From the IMG/VR virus record IMGVR_UViG_3300007177_000042: DNA of 64,000 bases; one strand, 5' to 3'. The stretch is from a virus (lineage: Duplodnaviria; Caudoviricetes). Under the pieces are notes generated by a model that worked only from the letters and a program-made list of their open reading frames with translations, ran no database searches and was not told the DNA's origin. Numbering within the stretch: position 1 is the first letter of the stretch; every line of letters starts with the position of its first letter. The position numbers and the translations under genes were made by a program. Shown here one piece after another: positions 1 to 64,000 of this stretch.

Positions 1-1
1 C

Positions 2-331
2 GTTGTTGCCTACATCAAGAACCAACTGGCCACCAACCCCGCTTGGGCTGCTAGGGCTATCGTCAAGTTGCACCAAATGCAGACCTTCGATGAGCAGAAC
101 AGCCAGACGACCAAAGAAAGCAACGGTGTTGGTTTCAACGGCACTGATGCTACTATCCTGAGCAGTTTTGCTGAACAAATCAATCGTGGTCGCACGCTCA
201 GTCCCAAGCAGTTGGCCATTGCTTTCAAGAAACTGCCCAAGTATAGCCGACAAGTGATTGGATTCATTCCTGCTGAGAAGTTGGCCGAGATTGAGGCTCA
301 AGTTGTCAAGAGTGAAGTGGCGACGGCCTAA
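2..331 (+). CDS. Conserved phage hypothetical protein, 5' partial
   Basis: Frame is open from the window edge (VVAYIKNQLATNPAWAARAIVKL...QTFDEQ...NGVGFNGTDA...LSPKQ); resembles a family common in large phages. Confidence 0.7.
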   Translation, partial: VVAYIKNQLATNPAWAARAIVKLHQMQTFDEQNSQTTKESNGVGFNGTDATILSSFAEQINRGRTLSPKQLAIAFKKLPKYSRQVIGFIPAEKLAEIEAQVVKSEVATA

Positions 332-403
332 CACAGTGGTTGACAAAAGTCAACCATTTTCTTCAGTGTTGACGTTTTCCGCGTTGGGTGATATAGTTGA
401 ATC

Positions 404-634
404 ATGATATTACTAAATCTGAATGAATTGTTGAAGTTTGCTCTTGACAGTGTTGTCAACTATGTTAGTACCATATTCCTTTTGTTTTTGTTGGGAGTGC
501 TTGCTGTAGGTCTGCTGACGCATCTTGCTGAAAAGATCGCCGGAGTTGTGGTGACCATCATCATGATTTCCCGCGGCCAAAGTGTGCAGGGTTTGCAGCA
601 ACAACAACAAGATGATGACAAAGATGAAGATTGA
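404..634 (+). CDS. Small membrane protein
   Basis: Hydrophobic core and acidic tail; upstream TTGACG...TATAGT promoter. Confidence 0.6.
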   Translation: MILLNLNELLKFALDSVVNYVSTIFLLFLLGVLAVGLLTHLAEKIAGVVVTIIMISRGQSVQGLQQQQQDDDKDED

Positions 635-674
635 CCGTTGACTTTTTGGAAAACCGTGATAGAGTGTCTTTGTT

Positions 675-902
675 ATGAACGACTACGAAGACGTTTGTTA
701 CGAGGACAGTGTGAGTTCCGAAACAGACGATTACCAGAGTCACGGATGGCCTGGTGACGGTAGCGGCGAGGATGACCTTGCTGACTACAATCAGAACGAG
801 GCAGACGACTATCGCCACGAAGGTGCTGAGGATAGTCACCTCGAAATGGAGTATGAGGACCGTAACGGTTGTGGGTATGAAGCCGACGGTTTCGACTACT
901 AA
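675..902 (+). CDS. Highly acidic small protein
   Basis: 26 of 75 residues are D/E, no Lys; own early promoter. Confidence 0.7.
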   Translation: MNDYEDVCYEDSVSSETDDYQSHGWPGDGSGEDDLADYNQNEADDYRHEGAEDSHLEMEYEDRNGCGYEADGFDY

Positions 903-958
903 CTCCAAACAATAAGGTTGGGTGTTATCCTTCTTCGAAAACACCACTCTATTTCTTT

Positions 959-1159
959 ATGAAGTGTCAACCTATTATCAGTGTTTTGCATCGTGAAAAC
1001 GACGAACTGTTCGTTATTTTCCGCGTGGGTGGATTGATGTTCAACTGGTGGACCAGTGTTCATGCCAAAAACACCTATGGAAAGGTATACATGAAACCAT
1101 ATGGCACGGTGTGGTTTGCACAACTTTACCGGCTGGAATTTGTTTATACCACGATTTGA
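959..1159 (+). CDS. Hypothetical protein
   Basis: ORF track; fits the early-gene array. Confidence 0.55.
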   Translation: MKCQPIISVLHRENDELFVIFRVGGLMFNWWTSVHAKNTYGKVYMKPYGTVWFAQLYRLEFVYTTI

Positions 1160-1197
1160 CCTCTTGACAGTTTGTAGAAACCTGATATTCTCTAACC

Positions 1198-1482
1198 ATG
1201 ATTGAATCTACTGTAGCAACATCTAACATCGACGATCTTGATCTGGAAGCTCTTGATGATGAACAGTTTCATCGAGAATTGACTGATATGGTGGCAACTT
1301 TGCCGGGATCCTCGAGCGAGGACATGCAGCGGTATGCTGACAAGATGAAAATGCTGGATGACATTCATATTGAAGTGTTTGGACCTCCCAAGCCGATTGA
1401 GTGGGATCATGATGACAGCATGGATTTCAAGTATGTTGAACCGTTTCAGGCATATCGATTGTCTGGTGGTTCTGCTTATTGA
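1198..1482 (+). CDS. Acidic hypothetical protein
   Basis: Early promoter TTGACA immediately upstream. Confidence 0.7.
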   Translation: MIESTVATSNIDDLDLEALDDEQFHRELTDMVATLPGSSSEDMQRYADKMKMLDDIHIEVFGPPKPIEWDHDDSMDFKYVEPFQAYRLSGGSAY

Positions 1483-1515
1483 CAACAACAACAAAATACA
1501 ATAAACTGATAGAGT

Positions 1516-1677
1516 ATGGGCAAGAGTTATCGACGCAACGACGAATACGGAAACAAGTATCGTGGTGCACGAAAGAGCAACAAGAAGATTGACAAGAATC
1601 GCAAGGTTCGGTCGTCATATGAAGTGAACGACGAAAACGATAATATGTGGATGCGAGCTGGACAATACGAAAACTAA
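1516..1677 (+). CDS. Small basic protein (53 aa, MGKSYRRNDEY...)
   Basis: ATG to TAA read by eye; below the ORF-track cutoff. Confidence 0.55.
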   Translation: MGKSYRRNDEYGNKYRGARKSNKKIDKNRKVRSSYEVNDENDNMWMRAGQYEN

Positions 1678-1717
1678 GTATTGACTTTCTCTAAAACCAA
1701 GATACACTGTCTTCACC

Positions 1718-1960
1718 ATGAAACTGAAGAAGATTAAGACCATCAGTGAGTTGGCGAATCTGGCACGAACCAACAAATACTATGAACAGCTTGCTATTGT
1801 GGCTGCTTCCAATTTGGGTGGTGGCAATTTGAGTTTGAATGAAGCTATCGATTGGTTGAAAACCAATGCCATGGAAACCAACGCATCGGGTGAAGTTGCT
1901 GACAGCGAATCAGGAGTGGTTGATGAAATCAACTTTTGTCGAGATTTGGTGAAGGCTTGA
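1718..1960 (+). CDS. Hypothetical protein
   Basis: Canonical early promoter geometry. Confidence 0.75.
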   Translation: MKLKKIKTISELANLARTNKYYEQLAIVAASNLGGGNLSLNEAIDWLKTNAMETNASGEVADSESGVVDEINFCRDLVKA

Positions 1961-1992
1961 CTTTCTCTAAAAGACTGATAAAGTTATTCGAC

Positions 1993-2244
1993 ATGAGACA
2001 CAAGTGGATTCGAATGAATTCGTCGTTGCCCAACCTGAACGTGTTGATGGTTGATGGCAAGGAAGCTGGGTTTATTGAAAAGCCCAAGGATACCAAGACA
2101 GATCGTAACGCATGGCGTGTTCATCTTGGTGTGGGTGATCGCAACAAGTTTGTTGGTCATCGGTGGTCCAAAGCGGATGCCCAGCGATTGCTTGAGAGTT
2201 TTTGTGTTGGTGGTGTTCGTGGTTTGAATTACGGTGTGAGATGA
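1993..2244 (+). CDS. Hypothetical protein
   Basis: Start moved to ATG 1993 to match the promoter geometry. Confidence 0.7.
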   Translation: MRHKWIRMNSSLPNLNVLMVDGKEAGFIEKPKDTKTDRNAWRVHLGVGDRNKFVGHRWSKADAQRLLESFCVGGVRGLNYGVR

Positions 2245-2315
2245 AGGTTATAGGTTTGCGGTGATCCTAATCAAAACCGCTTGACTTTCTGTAAAATGTG
2301 GATATTCTGTAACAC

Positions 2316-2582
2316 ATGGACATTTCAAGTAAGCAACCTGACTTTGTAAGCGATACGGGTGTGAAGTGGTACTTTGACACACATACCACAGAATATGCTA
2401 GAAGCGATAGTTTGAAGAGTAGTGGCAAAGGAATTGCTACAATTCGTTGTTATGTGGTAGTGTTTCCCAGCGGTGAAACCACAAGAGTGGTACTGGATAA
2501 CAACACCCCTATTTACGAAAGTACCAGTTTGGATGCAATTGGTTGTTTTTTGGATATGCTGAAACTTAGTTTACAGCATTGA
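2316..2582 (+). CDS. Hypothetical protein
   Basis: Early promoter and ORF. Confidence 0.7.
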   Translation: MDISSKQPDFVSDTGVKWYFDTHTTEYARSDSLKSSGKGIATIRCYVVVFPSGETTRVVLDNNTPIYESTSLDAIGCFLDMLKLSLQH

Positions 2583-2722
2583 TTTGAATTGACTTTCAGT
2601 CAAGATGCCTAGTTCTGTCTGCGGGGCTAACCGCTTTCTAGTGTAAGAAAACACCGATCCCCTTAAGGTTCAAATAGAAATGCATCTTGACTTTTTCTAA
2701 AACTTCGATACACTTCTACGTA

Positions 2723-3010
2723 ATGGAAACTGAAACCAAGAAGAAACGCAACAAAGCAGGTGCAAGCATTGTTTTGCCTGCTGATACATGGACGATGAAA
2801 CAGGCACATGCACTGAATCCAAGTGTGTGTCATGCAAGTGTTTATCATCGTGTCAAGTATCTTCAGAGTGAAGGCAAGGTGATTGTTTGTGGTTCGGTGC
2901 AGATTGGACGTGGCAAGCCTAGTTTGATGTATCGCATGGCAACTGAATCGGATGTGGTTGTTGCACAGGAAGTTGCTGAATCAAAACTTCCAGCTGATTT
3001 GCCTTTCTGA
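2723..3010 (+). CDS. Putative winged-helix DNA-binding protein
   Basis: ASVYHRVKYLQSEGKV...GRGKPSLMY resembles a wHTH recognition helix and wing; ATG 2723 fits the promoter. Confidence 0.5.
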   Translation: METETKKKRNKAGASIVLPADTWTMKQAHALNPSVCHASVYHRVKYLQSEGKVIVCGSVQIGRGKPSLMYRMATESDVVVAQEVAESKLPADLPF

Positions 3011-3050
3011 GGCTTGACTTTTTCTAAAGTTGTGAGATACTTATTTCAAT

Positions 3051-3170
3051 ATGAAACCGCAGGTTAAGATTCGCAAGAGTTGGGGAGTTACCAATCCAGT
3101 TACTCGGCGAGTTGAAAACAAGAAATCCTACAATCGCAAAGAGAAGTGGGGCAAAAACTGGGAAGACTAA
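3051..3170 (+). CDS. Small basic phage protein (39 aa)
   Basis: MKPQVKIRKSWGVTNPVTRRVENKKSYNRK; promoter upstream, terminator downstream. Confidence 0.65.
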   Translation: MKPQVKIRKSWGVTNPVTRRVENKKSYNRKEKWGKNWED

Positions 3171-3178
3171 CAACACAA

Positions 3179-3204
3179 GAGGAACGTCAGTTCCTCTTTT
3201 TTTT
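3179..3204 (+). terminator. Intrinsic terminator
   Basis: GAGGAAC-gtca-GTTCCTC followed by a T tract. Confidence 0.8.
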
Positions 3205-3433
3205 GTATGTCAATGGCGAATTAAAATTAAGCGCAAGGTTTTCTACTAAATATATTTATTTGCCATAAGCAAAAGCAAGCTGCTGCAGCAAAAGCAAGCA
3301 CCACAAGCAAAACAACCTCTTCAATATCAATAACAACCATAAGCAAAAGCAAGCGAAAACAAGCGCTGCAATATGGCAAAAGTATAAAAAGTCGCTTGAC
3401 GTTTTGTGAAAGTGTGGTAGATTGATCTTCGTT

Positions 3434-3679
3434 ATGACACTTCAACAGTTTCAAGATGCTTTCGCAATCGCCAAAGATTTCAACCGTGATTTGTCGGAGG
3501 TGGATAACAGCATTCTGTTTGGATATGGTTTGCCCGAGTTCAAGCCGGTGCATACGACGTTGGAAGCAGTTGCGAAGACCATCAGATGGCAAGCGCTTCA
3601 ATTCAACGGGCAATGGGATTCTGAGGCTTTGAATGAGATTGCTGAACTGGGAAGACGCAACTTCTTGGTGTTGGGTTGA
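3434..3679 (+). CDS. Hypothetical protein
   Basis: ATG 3434 fits the promoter. Confidence 0.7.
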   Translation: MTLQQFQDAFAIAKDFNRDLSEVDNSILFGYGLPEFKPVHTTLEAVAKTIRWQALQFNGQWDSEALNEIAELGRRNFLVLG

Positions 3680-3751
3680 AGTTGAAAAGGTTTGCGGTGA
3701 TCCTATAAAACCGCTTGACTTTTTCAACAAATCGAATACAGTAGTTGAACA

Positions 3752-3955
3752 ATGATACTTTCCACAGCAAAGTACGAAGCAGAGTGCTGGGCGACTGGTA
3801 AAACGAATGAGGAATTGCAAGAAGAAATCAACTACCTAGATTCGCTGTGGTCAATGAAACATCCTAATCCGTTTCCCAAAAACGCCCAGCACTCCTATTC
3901 ACGACTGTATACTCTTCAAGAAATTCTCAAAAGCCGGTTGACTTCTTCTAAATAA
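3752..3955 (+). CDS. Hypothetical protein
   Basis: Early promoter and ORF. Confidence 0.65.
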   Translation: MILSTAKYEAECWATGKTNEELQEEINYLDSLWSMKHPNPFPKNAQHSYSRLYTLQEILKSRLTSSK

Positions 3956-3986
3956 TCACTAGACTAACAACAACAATAATACATAA

Positions 3987-4211
3987 ATGAAAACATTCGT
4001 TACCGCTATCGTTACCGTCTTCGGTGTCATCGCATTCGTCATTCTTCTTTCAGCACTGTTTGCTCTGCCAGTTATGTGGCTGTGGAACTATGTGGTTCCT
4101 CATCAGTTTGGTTTGAAAGAGATTGACTTTCTTCACGCATGGGGTCTTAACGTGCTGTGTGGATTCATCTTCAAGAGTTCCTCCTATTCCAACAACAACA
4201 AGTCTAAGTAA
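3987..4211 (+). CDS. Small membrane protein
   Basis: Two hydrophobic segments. Confidence 0.7.
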   Translation: MKTFVTAIVTVFGVIAFVILLSALFALPVMWLWNYVVPHQFGLKEIDFLHAWGLNVLCGFIFKSSSYSNNNKSK

Positions 4212-4262
4212 CACTTGACTTTCTCTAAAACTCAGTTAGACTAACGTCCACAACAATAAATT

Positions 4263-4667
4263 ATGCCTAAGAACAAGAATCACAAGGAACGTATCACCCT
4301 CGACGACAGTATGATGGATGTCGTCATGAAGATGGCTGACGGCAATCCGGGTGCACTCACAGTTATCACGCGGTTGATTTCTGACAAGAATGATCCCGAC
4401 GATTGGGCTGGCGGATTTGGTAAACTGCTGAGTCTCGACTCCCACGGCATCTATGGTTCCAACATTTGGGTGTTGTTCAAGAACGTGTGTGACCAGAGCA
4501 TCTTGAATGTGGTGACTGTGCTTCGGGCAGTTCAGCTGGGACTTTACTCTGAACGTGATCTGTGGAATTGTATTGACAACTGCACTCCATTGGACTGTGA
4601 ACGGCTGCTGTCAAGTGTTCGTAAGGAACTGCCTCGATTTGGTAATGCTGAATCACAGACCGCTTGA
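4263..4667 (+). CDS. Conserved phage hypothetical protein
   Basis: KMADGNPGAL...LDSHGIYGSNIWVLFKNVC resembles a phage family. Confidence 0.7.
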   Translation: MPKNKNHKERITLDDSMMDVVMKMADGNPGALTVITRLISDKNDPDDWAGGFGKLLSLDSHGIYGSNIWVLFKNVCDQSILNVVTVLRAVQLGLYSERDLWNCIDNCTPLDCERLLSSVRKELPRFGNAESQTA

Positions 4668-4700
4668 CATTTCAAGAAAGTCTGATACTCTGTATTCACA

Positions 4701-4931
4701 ATGAATATGTTTCTTGCTTACATTCACAACAACGTCCTTGGTACATGTATCGCTTGTGCAGACGAATCACACGCCTTGGAATTGGTCAAGGATCGATTTA
4801 AGTTTGTCATTGGCCGTGACATGACGGAGAGTGAAGTTGCTGAGTTTGTAAACGATGGAACGATTTATAACGATGAAGACCACGATAATTTCCACAGCTG
4901 GTCTATCGGACTGGTCGAAAATTGGGGTTGA
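4701..4931 (+). CDS. Hypothetical protein
   Basis: Early promoter and ORF. Confidence 0.7.
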   Translation: MNMFLAYIHNNVLGTCIACADESHALELVKDRFKFVIGRDMTESEVAEFVNDGTIYNDEDHDNFHSWSIGLVENWG

Positions 4932-4996
4932 CTTTCTTCAAAACAACTAGTAAAGTAACAAAGTAATCGAAGTAACAACGTAATCGAACTAAAATT

Positions 4997-5416
4997 ATGA
5001 ATCGTATCAATCGAAAGTCGGGATTTACAATCGTTGAACTGTTGGTGGTGGTTGTCATCGTGTTTATTCTGTTTGGTATCATTGCTGGAACGGTAGGATC
5101 GTTGTTCGGAACCAGTGACGGCAAGCGTGTGGGTGTTCTAACCAAGTTTAGTCACCGGGGAGTGTTCATCAAGAGTTACGAAGGTGAACTGAACATGGGT
5201 GGGGTTCGAAATCATACTGACAGTGAAGGTCGCAGTTCGATGGTTGCCAACACCTGGCAGTTTAGTTGTTCGGATGCCCGAATTGCCAGACAGCTTGAGG
5301 ATTTGCTTGGCAAGGAAGTGGTTGTCAAGTATCACCAGAGTTTTCCCGGTCTGAGTCGAAGCACCAGTTACGATGTGGTGAGTGTGGAGGAAGTGAAGCC
5401 CGACAAGGGTAAGTGA
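4997..5416 (+). CDS. Prepilin-type N-terminal cleavage/methylation motif protein
   Basis: RKSG^FTIVELLVVVVIVFILFGII is a class III signal (G|F, E5) followed by a beta-rich soluble domain. Confidence 0.75.
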   Translation: MNRINRKSGFTIVELLVVVVIVFILFGIIAGTVGSLFGTSDGKRVGVLTKFSHRGVFIKSYEGELNMGGVRNHTDSEGRSSMVANTWQFSCSDARIARQLEDLLGKEVVVKYHQSFPGLSRSTSYDVVSVEEVKPDKGK

Positions 5417-5433
5417 TTACAAGACAACAAGAT

Positions 5434-5468
5434 GCCCACATGGACGAAAGTCTGTGTGGGTTTTTTGT
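5434..5468 (+). terminator. Intrinsic terminator
   Basis: CCCACA...TGTGGG hairpin with GAAA loop, then T tract. Confidence 0.75.
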
Positions 5469-5543
5469 TTGCAGTCAACAACACCGCGGAAAAAAACAAG
5501 TGGGGCTTGACTTTTGCCAAAAATGTGAGAAACTGTTTTCACA

Positions 5544-5675
5544 ATGAACGACGAAATCATGTTTCTTGCTACGGTGACGGTTGAAGAACTGGAAGGATAT
5601 GATCAGTATCTTGCTGAGTTGGAAGCGAAGCAGGATTTGGACATGATGCTCAATCAAATGGCTGGTGAGGCTTGA
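5544..5675 (+). CDS. Small acidic protein (43 aa)
   Basis: Promoter geometry; read by eye. Confidence 0.55.
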   Translation: MNDEIMFLATVTVEELEGYDQYLAELEAKQDLDMMLNQMAGEA

Positions 5676-5708
5676 CTTTCTGTAAAACTTTGATAAATTA
5701 TTGACCAC

Positions 5709-6068
5709 ATGAAGAAGAACATCATTCACGTTATTTATCCTGCTCAGACGACGATTGCTTTTGTTCATGAGTGTGATGAAACGGTGGAAACGATTCTGGA
5801 GTTGGTGTTTGGAATGTTCAACCACGGTTCGTGTCAAGAGACTGAACTGTTTCTCAAGTCCAAGATTCGTTCGTTGAGTGTCAACGACATTGTGTGTGTG
5901 AACGGGCGTTATTTTCAATGTGCTCCGGTTGGTTGGAATGAAGTGTCACCCGAGTATGTGACTCAGTTGGAAAAGGATGTGGCTAACGCTCCTATGACTT
6001 CGCTTCATGGTCCTTGGTTTGGATTGAGTGAAGTGATGTATGCTCGTCAAAAGGCTCAGTTGGTTTGA
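5709..6068 (+). CDS. Hypothetical protein (YodL-like stretch RSLSVNDIVCV)
   Basis: RSLSVxDIV...YFQCAPVGW is reminiscent of YodL-like domains. Confidence 0.5.
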   Translation: MKKNIIHVIYPAQTTIAFVHECDETVETILELVFGMFNHGSCQETELFLKSKIRSLSVNDIVCVNGRYFQCAPVGWNEVSPEYVTQLEKDVANAPMTSLHGPWFGLSEVMYARQKAQLV

Positions 6069-6180
6069 TGTTGACAAGGTTTACGGTAATCCTAAAAACC
6101 GTTTGAATCGTGGTTTTCCGCGGCTGACGATGTATGATGGGGCTTGACTTTTTCTAAAAAAAGTGTAGATTATATACACA

Positions 6181-6402
6181 ATGACTCCCGCTGAAGAATT
6201 AAATTCGATCTACGAACGCATTGGTGATGGCGAACCAATCACCGATGAATTGAGCGAACGAATTGAACTGCTGGAGAACATTGTCAATCCGAAGGTTGTT
6301 TATCGGTGTGAACCAGTTGAACCGGAAGGTTGTGGTTGCGATCATCCAAGTTATTGTTGGGACTGTGCAGCAATCCGTGGTGGTTGTCCGGAAGATGCTT
6401 GA
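6181..6402 (+). CDS. Cys-rich hypothetical protein
   Basis: C-terminal Cys cluster; promoter upstream. Confidence 0.65.
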   Translation: MTPAEELNSIYERIGDGEPITDELSERIELLENIVNPKVVYRCEPVEPEGCGCDHPSYCWDCAAIRGGCPEDA

Positions 6403-6435
6403 CTTTCTCTAAACTCCTGATAACCTTTACTCACA

Positions 6436-6825
6436 ATGAACGCTAACGATCTTGCTGTGTGTTTGATTCCTTCCAATTTGACGTGGTTCACCTTTAGTCA
6501 AAACAATAGCGGTGGACGGTTCACTGTGGATGACAAGGTGGATGCATATGTGATTATTCAGGCACCTGATGCTGATACCGCGAACCAATTGGCTGAACGT
6601 ATCGGTATCTACTTCAACGGTGTGGACGAGGGATACGACTGTGAGTGCTGTGGCGACCGATGGAGTTCGATGTACAGTGATGACTACGGAACCGATATGC
6701 CTAAGATTTACGGACATGAAGTTTCGTATTCGCCTGATGCTGTGATGACCAGTGTGTACCCGGGCGATACTTGGATAAAGATGGGTGTCAAGGTTTATCC
6801 TTACTCGGTGATCAGCAAGATGTAA
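6436..6825 (+). CDS. Conserved phage hypothetical protein
   Basis: FTFSQNNSGG...IGIYFNGVDEGYDCECCGDRW motif typical of a phage family. Confidence 0.75.
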   Translation: MNANDLAVCLIPSNLTWFTFSQNNSGGRFTVDDKVDAYVIIQAPDADTANQLAERIGIYFNGVDEGYDCECCGDRWSSMYSDDYGTDMPKIYGHEVSYSPDAVMTSVYPGDTWIKMGVKVYPYSVISKM

Positions 6826-6906
6826 CAACTTACAAGGTTTGCGGTGATCCTTCGCAGAAAACCGATTGACTTTCTTCAATTGTCTGTTATCTTGAAATCA
6901 CAACAT

Positions 6907-7284
6907 ATGACAAAGTACATCGTAACCGTAGACAGCAGTGGCGACCGGCGTTGGTACAACGAATTCGACCAACTTCACCGCACTGATGGTCCAGCTGTGG
7001 AATATGCTGATGGCACCAAGATTTGGTATCAAAATGACAAACGTCACCGCACTGATGGTCCAGCGGCGGAGTATGCCGATGGCACCAAGCGTTGGTATCT
7101 CAACGGCAAACGTCATCGTGACGATGGTCCTGCTATTGAGTATGTTAACGGAAACAAGTTTTGGTTCATTGAAGACCGTGAGCTGACAGAAGCTGAGTTT
7201 TTGAAGCGAACCAAGGCCAAGGCACCGTGTGAAGGCAGAACGGTTGAAGTGGATGGAGTGCGGTACAAGCTGGTTGCTGTGTAA
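6907..7284 (+). CDS. HRxDGPAxEYxDG repeat protein
   Basis: Three tandem repeats of about 22 aa (MORN-like); ATG 6907 fits the promoter. Confidence 0.8.
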   Translation: MTKYIVTVDSSGDRRWYNEFDQLHRTDGPAVEYADGTKIWYQNDKRHRTDGPAAEYADGTKRWYLNGKRHRDDGPAIEYVNGNKFWFIEDRELTEAEFLKRTKAKAPCEGRTVEVDGVRYKLVAV

Positions 7285-7358
7285 CCGCTGAAGAAGCCTT
7301 GGGGTGAGGATAAAAAGCCCCTTGACTTTCTGTAAAGTTCTGACATACTGATTTCACG

Positions 7359-7547
7359 ATGAAACACGAAAAGTGGGTTGATGTCAACGGAGTTACAGTC
7401 TACGAAACCGGCCGTCGCAGTTCCAAATTAGGTATCAACAAAGTGTTTCTCACCCGTGGTGAATTGATCGCCACAAAAGTGTTGTTGTCAGGCACCGTAA
7501 CCAAATACGGTACAACATTTATCGCTCCTTTCAAAAAGATTGTTTGA
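7359..7547 (+). CDS. Hypothetical protein
   Basis: Promoter geometry. Confidence 0.65.
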   Translation: MKHEKWVDVNGVTVYETGRRSSKLGINKVFLTRGELIATKVLLSGTVTKYGTTFIAPFKKIV

Positions 7548-7580
7548 CTTTCTCTAAACTGCTGATAGGATAGTTCCACA

Positions 7581-7739
7581 ATGATTAAGATTACATTCAC
7601 TGATTCGTCAACTGTTGTTGTCAAGCGAGTTGTTTTTTATCTTGTATACGGACGACCGGTGATTGGTGTTATCTACAATGATGGTGATGAACCGATTGTG
7701 CAATGTGTTGAAGAAGTGGAAAGTATTGAAGCTGCTTGA
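7581..7739 (+). CDS. Small hypothetical protein (52 aa)
   Basis: Promoter geometry; read by eye. Confidence 0.6.
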   Translation: MIKITFTDSSTVVVKRVVFYLVYGRPVIGVIYNDGDEPIVQCVEEVESIEAA

Positions 7740-7772
7740 CATTCTCTAAATTGCTGATACACTGTATCCACA

Positions 7773-8000
7773 ATGAAAAACGAAGATGTGGTTCGTATCT
7801 GTCGGAACATCATCACCGGACAGTATTACTTGGTTCGTGGTGAATGTAAGGATTTGTTTGACGAATACGACTATGTGGTAATTCGAAGGGATGATAAAGA
7901 CGACTATAAAGACCACTATGTACGCAAACATCTGTTTGACAGTTTTGAGAATGTATCGTATCGGATGTTCAAGAAACTTAACAAAGAAGCTGGGTTCTAG
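7773..8000 (+). CDS. Hypothetical protein
   Basis: Promoter geometry; TAG stop. Confidence 0.7.
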   Translation: MKNEDVVRICRNIITGQYYLVRGECKDLFDEYDYVVIRRDDKDDYKDHYVRKHLFDSFENVSYRMFKKLNKEAGF

Positions 8001-8041
8001 TTGACTTTCGATAAAACTGTGATACATTGATTTCAGATTTC

Positions 8042-8116
8042 GGGATCGTAGCTCAGTGGTAGAGCAGTGGTCTTTTAAACCATTGGTCGTGGGTTCAAGT
8101 CCCACCGGTCCCACCA
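8042..8116 (+). tRNA. tRNA-Lys(UUU)
   Basis: Canonical cloverleaf, loop CTTTTAA, CCA. Confidence 0.95.
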
Positions 8117-8122
8117 CTTTTA

Positions 8123-8750
8123 GAATTCATCAGGTTGCCGAATACGAGGCTTAATCTGAAAGGACGATGAGTCTGATGAATTCTTGATTTACAGATTGTT
8201 GTCCGCGTGGATATGGTACGAACGTGGACTCACGAAGCGAGGCGGCCCCAAATCGACAACAATCTGTTAAGGTTTGCGGTGATCCTAATCAAAACCGCTT
8301 GACTTTCTTCACAGAAGTTCTTTACAAGTCAGAAAAGTCTGATAAGATATTTTCAGTTGATGAGGCTATAGACAATCCGTTGGGAAATAAAGCAGAGAAA
8401 TGACGGGACTCTGCCATCAACCTATAATTTTCAGTGGAAAATAACCGGAAGTAATGTACCGGGCCTCCACAAGGAGGTGAGATACGTAGTCATCGTGTAT
8501 CCACTGACAGCTAACTCAGAGAGTGCCAGTCAATAGATGCCGAGCATGGGGCGACTGGTAATGCCGCTGAGGAAATGGAGAACCAGACCTGCTGTTCAAA
8601 GAATGAAAACTGGATCACTTTTAACCAAGCAATAGAGATTAGCTACTCGAAAACAGTCAAAAGTTGTACTGATAACAGCGTTGCAGGCGGCCTGTAAAAT
8701 AATGTACGCAAACGGAAACAGATGAACAATGACTTTTTTGCTTGGTTGTA
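8123..8750 (+). ncRNA. Cluster of stem-closed structured RNAs (unknown)
   Basis: Terminal helices GAATTCATCAG/CTGATGAATTC (8123-8183), ACAGATTGTTGTC/GACAACAATCTGT (8191-8267), GTTGATG/CATCAAC, TCAGTGGA/TCCACTGA, AACCAAGCAA/TTGCTTGGTT (8623-8747); no plausible + strand ORF. Confidence 0.55.
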
Positions 8751-8762
8751 TTTTTGAAAGCA

Positions 8763-8912
8763 TAGCAAGATAACAGATAGACGCCGAACCTGTTGGTTGT
8801 AAAAGGTGACGCACACCGCCGTCGCGGGGGTCCACGTTCAATTCGTGGTAGGTTCGTAGGGAACATACGGCCATCCTTAAATGGAGAGTCGGTGAAATCC
8901 TGAAACTTGCTA
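8763..8912 (+). ncRNA. wwAGA/GAAC/GTGAAATC motif RNA, copy 1
   Basis: TAGCAAG/CTTGCTA outer helix; CAG-ATAGA-[CGAACCT...AGGTTCG]-GAAC-[...]-GTGAAATC-CTG. Confidence 0.65.
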
Positions 8913-8949
8913 TTGACTTTCTCTAAAACTCTGATAAGGTAGATTCACA

Positions 8950-9108
8950 ATGATTGAGATTATCCGTAATCCGTTGACAAAGTTGTCACTTCTCAGCAAC
9001 ATTTGGATTGAAGATGGTATGTTGTTTCACATCCTCATTCCACATGACACAGAACAAATCGAATTGTTGACTGACAATGAGATTGGTCAATATATGGGCG
9101 GCAATTAA
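8950..9108 (+). CDS. Small hypothetical protein (52 aa)
   Basis: Promoter geometry. Confidence 0.6.
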   Translation: MIEIIRNPLTKLSLLSNIWIEDGMLFHILIPHDTEQIELLTDNEIGQYMGGN

Positions 9109-9316
9109 AAAGTTGTTGACTTCATGATCTTTCGTTGGTACAGACAATGGAAATGTAGTCGTGGAAACCACGAATTGGTGTCTGGTTATGTGCCTACCAA
9201 CAACCCTTTGGCACTAGATCGTGAAGTCAAGTGTGTGCATTGTTCATTCAAAAAAATCGTTGGTAGACAATACTTCTTCGATTGACTTTCAGTAAACCAC
9301 TGATAGGATAATCATC

Positions 9317-9553
9317 ATGGCATACGATCCGGATCTTAGAAACTGTCAAAACATTCTTGAATCCAAGAGAACTTTTGTTGCCGATGACAGACAACATGCA
9401 TATGAATCTGTTGTCAATGCCCTTAGCAAGGCAGGCTTTGGTGTGACCATGGTGGGTGATGTTCTCACTGTTCGTAACAAAGGATTTGATGCTACGTTTA
9501 TTCTTCACGAAGTAAGGCTTGACAGAGACCGCGTCGAACCTGATGGAAAATAA
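9317..9553 (+). CDS. Hypothetical protein
   Basis: Promoter and ORF. Confidence 0.65.
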   Translation: MAYDPDLRNCQNILESKRTFVADDRQHAYESVVNALSKAGFGVTMVGDVLTVRNKGFDATFILHEVRLDRDRVEPDGK

Positions 9554-9815
9554 AAGCGTGTATATGTCAAATACGAACTGGACAGATACACCGCCAAATA
9601 CGCCGGGGTGGTATTGGGTAAGACGCAAGAAAGAATGTAGTGTGGAGTATTTTCCATACTATGGTCAATACCCCGAACACTGGTCTGTCATTCGTCAGAA
9701 TACTTTGGACATGCTGATTGAAAGCGGTAACCAACAGCTAACAGATGAATTTGCCAATCTTGACCAGAAGACGTTCGTCGTAGAATACAACGGTCCAATC
9801 TTTCCACCAAACTAG
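9519..9815 (+). CDS. Hypothetical protein (WTDTPPNTPGWYW motif); true start likely downstream
   Basis: ORF track. Confidence 0.6.
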   Translation: MTETASNLMENKSVYMSNTNWTDTPPNTPGWYWVRRKKECSVEYFPYYGQYPEHWSVIRQNTLDMLIESGNQQLTDEFANLDQKTFVVEYNGPIFPPN

Positions 9816-9852
9816 TTGACTTTCAGTAAACCACTGATAGGATATTCGCACA

Positions 9853-10011
9853 ATGAAAATCTTGGTGTATTATCCTGCTACGCAAAAAACCCAAATCATT
9901 GAATGTGAAAGAATTGAGGCGGGTCCCGGCGGAATCATGTGGGTCAATCGCCGTGATTGTGGATTTGTTGGATTTTGCGAGGACTATACAATTACCATAG
10001 TCGATCATTGA
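9853..10011 (+). CDS. Small hypothetical protein (52 aa)
   Basis: Promoter geometry. Confidence 0.55.
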   Translation: MKILVYYPATQKTQIIECERIEAGPGGIMWVNRRDCGFVGFCEDYTITIVDH

Positions 10012-10019
10012 CTTTCAAT

Positions 10020-10135
10020 TGACTGGTGGCGAAACGGCAAACGCACGGAGGCATCCGATTCTCCAATGTTGTATGTCGGCAGACAGAAGCATTGGCATTG
10101 CACGAATGAAGGTTCAAATCCTTCCCAGTCAACCA
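10020..10135 (+). ncRNA. tRNA-scaffolded RNA (acceptor, D-arm, T-arm and CCA intact; anticodon region replaced)
   Basis: TGACTGG/CCAGTCA-A-CCA; D arm GCG-AAACGGCAAA-CGC; T arm GAAGG-TTCAAAT-CCTTC; 116 nt. Confidence 0.7.
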
Positions 10136-10180
10136 TTTTCCGTTTGACATTTTCTAAAACCCTGATAACCTATTGTTGTT

Positions 10181-10528
10181 ATGAAAATCACATACTCAAT
10201 CGCAGAAGCACTCACCATCCTCACCGAACGTGCCAAGGCACTCAACCACATTCAAGATTTGTCGGTTGAAGTAACATACCCACAAAACCCCATTGGTGCA
10301 CAAGACACCAATACCACCGATCAACATCCTTTGGAAGCTTACGCCGTAGTCGTCCGGGAATATGGCGGTTCTAGGCACAATACGAACAAGATTCCAGCCA
10401 TCAAGGCGATTCGAGACCGAGTCCGGGGTTTGGGACTCGCTGACGCAAAGTGTGTCATTGAATCCGACCCCGCGTTGGTGCTCATTCACTTTTCTCGCTG
10501 CAATACGTTGAGCGGAATTTCCGAGTGA
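10181..10528 (+). CDS. Protein with a ribosomal protein L7/L12 C-terminal-like domain
   Basis: NKIPAIKAIRDRVRGLGLADAKCVIES compared with bL12 KKIxVIKxVRxxTGLGLKEAKxLVE. Confidence 0.7.
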   Translation: MKITYSIAEALTILTERAKALNHIQDLSVEVTYPQNPIGAQDTNTTDQHPLEAYAVVVREYGGSRHNTNKIPAIKAIRDRVRGLGLADAKCVIESDPALVLIHFSRCNTLSGISE

Positions 10529-10675
10529 CCAGCCGATAATCAATTCACAAGGTTGTGGGTCATCCTTTCAACAAAACCCCACCCATATATACAGGGCATC
10601 TGCGCTGCCCACCAGCCGCTTTTGTCGCCGGATGCCACTTGACTTTCTCTAAAACCGATATACACTGTACCCACA

Positions 10676-10933
10676 ATGAATCCTACGAACTACACGGTCG
10701 GTCAACGCATCATCCTCACCAAAGACAACTGGTTGACCATTCGCAACAGCAATCGCAGTATTCACGCATATCCAGACGATAACTACGTTAACATCGTTTA
10801 TCAATTGATGACCAACAACGTCGCAGGCACCGTCACCAAGCGATTTACGCCCGGTTATGAGTTCAACGTTACCTTTGACAATGGTCAAGTGCTGCAAATG
10901 AAAGATCACTGGGTCACTCCCATTTCCAAGTAA
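10676..10933 (+). CDS. Hypothetical protein (SH3-like beta fold?)
   Basis: Promoter geometry. Confidence 0.65.
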   Translation: MNPTNYTVGQRIILTKDNWLTIRNSNRSIHAYPDDNYVNIVYQLMTNNVAGTVTKRFTPGYEFNVTFDNGQVLQMKDHWVTPISK

Positions 10934-10988
10934 TTCAGTTCAAAAATCCGGTTGACTTTCTCTAAAACTTCGGTAACCTAGTCTCCTA

Positions 10989-11204
10989 ATGAATAACGAA
11001 CTGATCGCTAAGGCCCTCAAGAAGTTCCCCAAGGCCAAAAAGATCGCAGTCGAAAACTTCACCATGGGCTACAACGAACTGTCTATGGAAGCTTCCATGA
11101 ACCTCGAAATGGATGCCTCACTCTACAAGTGGAACGCACACACCACCAACGCCATTCGTTACGTGCTACAACACAAACACGCATTCAAAACCATGGCAGA
11201 CTAA
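10989..11204 (+). CDS. Hypothetical protein
   Basis: Promoter and ORF. Confidence 0.7.
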   Translation: MNNELIAKALKKFPKAKKIAVENFTMGYNELSMEASMNLEMDASLYKWNAHTTNAIRYVLQHKHAFKTMAD

Positions 11205-11402
11205 CACACAATCGGTTGTGGGTGATCCGTCAAAACCCTCAACAACACCACTACAAATAGTAGTGTCGCGACAATAAGAACTGCTATTCAATCAAAAACA
11301 CCTCGCTACGTCAACCACATAATGGTTTTCCGCGCCTGGTGTTGCTGCTTTTTATAGAAAGTTCTTGTGTTTGCCACTCTGCCGGTATAGAGTATTGCCA
11401 CG

Positions 11403-11720
11403 ATGAACGACACCGTGACACCCTTTGTTCCCACCCGCTTTGTTCCCACCCGTGACGATCTGATCGGCTACATCTCCGATATCTACAAGGAAATCAATGG
11501 GTTTCGTCCTCGCCCCGACTGGTCCATGCTCACTTACGAGGAGCTTGACAAGTGGGGTCGTGAGTTGTCCGCCGAAGCCATCCTCCACCGTAAGCAACAG
11601 GTGCAATGGGCCCGCCTGGCCCGCAAACTACGTCGTGCTCGTCAACGGGCTTGGGTGCAAAAGAAACGCACCTACTTCACACCCGTCACCTTCACACTGG
11701 GCATGCTAATGCCCACCTAA
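11403..11720 (+). CDS. Conserved phage hypothetical protein
   Basis: YISDIYKEINGFRPR motif; basic C-terminus. Confidence 0.65.
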   Translation: MNDTVTPFVPTRFVPTRDDLIGYISDIYKEINGFRPRPDWSMLTYEELDKWGRELSAEAILHRKQQVQWARLARKLRRARQRAWVQKKRTYFTPVTFTLGMLMPT

Positions 11721-11822
11721 ACCACCGGGAGCTGTCAAGCTCCCTTTTTCACTATTGCCATGGTTTTCCGCGGCTGGTTGATGCATAAAAAGACCCGGAT
11801 TTTACTCCGGGTTGTCAATCTT

Positions 11823-12341
11823 TTACTTGGCAAAGTTCAACTTCCTGAACTTGATGGCACGAATCGAATCCATCTTGAGAGTGATAACCGGCTGCTTGAA
11901 GTCACCCCAATCCTTCTCAGGAATAAAGGCCTTCATCTTGGTAACTTCCTCCTCAGTCAGCTCCCGACCATTCAGAACATACTTGGTTCCCTTGGTCCGA
12001 TGAGGAAAGAACTGAAGGTATTTCTGGTCCGGGTTCTTCTTGGAAAAACACAGCGGAGTGACCTTGCCATCGTTGGTGGTCTCATGCAGATACCACGTCT
12101 CGCCACCCTCGTAGTTCGCCTCAACACCAGCCTCCTTCATCCGACGATTCACTCGAGCCTCATGGTTCACATTCACCAAACCATTGCGCCGGGTAACCTT
12201 CACAGCACCCACAAAAGGATTGCCAGTCTTGCGCATCTTCACTTCGGTCTCAGTCTCGAGCGTCACAAACTGACACTCAGTGCCGAGAATACGGAGGAAG
12301 GTAACCAATTCGCTGTTGTCTTTGATAGTGATCGTCTTCAC
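11823..12341 (-). CDS. Conserved phage hypothetical protein
   Basis: GTG start at 12341 preceded on the minus strand by TTGAAA-N16-TAGTCT. Confidence 0.7.
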   Translation of the reverse strand: MKTITIKDNSELVTFLRILGTECQFVTLETETEVKMRKTGNPFVGAVKVTRRNGLVNVNHEARVNRRMKEAGVEANYEGGETWYLHETTNDGKVTPLCFSKKNPDQKYLQFFPHRTKGTKYVLNGRELTEEEVTKMKAFIPEKDWGDFKQPVITLKMDSIRAIKFRKLNFAK

Positions 12342-12556
12342 GGGTAAAAGACTACCAGATGATGTCCATCTTTCAACAAATAAAAGCCGCCGGGTGCCAC
12401 ATAAATGCCTTGACATATACCACCACCCACCAATCCCCATACACATCCATATCACCTTGTCAATACCTTTCTTCAGTTTCCGCGTATGCTCAAACATACA
12501 CTTTGTTCAAAATATGCCTTGTATATACGCCAACACCTGATACTCTGTTCTCCGAC

Positions 12557-12733
12557 ATGAATAAGAACATCGTCCGCTACAACGTCACCAAAAACCTCCA
12601 AACTCCCATGAACCTCCGCATCAGCCTCGACACTCGCCTTCGCCGCTCTCATGTCACCCGTGTCGCCCGTGACTACGCACATCTTCGTGAATCCATGGGT
12701 GACCTCACTGTCAAGAACTGGGACAACCTCTAA
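12557..12733 (+). CDS. Small basic protein
   Basis: ATG 12557 after a promoter-like TGATACTCT; 3' part of the track ORF. Confidence 0.5.
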   Translation: MNKNIVRYNVTKNLQTPMNLRISLDTRLRRSHVTRVARDYAHLRESMGDLTVKNWDNL

Positions 12734-12779
12734 CATCACAATCGGTTCGGGGTCATCCATAAACCCCACCACTTGTCAA

Positions 12780-13140
12780 CTACATTGTGGTTCACCATAG
12801 CCATATACACCCCACTCCACCCCACCCAAAACACTACCTTTTTGACCAGCATGCCTGGTACCCACCCCTACCCAAAATAACCCAAAAAACAAGGGGCAGG
12901 GTGGTATCCACCCCCCACCCTGCGCTACTTCTGAACAGGGGGTAGCGCTACCCCTCCCACCCGCGCAGAGTTGCGCAACACACAAGCAAAAAAATATCAT
13001 GGGAAAAACCGTATATATGGTTAACATAATGGTGTGTTTTTGTGGCATAGATTTTTGATAAGAGGGTGAAAAAGTGATGCGCACGCGGTGGGTGCAGAAA
13101 AAGTTTGGGGAGTTTTGTATATATGGTTATAGTTATGATA
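12780..13140. other. Candidate replication origin or genome-end junction
   Basis: Non-coding; + strand switches from C-rich to G-rich; hairpins at 12896-12923, 12937-12955, 12963-12976; direct repeat GTATATATGGTTA at about 13012 and 13116. Confidence 0.4.
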
Positions 13141-13147
13141 AAAAGAT

Positions 13148-14059
13148 ATGAGTGAAACAGTTGCATTGGTTAGTGTATCTGACGACAGATATGGGCGAAA
13201 AGGAGGAGCGTATGGTATTACACAGAACAAGGTGCGTCGTATAATTGAAAACAATGATCAATTTGGCATAGGCAGGCTGATGTTTTGGAATTGGAGAGAT
13301 ATAGAGAGCAGTGATTTGTATAGTGGCAATAGGGTATTATTGAGCAATGCGGATCCTGCGGTGAATGGTCGGTGTTACAAGCCGTATGTTATAATGAGGG
13401 CGTTGAGAGAGATGAATGATGGGGATTATGTTATATACAATGATGTATCGCCGGAGTGGTGGGAGGTTGGCGAGGATTTTGAGATAACGGATGGTTATCA
13501 GTTGGATGTTATCAAGCGGTTGTGTAGCAGCAATGGTGATATATTGAGTTGTAGGGTGAGTTGGCAGGCACCTGATGGGGTATTTGCGAATCATACGCAT
13601 GAGAATTTTACGAGTGAGAGGTGTATGAGGTATATGGAAATGGAGAGGTATCGGCATTGTTTGCAGCATGCTTCTGGAATGATGGTATTTAGAAAGAGTG
13701 TGCGTAGTATTGAGTATGTGGATAGGTGGATGAAGTATAATTTGGTGGATGAGTGTTGTGGGTTAAAGAATATAGATACTGGTGAGGATTATTGGGGAGA
13801 AGAGGCGAGTGTGCATGGCAAGATAGGGCATCGGCATGATCAGTCTATATCTGGGTTATTGGTGAATGATATTGGCAACCGGCTATTGAATATACCTGAT
13901 TATTGGAATCCTTATCCTACCAAGACCTATAATTTTTTGAGTTTTTGTATGACCGGGCACAAATATGAGTTTGTTGATTCTGTTATAGAGCCTAGCGGGG
14001 TGTACTATAAGAATGTATATATGAATGACCGTTGGAGTATTTTGAAAATGAGTCGGTGA
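13148..14059 (+). CDS. Putative glycosyltransferase-like protein
   Basis: YKPYVIMRAL...DGDYVIYND...GHRHDQS motifs of phage GT-A-like proteins. Confidence 0.6.
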   Translation: MSETVALVSVSDDRYGRKGGAYGITQNKVRRIIENNDQFGIGRLMFWNWRDIESSDLYSGNRVLLSNADPAVNGRCYKPYVIMRALREMNDGDYVIYNDVSPEWWEVGEDFEITDGYQLDVIKRLCSSNGDILSCRVSWQAPDGVFANHTHENFTSERCMRYMEMERYRHCLQHASGMMVFRKSVRSIEYVDRWMKYNLVDECCGLKNIDTGEDYWGEEASVHGKIGHRHDQSISGLLVNDIGNRLLNIPDYWNPYPTKTYNFLSFCMTGHKYEFVDSVIEPSGVYYKNVYMNDRWSILKMSR

Positions 14060-14095
14060 TATACGAGTTGTCGGTATATTTATTGTAACGTATAT

Positions 14096-14656
14096 ATGAT
14101 ATTATTGAAGCAACTGTTGAGCAGCATATTGAGTGAGGCAATGACATACAGTCAGTTATTGTCACAAACTGATGGTGTGCGTAGAAACAAGGGTGGGCGA
14201 ATGAGAGTTCGTAGTTTGGCAGGCAGTGCTAATGAGGATAGTGAGCAGTGGAATTTTGGGTATAAGAGTGCTAGTGATCATAACACTACGAATGGATCAC
14301 ATGAGGGTCGAATATCATTTGATAAGGATGCGTACAATCGTAACAAGGGCAAGCGTAGTATGAACGAGGTAGAGTGTAAGGTAGATTGTAGTTGTCCTGA
14401 CTATATGTATCGATGGGCGTATGCCAATTATTATAGAGATGCGGGCAGTTTGGGCAAAGACAGTTTGAATAGGTGTAATGGCAGTGTACCTGGCAAGACC
14501 AATCCTCGATTGAAGCCAAGTTTATGTAAACATTTGGTTGCGTTGAGTGGATATTTGAAGACCAAATTGGATGAAAGTGTTTATGATGATATGGGTGAGA
14601 AGTTGAGTGATGTTGTTAGCAAGAACAAACAATTTGAAATAAAGTATGAAGAATAA
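14096..14656 (+). CDS. SWIM zinc-finger protein
   Basis: VDCSCPD...LCKHLVAL (CxC...CxH). Confidence 0.75.
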   Translation: MILLKQLLSSILSEAMTYSQLLSQTDGVRRNKGGRMRVRSLAGSANEDSEQWNFGYKSASDHNTTNGSHEGRISFDKDAYNRNKGKRSMNEVECKVDCSCPDYMYRWAYANYYRDAGSLGKDSLNRCNGSVPGKTNPRLKPSLCKHLVALSGYLKTKLDESVYDDMGEKLSDVVSKNKQFEIKYEE

Positions 14657-15134
14657 GATAGACACGATGTTGTGTGAGGGTGACGTTGACAAAAACCGAA
14701 TCAAGGTTGCGTTGGCGTTTTTCATCAAACTTTTGAAATTGACGAGTGCGTCTAATCGAATCAGTTTGAAGTATGGATATTTGGATGTTGATCCTGAGAG
14801 TCAACTACCTACACAGGCTAGTGTTAAGGTGAGTGAGAGCAAGCCACACAAGTATACTATTACGATGCGTAGCAACAATCCTATGAGTGTTGACGAGCAG
14901 ATACGTCATTTGGCGCATGAGGTAAAGCATATTGAACAAGTTGAGAGTGGGCGATTTGATGTATATGGCAACAAGTGGGATGGAGTTACATATCCTACTG
15001 GGTATACGAGATCTGATTATATGAAGTATCCGTGGGAGCAAGATGCTCGTAGTGGTGCTGCTGAGATGTCGTTGGAGTTTACAAGATATATGCGTGACAG
15101 AGGCAGCAAAAAGAAGATTGTGAAGATACGTTGA
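14646..15134 (+). CDS. Zincin-like metallopeptidase
   Basis: LAHEVKHIEQ (HExxH) and PWEQDA downstream Glu motif. Confidence 0.75.
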   Translation: MKNKIDTMLCEGDVDKNRIKVALAFFIKLLKLTSASNRISLKYGYLDVDPESQLPTQASVKVSESKPHKYTITMRSNNPMSVDEQIRHLAHEVKHIEQVESGRFDVYGNKWDGVTYPTGYTRSDYMKYPWEQDARSGAAEMSLEFTRYMRDRGSKKKIVKIR

Positions 15135-15193
15135 AATATAAAAAGTTGCACACAAAACTTGACAAGTAAATTTTTGTGTGGTAGATTATTATA

Positions 15194-15415
15194 ATGATTG
15201 ATCAAATAGAAAATGTTTTGAAATCACATTATGGAGTTACTGAGTGTGTTGTTAATGAACGAAGTGACAATTGTACTGTTGAGGTATATTGTTTAGGAGG
15301 CGATGTTGATTACATCAAGCTTGCTTTGGTGCAGTTGTGTGAAGTTGATGATAGCGACGTAACGATTGAAGGTGGTAGTGACGACCGTCAACTTTTTGTG
15401 ATAAGTTTGAACTAA
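15194..15415 (+). CDS. Hypothetical protein
   Basis: TTGACA promoter upstream. Confidence 0.6.
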   Translation: MIDQIENVLKSHYGVTECVVNERSDNCTVEVYCLGGDVDYIKLALVQLCEVDDSDVTIEGGSDDRQLFVISLN

Positions 15416-15681
15416 CGATCTCCGTAGAGATTTAGTTTTTTTGGAGGTTCTGGTTTTATTTCTTGTTCGATTTGTTTGATTGCGTAGAGTTTGCTTTCCA
15501 GAGGAGCGAGTCGATATTCGCCTTTGAATTGGCATACATTGAAATATGCTTCTAATGTTTCGGTGATACTTGCGTATATTACTTTACGTGGGTCGTTAAC
15601 AAGAATCCATCTATCACCGGGTGGGACTCTGGTGGCGATTAGTTCGTTGTGTTCTGTGATTTTTGTGGTGGGTTCGTTCAT
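15412..15681 (-). CDS. Hypothetical protein
   Basis: ORF track; co-oriented with the upstream minus-strand gene. Confidence 0.65.
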   Translation of the reverse strand: MNEPTTKITEHNELIATRVPPGDRWILVNDPRKVIYASITETLEAYFNVCQFKGEYRLAPLESKLYAIKQIEQEIKPEPPKKLNLYGDR

Positions 15682-15689
15682 AGTATATG

Positions 15690-16532
15690 TTAATAGTCTT
15701 TGAGCAAGGCGAAGCAGTCTACTGATTGTGGGTTAAAGTCTGTTAAGTTATTGATTGCGTTGCCGAATGTAGTGAATTCGCCGAAGGTATCATCTATCAA
15801 AAGTATTTTTTTGTTTTCTACGTATGTTTTGACGATTTCTTGAGTTTCTGGATCTGTGAATTTGAGAAACTTGAAATAGCGACGATAGCTGGCTGGAATT
15901 TTTTTGATACTGAAAGGTTTGTCTGGATGAGATCGTTGTATTGCAGCTAGCAATTTTTTTAAAGCGTCTTTTGTTTTTTCGCTTTTTTCTCGATCAATCA
16001 TATCTTGGTTGATGGTTACGTCTTTTCTCAATTGTTTTACAAATGCGTCGTTTGATATGAACACGTCACGTTTTGCGTATTTTTTGAATTCGTTTACCAA
16101 AACGGTGTTGAGTGTTGCTGAAGTTGGCATCGAGATGATGGCATCGTATTGATCTATTGGAAATTTGTTGTTGAATGTTTTGACTGTGTGTTCTACGAGG
16201 AAGTCTATAATAATGCGTGATGATTGGTCTGAGTTTGGATTTTTCAACGCGGTTCTTACTGCGTCTCTGGATCTGTTTGCTATGACACGTTGTTCTTTTT
16301 GGCTATCAGCGTATTGTGAAAAAATCAAATCGATTTTGGATTGTTGCAATTGAAAGCCATAAAACACATGTACTGGTATGTTGTTTCTTGGATTTTTGCT
16401 AATGACTTTCATTGTGGTATTGCCAAACAGAGGGTGTATGACATCATATGGTCTTTCGTTGTTAACGTCCAAGTCCATTTGTTTGGTTTTTGGGTTTATG
16501 CCGATACCCTCTGTTGTGCCAATTTGATTCAT
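15690..16532 (-). CDS. Phosphoribosyltransferase-fold protein
   Basis: KKILLIDDTFGEFTTF PRPP-loop-like motif. Confidence 0.6.
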   Translation of the reverse strand: MNQIGTTEGIGINPKTKQMDLDVNNERPYDVIHPLFGNTTMKVISKNPRNNIPVHVFYGFQLQQSKIDLIFSQYADSQKEQRVIANRSRDAVRTALKNPNSDQSSRIIIDFLVEHTVKTFNNKFPIDQYDAIISMPTSATLNTVLVNEFKKYAKRDVFISNDAFVKQLRKDVTINQDMIDREKSEKTKDALKKLLAAIQRSHPDKPFSIKKIPASYRRYFKFLKFTDPETQEIVKTYVENKKILLIDDTFGEFTTFGNAINNLTDFNPQSVDCFALLKDY

Positions 16533-16702
16533 ATGATGATAAATATCAAAAAAAATTTGAGTTTTTCACAATTGTTAAATACTTATTGGTGTAAATGATT
16601 AGATATACACACATTAAACGCTGGGATACCTTTACAAATTGTGAAGGGCGTTGGCGGCTGGTGTTGTGAAGTCTTGTATAGAAAATCTCAAACAACATCG
16701 AC

Positions 16703-16740
16703 CGTCACCCAGAAATGAGTGACGGTTTTTTGTTTTTTGG
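16703..16740 (+). terminator. Intrinsic terminator
   Basis: ACCGTCAC...GTGACGGT followed by a T tract. Confidence 0.75.
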
Positions 16741-16876
16741 CATTGACGAAACGAGATGGTGGTGATAGTGTAAGTGGACAGTAGACAACGAGTTTGAAAA
16801 CTCGATCTACGAAAGATTTAAAAAGCAGTTGACGAAACGAAAGTTTCTGATATACTGAGTGAAGATTAAAGACGGT

Positions 16877-16997
16877 TTGAAACTCCATCTGTTGAACCGC
16901 CGCCAGTGAGTCGATGAAAATCGACGATAGGTAAAGTCTGGAAAAATCAATTGATTGGTCCTTGGGTGTTATCCTCGTAGAGAACCCGTAGGGCGAT
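16877..16997 (+). ncRNA. Operon-leader RNA motif, copy A (paralog at 35062)
   Basis: Blocks TTGAAACTCYATCTG, TTGATYGGTC and GGTGTTATCCTMGTAGAGAACC-nGTAnGGCGAT are shared with 35062-35148. Confidence 0.65.
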
Positions 16998-17047
16998 GAC
17001 GGCATAACCGAGGTTATTGCTGTGAACATTGAAAAATAAATGTAAGT

Positions 17048-17137
17048 GCCAACATGACCCGAATGGCTAAGGGCCCTGTTTTGTAAACAGGTATGAGGTA
17101 AAACTCTTTGTCGGTTCAAGTCCGACTGTTGGCTCCA
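17048..17137 (+). tRNA. tRNA-Thr(UGU) with long variable arm
   Basis: GCCAACA/TGTTGGC-T-CCA; loop TTTGTAA; V arm GAGGTAAAACTC. Confidence 0.85.
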
Positions 17138-17146
17138 ATTTATAAT

Positions 17147-17225
17147 GGTGTATGTAGCATAATTGGTTTAATGCCCCAGATTGTGAGTCTGGCAGATGCG
17201 GGTTCAAATCCCGTCGTACACCCCA
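17147..17225 (+). tRNA. tRNA-His(GUG)
   Basis: G-1:C73, loop TTGTGAG. Confidence 0.95.
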
Positions 17226-17286
17226 AATTTCGAGAGTAACGGTTGATGACCGAAGTTGATGCGATCCATCAGAACTCTCACATTAT

Positions 17287-17362
17287 GGTCCCATCGTCTA
17301 ATAGGAAAGGATTCTAGATTCTCAATCTGGAGAACTCGGTTCGACTCCGAGTGGGACTGCCA
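17287..17362 (+). tRNA. tRNA-Glu(CUC)
   Basis: Loop TTCTCAA, CCA. Confidence 0.95.
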
Positions 17363-17371
17363 ATTTACAAT

Positions 17372-17444
17372 CACCTTATCGTCTAACATAGGACGCCCAG
17401 TGCTCGAGTGGGAAATTTTGGTTTGATACCAAGTAAGGTGGCCA
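17372..17444 (+). tRNA. Atypical tRNA-Glu(CUC)-like
   Basis: CACCTTA/TAAGGTG-G-CCA; loop TGCTCGA lacks U33; T loop TTTGATA. Confidence 0.55.
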
Positions 17445-17453
17445 ATTTACAAT

Positions 17454-17528
17454 GGTCTATTCGACTACCAGCTAGGTCGCTAGTTTTTCAAACTGGAGAA
17501 GTGGGGGCGGCACCCACATAGACTACCA
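17454..17528 (+). tRNA. tRNA-Glu(UUC)
   Basis: Loop TTTTCAA; T loop GGCGGCA. Confidence 0.9.
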
Positions 17529-17538
17529 ATTTACATAT

Positions 17539-17614
17539 ATCCGCCCATGTACCAAGGCTGGCGACAGAGACTCCAAATCTCAGTGGGTAGGTTCGATTCC
17601 TACGGTGGATGCCA
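17539..17614 (+). tRNA. tRNA-Trp(CCA)
   Basis: Loop CTCCAAA; 3' half overlapped antisense by the HNH gene. Confidence 0.85.
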
Positions 17615-25628: not shown

Positions 25629-25703
25629 GTCTCGTTGGTCGAGTAGTTAGGCGACTGTCTGCAAAACAGTATTAGATTGGTGCAAATCCAATACGGGACT
25701 CCA
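25629..25703 (+). tRNA. tRNA-Cys(GCA)
   Basis: Loop CTGCAAA, U73. Confidence 0.9.
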
Positions 25704-25724
25704 ATTTCATTGCAGTGAAAGCAC

Positions 25725-25847
25725 ATGATTGAGATAGACACATCTCTATGGGTTCGATTCCCTCTGGTGAAGGAGTATAAAATGTGGAACGGTAAGGCTG
25801 TACAGCCGTTTGGGAGTAATTATCCCCCGTGAAATCCTCTTAATCAT
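25725..25847 (+). ncRNA. wwAGA/GAAC/GTGAAATC motif RNA, copy 5
   Basis: ATGATT/AATCAT; GAG-ATAGA-[CACAT...ATGTG]-GAAC-[two hairpins]-GTGAAATC-CTC. Confidence 0.7.
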
Positions 25848-25856
25848 AACTACTTA

Positions 25857-26039
25857 TTGTTTATGCCAAATAAAAGCCTATACACATCGTTTCTTGACAT
25901 GAAACGTGAAATTGAAAAACATAAGTGGATTGAAAGTGAAAAGTGTGGACGGGATATTGGATTTGAAATAGCATTGATAGAATGGATAACCAAACACCGA
26001 TATGGGTGGTTAAAACAGAAACAAGAAGATAACGGTTGA
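25857..26039 (+). CDS. Small protein resembling Verrucomicrobia DUF4032-like proteins
   Basis: SLY...REIEKHKWIESEKCGRDIGFEIALIEWITKHR. Confidence 0.65.
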   Translation: MFMPNKSLYTSFLDMKREIEKHKWIESEKCGRDIGFEIALIEWITKHRYGWLKQKQEDNG

Positions 26040-26081
26040 CAAAACGAACTATAGGTGATACTCTGTATTAAGATTTTTTAT

Positions 26082-26157
26082 GGTCTGGTAGCCGAGAGAA
26101 TTAGGTAGGAGTTTGCAAAACTCCTTTACGGTGGTTAGAGTCCATCCCAGACCTCCA
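26082..26157 (+). tRNA. tRNA-Cys(GCA)
   Basis: Loop TTGCAAA, U73. Confidence 0.85.
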
Positions 26158-26189
26158 ATTTTATGAAAAAACTGTAGAACTGTAAAGAA

Positions 26190-26417
26190 GTGGTGTTTCA
26201 CTTCAACAAGGCACATCTGAATGATAATAATATTCCGATGTGGGTTTTAAAAACAAAAGGCGAGACACATTATGTCAATCATGTGATTGCTAATGTTGGG
26301 TGGTCTACAAAAGAAACACCTGATAATAATCATACCAAAGGCAGTCTTAAGTTTAAGAATGTCGATGTGATTATTGATGAACAGAACGAGGCAACAATTT
26401 CTGCGGCTGTAGCTTAA
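26190..26417 (+). CDS. Conserved phage hypothetical protein
   Basis: FHFNK...PMWVLKTKGETHYVNHV...TKETPDN.HTKGS; 3' end overlaps the suppressor tRNA. Confidence 0.7.
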   Translation: MVFHFNKAHLNDNNIPMWVLKTKGETHYVNHVIANVGWSTKETPDNNHTKGSLKFKNVDVIIDEQNEATISAAVA

Positions 26418-26478
26418 CGGTATAAAGCAGTCGTCTCTAAAACGACCAATATGGGTTCGAATCCCATCAGGCGCACCA
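26403..26478 (+). tRNA. Amber suppressor tRNA (anticodon CUA)
   Basis: GTCGT-CTCTAAA-ACGAC; canonical D and T arms; A73-CCA; one G:G mismatch in the acceptor stem. Confidence 0.85.
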
Positions 26479-26634
26479 ATTTTACGATATCAGAAACTAG
26501 TTGACAAGATCGAGTTTTTGATGTAGAGTAGTAAGACAATAAAGTTCGTATATTTCGATAACGGCTTGAAACCGAGAAGAAGAAAGTTTCAAAAAGTTGT
26601 TGACGAAACCGGAAAACGGTGGTAAGATATACGA

Positions 26635-27565
26635 ACAATAAGAATTCGATGGAGTTGAGACTGTAGCTCAACTTAAAAGAGTGACTAGGAACCGAATCCA
26701 TCAAATCGTTCTTTGTAAGAAACAAGATTTGGGGTGCTTGAACTCCATATAAGATAGTGAGTAGTAATACTCATGAAAGAGGTAATCCCCTAACGGATCC
26801 TCGCCTTCGCAAGAAGGACAGTCAAGCAACTGGCAATGTCTGTGACTTTCATCCAAAAGGTGGAAGTATATCCGACGCTGGATCGACAAATGATAACTGA
26901 GGGTAACACTGTAAGTTGTCTACTAACGGTACCGCCGAGCACTGTTGATTCCTTAAGTGGAACAGCCACGAATAAGACACAAGCCAAAGATACGGGTGTG
27001 AGACCGCAATCAAATGCTCGTATGTAGATTGATAGAAAGTGGGCAGGGTAACCAGAACACAATCTTGAAAATCGGTGAAGTATCCGCAAGAGAAACACAT
27101 GTGGTGTGTCGCATATTGTATCCCAAAAGGGTATGAAACGACAAACAACGCACATCACGGTTAGGTGCATAATTAGCTCAATGGTAGAGCAATTCCTTTG
27201 TACGGAATATGTTATTGGTTCAAATCCAGTATTATATTAAAAACGCAAAGTCGTTGTTTGTCTAAGATGAAAGTGACTTAACTCTGTGACCGAAAGGTAA
27301 CACAGACAACGAAACATCCGCAAGATGCTAGTTGTTAATTGGAGTCTGAACGGAGTCCGCAAGACTTAACTGCTCGCAAGGCAGACGGTTGGATGAAGGT
27401 TGAATAGTCTTAGGTTAAGGTTGAAAAGCCACAACCCTAAAAAGGCAGTCATGTTGAATACAGTTATAGACGCAAGTCGTAACCGTGGATATGTTGGGAA
27501 GCCGATCCGCAAGATTGGTATAATCTAACTAAAGGTCAACAGATAAAGCGGTAATCTCACGCCAA
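26635..27565 (+). ncRNA. GOLLD-like giant ornate RNA (about 930 nt)
   Basis: ORF-poor; many GCAA/GAAA tetraloop hairpins; terminal GCG-GTAATCTCA-CGC hairpin recalled as a GOLLD 3' signature; promoter TTGACG...TAAGAT upstream; tRNA-array context. Confidence 0.7.
27167..27238 (+). tRNA. Degenerate tRNA-Thr(UGU) embedded in the GOLLD-like RNA
   Basis: D arm GCTC/GAGC; ATTCC-TTTGTAC-GGAAT; T arm; weak acceptor stem, no CCA. Confidence 0.6.
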
Positions 27566-27572
27566 TCAAATA

Positions 27573-27626
27573 AATAAGCAATGTGATAGACATTCGGAAC
27601 GTTTGTGAAATCCACAACAGCTTATT
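27573..27626 (+). ncRNA. wwAGA/GAAC/GTGAAATC motif RNA, copy 6 (minimal)
   Basis: AATAAGC/GCTTATT; TGTG-ATAGA-CATTCG-GAAC-GTTT-GTGAAATC-CACA. Confidence 0.7.
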
Positions 27627-27679
27627 CTTCCTAGAATAAAAATATCCTCCTTTCAAAGTATTTCGTACTTATCTTCAGT

Positions 27680-28375
27680 ATGGCCATAATAACAAATCGA
27701 TATCAACAATTTTATACACACGACGGAAAAATTTTCGATCTAAATACTGTAGATTGGAACAATAATTTGTTGGATATTGAACAGAAATATGGGTGGGAAG
27801 CCGCAATGGCTTTTACCAACCTTGTTCATGATGATATCAACATGATTGGTCGAGGTGTAAGAGAAGGAGATGTAGTAATAGATTTGGGAGCTAATATAGG
27901 AATGTCGGCGTTAAATATGGAACGAAAGAAAGCAGACAAAATCTATTGCGTCGAACCTGATCGTAGAAGTTACGAAACTTTGTTGTTGAATAAAAACAAA
28001 AATTGGATCGTAGATAATTTCGCCATAAGTTCTTCAAGTGGAACAGTTAAGGTTGGTGAGTGGCCATATCAAACAACCGTCGATGTACGTGCAATAACAT
28101 TGGATCAGTATTTTGCACAACACAATCTTTCGTATGTTAATTTCATGAAAGTTGATATTGAGGGTAATGAAAATCATGTGTTTGATACTGTAAGTCAATC
28201 CACTATGGATAAGATCGAATCGATGGCAATAGAATATCACGAAGACGAGTCACAATCATTTGAACAAAAAAATTTCAATAGATCGAAGTTTGTTGACAAG
28301 TTTGTATCAAAGGGATTTACAAATTACGCTGTATTAATTCGAATGTATCAGTCAATGATCTATTTCTGGAAGTAG
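27680..28375 (+). CDS. FkbM-family methyltransferase
   Basis: DVVIDLGANIG...VEPD...TLDQYF...MKVDIEGNE. Confidence 0.88.
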   Translation: MAIITNRYQQFYTHDGKIFDLNTVDWNNNLLDIEQKYGWEAAMAFTNLVHDDINMIGRGVREGDVVIDLGANIGMSALNMERKKADKIYCVEPDRRSYETLLLNKNKNWIVDNFAISSSSGTVKVGEWPYQTTVDVRAITLDQYFAQHNLSYVNFMKVDIEGNENHVFDTVSQSTMDKIESMAIEYHEDESQSFEQKNFNRSKFVDKFVSKGFTNYAVLIRMYQSMIYFWK

Positions 28376-28423
28376 AAAATAAGATTTGTTCTATTACAAT
28401 ATCGATCAAATACCAAAAAATGT

Positions 28424-29341
28424 TTGTTAATTGATTTGACTTTGGTAGTTATTGTCATGACCGATGTGGTTTGTGACGTAAAGCCAAAAAAGACAAAGTT
28501 ATTTGTATCAAAAGAACAACTCGAAATTCTAACTTCGACACCTCTACTATTGTCGATAGAAGAGTATGTTACCATAAAATGGACACTGTTTTTTGGAACC
28601 AAACTTTCGGACGAGGATCATAGACTGTTAGTAAAATATGTAGACGAGTTTAGACAGACCGATCAATCGATACAGTCTGGTTTTGATTTTATAAGACGTA
28701 ATCCTAAATTGTTGGAATACCAAAAAGTTCAAGTTGGTGAAGGTGAATTTGCCTTATTTCTTCTTTTTACAGACGCGGTGAGAGTAAACAAAGGAGATCT
28801 GAAATTCAAAAATGAACATTATGAAGTAAAAAGAATCAAAGAGCCAAATGAAGCTATAAGGTTTGGAACCAACGTTAACATTCAATCAATAAACAATTTT
28901 CGATATGTCACATTTGGTCTTAAACGATTTTTCAATTATTGTGACTATAGCAATCATCCAGACAATATTCATATAAAATCATTGTACAACCAAATAATTG
29001 GCGAATCGGATGCGTCTGTCACTAAAGCCAAGTTAGTTGAGCTGTATCAGTTTTTCTACAAGATCACCGATTTGTGTAATTGTGGGACATCACCCGAATT
29101 CAATAAAATGTGCGATGATGTTAGGAGAGTAGTAGGGCCATTTGTACATCAATATCCAACACCAGAAGTGTTTGGCACATCTGTCACCAACGAACTCATT
29201 GATTTTTATAGAAATTTGAATACCAAAATACTTATTATTGATCACAACAATCGGTTCATAACCAATCCTAATATTGTTTTTCATTCGCTCAATCAATATG
29301 TAAGACCACAAATGACGCTTGTTATCGATTTTTCGGGTTGA
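28424..29341 (+). CDS. Hypothetical protein (start uncertain)
   Basis: Long ORF; VGEGEFAL...KGDL...YEVK is weakly nuclease-like. Confidence 0.65.
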   Translation: MLIDLTLVVIVMTDVVCDVKPKKTKLFVSKEQLEILTSTPLLLSIEEYVTIKWTLFFGTKLSDEDHRLLVKYVDEFRQTDQSIQSGFDFIRRNPKLLEYQKVQVGEGEFALFLLFTDAVRVNKGDLKFKNEHYEVKRIKEPNEAIRFGTNVNIQSINNFRYVTFGLKRFFNYCDYSNHPDNIHIKSLYNQIIGESDASVTKAKLVELYQFFYKITDLCNCGTSPEFNKMCDDVRRVVGPFVHQYPTPEVFGTSVTNELIDFYRNLNTKILIIDHNNRFITNPNIVFHSLNQYVRPQMTLVIDFSG

Positions 29342-29498
29342 CAAAAAGAGTTGAATGTTCTATGATTAAATCATGATGAAGATACTATTTATCATACTGA
29401 GTGGACTAATTATCTACGCAGTGTTTGTTGTTATGGTTGGCCGATTCTGTGGATTGTCAGACTATCCAAACGACGAACATGATAATTGAAATTTTAAT

Positions 29499-29573
29499 GG
29501 AGTCATCGTCTATCGGCTAGGACACTGCCCTTTCAAGGCGGGAAGAGGGGTTCGATTCCCCTTGGCTCTACCA
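29499..29573 (+). tRNA. tRNA-Glu(UUC)
   Basis: Loop CTTTCAA. Confidence 0.95.
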
Positions 29574-29578
29574 AATTT

Positions 29579-29930
29579 GCCTCTAAGTGATGGAGTTATT
29601 TCGTGTCACTTGTTGCCCTAACAACTCTTGTCAAAAACAATGACATCGAATCATTGAAAGAGACTCGAAACGAAATGCGGGTACAGAGGTATAAAGAGTT
29701 TATCAGTAACTCAGTTAAAAACTGATTGGTGGAGGGTAGTAGAAAACTACGCCCCTAGAGTTTGTAAGTTCTCTACAAAAACTTGATGGCGGAGGGGACT
29801 TACAGAAGTAAAACTCTGTGTCCTCCAGAGTTGGAAGTCTCTTAAAAAACTTCTTGGTTGCGGGGTTAGCGCATGGTATACTCTGTTGTATCGTCTGGAT
29901 AGAGTGTTCAATAACCACAGACGATCCAAT
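29579..29930 (+). ncRNA. Unknown structured RNA(s), about 350 nt
   Basis: GCCTCT/AGAGGT, GGAGG(G)GAC/GTCCTCC, AACTCT/AGAGTT and ATCGTCTG/CAGACGAT helices; no + strand ORF. Confidence 0.45.
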
Positions 29931-29953
29931 TTTACTGTTCTTTAAAACTCAAT

Positions 29954-30036
29954 TGCAGGGACAAGCCGAAGGACGCTATCTACGCTCATAACGTAGGCGA
30001 AAGCTATGGTTGGTGCAACTCCAACCTCTGCACCCA
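29954..30036 (+). tRNA. Atypical tRNA(CAU) with extra arm
   Basis: CTACG-CTCATAA-CGTAG; divergent D region; C73. Confidence 0.65.
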
Positions 30037-30044
30037 AATTTAAT

Positions 30045-30116
30045 GGCTGGGGTTTCAGCAAACGACGAATCCTCATAAGGTTTGTTAAGTGGGGGCAGCA
30101 CCCATACCAGCTACCA
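30045..30116 (+). tRNA. tRNA(CAU) (Met or Ile2), short D arm
   Basis: Loop CTCATAA; T loop GGCAGCA. Confidence 0.7.
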
Positions 30117-30516
30117 TTTCAGAGCACAATTCAATGTTGGGTTGCTAACCTACCAAAACAAATTGATGGACGACCTTGGGAATTGTCGTGTTTTATGATT
30201 TGTTTACTGTTCGACAATAACATTGAATGTAATTTACGCCCGGAGCATATCCGATAAATAGGAGGACTGATAAGAAACCTCGCCAAAAGCGAAACTTGTA
30301 AAGTACCGGCGACGATTTTAGATGTTGACAAAACGAAAGGTTGTGTTAACATGGTTTTAGGTTAGTTGAGTCCGATACCTTAGATTAAAAACTCAACGGC
30401 AGTTTACAAGTTACACGCCAAAAAAAACTTGTCCAGTGATGGGAGATCAATCACCGGTTTTGTGGTTTAACGGCTAAACCACACGGATTTTTTGTTAGTT
30501 CTTTTTGAAATTTAAT

Positions 30517-30593
30517 TGCGGGGTGGAGCAGCCTGGTAGCTCGCTACGCTCATAACGTAGAGGTCGCTGGTTCAAATCCAGCCCCCGCAACCA
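30517..30593 (+). tRNA. Initiator-like tRNA-Met(CAU)
   Basis: fMet body TGCGGGGTGGAGCAGCCTGGTAGCTCG; anticodon stem lacks the three G-C pairs. Confidence 0.9.
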
Positions 30594-30599
30594 ATTTAT

Positions 30600-30693
30600 G
30601 GTCCTGTAGTTTAATCGGTAAAACCCCATACTTATGATATGGTAATCGCTAGATTGGCGTAAATTCTCGGTTCGAATCCGGGCGGGACTACCA
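30600..30693 (+). tRNA. tRNA-Ile(UAU) with long variable arm
   Basis: CCATA-CTTATGA-TATGG; V arm CGCTA-GAT-TGGCG; 94 nt. Confidence 0.8.
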
Positions 30694-30792
30694 CTTTCAA
30701 ACACATAGGGACGGGTTCAAGGTCCGTCGCTCTCTCAAATCAATGAGGAGACGTGGTGTAGGTAGGAAGCATAATGAGTTTGATAACAATTT

Positions 30793-30956
30793 GACCGTGT
30801 AATGGAATTAGACATACGGATGACAGGTAGCATGGAGTACGAGGCTCTGGGTGGTTCCAGAGTACAGTTGAATAAAACCATGTCTGTCAGACGGGTGCTA
30901 GATATAGCCTGACCAGCCTTGAAACTAGTTATAGGTAGCCAATCCTATCACGGTCC
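30793..30956 (+). ncRNA. tRNA-scaffolded RNA carrying a variant of the repeated motif
   Basis: GACCGTG/CACGGTC; Leu/Ser-like D arm; T-like ATAGG/CCTAT; insert TGACAG/CTGTCA; CTAG-ATATAG-CCT-GACC-AGCC-TTGAAA-CTAG. Confidence 0.6.
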
Positions 30957-30965
30957 ACAATTTAC

Positions 30966-31048
30966 GGGTATGTGACGGAATGGCAGACGTAGTTGACTCA
31001 AAATCAACCGCCGAAAGGCGTGGGGGTTCGACTCCCTCCATACCCACC
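30966..31048 (+). tRNA. tRNA-Leu(CAA)
   Basis: Loop CTCAAAA, V arm. Confidence 0.95.
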
Positions 31049-31120
31049 AATTTATATGACAACATGCGAATATACTTCTACTCGTTTTTTATGTAGGTAA
31101 ATTCAAGCAATAACGCTTGG

Positions 31121-31516
31121 ATGCCACATGAAAACATGAGAAATCCAAACAAATATTACAGAAACAAAAACGCAAAGAAAAACGCACGCCGTCGTGCTTT
31201 TTCTATTAACGGAGGCGAATTTGCCTATCGAAGCTATATGCCATATTGTTTTTGGCCTGGCTGTAAAGACTATTCACACGAAGAACAATTGAAAGATCAC
31301 ATCGAATATATCGAGACTCATTGGGTTCGATCTTTTCTTAATGGTAATCGACGCGGTGCTTTTCACGCACCAAAATGGTTTCGTCAATACATTGAACGAC
31401 GCGAACGTCACATCGTGAATCAAAAAGTTCGGAATGTTTCTAAACTTCACAACGAAGATATTGACGAATACGAGTTTCCAATGTATAAACATAATGCTGA
31501 TTGGGATTGGTTTTGA
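31121..31516 (+). CDS. Basic hypothetical protein
   Basis: ORF track; HAPKWFR motif. Confidence 0.6.
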   Translation: MPHENMRNPNKYYRNKNAKKNARRRAFSINGGEFAYRSYMPYCFWPGCKDYSHEEQLKDHIEYIETHWVRSFLNGNRRGAFHAPKWFRQYIERRERHIVNQKVRNVSKLHNEDIDEYEFPMYKHNADWDWF

Positions 31517-31520
31517 TGTT

Positions 31521-31607
31521 GCCACCGTGGTGAAATTGGCAGACACATGGGACTTAAAATCCCTCGACCGCAAGGTCATGCCGGTTCAAGTCCGGCCGGT
31601 GGTACCA
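31521..31607 (+). tRNA. tRNA-Leu(UAA)
   Basis: Loop CTTAAAA. Confidence 0.95.
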
Positions 31608-31617
31608 AATTTCTTAT

Positions 31618-31692
31618 GCCTCATAAACATAGATAGCGATGTGATAGTTTCGTAAACTATAAAGTACAGTGCAAGTCTGTAATGAGGCTCCA
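31618..31692 (+). tRNA. tRNA-Thr(CGU)
   Basis: Loop TTCGTAA. Confidence 0.85.
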
Positions 31693-31697
31693 ATTTT

Positions 31698-31726
31698 GCC
31701 CAGAAACTTTGTTTCTGGGTTTTTTT
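31698..31726 (+). terminator. Intrinsic terminator ending the first tRNA operon
   Basis: CCCAGAAAC-tttg-TTTCTGGG followed by a T tract. Confidence 0.8.
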
Positions 31727-31923
31727 GTGCATAAGCCAAATGTGTTTTCGATTTATAATTACTATGTATTTGTTCCTACAAAGTGATTGACCTCACGGAA
31801 CTGTTATGGTATAGTTTAGTCTGAATGTCCGATTGTGTTTTTTGACACTAAGGACGGCAAAGAAATCAATATGTGTTGATGGATTTGTTACAATCACTAA
31901 AACAAAACGAGAATAAATAAAAT

Positions 31924-32622
31924 ATGAAGAAACTACTAGTAATGCTGACGGCTCTTATTGCTTCCGTCTCTATCCACGCAGCTGACATCGCCAACATTGG
32001 TATTGAGGCTGGTTACAACAACCACTATACTGTTAATGGTGTCTCCCGTGCTGAAAACGCTGCATTTGTCGGATTCAATGCTGTCAAGTCACTTAAGTAT
32101 GCCGACGTTTATGTTGGCGGCACCCTACTTCCGACTGGCGACGATGATCAGTCTCACTGGGTCGTTGGTCTTGGAAAGACGGTGGACTTCAATAAGGAAT
32201 GGTCTGCTCGGTTGACTACCGACGTTACACGTCATCAAGCCGGTGGATTTGGTATTCCTAACTCGACTGAGTTTGGAGTTAAGTTGGCATTGAATAATCC
32301 ATATGTGACACCTTATGTCCGAGGAGCATTCGATATCGATTTGCACCAGAACGGCGTGTTTGTTGGTGCCCAACGTGTTCAGCCGTTGTTTTACGGTTTT
32401 ACCGTTACTCCTATTGTCGAGTATGGTTATGTTAATGACTATGAGACTATTAATGTGAAGGGCACTCTCGCTCGTCCATTCACTACTCCTATTGGAACAG
32501 TGACTCCGTTTGTTGAGGTCGGGTGGTTTGATAACAACTTTGACACTGCCAAGTATAATTGGGCAACCCGTGAATTTTCGGGAACAGTTGTTTACACTGC
32601 TGGATTGAAGCTTAATTTCTAA
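31924..32622 (+). CDS. Outer-membrane beta-barrel protein
   Basis: Sec signal peptide (SIHA|ADI), alternating amphipathic strands, C-terminal LKLNF. Confidence 0.8.
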   Translation: MKKLLVMLTALIASVSIHAADIANIGIEAGYNNHYTVNGVSRAENAAFVGFNAVKSLKYADVYVGGTLLPTGDDDQSHWVVGLGKTVDFNKEWSARLTTDVTRHQAGGFGIPNSTEFGVKLALNNPYVTPYVRGAFDIDLHQNGVFVGAQRVQPLFYGFTVTPIVEYGYVNDYETINVKGTLARPFTTPIGTVTPFVEVGWFDNNFDTAKYNWATREFSGTVVYTAGLKLNF

Positions 32623-32646
32623 TCTGAAAAATTAGGTTGACTCAAA

Positions 32647-32685
32647 CCGACAGCAGTGGTAAAACATTGCTGTCGGTATTTTTTT
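32647..32685 (+). terminator. Intrinsic terminator
   Basis: ACCGACAGCA...TGCTGTCGGT followed by a T tract. Confidence 0.85.
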
Positions 32686-32701
32686 GTAAGGAGATAACTA
32701 T

Positions 32702-32938
32702 ATGGCACATTTTATCAAGTTAAACGTGTTGGATCCGTCGCACGATGTTAATAGTAACAAACGAGAATACATTCCACAATTGATTAACCTAGATATGGTA
32801 GTATCTGTTGAACCGTCTAAAGTTCACAGTTTGGTTTTTGTAAAAAACAACCAACAACCAATCAGGGTTAAAGAGTCGTTGGATGAAATTCTTTCTCTTA
32901 GTAAGAACTGTAACGAAAAAACAAAGATCAATGGATAA
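32702..32938 (+). CDS. FlbD/YlzI-like small protein
   Basis: FIKL...LINLDMVVSVE...IRVKESLDEIL. Confidence 0.55.
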   Translation: MAHFIKLNVLDPSHDVNSNKREYIPQLINLDMVVSVEPSKVHSLVFVKNNQQPIRVKESLDEILSLSKNCNEKTKING

Positions 32939-33034
32939 AGGTTTTCCGCCCACCGGGCGGATTTTTTATGATCGGGTGTAATACAATTTGTATGATAAAT
33001 GTATGCGTGAATTTTTTCCGGAAATATAATTGAG

Positions 33035-33664
33035 TCACCATATCCATCCGATTTGATATTCGTCGAAATATGGGCTTTTGTTTATATGGTTCATATAATC
33101 GTTGATATATTTCCCTTTACCTTTTCCATGATCATTATCATCTACAACAATTAGTGTTCCCTTTTTAATTTTTGGAAATATTGCTAATAGTTCTTTAAAA
33201 TGATGTAACGAACTATTATGCGGATTATTCCAATCCACATCATACGAATCTAAGTACAAAAAATCAACTAAGGGAAATGTAGGAGAGTTGCTAAAATTAT
33301 GAAGCGTAGTTACGCTATCGGCACAAATAACTGTTGATTTGGAAGACAACATTGGTTTGGTTAATTCACACGCGTCATGGTTTATATCAATTGTGGTAAA
33401 CGAACCAGACCGTTTAAAAAAGTGTAGGTATTCATCGATCAATAACGTACTATGACCATCACCCGTATAATTGTTAATAGATCGACTAATACCAGTTTCA
33501 ATGATCACTGGGTTTGGAATCGTATCTAAATACCCAAATATTTTTTTGAACGTACTAAATCGATGTGACAACCCTGTGTATATTTCAAAATACTCAGAAT
33601 GTCGTTTTGAAGAATTGTTAATGGTTGATTGTTGTTGCTTTTTATAGTCATCGAAATATGCCAT
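33035..33664 (-). CDS. Class I SAM-dependent methyltransferase
   Basis: VIIETG...TIDI...DSV...DFLYLDSYD...LIVVDD. Confidence 0.8.
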   Translation of the reverse strand: MAYFDDYKKQQQSTINNSSKRHSEYFEIYTGLSHRFSTFKKIFGYLDTIPNPVIIETGISRSINNYTGDGHSTLLIDEYLHFFKRSGSFTTIDINHDACELTKPMLSSKSTVICADSVTTLHNFSNSPTFPLVDFLYLDSYDVDWNNPHNSSLHHFKELLAIFPKIKKGTLIVVDDNDHGKGKGKYINDYMNHINKSPYFDEYQIGWIW

Positions 33665-33722
33665 GATTTAATATATCATTAAAAAAATCGAATTGATTGT
33701 TTTATTTACTACTTAAAATTGC

Positions 33723-34655
33723 ATGAAATCTAACTCAAAAATTTACGTTGCTGGACATAATGGTATGGTAGGCTCTGCCATCTGGAGATCATTATTATCG
33801 AAAGGATATGACAATTTGATGGGAGCATCCAGTAGGGATTTGGATTTGAAAGATCAGCAAAAGGTCAACAATTTTTTTGAAATCACAAATCCGGAGTATG
33901 TTGTGGTTGCTGCTGCAAAAGTTGGTGGTATTGTTGCCAACAGTACATATCCAGCGGAATTTATTTACAACAACCTTCAGATTCAAAACAACTTAATTGA
34001 ATCATCTCGACGATATGGTGTAAAAAAATTGTTGTTTTTGGGAAGCAGTTGTATCTATCCTAAGTATGCTCCACAGCCGATTCGTGAAGAACATTTGTTG
34101 ACAGGCACTCTTGAACCTACAAATGAATGGTATGCTCTGGCAAAAATTGCAGGAATCAAGATGTGTCAGGCATATCGCAAACAATACGGGTGTAACTTCA
34201 TAAGTGCTATGCCGTGTAACTTGTATGGAGAACGTGATAATTTCGATTTGAATACTTCACATGTTTTGCCAGCGTTGATTCGAAAGTTTCACGAAGCCAA
34301 AGTCTACAACAAGCCACAAGTCGTTTGCTGGGGAACGGGTACGCCTATGAGAGAGTTCCTTTACGTAGATGATTTGGCGGACGCCTGTGTATTTTTGTTA
34401 GAGAGTTACGATGAAGATCAACACATCAATGTTGGATTCGGTGAAGACATTACAATCAAACAAGCAGTTGAAACCGTCCGTGATGTTGTTGGTTATGAAG
34501 GAGAAATTGTATGGGACACTACAAAGCCAGATGGAACGCCACGAAAGATAATGGATAGCACAAGAATTCAAAACATGGGGTGGAAACCAAAAGTTCAGTT
34601 ACGAGAGGGATTGGAAAAAACTTACTATTGGTTCAAAAATTCTGTACGTTTTTGA
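33723..34655 (+). CDS. fcl: GDP-L-fucose synthase
   Basis: AGHNGMVGSA, AAAKVGGI, GSSCIYPK, YALAK, WGTGTPMREF, KPDGTPRK. Confidence 0.95.
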   Translation: MKSNSKIYVAGHNGMVGSAIWRSLLSKGYDNLMGASSRDLDLKDQQKVNNFFEITNPEYVVVAAAKVGGIVANSTYPAEFIYNNLQIQNNLIESSRRYGVKKLLFLGSSCIYPKYAPQPIREEHLLTGTLEPTNEWYALAKIAGIKMCQAYRKQYGCNFISAMPCNLYGERDNFDLNTSHVLPALIRKFHEAKVYNKPQVVCWGTGTPMREFLYVDDLADACVFLLESYDEDQHINVGFGEDITIKQAVETVRDVVGYEGEIVWDTTKPDGTPRKIMDSTRIQNMGWKPKVQLREGLEKTYYWFKNSVRF

Positions 34656-34787
34656 AATTTGCCAATATGTATTGACAGAATGAAGAATCAATCCGTACAG
34701 TCAAGTGTAGTCGCCGGACAATCAAGTCCAGCGCTATTGCCTAGCTTAAGCTAGAACTGACTAACGGTAAATTTGCTAAAGAACAAA

Positions 34788-34822
34788 CCGTTGGTCCACA
34801 AAACCAACGGTTTTTTGTTTTT
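34788..34822 (+). terminator. Intrinsic terminator
   Basis: AACCGTTGG...CCAACGGTT followed by a T tract. Confidence 0.75.
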
Positions 34823-35061
34823 GAGCAAGGCTTGACTTTTCAAAGAGACGTGGTATAGTGAATGGACAATAAAGAACGACAATATGGAAAACGACATTGA
34901 CAATACAACGCAGTTGGATTACCTTAGAAACAAGATGTTGAATGAACGGTATCCAACATACCAATACTACATGGCAATTAAGCAAGTTGCTGATAGTATT
35001 TTTCCTGAACCGGAATACAAGTATTTGAAATTGTTGAATATTGAGTAAAAAAATTTTGGGC

Positions 35062-35148
35062 TTGAAACTCTATCTGGTGTGCCCTTCGTAAGATAAAACA
35101 CTTGATCGGTCAACTGGTGTTATCCTAGTAGAGAACCAGTATGGCGAT
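35062..35148 (+). ncRNA. Operon-leader RNA motif, copy B
   Basis: Paralog of 16877-16997 with covarying stems. Confidence 0.65.
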
Positions 35149-35167
35149 AAATTGGTACAAATTTAAC

Positions 35168-35242
35168 GGGCGGTTAGCTCAGTGGAAGAGCAGATCCTTT
35201 ACACGGATAAGGTCAGAGGTTCAAATCCTTTACCGCCTACCA
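35168..35242 (+). tRNA. tRNA-Val(UAC)
   Basis: Loop TTTACAC. Confidence 0.95.
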
Positions 35243-35249
35243 TTTTTAT

Positions 35250-35327
35250 CGGAGTGTAGCTCAACTTGGCTAGAGCGCTTGCTTTGGGAGCAAGAAGTTG
35301 CAGGTTCAAATCCTGTCACTCCGACCA
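35250..35327 (+). tRNA. tRNA-Pro(UGG)
   Basis: Loop TTTGGGA. Confidence 0.95.
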
Positions 35328-35333
35328 TTTTAC

Positions 35334-35411
35334 GGTGATATAGACCAACTGGAAGGAGTCGTTACTTTGAGAGAGTAAATAGTGCAGGTTCGAATCCTGT
35401 TATCACCACCA
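35334..35411 (+). tRNA. tRNA-Leu(GAG), short variable loop
   Basis: TTACT-TTGAGAG-AGTAA. Confidence 0.85.
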
Positions 35412-35414
35412 ATT

Positions 35415-35498
35415 CGGCATATGATGTAATAGAAGCCATGCGAGTCTTAGAAGCTCGTGGAGAAATCCGTGGGGGTGCAAGTCCCTCTATGCCGACCA
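35415..35498 (+). tRNA. tRNA-Leu(UAG)
   Basis: Loop CTTAGAA, V arm. Confidence 0.9.
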
Positions 35499-35505
35499 AT
35501 TTAAT

Positions 35506-35583
35506 GGCTACGTAGACCAACCGGAAGGAGTCGTCTATCTCAAAAATAGAATAGTGCTGGTTCGAATCCAGTCGTAGCTACCA
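35506..35583 (+). tRNA. tRNA-Leu(CAA), short variable loop
   Basis: TCTAT-CTCAAAA-ATAGA. Confidence 0.85.
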
Positions 35584-35592
35584 ATTTATAAT

Positions 35593-35677
35593 GGGTGTGT
35601 GGACACGGCGAAACTGGAAGAAGCGTCTCATTTAAAACGAGAAGTCCTTGTGAGTTCGAATCTCACCACACCTACCA
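35593..35677 (+). tRNA. tRNA-Leu(UAA), atypical (large D loop, short V region)
   Basis: Loop TTTAAAA. Confidence 0.7.
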
Positions 35678-35683
35678 ATTTAT

Positions 35684-35759
35684 GGGCTGGCATGTTCTAA
35701 GGGAGCGAGACTGTTTTGCAAACAATCTGTTGTGAGTTCGATTCTCATCTGGTCCACCA
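35684..35759 (+). tRNA. tRNA-Ala(UGC)
   Basis: G3-U70; loop TTTGCAA. Confidence 0.8.
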
Positions 35760-35879
35760 ATTTTTTTGCTAGTTTGAACGTAACCACATATTCATGTGGA
35801 CGAGGGGACGACCCCGCTTAGACGCACTAAGAAGATTTGTTCTTAGTGGTAAGACGGCTTCAAACGGTACACATTTTAT

Positions 35880-35969
35880 GGAAGGGTGGCTGAGTGGCTT
35901 AAGGCGTCGGTCTTGAAAACCGAAGGGGCCTCAAAACCTCCGGGGGTTCGAATCCCTCTCCTTCCTCCA
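35880..35969 (+). tRNA. tRNA-Ser(UGA)
   Basis: Loop CTTGAAA. Confidence 0.95.
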
Positions 35970-35975
35970 ATTTAT

Positions 35976-36069
35976 GGATGGTAGACGAATAGTTAGTTAG
36001 TCGTATCTGTTTGCTAAACAGACGTGGCCTAAAAAACCACTGTGGGGGCAGCACCCACATCATCCGCCA
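35976..36069 (+). tRNA. tRNA-Ser(GCU)
   Basis: Loop TTGCTAA; T loop GGCAGCA. Confidence 0.9.
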
Positions 36070-36075
36070 ATTTGT

Positions 36076-36162
36076 GGAACATAAACCGGACAGCCGTGCC
36101 GGAACTGATTCGAAATCAGATTGCACTATGTGTGTGGGGTTGAAGTCCTCTGTGTTCCGCCA
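36076..36162 (+). tRNA. tRNA-Ser(CGA)
   Basis: Loop TTCGAAA. Confidence 0.85.
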
Positions 36163-36164
36163 AT

Positions 36165-36252
36165 GGAGAGTAAACCAGTTAGGTACTGGGGTTGATTGGA
36201 AATCAGCACGCACCTTGAAAGGTGTGAGTTTCGAATACTCTGCTCTCCTCCA
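36165..36252 (+). tRNA. tRNA-Ser(GGA)
   Basis: Loop TTGGAAA. Confidence 0.85.
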
Positions 36253-36341
36253 TTTAATAACACTCCACTTGACATTGGAACCGAGAACTGATAGATTGAT
36301 ATCGTTCCTTGAAGAAATCGGAGATTGTCAAAAGATTTTAT

Positions 36342-36433
36342 GGTGAGGTGTCTGAGTGGTCTAAAGAGACAGTTTGCTAAACTGTTGTACGGTTAACCCC
36401 GTACCGAGGGTTCGAATCCCTCCCTCACCGCCA
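36342..36433 (+). tRNA. tRNA-Ser(GCU)
   Basis: Canonical. Confidence 0.95.
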
Positions 36434-36438
36434 ATTTT

Positions 36439-36512
36439 GCGGGTATAGCTCAATGGTAGAGTGTCAGTCTTCCAAACTGATTATGCGGGTTCAATTCCCG
36501 CTACCCGCTCCA
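36439..36512 (+). tRNA. tRNA-Gly(UCC)
   Basis: Canonical. Confidence 0.95.
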
Positions 36513-36522
36513 AGTTTATGAC

Positions 36523-36596
36523 TGGGGATTTGCATAATGGTAGTGCAGGAGACTTTGGATCTCTTAGTGAAGGTTCGATTCCTTCATCCCCTGCCA
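36523..36596 (+). tRNA. tRNA-Gln(UUG)
   Basis: Loop CTTTGGA. Confidence 0.92.
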
Positions 36597-36844
36597 ACAT
36601 TTATATATGTCAGTTAAGGGTCTAACTTTAGAGAAATTGTAACTAGTGATCATATGTTACAAAAGTAAATTCTAGTTGTCGAAAGGCACGTTGATCAAAC
36701 ACTGACTGAAATTTTGTTACGATAGATACATGGTAAACACAGTTAAGTGTTCGTGGAATCAAAATAATCGTCTAATAAATATAGGACGATAAATACCACC
36801 AAGATCGCATGTCGCTATAGCAAACTTTATCGTAACGTTTTTAT

Positions 36845-36920
36845 CGGAGTGTAATGTCAAAAGTAGACGGCCTGTTTTGGAGACAGGAGGTTGAGATTGC
36901 GAAATTCTCCACTCCGACCA
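36845..36920 (+). tRNA. tRNA-Pro(UGG)
   Basis: Loop TTTGGAG. Confidence 0.85.
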
Positions 36921-36970
36921 TTTTAATTTGTCTCGCCGAAAATAACGGTTGCATATCTACCAAGTAAAAT

Positions 36971-37046
36971 CGGGCGTGAGGAAGATAGCTAATCCGCGCC
37001 GTTTGGGACGGCGAGACACCGGGAGCAATACCCGGACGCCCGACCA
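36971..37046 (+). tRNA. tRNA-Pro(UGG)
   Basis: Loop TTTGGGA; T loop AGCAATA. Confidence 0.85.
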
Positions 37047-37051
37047 TTTAT

Positions 37052-37125
37052 TGGGGTTTAGTATAAAAGTATTATGGCTCGCTTTGAACGAGAGGACGGT
37101 GGAGCATTACCATCAACCCCAGCCA
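37052..37125 (+). tRNA. tRNA-Gln(UUG)
   Basis: Loop CTTTGAA; T loop AGCATTA. Confidence 0.9.
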
Positions 37126-37134
37126 AATTAATAA

Positions 37135-37239
37135 TCAGCGTGTAGACCAACATTAAAGAGTCAATTCCCACAAGGGAACAATGAGTGTGGCTTGAAAGAG
37201 ATGTCTATGTGACAGGTGAAAATCCCACTACGCTGACCA
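37135..37239 (+). ncRNA. tRNA-scaffolded RNA with T arm replaced by an inserted domain
   Basis: CAGCGTG/TACGCTG-A-CCA; D arm GAC/GTC; TTCCC/GGGAA arm; GTGG...AAAGA...GACA-G-GTGAAAATC-CCAC. Confidence 0.55.
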
Positions 37240-37263
37240 TTTATTTAAAATCAAAACTATTTA

Positions 37264-37506
37264 TTGCGTAGGAGTTCAATTATGAATATCAAAAACGCAA
37301 TAAAAATGTTTGTAGTCACAAATTTATGTTTGTTGACATTAACCGCTGCCGGATTTCAAACGGAAAAATCAATTGAGACGTATAGAAAAAATTATACATC
37401 GTTGGTTTCTAAATGGAAGAAAGAAAAAAACGTTGAAAAGAAGAAAATTCTTCGTCAACAAATTGAACAGTTGAAAGAAAACAATGTTCATCTGTTCAAA
37501 AAGTAA
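37264..37506 (+). CDS. Secreted or membrane small protein (likely start 37282)
   Basis: Signal-like N-terminus; TATTTAT upstream. Confidence 0.6.
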   Translation: MRRSSIMNIKNAIKMFVVTNLCLLTLTAAGFQTEKSIETYRKNYTSLVSKWKKEKNVEKKKILRQQIEQLKENNVHLFKK

Positions 37507-37511
37507 TTTAT

Positions 37512-37585
37512 TGGGGATTAGTATAAAAGCATTATAACTGACTCTGAATCAGAAGAAGGTGGAGCATTACCATCATCCCCAGCCA
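37512..37585 (+). tRNA. tRNA-Gln(CUG)
   Basis: Loop CTCTGAA. Confidence 0.9.
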
Positions 37586-37607
37586 ATTTTGTTACTATTT
37601 ATACAAT

Positions 37608-37967
37608 ATGATAAAAGCAATCTTAACAAGTATGTTATTGTCCATATCAGTAATGGCATCAGAAAAAACATTGTTGAGTGAGGTTATAGATTTGACCAAA
37701 GAGAAAATTTCAAATGAAATCATTGTTGATTATATCAAGACGAAACCATTGTTGATTAAGTTATCTGCTCAGAATATAATTGAATTAAAGAAAGAAAAAG
37801 TTGATGATGCGGTTGTGAAATTTTTGATTCAAAAGTCTGAGTATGAAGAGAAGATTAAACTGGTGTTGGATAACTATGACAAAATAGTTGAATATAACAA
37901 CTACATATATTTTCAAAAAACATATTTGGAGCCGAGAGCAAAAGCTATGGCTGTCAAATATAATTGA
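37608..37967 (+). CDS. Secreted hypothetical protein
   Basis: Signal peptide; LSEVIDLTKEKISNEIIVDYIK...LSAQNIIELKKEKVDDAVVKFL. Confidence 0.7.
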   Translation: MIKAILTSMLLSISVMASEKTLLSEVIDLTKEKISNEIIVDYIKTKPLLIKLSAQNIIELKKEKVDDAVVKFLIQKSEYEEKIKLVLDNYDKIVEYNNYIYFQKTYLEPRAKAMAVKYN

Positions 37968-37968
37968 A

Positions 37969-38283
37969 TTTGACACAAGTGACTCTACGCTGGTGTAAAT
38001 AACACTAGAGGAAGTTCGCTGCTGCACAGCAGATGATTGGGAGGACATAAGTTAACTTCAAATTGCCCACAACGATTAAAAGATTGCAATTCCGTGGAAG
38101 CAAGGAGCAATCCGGTTAACCTCAGTCCGTTAAAACCACAAATTAGCAGTAATCCTAAATAACCCGAGTGTAGTGCTGCACGTTGAAGGGTGAGGTTGGA
38201 GCAGTTGTTTTTAACGAACAACCAGTAGTAATACTGAGAGAAATGTAGGGATAAAACAGAACAGCGGCTATGGCTGTGTCAAA
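37969..38283 (+). ncRNA. rnpB: RNase P RNA (divergent)
   Basis: P1 TTTGACACA/TGTGTCAAA; P2 CTCTAC/GTAGGG; P3 hairpin; CR-I GAGGAAGTTCGCTG (38008) pairs with CR-V ACAGAACAGCGGCTA (P4 with bulged U); P18-like CAGTA-GTAA-TACTG followed by AGAGAAATG. Confidence 0.78.
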
Positions 38284-38376
38284 AATCTTGTGGTGGTTTG
38301 ACCACGGCGTGAGGGACACGATACACCCCTGTATGTCTGACCCGGACGAAACGACCCGTAAGGGTAGGGTTGAATT

Positions 38377-38589
38377 TTGATGAAAACATACAAGTTAACA
38401 GAGCTTAAAGCCGGAGAAAAAGGGCGAATTGTTGAAGTTAACATTGATAGTCAACGGTTAAAAGAACTTGGCATTATTCGTGGTGCAATTATAACCGTAG
38501 TTACAAACAATTTAATTTGTATGATTTGTAATACCCGAATTTGTTTGGGTAAACCGATGACAGACAATATCATCGTTGAAAAGATGTGA
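38377..38589 (+). CDS. feoA: FeoA-family protein
   Basis: LTELKAGEKGRIVEV...QRLKELGIIRGAIITV...RICLG. Confidence 0.75.
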   Translation: MMKTYKLTELKAGEKGRIVEVNIDSQRLKELGIIRGAIITVVTNNLICMICNTRICLGKPMTDNIIVEKM

Positions 38590-38650
38590 TCGTTGGTGTA
38601 TAGAATTATAGCACGCTACACGTTGAGAGGGTAGAGGAGATCGAAGTTGA

Positions 38651-38689
38651 CGGGTTAGACATTATCAGGAACGTTTCGTGAAATCCCCG
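38651..38689 (+). ncRNA. wwAGA/GAAC/GTGAAATC motif RNA, copy 7 (in a larger element at about 38605-38716)
   Basis: CGGG-TTAGA-CATTATCAG-GAAC-GTTTC-GTGAAATC-CCCG. Confidence 0.7.
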
Positions 38690-38849
38690 TATATTCGCAA
38701 GTCACGGTCATCCAATTTCACAAACACCCGATTGGAGGATTCCTTAAGGGTTTGGGCGCATGTGCCGCACAGCTTTTTAGCGTATAATAGCACGGTTTGT
38801 GAATGTTTTCTTTTGACAAACACTATATATTGGTGTATGTTGTTTTTAT

Positions 38850-38924
38850 GGGCTGGTGGTGCTAATGGTAACACAACTCGTTTGCACCGAGTGGTTAGGA
38901 GTTCGATTCTCCTCCGGTCCACCA
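38850..38924 (+). tRNA. tRNA-Ala(UGC)
   Basis: G3-U70; loop TTTGCAC. Confidence 0.92.
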
Positions 38925-38934
38925 ATTTTAGAGC

Positions 38935-39008
38935 GCGGGTATGATGTAGTGGTAGCCTGCAACCTTGCCAAGGTCGATGTGCCGGTTCGATTCCGGCTAC
39001 CCGCTCCA
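38935..39008 (+). tRNA. tRNA-Gly(GCC)
   Basis: Loop TTGCCAA. Confidence 0.95.
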
Positions 39009-39015
39009 AACTTAA

Positions 39016-39046
39016 CAAGGCCTGTATTACACAGGCCTTTTTTTTA
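39016..39046 (+). terminator. Intrinsic terminator ending the second tRNA operon
   Basis: AAGGCCTGT-atta-ACAGGCCTT followed by a T tract. Confidence 0.85.
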
Positions 39047-39057
39047 TGTAAAATGTT

Positions 39058-39804
39058 ATGACATGCGATGTTGGCGCAGTAGCGATAGTTTATCAAAAAC
39101 AAGTACAGTCTAGTATCGAAATGATAAAATCATTTCGACAAAACAATCAATCATCTACGATAGTGTTATGTACGGATGGATTGGTTGATGAGATTGACGA
39201 TATATGTAAAGAATATTCGTGTTCAGCGGTGATCAATCACAATCAATTGGGTTATCCAGCCAGTCATGATATTGAAATTCCAATCGAATATTTTCGTAGG
39301 TTATTATTGGCGTCACAATTGATATCAGAAAAATACTTCATAAACCTTGAGCCAGATTGTTTGGTAACAGGAAAAATAACGATACCATATGAGGATTATG
39401 ATTTCATCATCAACCAAGATCCAACTGTACAGTGGTTATATTACTTTGAGGGAAAAGACATTCTACGATCTTCAATCATTGATAATGTTTTGAACTACTA
39501 CAAAAATAACAACGTTTATAGCGAACAGCTATTTGACAAAATAATGGGTGGGGGAGGCGACATTTACAACAAGAATATAACGGACAAAATATTACATGAA
39601 TGGCAATTGTTTAAAACCCGTGCATACGATTTTAAACATTTATGTGAATCTGCACAAAAAGTATGGTATCATGACATGATTGTATCGTTTCAGGTCCCCT
39701 TTCATTGCAAATCAAGATACTGGGGTATAGATTATGCAGAACGAACAAAGGATTTGAATTTGTCAGACAGAATTTTTCATAGGTGTAAGCAGTTTTACAC
39801 ATAA
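39058..39804 (+). CDS. Putative GT-A fold glycosyltransferase-like protein
   Basis: IVLCTDG...FINLEPDCLV pattern. Confidence 0.5.
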   Translation: MTCDVGAVAIVYQKQVQSSIEMIKSFRQNNQSSTIVLCTDGLVDEIDDICKEYSCSAVINHNQLGYPASHDIEIPIEYFRRLLLASQLISEKYFINLEPDCLVTGKITIPYEDYDFIINQDPTVQWLYYFEGKDILRSSIIDNVLNYYKNNNVYSEQLFDKIMGGGGDIYNKNITDKILHEWQLFKTRAYDFKHLCESAQKVWYHDMIVSFQVPFHCKSRYWGIDYAERTKDLNLSDRIFHRCKQFYT

Positions 39805-39911
39805 AATTCAATGGAATGAACGATCTTGACATCACACAACAAAAGTGTAAGATAGAATTTGAATACGATCCAAATATGTGATAATAGTTATTAACGGTTC
39901 TTTTACAATAT

Positions 39912-40295
39912 GGGCGTGTACTGGTTTCGATTCAAAAATGTAGGTGTGCTAGGCACGTAGAGGACGATAGTTGGCCTCTTTAATCATCTATCAAAATATA
40001 ACTGCTAACAAGAAGAGCAAAGTAGTAAGCTACGACTTCACTTCCCGTGAGGCCGTTGCTCTCGCAGCCTAAGTTGCTGCACATCTTTTATGATGATGTC
40101 TGATAATTGTAAAAGATGATAAACATCAGGCTAGATAACAATTTGTTTGGGATTGTTGTTGATCTTCTACCAGACACCATCAACATAAAGTTTGTTGTTT
40201 TAGATTTGTGTTGATGTAACAAAAAACAACTAAGCGTGTAGTCTGGTATACTTTAAGTTTTGAAGACGCGAGTTCGACTCTCGCCACGTCCACCA
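39912..40295 (+). ncRNA. ssrA: tmRNA
   Basis: GGGCGTG/CACGTCC-A-CCA with G3-U70; T arm; tag (A)ANKKSKVVSYDFTSREAVALAA* at 40004-40072. Confidence 0.95.
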
Positions 40296-40351
40296 ATTTT
40301 CTTTATTTTCTGTTTTGGTTATACTAGTTATATCTAGAAAGGTTATTAACT

Positions 40352-40540
40352 ATGGCAAGTTCCAAAGCGGATATACAAAAAAAGGTGTATGAGTTGACAG
40401 AAAAACTCATTTTCACAAAAAAAGATTTTAAGGATGTAGCATCTGGTTACAAAGAAAAAATCAAAGAGTTAGAAAACGAAATTAAAGCGTTGGTTGAAGA
40501 GGCTGAATCAACATCACCAACTTCTACTACATCAAGTTAA
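40352..40540 (+). CDS. Coiled-coil hypothetical protein
   Basis: ORF track. Confidence 0.7.
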   Translation: MASSKADIQKKVYELTEKLIFTKKDFKDVASGYKEKIKELENEIKALVEEAESTSPTSTTSS

Positions 40541-40698
40541 TTTTAACGATTGATTGTCTCAACAAATGGCCCTAAGTATGGATACATGGGCGCAACTTGA
40601 CAAAAAAAGTAAAAACTTAAGTTGTTTTGAAAGTCGAGTAAGGTGTCTTACACCGAGAGGTAAGATATGAATTTGACGAGATTCAAATAGACAATTGA

Positions 40699-41013
40699 TT
40701 GTATGCCACAAATGAAAATTTGTGGCTTTATTATTTTCATATGAAAGAATTTCCAAATCATTATTCTAAATGTGACTGTTCTGGTCATTTGTTAGAAATT
40801 GAAAGATATTATTATACCGATAGTGACAAAGGATTCCAAATAACGACGTGGAATCTAGGTTTATCCACCAAAAAATTGTCATACTTAGAAAGGTTACGAT
40901 GGATTTGGCAAATACTTACCAAAGGAACTCTTTGGACCGATTATGTGATGATTTCGGATGACAGTGCCAAAAAACTAGCACGATTTATCGATGAACACAT
41001 AAATTCCAAATAA
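40699..41013 (+). CDS. Hypothetical protein (start probably 40740)
   Basis: CDCSGH motif. Confidence 0.6.
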   Translation: MYATNENLWLYYFHMKEFPNHYSKCDCSGHLLEIERYYYTDSDKGFQITTWNLGLSTKKLSYLERLRWIWQILTKGTLWTDYVMISDDSAKKLARFIDEHINSK

Positions 41014-41021
41014 TTATATTC

Positions 41022-41330
41022 ATGAAAATAGTAGTAAATCGATCAAAGGGAGAAAAAATGGGATACAAACTTTCACAAGAAGCATGTGATATGTTGGGCG
41101 TTAAAGATCCTTACAGTTTTTATCTACAAGAAGACCGAACTAATCCTGATCTGATTAAGATCGTTGAGTTTTTACAAGAACGTGCTAATGGTGATACTGC
41201 TGATCTAAGAATCATTGAAGTGCCAGATGAATTAGAAACTAAGGATGATGAAGGACGTAGAGTGCGTCACTGGCATATGAGTGATACTATGGGATTTGAG
41301 GTCATTCGAGAAAATCATAGATTTTGGTGA
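41022..41330 (+). CDS. Conserved phage hypothetical protein
   Basis: MKIVVN...RTNPDLIKIVE...ANG...LRIIEVPD...HRFW family pattern. Confidence 0.75.
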   Translation: MKIVVNRSKGEKMGYKLSQEACDMLGVKDPYSFYLQEDRTNPDLIKIVEFLQERANGDTADLRIIEVPDELETKDDEGRRVRHWHMSDTMGFEVIRENHRFW

Positions 41331-41416
41331 GAATGAAGTTGACATTCAAAACATTCGTGGTATACTGTAAGTATAAATCGTAGTAACAACATTAACTATA
41401 ACACAATACAAAAGTT

Positions 41417-41605
41417 ATGTCTGATACAAAAAACAAAAAGTATGTAGTTGTCCGTAGCGGGCTTAGGGTTTCTGATTTGGAGTATGATACTCCGAGTGAT
41501 GCAGCCACTGAAGCAGAACATTGGAAGTCTATTATCAAGCGATGGCCAGATGGGTCGGTCATTGAGGTTGTAGAGAAGGACGAAAAGAAGCACCGCGTAT
41601 ACTAA
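41417..41605 (+). CDS. Hypothetical protein
   Basis: ORF track. Confidence 0.65.
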   Translation: MSDTKNKKYVVVRSGLRVSDLEYDTPSDAATEAEHWKSIIKRWPDGSVIEVVEKDEKKHRVY

Positions 41606-41609
41606 AAAT

Positions 41610-41834
41610 ATGGGTCTACGAGAACAAATTAAACAAACGGAATCGGAAGAACAAATTGTAGCCCTTCTTAAGGCTGCTCAAAAATATAAGTTTGCTTCCG
41701 AGCGAACCAAACGGTCATGGAAGTCTACTGCAAAATATCGAATTGCACAATTGACTTCTTCGGACATCGCACAAGAGGCTTCAGCAGAAGCTACTTCTTC
41801 TTCTAAGAAGAGTTCCAAGAAAAAGAACAAGTAA
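41610..41834 (+). CDS. Hypothetical protein
   Basis: ORF track; terminator at about 41858-41890. Confidence 0.65.
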   Translation: MGLREQIKQTESEEQIVALLKAAQKYKFASERTKRSWKSTAKYRIAQLTSSDIAQEASAEATSSSKKSSKKKNK

Positions 41835-41918
41835 TCAATCAAAATACTACGATTTGAAAAACGTCACCCAACGGTGACGTTTTTTTTTATTTAAGCAACA
41901 GTAGTTAAGACAATATTT

Positions 41919-42254
41919 ATGTTCGATACTGTTAATATGCCTAGAAAAGCAAAACCAAAACCGTTTGTTCTTCCATCTGATTTCAAAGAATTAAATACGT
42001 ATGTTGTTGATCATAAAAAGGAATTGATGGAAAAGGTGATCTCGTCAATTGAATTTGCTCTAGAAAAAAATATTCCGGTTGTAGAGGTCTTCGGGTTTAC
42101 AAACTCAGATTTTGTTGTAGCGATTTCACAAAGCGAATTCCGCAACAACATAACTCATATATACAATTTTTACATTCAAAACGAATGGTATGAATTGTGT
42201 GGAAGAGTTAAGAAAGTTGAATCGTTATTGGATACCAAACTTAAAAACCGATGA
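41919..42254 (+). CDS. Hypothetical protein
   Basis: ORF track; overlaps the phoH start. Confidence 0.7.
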   Translation: MFDTVNMPRKAKPKPFVLPSDFKELNTYVVDHKKELMEKVISSIEFALEKNIPVVEVFGFTNSDFVVAISQSEFRNNITHIYNFYIQNEWYELCGRVKKVESLLDTKLKNR

Positions 42255-42976
42255 AAAAAAATAAAAATCGTGCGGATACGAGTCCAACAGTCCCTCAGAA
42301 ACACAAAATCAAAAATGAAATCGACATACATGAACGAGAATTAAACGAAAAACAAAAACAATTTTTAGAACTCACGCTGGATAAAAAAACAAAACTGATG
42401 TTTGTAAGTGGTCCGGCTGGAACATCAAAAACGTACATGGCGATTTTGTCAGCGTTAAAGTTGATGAATGAAAAAAAGGTAAGTGATTTGTTGTATTTAA
42501 GAAGTGCTGTAGAGAGTTCGGATAGCAAGATTGGATTTCTTCCGGGAGAGGCTAATGAAAAAATGGCACCATACATTCAACCTCTTATAGAGAAACTTAC
42601 CGAACTTACAAACAAAGCCACTATAGATTGGTTGCAAAAAGAAGAACGTATTGAAAGCATTCCTATTGGTTTTTTGAGAGGATTAAACTGGAATGCAAGG
42701 TGTATTGTTGCAGATGAAGCACAAAATATGACTTACAAAGAACTTGTCACTCTTGTAACCCGTGTTGGAGAGTTCAGCAAAGTCTTTGTGATTGGAGATC
42801 CTGAACAAAGTGATATCAATTTGAAAAGCGGATTTGTTAAAATGATAAGTAATTTCGACGATGAAGAAAGTCGTGCCAATGGAATTCATGTTTTTGAATT
42901 TACAGAGGACGACATCGTTAGAAGCGAACTTGTCAAGTTCATAATCAAGAAACTTAAACAAATACACAAATCATGA
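42251..42976 (+). CDS. phoH: PhoH-family ATPase
   Basis: GPAGTSKT, IGFLPG, FLRG, IVADEAQN, TRVGE, GDPEQSD, DIVRS. Confidence 0.93.
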   Translation: MKKNKNRADTSPTVPQKHKIKNEIDIHERELNEKQKQFLELTLDKKTKLMFVSGPAGTSKTYMAILSALKLMNEKKVSDLLYLRSAVESSDSKIGFLPGEANEKMAPYIQPLIEKLTELTNKATIDWLQKEERIESIPIGFLRGLNWNARCIVADEAQNMTYKELVTLVTRVGEFSKVFVIGDPEQSDINLKSGFVKMISNFDDEESRANGIHVFEFTEDDIVRSELVKFIIKKLKQIHKS

Positions 42977-43449
42977 CTATAACAGATATCTCCCCGTCCA
43001 CCGCTGTTGGTGGTCAATGGATTTACATTCAAGGATCTGATTTTGATTTAACAAATACTCAGGTCTATTTTGGAACCGTACAATGTGTGGTATACGTCAT
43101 AACATCAACAAGTACGATTGCCGCGATGGTTCCTGATGGATGTCCTTCGACCTGTAACATTAAGATTGTTGATGGGCTAAATGAAGTTGTCAGTTCGATG
43201 ACATTTTCTCTAGCCACTATAACACAACCACCGATCATAGATTCCGTATATATCGATGTGGATACAGATTGGGTTGGTGTGATAGGAGATAACTTTGTTT
43301 GGAACAACACCACAATTACAATTGACGAACAACCTTTTACTGCATCGGTTGATGCTCCATCAATATGTGGCGCTCGAAAGGACATTTCATTAACCGTGAC
43401 TTCTGTTGTCATTCAAACACCATATGGATCCGTCACACATTCTGTTTAA
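42973..43449 (+). CDS. IPT/TIG-domain protein
   Basis: TITDISP...GGQWIYIQGSDF...VYFG. Confidence 0.75.
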   Translation: MTITDISPSTAVGGQWIYIQGSDFDLTNTQVYFGTVQCVVYVITSTSTIAAMVPDGCPSTCNIKIVDGLNEVVSSMTFSLATITQPPIIDSVYIDVDTDWVGVIGDNFVWNNTTITIDEQPFTASVDAPSICGARKDISLTVTSVVIQTPYGSVTHSV

Positions 43450-43493
43450 ACAAAATTGACTAATGTCGTATCCCATATTAGAGTGTATGGGAT

Positions 43494-44156
43494 ATGACAA
43501 AAACCTACACAGAAAAACAACTAGCGGATAATTACGAAAAGTTTATAAAGCAACTTTCTACATATTTTAGTGGAGAAAGACTTGCAAAACTACAACATCT
43601 TTATAGCGAAGATGAGTTTGGATATAGACTTATCATGGCACCAGCAAGTGCTCGTGAGCATTTTCACAACGCATATCCCGGCGGATATCTTGACCACATC
43701 AACAATGTGTTGACAACGTGTTTCGGTGTTAAAAAGTTATACGAAGTCCGTGGAGGAACAATCGACTTCACAGATGAAGAGTTAGCATTTGCAGCAATTC
43801 ATCACGATCTTGGAAAGTTGGGTGACAAGGAGCAAGGTGAATACTACCTTCCACAAGACAGTGATTGGCATCGTAAAAACAAGGGTGAAATTTACAAGTT
43901 TAATCCATCCTTGCAGTATATGGATGTCACAGACAGAGCATTGTTTATTCTACAACAGTATGGTGTTGTATGTACTTGGAAGGAGACATTAGCAATTAAA
44001 TTATCTGATGGATTGTATCATGAGGCCAACACTTCATACTTAAAGTCATATAATCCAGAACACGAACTGAAGACAAATCTTCCTAGAATTGTTCATATCG
44101 GAGACTATATCAGTTGTAGGTGTGAATGGGATCAGTGGAAGATTCAAAACGATTAA
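43494..44156 (+). CDS. HD-domain phosphohydrolase
   Basis: HFHNAYPGGYLDH...HHDLGKLG...SDG. Confidence 0.88.
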   Translation: MTKTYTEKQLADNYEKFIKQLSTYFSGERLAKLQHLYSEDEFGYRLIMAPASAREHFHNAYPGGYLDHINNVLTTCFGVKKLYEVRGGTIDFTDEELAFAAIHHDLGKLGDKEQGEYYLPQDSDWHRKNKGEIYKFNPSLQYMDVTDRALFILQQYGVVCTWKETLAIKLSDGLYHEANTSYLKSYNPEHELKTNLPRIVHIGDYISCRCEWDQWKIQND

Positions 44157-44159
44157 AAT

Positions 44160-45455
44160 ATGGAAGACGAATCAATATTTGTACAAATAGCATCTTATAG
44201 GGACCCTGAGTTAGTGCCAACCATAATGGATATGTTTGCGTCAGCAGACAATCCAGAATTGTTACACGTTTGTATCTGTTGGCAACACGACGACTCTGAA
44301 AATCTTGATGTTTTAAAATCGTATTCAAATATTGAAATCATTGATGTTCCTTACTATGAAAGTAAAGGAGCATGTTGGGCACGAAACCAAATTCAACGTC
44401 GTTATGATGGCGAACGATATACGCTTCAGTTGGATTCACATCATAGGTTTGTTAACGGATGGGATACTATACTGAAGTCGATGTATAACCAATGTAAGAG
44501 TATGGGCAGTGAAAAACCTTTAATTACTGCCTATATTCCCGCTTTTAATCCGTTTGATGATAAAGACTCGTATGAAACAATTCCATGGAAAATGAACTTT
44601 CATAAGTTTTTACCAGACGGACCAGTGTTTTTTGTTCCATCTCCTATAGATGACCACGAACTGTTGGACGCGCCCATTCCTGCTAGATTTTATTCAGCAC
44701 ATTTTGCATTTGCTGATGGTAAATTTGCTGAGGAAGTGCGACACGATCCTGAATTTTATTTCTACGGAGAAGAAATTAGCATAGCAGTTAGAGCGTTTAC
44801 TCATGGATATGATTTATATCACCCTCACAAAGTGATATGTTGGCATGAATATACTCGATCCGCGAGGTTCAAACACTGGGATGACCATGATAAATCTAAA
44901 CAAGACATGAAGGGTATAAAAAAATCTTGGTGGGAAAGAGATCATCACAGTCAGAAAAGAAATCGTGTGTTGTTTGGTATGGAACAAGACGATGACATAA
45001 AAATCAAAGAAAGATATAATTTTGGAACGTCACGTACTCTGCAAGACTATGAAAGATATGCTGGGGTAAACTTCAAAAATAAAGAAGTGAGTGTTTATAC
45101 ATTGATGGGTAAGCCCGCACCTACACCGTATAACGAAAATTATGTACCGGGTGAAGATCCACAATCATTGCAAATTGTTACAATCAACAAAGAAGTAACA
45201 ATAGATCTCAATATTCTTCATAACAGTATATTACAAAAAATAACTGTTAATGTGTATGATAAACAAAATCGATTGATCACAACGAAAATGTTCAATTCAC
45301 AAATAATAAACGTTTGGAGACTATCAAAGAATCCAATTTCTTATTTTGAGACGATTGATGTATTATCCAATAATCAAGAATTGACATACGAACTAGTCGG
45401 TTATGACATTTCTAACAGAACTGTTATGTCGATTAAAAAAAATTTTGATGCTTGA
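44160..45455 (+). CDS. GT60-like (Skp1 GlcNAc-transferase type) glycosyltransferase
   Basis: IFVQIASYRDPEL...SKGACWAR...LQLDSHHRF...FYGEEISIAVRAFTHGYD. Confidence 0.85.
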   Translation: MEDESIFVQIASYRDPELVPTIMDMFASADNPELLHVCICWQHDDSENLDVLKSYSNIEIIDVPYYESKGACWARNQIQRRYDGERYTLQLDSHHRFVNGWDTILKSMYNQCKSMGSEKPLITAYIPAFNPFDDKDSYETIPWKMNFHKFLPDGPVFFVPSPIDDHELLDAPIPARFYSAHFAFADGKFAEEVRHDPEFYFYGEEISIAVRAFTHGYDLYHPHKVICWHEYTRSARFKHWDDHDKSKQDMKGIKKSWWERDHHSQKRNRVLFGMEQDDDIKIKERYNFGTSRTLQDYERYAGVNFKNKEVSVYTLMGKPAPTPYNENYVPGEDPQSLQIVTINKEVTIDLNILHNSILQKITVNVYDKQNRLITTKMFNSQIINVWRLSKNPISYFETIDVLSNNQELTYELVGYDISNRTVMSIKKNFDA

Positions 45456-45565
45456 TTTTTCCGTTTGAACAATATATATTACCGGTGATGAATATGTCAT
45501 CCATTTACGCTCATTATGAGGTAGATGAATAGGTCTATAAAGACTATTAACAAAAGGAATAAAAT

Positions 45566-46024
45566 ATGAATAACATTGAAAGATATTCGTTTGATAGAGA
45601 TGAGTTTTTGACTCCATTCGATAGTTTGTTTGATAGAGTGTTTGGATCACAGATTCCTAGTTTCTCCAAGGAATTCGGTCCCGACTTTTTCCAAAAGGGA
45701 TCATATCCGAAGGTAAACGTGATCGATTATAAGAATCACATTGAGATTGTGGCGGAAATTCCCGGATTGTCTAAGGATAATGTAACCGTTAATGTTCAAG
45801 GAAATACGTTGACTATTTCGGGTACAAAGACTAATTCCGGAAAAGAAGAAGGATTGTATATTTTACGTGAATTGAAGCATTCTTCATTTAAACGTAGTTT
45901 CTCGTTGGGGGAGAATATTGATACGGAAAATATTGATGCAGCGTTTGATAATGGTATTTTGAAGGTCACGCTCAAAAAAGTGGTTCCTTCCAAACCAGAT
46001 GTTCGAAAAATTGAAATCAAGTAA
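45566..46024 (+). CDS. Small heat shock protein (Hsp20)
   Basis: YPKVNV...AEIPGLSKDNV...RSFSL...AAFDNGILKVTL. Confidence 0.93.
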   Translation: MNNIERYSFDRDEFLTPFDSLFDRVFGSQIPSFSKEFGPDFFQKGSYPKVNVIDYKNHIEIVAEIPGLSKDNVTVNVQGNTLTISGTKTNSGKEEGLYILRELKHSSFKRSFSLGENIDTENIDAAFDNGILKVTLKKVVPSKPDVRKIEIK

Positions 46025-46050
46025 ATCAACTAAATAAAGTTATATTCCGA

Positions 46051-46080
46051 AACCCCACCCTAAAAGGTGGGGTTTTTCCT
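46051..46080 (+). terminator. Intrinsic terminator
   Basis: AAACCCCACC-ctaaaa-GGTGGGGTTT followed by T residues. Confidence 0.8.
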
Positions 46081-46082
46081 TT

Positions 46083-47120
46083 TTGTATATATTTATTGGT
46101 ATGAAAAAATATCTATTGAATTTCAATAATCTGTTGGGGTTTTCTGCGTTGTTCGTTGCAGCATGCGCAGCTTTTTTCTCCATATGGGGTATTGGTCTAT
46201 TGTTTTCAGGGGCGTCTATATCATCGATGATTATGGCATCGTCTTTGGAGTTGGGTAAATTAGTGGCGACATCGTTTTTGTATAGGTTCTGGAAACGAAC
46301 ACAGTCGTTGTTGAAAACATATTTGTGTATTGCTGTTGTTGTATTGATGGGAATTACATCTCTTGGTATTTTTGGATACCTTACAAGCGCATATCAACAA
46401 TCATCAGTTCAATATTCAATGATGCAAGATCAAATTATTACTTTGGAATCTCAAAAAAAATCATATGTTGAAAAAATAGATGATGTTAAAAAGAGAATCG
46501 AATCTCTTTCTGTGTTGCGTAAAAATCAGGAAGATCGATTGAGTCAAGTAAATACAAATACGTTATTGGCTCGAAATATTATTCAATTTCGTCAAGTTCA
46601 AGATCAAACAATGGAGTTGATTGATCAAACAGATAAGAACATCAAAACAGAAAATGACAAATCACAAAATTTCCTATCTGAGATAGAAGCAATAGATAAG
46701 AAAATCAATGATGTTAAATTATCGTCTTCTTCTGCCAAAGATATTCAGACATTTAAGTTTGTTGCTGATGCTATGAACGTGGATCTAAATACTGTAGTAA
46801 AATGGTTTATTTTGATTTTGATTTTTGTATTTGATCCTTTGGCGGTGGCATTAGTTTTGGCTTACAATGTTGCTATGGCTAAAGAATATGCTATATATAG
46901 TGATACAGATGATGGTGAAATTCCGTCAACCGTTTCATCTTCAGCCATGGATATAAAACCACAAGAAAATACATCTACTCAAACAGAACCGTCTACACCA
47001 CCAGTCCAACCTTCGGTGGAATCCCAATCGACGATTGAATCTCAACAACCGATTGCATCCACTCCTACAGAAAAATCAAAACAGGACGAGTTTTTTAAGC
47101 TCAATTTTGCACATCGGTAA
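46083..47120 (+). CDS. Membrane-anchored coiled-coil protein conserved in T4-like large phages (start probably 46101)
   Basis: Three N-terminal TMs (SLELGKLV, MGITSLGIFGYL), coiled coil, C-terminal TM IFVFDPLAV. Confidence 0.75.
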   Translation: MYIFIGMKKYLLNFNNLLGFSALFVAACAAFFSIWGIGLLFSGASISSMIMASSLELGKLVATSFLYRFWKRTQSLLKTYLCIAVVVLMGITSLGIFGYLTSAYQQSSVQYSMMQDQIITLESQKKSYVEKIDDVKKRIESLSVLRKNQEDRLSQVNTNTLLARNIIQFRQVQDQTMELIDQTDKNIKTENDKSQNFLSEIEAIDKKINDVKLSSSSAKDIQTFKFVADAMNVDLNTVVKWFILILIFVFDPLAVALVLAYNVAMAKEYAIYSDTDDGEIPSTVSSSAMDIKPQENTSTQTEPSTPPVQPSVESQSTIESQQPIASTPTEKSKQDEFFKLNFAHR

Positions 47121-47336
47121 AAAATTTTGTAGGTTTCTAAAACGAATCACTATTTAAGTACATCTAAATGAGATACACATCATCGGCATTCCCCTTAGTA
47201 TGAATCAACAAGAAATTTGTGAAATAGTTGACATGTTAGCTGACGCAATAAAAACCAAAGATTGGGAATTGGTTGATGAAGCTTTAATGTATATTAAAGA
47301 CTATTGCCCAGACTATGATGAAGATATAGAAGAGGA

Positions 47337-47642
47337 GTGATTATGATTATTTGGTTATGTATTATTGGATTGGTGTTGCTATGTGTTTTGTCGGGCGTAT
47401 TAACATATCTTCTTACCATTGCACAAAATAAAATTGACATTTATGAGGAATGGATATTAGAATTCAAGAATGATGTCAATGGTGTTTATCGACAATTGAA
47501 AAATATTGATGATAAAAACTTATTTGAAAAAGATGATGATGTTGGAGTCATTTTTTCAGAAATGTCCACCTTGATTGATAAATTAAATACCAGAATTAAA
47601 ACCGATGTCAACACTAAAAAAGAAATCCAAGAAAACGAATAA
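47337..47642 (+). CDS. Membrane protein
   Basis: N-terminal TM, FEKDDDVG motif. Confidence 0.7.
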   Translation: MIMIIWLCIIGLVLLCVLSGVLTYLLTIAQNKIDIYEEWILEFKNDVNGVYRQLKNIDDKNLFEKDDDVGVIFSEMSTLIDKLNTRIKTDVNTKKEIQENE

Positions 47643-48495
47643 AGGACTGAGTAACATTCTCAAAAAGAAAGTCACACAACCAAAAACTAAATTGGAGAAG
47701 AAATCAAAAAAACTCAAGGAAGACTGCAATCTGAAAATTGAGGAACTTCCAATTCTGGAAGTAGAAAATATAGAAGATGTTGATCTTGAAACTACATCCT
47801 CGCCCAAGAAAAAGAAACTCATCAAAGAAAAGATGTACTTCACATCTGTAACAGAGGATGCTATTATTCAATACAATCAAGAAGAAGATGCCAGTGTTCG
47901 TGATGAAATTTACAATACACAGATAAAATTTGCATTTGAAAAATTGGTGGAAAACGTTTTCAACACATTCAAATTCTGTTACTTTGAAACAAGTCCTATT
48001 GAAGTTCAAAAAGAAACCGTAGCTCACTTGGTCGCAAATATGCACAAGTTTGAAAAAGGAAAAGGAAAAGCATTTAGTTATTTTAGCATCATTGCAAAGA
48101 ACTATCTAATTTTTCAAAATAACACTAACTATAAACGGTTCAACCAACATGTTGAGATTGGCGAAGACAACGGAGAAAATACGTATAAACTTCAACAGGA
48201 AGACTCCCACTATAAGGAAGAACAAAGTCGAGAGTTTATTGATCTTATGGTGACATTTTGGGAAAAGAATATCTCTAAAATTTTCACCAAACAACGAGAC
48301 ATTAACATTGCAAATGCTGTAATTGAGTTGTTTAGAAATAGTGATCGAATAGATGCTTTCAATAAAAAAGCATTGTATTTGTATATTAGGGAGATTTCTT
48401 CATGTAAGACTCAACAAATCACCAAAGTTATCAACAAAATGAAAAACTATCAGGCAAATATTACCAGAATGTATGCGGATGAAGGAAGTATCTAA
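47605..48495 (+). CDS. Putative phage sigma factor (gp55/sigma70 region-2-like)
   Basis: YFT...EDAIIQYN...HKFEKGKGKAFSYFSIIAKNYLI resembles region 2; start uncertain. Confidence 0.6.
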   Translation: MSTLKKKSKKTNKGLSNILKKKVTQPKTKLEKKSKKLKEDCNLKIEELPILEVENIEDVDLETTSSPKKKKLIKEKMYFTSVTEDAIIQYNQEEDASVRDEIYNTQIKFAFEKLVENVFNTFKFCYFETSPIEVQKETVAHLVANMHKFEKGKGKAFSYFSIIAKNYLIFQNNTNYKRFNQHVEIGEDNGENTYKLQQEDSHYKEEQSREFIDLMVTFWEKNISKIFTKQRDINIANAVIELFRNSDRIDAFNKKALYLYIREISSCKTQQITKVINKMKNYQANITRMYADEGSI

Positions 48496-48572
48496 TACAC
48501 AATCTACAAAATAAAATAAGGAAAACCACTCAGTTTTGAGTGGTTTTTCTATTTATACCATGAATTGTTGAT

Positions 48573-48950
48573 ATGGACAACGACATTGAGATATATAAAA
48601 ACAAAAAGTTTTCGGATCTATGCAAGGATATTGTATCCAACTCTGAAAGCAGTCGTGATCAATTGGATATATTAATCAGCGACCTACGATTATTGGTTAA
48701 AACTCCAAATGATGCGTTGTTGATTGTACCACTAATCCGAGACTATTTAGATGTAAGAGTAAGAAACGACGAACATTTGGTAAAACTTGCTGCTGTGATT
48801 CAAAAAATCATAACACGTCAATCCGTTAATGTTGACGGATCGATGGAAGGATTTGTTATTACGGAAGAAGAGAAACGACAGATTATGCAAGAGATCGAAG
48901 GAATTAAAATAGAAGCAGAAAAGCCGGTAAAACCCACTAAAGTAAAATGA
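48573..48950 (+). CDS. Conserved hypothetical protein of large phages
   Basis: VPLIRDYLDVRVRNDEHLVKLA. Confidence 0.7.
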   Translation: MDNDIEIYKNKKFSDLCKDIVSNSESSRDQLDILISDLRLLVKTPNDALLIVPLIRDYLDVRVRNDEHLVKLAAVIQKIITRQSVNVDGSMEGFVITEEEKRQIMQEIEGIKIEAEKPVKPTKVK

Positions 48951-50668
48951 CAAATAATAATCCTTTACCAATGGATTTGTCAAAAGATACAAATCTATTG
49001 GCAACAAAAAAAGATGTTAAGTTTCTCTTACAAGATCAACGAGCATGCGTTCAATATGAACCAGCGGTGGTTTTGGATATTATTTTGGATCAGGACCATC
49101 CAGAATTAACCGATAAAGGACATTACATTGATACCGGACAATGGCCAGAAAACTATATTGGTCAAAAAGCAAATGTAGATGATATCGACTATACATGGGT
49201 TGGCCGTGCCAAAATACGACTTTTGAATTCACAAACAAGTTTGCCAAAAGAAGGATTGTCATGGGCCATGCCTTTAGAAATTGGTATATCAGAGTATCCT
49301 TTGGTAAACGAAATTGTAGGTGTAATTGAGTATCAGGGAAATCTCTATTATACACGAAAAATTAATTACAGAAATTTCATCAACAATAACGCTGACATAG
49401 GTTTTGAATTGACATATGGTGGCGGAATGGGAAATCGTGAGGAATTGTCTGATGAAAAAGACCCACAATTTGTAGACTACAAAGGACCGGTGAGTAAATT
49501 AACGGACGACGGGGGTTATGGATTTGAGGGTGCATTGGGTCGGTACTTTTTACATAATCCAAATATTCGGTCACTAAAACGATTTGAAGGTGATACCGTA
49601 TATGAAAGTCGATTTGGACAATCAATACGACTGGGTGCGTATGATGATAACCGTGAAAATGACAAAGGATACAGCAATGTACCCGAAGAAAATTTCAACG
49701 GATATGATGATTATAACATAGGTAAAGGTAAGAAAAACAACTTCTATAAAGGTAAGTTTTATGTTGGTGGTGGAAATCCAATGATGTTGTTTCGAAACCG
49801 CCAGAGACCATTAAAAAAGAACAGAGATATTCAATTACACCCACGTCTTCCAATTATACACAAAATCGACGAGGATGACAACGATAATCCGGAAAAAAAC
49901 GTTGGAGGGTATCTGTTAGAAGACATTAATAATGATGGAACATCCATACACATTACATCAGGATGTACCATTTCTAAATTTGTTACTACGTGTTACAAAC
50001 GAATGTTTGGTGTCATCGGATCTGATACTGGTGAAGAAGTTGATGCGTTTTGTCCACCCAATGCTACGGAGTTTAAATATCCGATACTCAACAAAGATCA
50101 GTTTGTATTGAATACAGATAGAATCATACTCAGTAGTAGATTTGGAGAGACATTTCATTTTTCAAAACGACGATATGCAATTGTTACTGATTCGGAATAT
50201 ACTCTAGATGCTCATGATCAAGTGGTAATTACCACTCACAAAAAAGCAGTTATTAATGCGCCTGTAATTTTCTTGGGAGAATATAATCAAACCGGAGAGC
50301 CCGCTTTGCTGGGTCAAACCACTGTAGATTGGTTGTTTGATTTGTGTGAATGGCTTAAAACACATGTTCATTGGTACATCCACAGTCATCCTGATGCTGG
50401 TGGTGCAGATCCTAATTTTACACAAGTTCCAGTTCAGTTACTTGATTTACAAGATTTAGAAAACCGATTAGATATATTGTTAAGCCGACGAGTATTTCTT
50501 ACTGGCGGTGGATATGCTCCGGGTCAAGATGGTGTCCCAATCACTGATGGATCCGATCCTACGGTAATCAACACTATTACAGGTGAAGGTGTTCCGGGTG
50601 GATTCAACGGTGCGGATCGAAGAGGGCGACAAGAAACTGGAGAATTGAATGTCAACAGTACAACATAA
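48947..50668 (+). CDS. Putative baseplate hub/spike-associated protein (gp5-like)
   Basis: N-terminal OB-like YPLVNEIV; FEGDTVYESRFGQSIRLG; adjacent to gp25- and gp6-like genes. Confidence 0.6.
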   Translation: MTNNNPLPMDLSKDTNLLATKKDVKFLLQDQRACVQYEPAVVLDIILDQDHPELTDKGHYIDTGQWPENYIGQKANVDDIDYTWVGRAKIRLLNSQTSLPKEGLSWAMPLEIGISEYPLVNEIVGVIEYQGNLYYTRKINYRNFINNNADIGFELTYGGGMGNREELSDEKDPQFVDYKGPVSKLTDDGGYGFEGALGRYFLHNPNIRSLKRFEGDTVYESRFGQSIRLGAYDDNRENDKGYSNVPEENFNGYDDYNIGKGKKNNFYKGKFYVGGGNPMMLFRNRQRPLKKNRDIQLHPRLPIIHKIDEDDNDNPEKNVGGYLLEDINNDGTSIHITSGCTISKFVTTCYKRMFGVIGSDTGEEVDAFCPPNATEFKYPILNKDQFVLNTDRIILSSRFGETFHFSKRRYAIVTDSEYTLDAHDQVVITTHKKAVINAPVIFLGEYNQTGEPALLGQTTVDWLFDLCEWLKTHVHWYIHSHPDAGGADPNFTQVPVQLLDLQDLENRLDILLSRRVFLTGGGYAPGQDGVPITDGSDPTVINTITGEGVPGGFNGADRRGRQETGELNVNSTT

Positions 50669-50708
50669 CTAGTGTTTCTACGTCGTATTTTCATATTTAT
50701 CAATTACT

Positions 50709-51149
50709 ATGACCAAAGAATCTTTAAAACAATTGATCAGAGAGATTGTCCAAGAAGAAATTAAACAAACTCTTCCGACAGTTCTTCCACAGATTATGGC
50801 TGAAATCTTCACTGGTAAGGGTCAACAGACGACTTCCACGTTAAAGAATGAAGTTAAAAAGCAACAAACAACAAATACTGTTGTTGAGAAGCCGAAGAAG
50901 GAATTAAAAGTATATACAAAAAATGAAATTCTTAACAAGGTTTTGAATGAAACTGTGGGTGGTGTTCCTCAAGAAGGTTCTTTAGTAGCATCGGGGATGG
51001 GTCAATCTACAGTATCCGTTATGGACCACGTTGATAAAGTACCAGAACCCGTATCAAAGGCATTAACCAGAAACTATTCGTCGTTGCTTAAGGCAATGGA
51101 TAGGAAACGAGGGTCTACATCTGGTAGTAACCTAGTCGGAATGATGTAA
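50709..51149 (+). CDS. Hypothetical protein
   Basis: LKQLIREIVQEEIK motif common in large-phage late genes. Confidence 0.7.
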   Translation: MTKESLKQLIREIVQEEIKQTLPTVLPQIMAEIFTGKGQQTTSTLKNEVKKQQTTNTVVEKPKKELKVYTKNEILNKVLNETVGGVPQEGSLVASGMGQSTVSVMDHVDKVPEPVSKALTRNYSSLLKAMDRKRGSTSGSNLVGMM

Positions 51150-51150
51150 T

Positions 51151-51540
51151 ATGGCTAACTTGTATCCACTCGGGTTGACTTTACCTATTCAAAACGGGTC
51201 TGGTGGATTTTTTGCTCAAACAACATATACACTGGAACAGGTAAAGACCAACATAATCAATCTGTTGAATACCCGAAAGGGAGAAAGACGTATGCAGCCT
51301 ACGTTTGGTCATTCTCTTAACAAGTTTGTATTTGATCAAAATGATGCTACTTTGCCACAACGTGTAAAACAATCACTTACCAACGATATAAACTATTGGG
51401 TACCTGTTGCTAATATAGATAATATCGAGATAAAAGTCCTAAAAAAGGAAGATGTGGATATTTATAGACTATACATCAATTTGACCATATCTGTAAATAA
51501 TGATCAAGCCTCAATTGAGATGTTTTTGGAAAATAACTAA
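51151..51540 (+). CDS. Baseplate wedge gp25-like protein
   Basis: VKTNIINLLNTRKGERRMQPTFG. Confidence 0.88.
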   Translation: MANLYPLGLTLPIQNGSGGFFAQTTYTLEQVKTNIINLLNTRKGERRMQPTFGHSLNKFVFDQNDATLPQRVKQSLTNDINYWVPVANIDNIEIKVLKKEDVDIYRLYINLTISVNNDQASIEMFLENN

Positions 51541-51542
51541 TT

Positions 51543-53498
51543 ATGGCGTCTACTACACAAAAAACGTTCAAACCCTTGACTAACAAGGACGTGTCTTATT
51601 TGAATCGTGATTTTTCACAGTTCAAGAAGAACCTCATTGATTATACCAAGTCATACTTTCCAAAAAACTATCAGGATTTTTCAGATTCTTCACCGGGAAC
51701 GATTTTTATCGACATGGCATCATATGTAGGTGATGTACTTGGTTTTTATTTGGATCAACAGTTCAAGGAAAGTTTGTTTCCATATACAGAAGAAAAGAAA
51801 AATGTAATTGCTCTGGCTAAGTTTTTAGGATACAAACCAAAAGTATCACGACCTTCTCTTACAAATTTTGATGTATATCAGATTATACCATCAATAAAAG
51901 ACAACTCTGGTAATTATGTTCCAGACAATAAATATGCTCTACGCATCAAGGAGGGTATGCAGTTGGTTAATAGCGCGGGATCATACTTTGTTACAACTGA
52001 TTTGATCGACTTTGCTGTAGATAGTGTCAATTCATCAAGAGAAGTGTCTGTAAGTGCTAGAGACGACTATGGAATTCCACAATTCTTTTTGATCAAAAAG
52101 ACCGTCAATGGCATATCCGGAAAAATCGTACAAAAAACTTTTATTGTGGCAGAAAATAAACCATACTACAAGTTATACTTGGATGAAAAGAATGTATTGG
52201 AGATACTAGACGTTCGTGATCAAGACAATACAAAATGGTATGAAGTTGATTACTTGGCTCAAGATGTGGTGTTGACATCATATGAAAATTCATCACTAAA
52301 TGACGACCGTTATATTCAGTATCAGTCGTCGGTTCCAAATATACTAAAACTTTTGCGTACGCAAAGAAAATTTACAACCAACATTAATTCCGATGATCTT
52401 ACGTATTTGGAGTTTGGACCGGGCAATGAAGGAGTAAACGATGAAGTGATTGTTCCATCGGCTGAAATACTAGGTGTTAGTCTTAGTAATCTAAGAACAC
52501 TAAATGTTTCCGTTGATCCAACAAATATTATCAATTCAGATTCATTCGGAATATATCCAAAAAAAGACACACAATTTATTGTCAGATATTTGGTAGGCGG
52601 AGGCATCGAATCCAATAGTCAAACAGGAGATATTAAAAACATTGTTAGTGTTGAATACGAAAACGATTTAACTTTATTGACCACCGCTGAACAAAACTTG
52701 TTTCAGGTGGTGAAGAACTCTTTGGCTGTGGAAAATAATGTTCCAGCTGTCGGAGGCGACGGACCAGAATCATCTGATGAAATCAAACAAAATGCCACAG
52801 CATTTTTCTCTGCACAAAATCGTGTGGTTACAGCGGATGATTATATTTCTCGCGTATATGCAATGCCTGCCAAATTTGGTTCTATAGCTAAAGCCACTGT
52901 CATATCTGATAATAATTTGAATGCAAATTCAATCGTAAGTGGTGTGTTGACGCAAGAAAATACGGTTAAATCTGATCGTGTAATCAGTGGTAATTTGAAA
53001 AATCCATTTTCAATTAACATATATTTGCTTTCATACGATCAAAACAAAAACTTGACCAAACCAAACGTAGCATTGTTAAACAATGTTAGACAATATCTTA
53101 GCTTATATAGAATGATGACCGATGGTATCAATTTAATAGAAGGTTATGTTGTTAATGTGGGGGTTGAGTTTAGAATTGTAACATACAATAACTTTAACAA
53201 AAAAGAAGTATTAGTTAATTGTGTAAACGCTGTCAAACAATTTTTTAATATTGATTTGTGGGGTTTTTCACAACCAATCAATTTGAGTCAGTTGGAGCTT
53301 GAGATTGCAAAGGTTGAAGGAGTTCAGTCAGTTGCTTATCTCAAATTGTCTAATTTGACTACAAAAGATGGCGAATATTCTCCTATTGAATACAACATTG
53401 ATGCAGCAACGGTAAATAAAATTGTTTATCCATCGTTGGATCCGTGTGTATTTGAATTGAAATATCCAGACGTAGACATAAAAGCAACAGCAGTATAA
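51543..53498 (+). CDS. Baseplate wedge gp6/J-like protein
   Basis: RDFSQFKKNL...YQDFSDSSPG...MASYVGDVL...GGDGPES...QNRVVTADDY. Confidence 0.88.
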   Translation: MASTTQKTFKPLTNKDVSYLNRDFSQFKKNLIDYTKSYFPKNYQDFSDSSPGTIFIDMASYVGDVLGFYLDQQFKESLFPYTEEKKNVIALAKFLGYKPKVSRPSLTNFDVYQIIPSIKDNSGNYVPDNKYALRIKEGMQLVNSAGSYFVTTDLIDFAVDSVNSSREVSVSARDDYGIPQFFLIKKTVNGISGKIVQKTFIVAENKPYYKLYLDEKNVLEILDVRDQDNTKWYEVDYLAQDVVLTSYENSSLNDDRYIQYQSSVPNILKLLRTQRKFTTNINSDDLTYLEFGPGNEGVNDEVIVPSAEILGVSLSNLRTLNVSVDPTNIINSDSFGIYPKKDTQFIVRYLVGGGIESNSQTGDIKNIVSVEYENDLTLLTTAEQNLFQVVKNSLAVENNVPAVGGDGPESSDEIKQNATAFFSAQNRVVTADDYISRVYAMPAKFGSIAKATVISDNNLNANSIVSGVLTQENTVKSDRVISGNLKNPFSINIYLLSYDQNKNLTKPNVALLNNVRQYLSLYRMMTDGINLIEGYVVNVGVEFRIVTYNNFNKKEVLVNCVNAVKQFFNIDLWGFSQPINLSQLELEIAKVEGVQSVAYLKLSNLTTKDGEYSPIEYNIDAATVNKIVYPSLDPCVFELKYPDVDIKATAV

Positions 53499-53499
53499 T

Positions 53500-55959
53500 A
53501 TGCACCATTTCATATTTCCATCAAAAGACACCTACATAACCAATCTCAACGGATTGGAAAATAAAAACTTTGGTATTGATGAAATACTAACTGTGGCCGG
53601 TCAGTCATATACAATCAATTCTATAACCAAATATCAGTCGGCTAGTATTTCATCATCTGGTACGTTTTTGGAAAATCTGATAAACTTCACAGGGTCCGTT
53701 GATGCATATTTTTCGGGCAGTACGGTAAATACTATCATTTCTGATATTTCCACTGAAACTACCGTTGTTAATGGTACGGTTATTGGATATGTAAATCCCA
53801 CAGAAATCTCTCATTCTAACTTTACTACATCCAACTTTACCGGAACTTTTACTGGTAGTTTGTATGGTTATGTATCATCGGCTACAATAAATGGTACAAC
53901 GTACACAAATCAATTGGTGTCCACACTTAATAATGTTAGCGGCAGTGTCACACAATTGTCGGGAAGTCTTTCAGGATCAGCAATTTTAGGACAAATTTCT
54001 GGTAGTTTGACCGGAGTTGTTCATGAATTTTCTGGTAGCATGAATTTGGTATCAGGAACGTTATTAGGATCGGTTGTCGGGTCGTATTCATATTACAACC
54101 CAAGATTTAAGACAACAACAAAATCCTCTTTATCACGAACGATGTTAAAGTTTAATATCACATCAATATCAAGTTCGATACGAAATGGTGATATTCAAGA
54201 TCCTAAATTTGTTCTGAGACTAAATGTTTTGGAACAACAAGAACTTCCATTCGAATACACCGTTTATGCATATCCGATCAGTCAAAGTTGGGAAATGGGC
54301 GATGGAAGATTCGCTGAATATGGATCGGATTTGGGTGCAAGTTGGAACTACAGAAACGTAAGTGGTGGTCAATTGTGGCATGGATTGAATCCGACCACTA
54401 TTACGGGTAATTATTTAACCAGTTCTGCATACAAAGAACAAGTATTCAATAATGGCGGGGCTACTTGGTATTACAGTATTCCAAATACATTTGTAGAACC
54501 AACATCAAGTATATCTACATCATTTTTTACCGTAGAATCGTCGTCGCCTACATTCGAACAACAGTATTCCTCAAGTTTATCTTCAAATCTGTCATCTAGT
54601 TTCAATAACATATTGTCATCGAGTTTGTATTCTGTTATTTCAGAATCAAATGCATATCAAACAAATGTAGACAATGCATATGATTTATTGACATCGATTG
54701 CAGATCCTACATATCAAAATACCTCAAGCAGTATTGCTGATTATTTACTCACTGTCAATACAACCGCGTCGGTCCCATGTAATAGCTGTTCATTGTATCA
54801 ACAAGAATACAGTTCAAGCACATTATTTGTAAACCACTTGAGTGCTAGTATTCAAACTATTCTTCACGATTCTTCTTCAGCAAAATCATATGGTGATTTG
54901 GCATCAACGTATTATTTGCAACTGTCAAGTAGTATGTATGGATCTTCACCGACGACATTTAATCAAGTATACACAATACTAAACGGATGGGTAGCAAATG
55001 CTGATTCTGCTAGTTTGTATGCTACAAATGTTAATAACACATATTTGGATTTTTCATCGAGTCTATCAGATATGTTAGGGACCACGGATCCTTATTTGAT
55101 TTATGTGAGTCAGAGTATGTCACCGTCGTTAGTTACCAGTTCGTTAAGTTTATTGAACGCACAGTTTTCTTCTAGTGCTACAGATGCATTTTCATCGAGT
55201 CTAATTGAATATATCAACAATCAAATATCTATCGTTGAGACACAAACATCATCAAGTGTTTCCGGGTCACTGACACAATCATTCACGGCGCCATTTTATG
55301 ATTCAATTGTAGCAGGTGGGTCATTGATAACCTCTCAAAGTTTTGATTATGAATCATCTGATATTAAGATGGATATTACTCCTATCGTAAAATCGTGGAT
55401 TGCAGGGGCAATTCCAAACGAAGGACTGATTTTGCTTACATCCGAAGAACTCACCGTAAATACGTCGTCAAACGGAATGTTGGGATTCTACAGCAAAGAA
55501 ACCAATACAATTTATTCCCCTCATATTGATGTAGTATGGGACGACAGTACATTTGTTACAAGCAGTTTACAACCATTGGACACCGATGTTCCTTATGTTG
55601 TCACCGTCAAAAATCTTAAAAAAGAATATCAACACGATAGTGTTGTCAGAATAAATGTTTTTGCTAGAGACAAATTTCCACTCAAGAATTTTGTTAAAGC
55701 AACACAACAATCTGCACATCTAACACCAAAATATCTACCAGAAACTACTTATTATTCTATACGAGATACAGAAACAGAAGAAGTCATTATTGATTTCGAC
55801 GAAGGTACTAAATTAAGCTGTGATTCAAATGGTAACTATTTTATGTTAGACATGACGGGTCTTCCACAAGAAAGATATTTCAAGATTCTCATAAAGACTG
55901 TCATAAATGGAGCCGTCGAAGTGACAGATAACAATACTTATTTCAAAGTTGTTCGATAA
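53500..55959 (+). CDS. Virion structural protein with Ser/Thr-rich inserts
   Basis: Conserved ends (KDTYI...DEIL; DIKMDIT...IPNEG...FYSKETNTIYSP) flank low-complexity segments. Confidence 0.7.
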   Translation: MHHFIFPSKDTYITNLNGLENKNFGIDEILTVAGQSYTINSITKYQSASISSSGTFLENLINFTGSVDAYFSGSTVNTIISDISTETTVVNGTVIGYVNPTEISHSNFTTSNFTGTFTGSLYGYVSSATINGTTYTNQLVSTLNNVSGSVTQLSGSLSGSAILGQISGSLTGVVHEFSGSMNLVSGTLLGSVVGSYSYYNPRFKTTTKSSLSRTMLKFNITSISSSIRNGDIQDPKFVLRLNVLEQQELPFEYTVYAYPISQSWEMGDGRFAEYGSDLGASWNYRNVSGGQLWHGLNPTTITGNYLTSSAYKEQVFNNGGATWYYSIPNTFVEPTSSISTSFFTVESSSPTFEQQYSSSLSSNLSSSFNNILSSSLYSVISESNAYQTNVDNAYDLLTSIADPTYQNTSSSIADYLLTVNTTASVPCNSCSLYQQEYSSSTLFVNHLSASIQTILHDSSSAKSYGDLASTYYLQLSSSMYGSSPTTFNQVYTILNGWVANADSASLYATNVNNTYLDFSSSLSDMLGTTDPYLIYVSQSMSPSLVTSSLSLLNAQFSSSATDAFSSSLIEYINNQISIVETQTSSSVSGSLTQSFTAPFYDSIVAGGSLITSQSFDYESSDIKMDITPIVKSWIAGAIPNEGLILLTSEELTVNTSSNGMLGFYSKETNTIYSPHIDVVWDDSTFVTSSLQPLDTDVPYVVTVKNLKKEYQHDSVVRINVFARDKFPLKNFVKATQQSAHLTPKYLPETTYYSIRDTETEEVIIDFDEGTKLSCDSNGNYFMLDMTGLPQERYFKILIKTVINGAVEVTDNNTYFKVVR

Positions 55960-57590
55960 TGAATGCAACACAAAGTAATTTTACAAATACAGGTGAATAT
56001 AACAATCAGTTTGACGAATTCGGAAACTTAATCATAATTGAGGGATCCGAAAAATATCTTGCTGTTGTGTTGACCGACGAGGTATTTGATAACAATTCGG
56101 TTTCAAATATTTTTACGGTTGATATTGAAGAGTTTAAAGATGTGGTTTCTACACCAAATCCTAAAGTTGTTGCACTTGAATCCGAAAAGTCTTTATTACA
56201 AAAGAAAATTTCCGATTTAACGTCACAACTTTCAAAATCAAATCCTTCGGAAAAAGAGGCATTGGTTAATGCTAGCAAAAATGTGATTATATCCCTTCGT
56301 ATAAAAGCCGGAGAAGGGCAATTTCCAGAGGATTTTAATTCTTCTTTCCCATATTTGCCGTTGTATTCAAATGAGGCAAAAAGTTCAGATGCATCAGGAA
56401 TTAACTCGTCACCAGAACAACAAACATCATCTACACAAAATACAACACAGACTGTTTCATCCGTATCAAATTCTGTGACATCTGATTTGGTGGTTGGTGA
56501 TGCGTGTCCAAAACAGATTGATTTGCAACTTGTTCCACCAACTGAATATAAAACGCCCGGCCCTTTACCAGTTCTTCCAAAAGCACCGGATCTTCCGAAG
56601 CCAATGGCACAACCAACAGTTGTACAAATGCCTATACATCAAATGGCTGTACAATCTGTTTCTCCAGCCACAGAAGAACCATGTGCAGAAAAATTCTATC
56701 AATATGGAAAATACAATGGTATATGGGAGTCTCTTGGACTACCAACTAGTCCTTTGATATCAATCTATGGTGTTTATAGTACAAAAGTTACTGAATCTTA
56801 TACGCAAGAATCGTCAGATACACTTTCATATCAAGTCTACATTCCAAATGATGGCGACTATACTATTAAGTTCTCAGCCGATAATTCTGGATATATAGAT
56901 ATTGATGGTGTACGTATGATTGATTTGAGTAATGTGACGAGTGCATCACCATACAATACACAAGTTTCTGCTTATTTGGATGATCATTCTGTTACTAAAC
57001 CATTGACTGCCGGTTGGAAAACTGTAAATTTGTTTTACAAAAACTGGGGCGGACCACACTCGGTTGCGGCGACCATATCATATCAAGGGCGTTTGATTTG
57101 GACTTCAAGACAGGCATATAATGCTAAAGACTATAAAGAGTGTCGTGGTAGTGTCGAATCTCCATCAAAGTTTAGTTGTAGTAACCCATCATCAACTAAA
57201 GTATATAGTTTTGAAGGAAACGTCGATGCTACGTTGAAAATTACTCTTAAAGGAAAGACTGTATCATATAGCAATGAAGCTAACCATGGTATTTTGAGAA
57301 AGACATCTACCTTTTTCAATGATGGATTGGACACTATTGAACCGGGATTGACGTTAAAAATGATCAGTGGACGTGGATCAGCAACTATTTCTCAACAACC
57401 ATTATCAACAAACAATTATACAGCCATCATTGATATCACTGATCGAGAAGGCGGTGAAGACAACTATAAGTTTGAGTTATATCAAGTATGTTGTCCATCG
57501 TCAGCATCTCCTATTATATTAGTAGATGATTCTGCTTCTAGACTTAGAACTCGACAATCAAATGATAGATTCAATACAAGAAGACTTTAA
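55959..57590 (+). CDS. Structural or receptor-binding protein with a PA14-like beta domain
   Basis: YTIKFSADNSGYIDIDG...AGWKTVNLFYKNWGGPHSVA. Confidence 0.55.
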   Translation: MNATQSNFTNTGEYNNQFDEFGNLIIIEGSEKYLAVVLTDEVFDNNSVSNIFTVDIEEFKDVVSTPNPKVVALESEKSLLQKKISDLTSQLSKSNPSEKEALVNASKNVIISLRIKAGEGQFPEDFNSSFPYLPLYSNEAKSSDASGINSSPEQQTSSTQNTTQTVSSVSNSVTSDLVVGDACPKQIDLQLVPPTEYKTPGPLPVLPKAPDLPKPMAQPTVVQMPIHQMAVQSVSPATEEPCAEKFYQYGKYNGIWESLGLPTSPLISIYGVYSTKVTESYTQESSDTLSYQVYIPNDGDYTIKFSADNSGYIDIDGVRMIDLSNVTSASPYNTQVSAYLDDHSVTKPLTAGWKTVNLFYKNWGGPHSVAATISYQGRLIWTSRQAYNAKDYKECRGSVESPSKFSCSNPSSTKVYSFEGNVDATLKITLKGKTVSYSNEANHGILRKTSTFFNDGLDTIEPGLTLKMISGRGSATISQQPLSTNNYTAIIDITDREGGEDNYKFELYQVCCPSSASPIILVDDSASRLRTRQSNDRFNTRRL

Positions 57591-57592
57591 TT

Positions 57593-60500
57593 ATGTCATT
57601 TCCATATCCAACGGTAACTAACTATACTGATCAAGTAAATTACGCTTCGTATCTTACTACCGATATTTCATCGTTGATGAAACGTGGTCCTACACAAGAA
57701 AAGTTTTTTGGATCACAAGAAGATGATTATATCGAATTATCAGTGTTTGATTCTTCTGACAACTTGAACGTTTGGAAACCAATTGTTCAACCTCCAAACT
57801 ATCAAACTCGGAACATAGAATATCAAGATTTGCAGAACAATACGTTAAAAGTGACGTATGAAGAGTTTATACCATCGTTTGTAGTATATGAAAATACTAA
57901 GATTTTATTGGATCCGAAATCTGATTTACTCAATCTTGGTATTACAAATGGTAGTTACAAACTTGCATATGCATTTCACTCCAATATTGTTGGATCTTAT
58001 GATAAACAATGTTTGTTGATCAAACAAATTTCGCCATCAAGAAAAGAAATTAAAGCAATTTTGTTGCTTGACAAAGAAAACTTTACCGATACTGATAAGC
58101 GAGAATTTCAAAGCGAGTTCGATTGTTATGTTCAATCCAAAATCGAAGCACGGGATATTTTACCCGCGTTCGAAACATATTTGAAACAAACATATCTGTT
58201 GAATTTTGTAAATACTGCTAGTGATGCAGTAAAATCGTCATTCGGGCGAGCATATGCCGTCAATGGGTCGGATGGATTGTTGAAGTTATTGAATGAAATA
58301 TACAACGGGTATCAATTGATTGCATCTGATGTTAATGGTGTTCAGAAGAATCAAAATTTCATTGGAATTTCACAATATGTGATGTTGATGTTGTATGAAA
58401 ACTACAACAATTGTTTTACTCATGAACAATATTCTAAGATTCTAGAAGCGATTGTCAACGAGACTATTGCTCTTAGATTGAATTCAATTCAAAATACCAA
58501 CAATATTGATACTGAGATTTGCAAAACGTATTTGTTTGACATATTTAACGGACAAATCCAAACATATTTGTCATTGGTTAACCAAGATTATCAATCCAAA
58601 TACGTTGGTCCTCTCAGAAACTCCGTAAATTTTGGACAAAATCAATCGATAAAAATTTTATCAATCAAGCCATTTTCAGATGGAAGTTTGGTAATCAAAC
58701 TTCAATCACCTTTGCCTACGACGTTCGGAATCAATACAACGTTTTGGATTACAAACACAGCGTTGAATCCGATTGTCCAAACGGTGGTACTGGTTGATCT
58801 TCCAAAATACGACACATTCTCGATTAAGCCTGCTAATTTTAATCTGAAGATAAATGATAAGCGTACCTCCAATACTATCACACTAAATTCTACAAGTGAT
58901 TTGTCGGATGCTACAGACGTTGATTTGATTCTAAAACAACGGTTCTCCACCATAAACGTGGATTATTCTAAGTTTGAAAATTTTGTGGTATACTCTTCAG
59001 CAAAAACACGCATCACGATCTATAAAAACAAACTTAAGCAGATTGAGATTAAAAATGCATCAATCACTCAACTTCAACAACTTTCATATTCTGATGCATA
59101 TACATTGGCAAAAATTGATAGCTTAACAAAAGAAATTGATGATATCAAACTTTCTTTTGATGGATATGAGTATTATTTGTGGACGAATGATTTTTACAAT
59201 AGTTTTGATCGTTTTCCAAAATCATATGAAGACGATGCGGATGAATATGATGCAAATAATCGTGATGGGCTGATCAATAATTTGCCACAATATCTATTGA
59301 ATGATGTAAGAAATGATGACTTTTTGATATTCCTTTCGATGATAGGTCATCATTTTGACAACATTTATATCTACATCGACAAGTTTCCGATGTTGACCTA
59401 CAACAAAGGAGGACTTGAAAATTCAATACCGAATAATGTATTGGATGGAATGCTTGCATCATTTGGTTGGAAGATGGAATCATTAGTCAATGATACGTCG
59501 TTGGTTACTAACTATATAAAAGGAACCAACACAACATCGATTTCGGATAAAGCGAATGTAATAAACAATCGTATTTTAAACTCACTGCCTGCAATATTAA
59601 AATCCAAAGGCACAATCGAGTCCGTAAAACTGTTGTTGGCGTGTTATGGGGTTCCAGAAAACATACTGAACGTTCGTGAGTTTGGATCGTATTCAGACGT
59701 ATCACAATCGTTATATTCATTCGACAAATTGGAATATTTGTTGACCATGACACCACAGTCAAGTATAGACCTTCCATACACATCCTCCGTAAACACTGTG
59801 GAATTTAAAGTTGCGTTTAGCAATTTGTATAGTAAAAAGTACAATCTAAGCGACGAAATAGATTTGTTGAAAAAGTATTCGAATACAAATACTTTAGATT
59901 ATCGCGTATATGCTTATAAGACTTCATTGAATAACAATGGTCGTATCGTTTTTGAACTCGACGATCAACGAATTGAATCAAAAACATTGCCTATTTTTGA
60001 TGGGGGTGTGTATAACGTGATGATTAGAAAATCATCACCTTCATCCATGTACACTTCTAGTGCAAATGAAGATCTAATACCTACGCAATACGATTTGTTG
60101 GTAGATGTCACCGAAGAGGGACAAACACGACTGTACTCCAAGAGTTCAGCCGTTTTGGGTCATAGCTATAATACTGCTTTCACAAATAGTACATCTTCTA
60201 AACTTCGATTTGGATCGAACGTATTTAGTGGGTCGATTGATAAAATCAACGTGTGGACCGTTCCAATTTCTGATGACAATTTTGTTGAACATTCTAACAA
60301 TTTTGAATCATACTATGACAATGATTATGAAAACATAAGAAACAACTTGTTTTTCAGATTGTCGTATAGTTATCCTCGACCATTAAGTACAACCAACGAA
60401 ACTTTTGCATATGGCCAATATACCGCAAGTTTGTACAATATTCCATCGGTAACAACATCGCCGGACACAACAACCAACAGTATTACTCAAAATGTTGATT

Positions 60501-61825
60501 TGTATCAGGACACGCTCGATCTAAGAAAACAATATTCTGGTACATACGACACTAGCTCGTTATATCCATATGCTAATGTATGTGTTACTGACACACCTTC
60601 AACGTTTCCATATAATTTCACAGAATACAACGTTAATCAGTCGTATAGACTTTCTAACTACGGACCAAACCTTTTGTGGAATAACAAAATTTCTGTAAAA
60701 GATAGACCAGACGTTACGTCAATAACACCTTTCCAAAAATCGACACCGTATGATAGTAATATCGATTCTAATTTGATAGGTATTTTCGCATCACCAACGT
60801 CAAATAAAAATACAGAAATTCTAAAATTTTTTGGTGACAAAGCTATTATTCAGGAACTTGGTGATCCAAGATTGCAATTTTCACAAAGTTATGCACCTTT
60901 AGATCATTTTAGAGACGTTTACTATTCGTCCGGCAACCCACCATTCAGTGGTAAGGTATTGTATCAAGAGTTCATCACTGTGTACAAAATATACTTTGAT
61001 GCTAGTATTTTTGAATCGATTCGAAATGTTGTTGCTGCAAGAAATAAATTGCTGACTGGTATATTGATCGAACCGACCGTATTGGAACGACTAAAATTTC
61101 CATCAAAGCCTATCGGTGCAGAGTCTATCGTTACGGATGTAGATTATGGATCGGTAATCAAAAACGAATCGGCTGAATCAATTATCGCGTGGAGTAATGA
61201 TCTTATTCAAGATCAAACCACAATTGGTACATTTGGTACTAATACGGAAAAACAAGCAATTCAAGCAAATCCATCATATGTAACACATGTTATAAATAAC
61301 AATTTTGATGGATCATATATTCGTGACATCAGTTCGGATCCTGAATTATTTGTGTGTGGTCTATCAGATGGCTCTGGAAGATATATCACATATTTGGATG
61401 TAAATATCAGTGGATCAAACACATATTTGTCTTCCGTTCCACATTACATTTGGAGTGTACCGTACAGTTCTTCTGTAGAAGCTTATGATACAGATGGATT
61501 GGTTTATAGTTATTACAAGGTGTTTGAACGAATCGTTGTCACTCCTAGTTCATCTTTATATTTGGACCCAAATATAGTTGGTACACCACATCCTGGCTGT
61601 ACGTTGAACTACTTGGGTCACAGACCATCAGTTTTCAGTTCAAATACATATAAGGTATGGTCTGATGATGCTACGCGATATGGATTTTTCAAAAGAAACA
61701 GTCAGTTATCGATTTATACGGTCGATAAATGTGGAGATCCAGATCAGACAAGTCCGATTGAAAGTACGATAGTGACGAACACATCTATCACTACCAATAA
61801 CAGTGGAGTTTTGACAGTAAACTAA
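57593..61825 (+). CDS. Large virion/baseplate protein (1410 aa)
   Basis: FLSMIGHHFDNI...ILKSKGT...LLACYGVPENILNVREFG (gp7/tail I-like region). Confidence 0.7.
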   Translation: MSFPYPTVTNYTDQVNYASYLTTDISSLMKRGPTQEKFFGSQEDDYIELSVFDSSDNLNVWKPIVQPPNYQTRNIEYQDLQNNTLKVTYEEFIPSFVVYENTKILLDPKSDLLNLGITNGSYKLAYAFHSNIVGSYDKQCLLIKQISPSRKEIKAILLLDKENFTDTDKREFQSEFDCYVQSKIEARDILPAFETYLKQTYLLNFVNTASDAVKSSFGRAYAVNGSDGLLKLLNEIYNGYQLIASDVNGVQKNQNFIGISQYVMLMLYENYNNCFTHEQYSKILEAIVNETIALRLNSIQNTNNIDTEICKTYLFDIFNGQIQTYLSLVNQDYQSKYVGPLRNSVNFGQNQSIKILSIKPFSDGSLVIKLQSPLPTTFGINTTFWITNTALNPIVQTVVLVDLPKYDTFSIKPANFNLKINDKRTSNTITLNSTSDLSDATDVDLILKQRFSTINVDYSKFENFVVYSSAKTRITIYKNKLKQIEIKNASITQLQQLSYSDAYTLAKIDSLTKEIDDIKLSFDGYEYYLWTNDFYNSFDRFPKSYEDDADEYDANNRDGLINNLPQYLLNDVRNDDFLIFLSMIGHHFDNIYIYIDKFPMLTYNKGGLENSIPNNVLDGMLASFGWKMESLVNDTSLVTNYIKGTNTTSISDKANVINNRILNSLPAILKSKGTIESVKLLLACYGVPENILNVREFGSYSDVSQSLYSFDKLEYLLTMTPQSSIDLPYTSSVNTVEFKVAFSNLYSKKYNLSDEIDLLKKYSNTNTLDYRVYAYKTSLNNNGRIVFELDDQRIESKTLPIFDGGVYNVMIRKSSPSSMYTSSANEDLIPTQYDLLVDVTEEGQTRLYSKSSAVLGHSYNTAFTNSTSSKLRFGSNVFSGSIDKINVWTVPISDDNFVEHSNNFESYYDNDYENIRNNLFFRLSYSYPRPLSTTNETFAYGQYTASLYNIPSVTTSPDTTTNSITQNVDLYQDTLDLRKQYSGTYDTSSLYPYANVCVTDTPSTFPYNFTEYNVNQSYRLSNYGPNLLWNNKISVKDRPDVTSITPFQKSTPYDSNIDSNLIGIFASPTSNKNTEILKFFGDKAIIQELGDPRLQFSQSYAPLDHFRDVYYSSGNPPFSGKVLYQEFITVYKIYFDASIFESIRNVVAARNKLLTGILIEPTVLERLKFPSKPIGAESIVTDVDYGSVIKNESAESIIAWSNDLIQDQTTIGTFGTNTEKQAIQANPSYVTHVINNNFDGSYIRDISSDPELFVCGLSDGSGRYITYLDVNISGSNTYLSSVPHYIWSVPYSSSVEAYDTDGLVYSYYKVFERIVVTPSSSLYLDPNIVGTPHPGCTLNYLGHRPSVFSSNTYKVWSDDATRYGFFKRNSQLSIYTVDKCGDPDQTSPIESTIVTNTSITTNNSGVLTVN

Positions 61826-61875
61826 GAAAAAATAAATAAAAAAGACACAACAATCTATACTTATAGACAAGATAT

Positions 61876-62508
61876 ATGGCATACGTAGACAATAAAACTA
61901 TTACCGTAGATGCGGTTCTCACCAAAAGAGGACGTGAACTACTTGCTCAAACAGGAAATTTGAATATTACATCGTTTGCTTTGGCCGACGATGAAATCGA
62001 TTATTCTCTGTACAATCCAAATCATCCACAAGGAAGCGCGTACTACGACATTGCCATCAGAAATACACCTGTGTTTCAGCCGCTTTCTGATGAAACACAA
62101 TCTCTAAAATACAAATTGATAACTCTTGCACAGGGCGTGGTTTCAATACCTGTGATCAGCGTATCTCTTGCATCTATTGATACACAAAAAGACAACAAGT
62201 CTGATTTTATCATTTCCCCGAGTACCAATCCAGCATACAATCTGACACTCGGATATACTGCAATTCTTGGGAACAAAAAAGTAGGAACCTTGATTGTAGA
62301 TCAAACAAATTCTGTAAATAGTTCTACAAGTACAGTTCCTTCATTTGCGGGCGATTTGATCTCGACCACTTCACAAGTTGTTGTTGGAAATCGTTTCCGA
62401 TTTGTTCCTAATACATCGTTGACCACAACAACATCTACTACCATCACAATTGTAGGTAACGAAAGTGGTGGATCGGTTTCGATTCCTGTAACAGTAAGAA
62501 TTTCTTAA
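61876..62508 (+). CDS. Virion structural protein
   Basis: DAVLTKRGRELLA...ITSFALADDEIDY. Confidence 0.75.
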   Translation: MAYVDNKTITVDAVLTKRGRELLAQTGNLNITSFALADDEIDYSLYNPNHPQGSAYYDIAIRNTPVFQPLSDETQSLKYKLITLAQGVVSIPVISVSLASIDTQKDNKSDFIISPSTNPAYNLTLGYTAILGNKKVGTLIVDQTNSVNSSTSTVPSFAGDLISTTSQVVVGNRFRFVPNTSLTTTTSTTITIVGNESGGSVSIPVTVRIS

Positions 62509-62512
62509 ACCT

Positions 62513-63763
62513 ATGATTTATAAAGCATTTGAACAAGCCGACATTGTAGCGGGAAGAGCGGTAAAAGTTTCTACCGGATTTTTTGAGGGAGGAACGTTAT
62601 TCGCATCACAGTCTTTGTTCGTAACAAGCAGTACACAAGCTACAATCTCCGGATCAAACAGATACGACGTATACAATGGATACTATTATCTTGATGTATT
62701 TCCGTCATCTGCACAGAGTTCATCTGCTGATCAAATCTTTAGTATTGCATATGGAAATGTAAATGGATACGGAACAAGTTATGACGAATATACCAATATT
62801 CAGGTTCGTCCAACTAAGTCTGTGTTTAAACAATACGTAAATTCTCTCAATAACGGTGAAACGTTTTCGGTAAAAACACAAACCGGTGTTGGTGGAACGA
62901 TTTCGTCTGTATCTCTTTCAACCGATTTTGTTGCTTTATCCTTTAATTCTCAAAAAACAAAAGACACATTGGATCCGGGTCAATTTCAATTAACTTTGAC
63001 AAATGATGCAGCAGGAAAGTGTTGGCGTATTATCGATGATTCCACACTCAATAGTGGTTCTCTTGATGTATATAATCTTATTTTGGGCGAGTATGATGCA
63101 AATGGCAACGTGAAGTATTGGAATCCATCTGTTAATCCTACAGGATCTCTGGATCCATCTGGAAATTATACAGGCAGTCTTTCACAAACACAATACTTTC
63201 CATCATACACACTTGCTTCGGGCACCACAACGGGTGGAATTGGATTGTTTTATCCAAAAACAGGAACGATTATTTTTAATCCCGACTTTTTAGCACTGGT
63301 ATCACAATACACAAGCAACATGGCAAATACGATTCCGGTGTTGAGTGCTGCAAGCAACTATAGAAGCACAGCACCATCGTCGGGTGATCCAAATAGACCA
63401 ACGGCACGAGCAGTTTACAATATGGTTCAAGGTGTAGGAACTAATACTGACGAACAAATGAGAATACGTCGATCTGAATATGTTCCTTCACGCCATTATT
63501 TTATACGTGTAAAAAACCGTGAGTTTAATTACAGTAATAATCCAACGTTCTCATATCAATCATCTCAAACTGATGCAAACGGCGTATTTCATCAAAAAGG
63601 TGATATCGTTCAACAAGAATTTTTGACAGATCCTAAAGTATATCCAACGTCTGTTGGATTGTACAATAGTAACAATGAATTGGTTGCTGTGGCTAAATTA
63701 AGTAGACCTTCTCAAAAAACATTCACCAATGAATTGTTGATAAAAGTAAGACTCGACTTTTAA
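62513..63763 (+). CDS. Virion structural protein
   Basis: EFNYSNNPTF...VGLYNSNNELVAVAKLSRP...IKVRLDF. Confidence 0.75.
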   Translation: MIYKAFEQADIVAGRAVKVSTGFFEGGTLFASQSLFVTSSTQATISGSNRYDVYNGYYYLDVFPSSAQSSSADQIFSIAYGNVNGYGTSYDEYTNIQVRPTKSVFKQYVNSLNNGETFSVKTQTGVGGTISSVSLSTDFVALSFNSQKTKDTLDPGQFQLTLTNDAAGKCWRIIDDSTLNSGSLDVYNLILGEYDANGNVKYWNPSVNPTGSLDPSGNYTGSLSQTQYFPSYTLASGTTTGGIGLFYPKTGTIIFNPDFLALVSQYTSNMANTIPVLSAASNYRSTAPSSGDPNRPTARAVYNMVQGVGTNTDEQMRIRRSEYVPSRHYFIRVKNREFNYSNNPTFSYQSSQTDANGVFHQKGDIVQQEFLTDPKVYPTSVGLYNSNNELVAVAKLSRPSQKTFTNELLIKVRLDF

Positions 63764-63767
63764 ATAG

Positions 63768-64000
63768 ATGATTAAGCCAATTCAATCAGATGAAACATTC
63801 AATACACCGTTCATATCACAAAAGTCGTGGGAGTTAACATCCAATGATTCGATATTAACGGTTGAGGATGGTTATTTTGTAAGTAGTAGTTATAACTTCT
63901 ATGATTCATCATCGAGTTATGAATATGGTTATCCATTAGAACCACAAAATCCTAATGGTACTTATAAAAGACTGATATATAATTTAGTAAAAAATGCGTA
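63768..64000 (+). CDS. Structural protein, 3' partial
   Basis: MIKPIQSDETFNTPFISQKSW..., open to the window end. Confidence 0.6.
   Translation, partial: MIKPIQSDETFNTPFISQKSWELTSNDSILTVEDGYFVSSSYNFYDSSSSYEYGYPLEPQNPNGTYKRLIYNLVKNA

Follow-up and report, generated by a model that had tools for sequence, protein, structure and literature searches.

The stretch analysed here (hereafter the window; 64,000 nucleotides) comprises bases 40906-104905 of a 107,737-bp IMG/VR virus record assigned to the Caudoviricetes. Because CheckV rates this record 31% complete, the full genome is probably ~300 kb or more. The window encodes a baseplate wedge and a head-protein homologue, and its RNAs include 35 tRNA genes, a tmRNA (39912-40295), a GOLLD RNA (27101-27563) and other unassigned RNAs. 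CCA is encoded by 34 of the 35 tRNAs, and the spacers within tRNA runs are 3-10 nt long. The RNase P-like element studied here, at 37969-38283 (+), occurs once in its phage record and is itself free of ORFs. The surrounding gap without ORFs spans 409 nt; upstream of it, a 119-aa ORF has its stop at 37967, and downstream a FeoA ORF begins at 38377. Scanning for promoters and terminators around the element gave counts at background level.

Part of 37969-38283 was present in six RNA-seq runs. Four metatranscriptomes from three studies, for which the evidence consists of assembled contigs and indicates presence in RNA libraries rather than RNA ends or levels, were placed on 37600-38700; contigs fell on 37969-38339 only, and in none of the four runs did they fall on the flanks (upstream ORF and FeoA gene). 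Two RNA contigs began to match at exactly 37969, after different upstream sequence ending in ..CCCCUGCCAUUU, which is a tRNA 3' end like that at 36596. Two matches stopped at 38283, one at the contig end and one with continuation into unrelated sequence, while others extended to 38314 or 38339.

A phage family related to RNase P RNA

The ribozyme that trims tRNA precursors, RNase P RNA, is seen as a housekeeping molecule common to all cells. The initial annotation had read the element as a phage-encoded copy of it. Models of the Rfam RNase P clan CL00002 (RF00010, RF00011, RF00373 and RF02357) gave no match in the window at gathering thresholds, none at E<=10 over 1.1 kb around the element, and none at E<=10 when the element was searched alone with the laxest filters; RF00010 returned 0 candidates over the whole 108-kb record. 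Minimum free energy folding of the single sequence was likewise unremarkable (z = -1.2), and the structure of the window's element is visible only through comparison.

BLAST into baseplate-related phage records recovered a full-length homologue with 73% identity in one record (G002), a shorter one in another (G017) and, in a third (G011), a common part consisting of an internal block only. Pattern scans of IMG/VR matched 40 contigs, corresponding to 34 unique sequences. A covariance model of the family's 3' half (CM R2) detected a single copy in every one of 31 records, among them a 365-kb genome (100% complete) and a 304-kb one (89%). The same model found no copy in G011, G004-G007, Microcystis phage Mel-JY01 or Flavobacterium phage immuto, and BLAST of the window's element and two other members against 50,697 GenBank phage records gave no match. 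Another model (CM R1) was left unused because RNAalifold on a mixed alignment gave just 3 pairs. Nine new loci came from a scan with the 3' CR-V pattern (L126-L134), of which eight were chance matches in coding DNA and one (L129) was genuine; L135 was a chance match in GC-rich coding DNA. A weak match of CM R2 (E=0.12) also fell in LR756508.1, an uncultured phage of 484 kb that carries no annotation. P1, CR-I, P4, P5, P6 and CR-V can be made out there by eye, and the site lies 12 nt upstream of a tRNA-Ser.

Co-directional tRNA genes were present at all 34 family loci. Several elements start 1-2 nt past an encoded tRNA CCA or have a gap of a few nucleotides between their end and the next tRNA; a stalk-closed RNA directly follows at least 10 of 30 members and ends in ..CACC(A) in the four cases read through (L109, L120, L144 and L148). 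One member resides on a 203-kb contig that was assigned to a Cellvibrionaceae MAG by binning. Since a normal RF00010 gene (311 bits) is present on a different contig of this MAG, the phage-type gene comes in addition to it.

We excised 20 family elements as ~480-nt loci and scanned each alone with the Rfam RNase P clan. Eleven of these relatives matched RF00010, RF00373 or RF00011 full-length, on the correct strand and in the correct place, with scores of 25-47 bits (E=1e-3 to 3e-11) that were all below gathering (84-100 bits). The RF00010 matches (E=3e-11 to 5e-10) included three members at 44.1 bits (E=3e-11), among them the copy of the complete 365-kb genome, and a further one at 40.6 bits. 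RF00373 matches scored 47.1 (E=5e-11), 39.3, 37.9, 36.4, 34 and 25 bits, and one relative matched RF00011 at 25 bits; the model ends reached were 1-367 or 1-288. Weaker RNase P signals in relatives also came from earlier Rfam scans, and no Rfam scan of the window's element or its relatives reported a match to RF02357. The Rfam-positive relatives align block for block with the window's copy and are matched by CM R2, built from the window's subgroup, at E=3e-13 to 5e-14. The window's RNA can therefore be linked to RNase P RNA by homology through its family. An nhmmer profile of 30 canonical type-A RNAs reached a best E of 0.38 against all phage loci, and CM R2 found nothing significant in 28 canonical RNase P loci with filters off.

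The lack of any RNase P model hit had been named in the initial annotation as a result that would count against it. Formally this lack holds for the window's copy, even at E<=10, but it appears to be overturned by the family, in which 11 of 20 relatives match. The reading as a phage-encoded RNase P RNA is borne out through family homology and covariation, with an intact catalytic core.

Helices and conserved blocks of the catalytic domain

Covariation was assessed in an alignment of 29 unique members in which only the interior of one variable insert was trimmed, using a helix model written on the window's sequence (Table 1); the RF00010 consensus line obtained on E. coli rnpB served as the reference for helix topology. 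All 19,042 variable column pairs were ranked by APC-corrected mutual information (MI-APC), which provides an empirical null sharing the same phylogeny. Model pairs accounted for 28 of the top 40 column pairs and 35 of the top 190; the model has 54 variable pairs, and 35 of them ranked in the top 1%. In addition to P4, P5 and P6, covariation was found in P1, P2, P3, P12, P15, P16, P17 and both hairpins at the P18 position.

Table 1 Structural elements of the RNA in the window, with canonical counterparts
Feature	Position	Strand	Description	Canonical counterpart
P1	37969-37977 with 38275-38283	+	9-bp closing helix
P2	37983-37988 with 38245-38250	+	CUCUAC with GUAGGG; 6 bp
P3 hairpin	37990-37996/38002-38008	+	CUGGUGU/ACACUAG; up to 6 pair types per position
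CR-I / J3/4 and P4 5' strand	38008-38021	+	GAGGAAGUUCG-CUG; CR-I block GAGGAAGUUCG at 38008-18	GAGGAAAGUCCGGG
P4 long-range helix	38013-38021 with 38262-38269	+	bulged U at 38015
P5	38022-38025 with 38146-38149	+	CUGC with GCAG; 29/29 paired at all 4 positions
P6 5' strand	38027-38031	+	CAGCA; pseudoknot with P17 loop 38174-38178 UGCUG
S-domain 5' side	38032-38043	+	P7 (G-AU), linker, P10 GG, GGGAG frame
84-nt module at P12 stub tip	38044-38127	+	closing pairs GAC/GUC
S-domain 3' side	38128-38145	+	CGUUAAAACCAC (A-rich loop, P10 CC), then P7 3' AUU	gGc-AA-aCCC-Caccc strand preceding P5 3'
P5 3' strand, J5/15, P15 5' strand, L15 5' side	38146-38161	+	GCAG, UAA, UCC, UAAAUA	GgaG-CAA-ggcc-AAAUAGG
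P16 enclosing P17 hairpin	38162-38191	+	ACCC/GGGU enclosing GUG/CAC; P17 loop forms P6
L15 3' side, then P15 3' strand	38192-38200	+	GAGGUU with GGU at 38194-96, then GGA	CGGGUA
Two P18-position hairpins	38204-22 and 38223-36	+	loop UUUAACGA; GUAA tetraloop; both covary
J18/2, P2 3', J2/4, P4 3', A	38237-38270	+	J18/2 AGAGAAAU, J2/4 AUAAAACAGAA, P4 3' CAGCGGCU; CR-V block ACAGAA..CGGCUA at 38256-70	AGAugAAUG ... ACAGAACCCGGCUUA

At the base of the structure, P1 is maintained by compensatory variants (GACAC/GUGUC, GUCG/CGAC, CUAG/CUAG and GCCG/CGGC) and has three pairs in the top 52 of the 19,042 column pairs; similarity to one member (L001) and to the RNA-library variants stops right after its 3' strand. 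All six positions of P2 are paired in 27-28 of 28 sequences, with 3-4 pair types each and MI ranks of 11, 12, 19, 27 and 50. P3 varies in length among members, from 5-nt loops to ~60-nt extensions.

In P4 the three distal positions are paired in 29/29, 29/29 and 27/29 sequences and show 3-4 pair types, with MI ranks of 1, 10 and 21; only these pairs of the helix vary, the proximal part being invariant within the family. Invariance of the CR-I block is by construction, as this block was part of the search pattern. P5 occurs with up to three pair types (variants CAUC/GAUG, CACC/GGUG, CUCU/AGAG and CUUC/GAAG; MI ranks 5, 22 and 24). The P6 pseudoknot is paired at all five positions in 29/29 sequences (MI rank 9); its first pair is C-G in 17, A-U in 10, U-A in 1 and G-C in 1, and in L129 the helix reads UAGAA/UUCUA. 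P15 covaries (UCC/GGA, CCC/GGG, GUGC/GCAC and GCC/GGU; MI ranks 28, 38 and 95), as do P16 (ranks 2 and 23) and P17 (ranks 3 and 8). The GGU of L15 stands at the aligned position in 28 of 29 members; in bacterial RNase P this GGU pairs with the 3'-RCCA of the tRNA. The tetraloop at the P18 position is GCAA in L001, and both hairpins there are absent from six minimal members (L100, L123, L137, L139, L140 and L143).

The single-stranded blocks of the family follow one another in canonical order: GAGGAA(A)GU[CU]CG, GCAA-P15-AAAUAG, CGGGU, AGAUAAAUG and ACAGAAC..CGGCU(U)A. Of these, GAGGAAGUUCG corresponds to canonical GAGGAAAGUCCG, AGAUAAAUG to AGAUGAAUG and ACAGAAC..CGGCUA to ACAGAACCCGGCUUA; GCAA-P15-AAAUAG is identical in L100, and CGGGU[UA] corresponds to canonical CGGGUA. 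The A-A-U of J18/2 and the C-G-G-C-U-A are invariant in alignment A2. We found the universal core, consisting of P4 with its bulged U, a CR-I resembling GNAANNUCNGNG and a CR-V resembling ACNNNANNNNGNNUA; CR-V fits the consensus and CR-I does so except for one compensated position. The features of type A were found as well, namely the P1-P2-P3 stack, P5, P15-P16-P17 with the P6 pseudoknot (J5/7 to L17) and the L15 GGU. Judged by sequence comparison, the predicted structure retains the catalytic domain in full: P1-P5, the P4 core and its bulged U, J2/4, J5/15, J18/2, P15-P17, P6 and the L15 GGU.

The initial annotation had placed P1, P2, P3, CR-I and CR-V where we find them, and P1-P3 covary in 29 homologues. 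Its P18 is likewise recognizable, as a GNRA-capped hairpin at 38223-36 preceded by a second hairpin (38204-22). Its P5 was drawn as CTGCA/TGTAG, five pairs that are formed in just 4, 1, 9, 18 and 15 of 29 sequences; these counts rule the pairing out, and TGTAG belongs to the local P17 hairpin. P4 had been described as rewritten relative to E. coli and compensated. It does pair, and its distal part covaries, but the change is not unusual: because distal pairs vary within the family and also in one of 30 canonical reference sequences, which has a compensated distal change (CCGAGC with CUCGG), we regard it as ordinary variation.

A reduced specificity domain and the P12 insert

In the family, the segment separating the 5' strand of P6 from the 3' strand of P5 contains only P7, P10, an A-rich loop and a hairpin that we call P12, which has covarying closing pairs. 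The register of P7 was set by MI (columns 134/175 at rank 4 and 135/174 at rank 35), and this ranking replaced a register of GAUU/AAUU. P7 is 3-4 bp long in the family, with variants such as GCG/CGU in L084 and AACC/GGUU in L104. We read the invariant GG/CC as a 2-bp P10. The A-rich internal loop is asymmetric (GA opposite GUUAAUA) and aligns with the canonical gGc-AA-aCCC strand, and the 3' side, with a family consensus of C-G-N-U-A-A-N-A-C-C-A-C, matches its canonical counterpart in order. P8, P9, P13, P14, CR-II (ACAGARA) and CR-III (GGGUGAAA) are absent from the window's copy. The initial annotation had therefore been right that the usual ACAGARA T-loop is missing, and the specificity domain it called remodelled is in fact drastically reduced. 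In canonical RNAs the interleaved T-loops formed by CR-II and CR-III in the S-domain read the tRNA elbow, and because this motif is absent, the efficiency and fidelity of the phage RNA on tRNAs are uncertain.

The P12 hairpin carries an 84-nt module in the window and an interior of 8-133 nt in other members, and the inserts differ widely between otherwise similar copies. A natural variant that is 99% identical on both sides has the 10-nt ACUUAAACGU in place of the module, which was therefore gained or lost recently. The 20-mer at the module's core occurs in only six IMG/VR contigs, those of five family members and G011. In the latter, a complete 296-kb phage, the module recurs at 92% identity within a different RNA of ~380 nt, which lies in an ORF-free stretch, has no Rfam match and is also present in an RNA library. 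CM R2 had no match anywhere in the G011 genome, and no tRNA lies within about 15 kb of the module. This ~380-nt RNA may be unrelated, or it may be a relative that has diverged much further.

Two further proposals of the initial annotation concerned this region. The idea that the ribozyme is adapted to non-canonical elbows was not supported, with such elbows not evident and 32 phage tRNAs passing the standard tRNA model. Complementation in trans by free module RNAs gained no support either, the 84-nt module occurring once in the window's own genome. The P12 stub may dock interchangeable structured RNA modules that move between RNAs and between phages, take the place of the lost elbow-reading domain and direct the ribozyme to particular substrates, although we regard this as doubtful.

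Proposed function and relation to known RNase P RNAs

The closest comparison is with bacterial type A (RF00010; E. coli M1 RNA, rnpB). Both share the order and topology of catalytic-domain helices, conserved single-stranded blocks at matching positions, a GNRA hairpin before J18/2, a 6-bp P2, a 3-nt J5/15 and the L15 GGU. Unlike type A, the phage RNA is virus-encoded, AU-rich and located inside a tRNA operon; it lacks P8, P9, P13, P14 and CR-II/CR-III, and its P12 is a stub with interchangeable inserts. Its J3/4-P4 is also one A-U pair shorter, a U.G replaces C70-G, and an additional hairpin carries the loop UUUAACGR.

Archaeal type T RNAs of the Thermoproteaceae (RF02357) combine a conventional C-domain with the loss of most of the S-domain, their P10 ending in a small loop; they have a 3-bp P2, a 2-nt J5/15 and a shortened P15 and work with several archaeal proteins (PMC3579882). 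P10 ends in a small loop in minimal phage members too (L123, L124 and L143), but the 6-bp P2, 3-nt J5/15, P6 and L15 GGU of the phage RNA do not fit the definition of type T, and the likeness is convergent reduction rather than membership. RNase P RNAs of CPR bacteria were found only below Rfam noise cut-offs, needed manual refolding and have lost P12-P14, P18 or the P15 motif (PMC8172020). They are sole essential cellular copies, whereas the phage RNA is an extra, virus-borne one.

In E. coli, an isolated C-domain remains active; its efficiency depends on a P6-like pairing, and it can dispense with P18 (PMC5839562). The phage family mirrors this result, with P6 conserved in 29/29 members and loss of the P18-position hairpins tolerated in six; unlike the engineered construct (Eco CP RPR; PMC5839562), the phage RNA is natural and evolutionarily maintained, and it keeps a P7-P10-P12 stub, often with inserts. 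Because the E. coli C-domain is active by itself, activity of the kind proposed below is plausible without an S-domain (PMC5839562).

Taken together, we think that 37969-38283 is probably a genuine, transcribed RNase P RNA derived from type A, carried once per genome in the tRNA operons of large freshwater or aquaculture phages and working as follows. The RNA would be cut out of a polycistronic tRNA precursor by processing of the neighbouring tRNAs and would partner the host's RnpA protein. A host partner is proposed because no phage rnpA was found: PF00825 was absent from G000, G002, G011 and G017, which are mostly incomplete genomes, the complete one (G011) being without this RNA family. The holoenzyme would trim the 5' leaders of the tmRNA precursor and of the ~35 phage pre-tRNAs that encode CCA. 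Substrates would be held chiefly by way of the acceptor stem, the CCA-L15 pairing and contacts between protein and leader, and not by measuring to the T-loop. The P12 stub would be a tolerant site at which structured modules, here of 84 nt, come and go.

An RNase P-derived decoy or regulator, inefficient at tRNA cleavage, could instead titrate host RnpA or bind CCA-ended precursors and in this way favour phage tRNA maturation. Loss of the elbow-reading S-domain modules agrees with such a role, as does the need to compete with host M1 RNA for the same protein when no phage rnpA is found. A mere protein sponge, however, would not need the J3/4 adenosines, bulged U, J2/4 ACAGAA, J5/15, L15 GGU and P6, all of which are conserved or covarying, and RNase P RNAs without an S-domain are known to be active (PMC5839562, PMC3579882). 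We consider a decoy unlikely.

Quite unlikely, in our view, is an active ribozyme retargeted to small RNAs that are closed by an acceptor stem and end in ACCA, to tmRNA and to tRNA-like units embedded in GOLLD, with the P12 modules selecting among them. tRNAs are by far the most numerous neighbour genes, and the 84-nt module is dispensable in the 99%-identical variant. These points weigh against retargeting despite the position of many members directly ahead of a stalk-closed RNA, the tmRNA, GOLLD and other unassigned RNAs of the window, and the wide differences between P12 inserts of otherwise similar copies. A non-functional element, either a decaying fragment of host rnpB or a chance resemblance, is highly improbable: the window's copy fails every Rfam RNase P model and one member (L116) apparently lacks CR-V, but this reading is already contradicted by the compensatory changes that maintain helices in 29 diverged copies, and also by the single conserved copy per phage genome, the presence of the RNA but not its flanks in RNA libraries, and the significant Rfam matches of relatives.

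A full-text literature search, including the Bcheck paper, found no description of an RNase P RNA encoded by a phage or other virus. Judged from its sequence, the window's RNA is a known ribozyme in a new form, virus-borne and with a reduced S-domain. Current Rfam models miss the window's copy entirely, so that genes of this kind escape annotation in phage genomes. As a probable RNase P RNA, the family would be a natural experiment in the minimal bacterial ribozyme, with the catalytic domain and P6 under selection and P18 optional; its discarded elbow-measuring domain and optional P18 match deletion studies in vitro (PMC5839562). The swappable P12 insert offers a tractable case of modular RNA evolution. 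For the phages themselves, a virus-borne RNase P would extend the translation functions of large phages, which include tRNAs and tmRNA, to the enzyme that matures those RNAs.

Flanks of the RNase P RNA

In variants recovered from RNA libraries (assembled metatranscriptome contigs), a tRNA 3' end (..CCCCUGCCA) is separated from the RNase P RNA by only UUU. This arrangement suggests that the 1.37-kb segment found upstream of the RNase P RNA in the window is an insertion particular to this phage (Table).

On the other side, at least 10 of 30 members of the family have, directly 3' of the RNase P RNA, a small RNA marked by CCCGAAAGG..CCGUAAGGG. In the four members that were read through (L109, L120, L144 and L148), a long stem closes this small RNA and its 3' end, ..CACC(A), resembles an acceptor stem. 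RNA-library contigs matching the window extend past the RNase P RNA, reaching positions 38314-38339. The initial annotation, made from sequence only, had read the stretch 38284-38376 as a feoA leader. A stand-alone FeoA-domain ORF lies directly downstream of the RNA.

Table. Coordinates of features in the window and in related loci.
Feature	Location	Details
CUA-anticodon tRNA	window 26403-26478	amber suppressor; ARAGORN call tRNA-Pyl
GOLLD RNA	window 27101-27563	212 bits
tRNA-like unit	window 27167-27238	embedded in GOLLD RNA
tRNA-Gln	window 36523-36596	
1.37-kb segment	window 36597-37968	between tRNA-Gln and RNase P RNA; 80-aa and 119-aa ORFs
Stretch with core motif of the small RNA	window 38284-38376	downstream of RNase P RNA; core motif ~38348-38366
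FeoA-domain ORF	window 38377-38589	70 aa; Pfam E=9e-13
Small RNA in members	L099, L103, L108, L109, L110, L129, L138, L144, L148	in the ~100-120 nt that follow RNase P RNA
ORF in P12 insert	L109:11295-11453 (-)	52 aa, 48 aa counted from ATG
Diverged mini RNase P-like RNA	L212:1403-1612 (LR756508.1, ~76016-76225)	
~380-nt RNA	L083:1400-1780 = G011:C1:~234330-234710; also L204:~12270-12650	ORF-free

P12 inserts and the 84-nt module

The 84-nt module held by the P12 stub (the variable hairpin of the reduced specificity domain) in the window also occurs, at 92% identity, inside a ~380-nt RNA of a complete 296-kb phage (G011), where it is framed as UUGGGAG[module]CG-ACCAAUG. Long-range pairings GUUCG/CGAAC and CGGCAU/AUGCCG are possible in this RNA, which matched neither Rfam nor the covariance model of the family's 3' half (R2) and has no tRNA nearby; a metatranscriptome contig also contains it.

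Other members carry different P12 inserts. The 133-nt insert of L109 holds an ORF with zinc-ribbon-like CPKC and CPDC motifs; on this reading, an RNase P RNA helix would carry a protein-coding insert. L116 and L147 have an insert in common that includes GGAAGGG(U/C)GAAAUAAAGGGG, a sequence similar to GUAAGGGUGAAA, the J12/13 (CR-III) block of canonical RNase P RNAs; because of this likeness some members may retain a true remnant of the specificity domain. CR-V is not recognisable in L116, yet this locus matches RF00011 at 25 bits.

A diverged RNA in an uncultured huge phage

An unannotated 484-kb genome from GenBank encodes a mini RNase P-like RNA that has diverged further. This RNA has P1 AAGGUCUA/UAGACCUU, CR-I GAGGAAGCUC, P4 UCUAGA/UCUAGG and P6 CCGCUC/GAGCGG, and a tRNA-Ser starts 12 nt downstream.

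tRNAs of the window and their 3' flanks

A CUA-anticodon tRNA is also found in related phages (L099 and L108). All tRNA calls in the window encode CCA except the tRNA-like unit of the GOLLD RNA. After almost all of these CCA ends comes A/U-UUU(A/U) (for example, at 17137, 35242 and 36433), and the RNase P RNA itself starts with UUUGAC. Judging from this sequence likeness, tRNA 3' flanks and the RNase P RNA start may share a processing or spacer signal.
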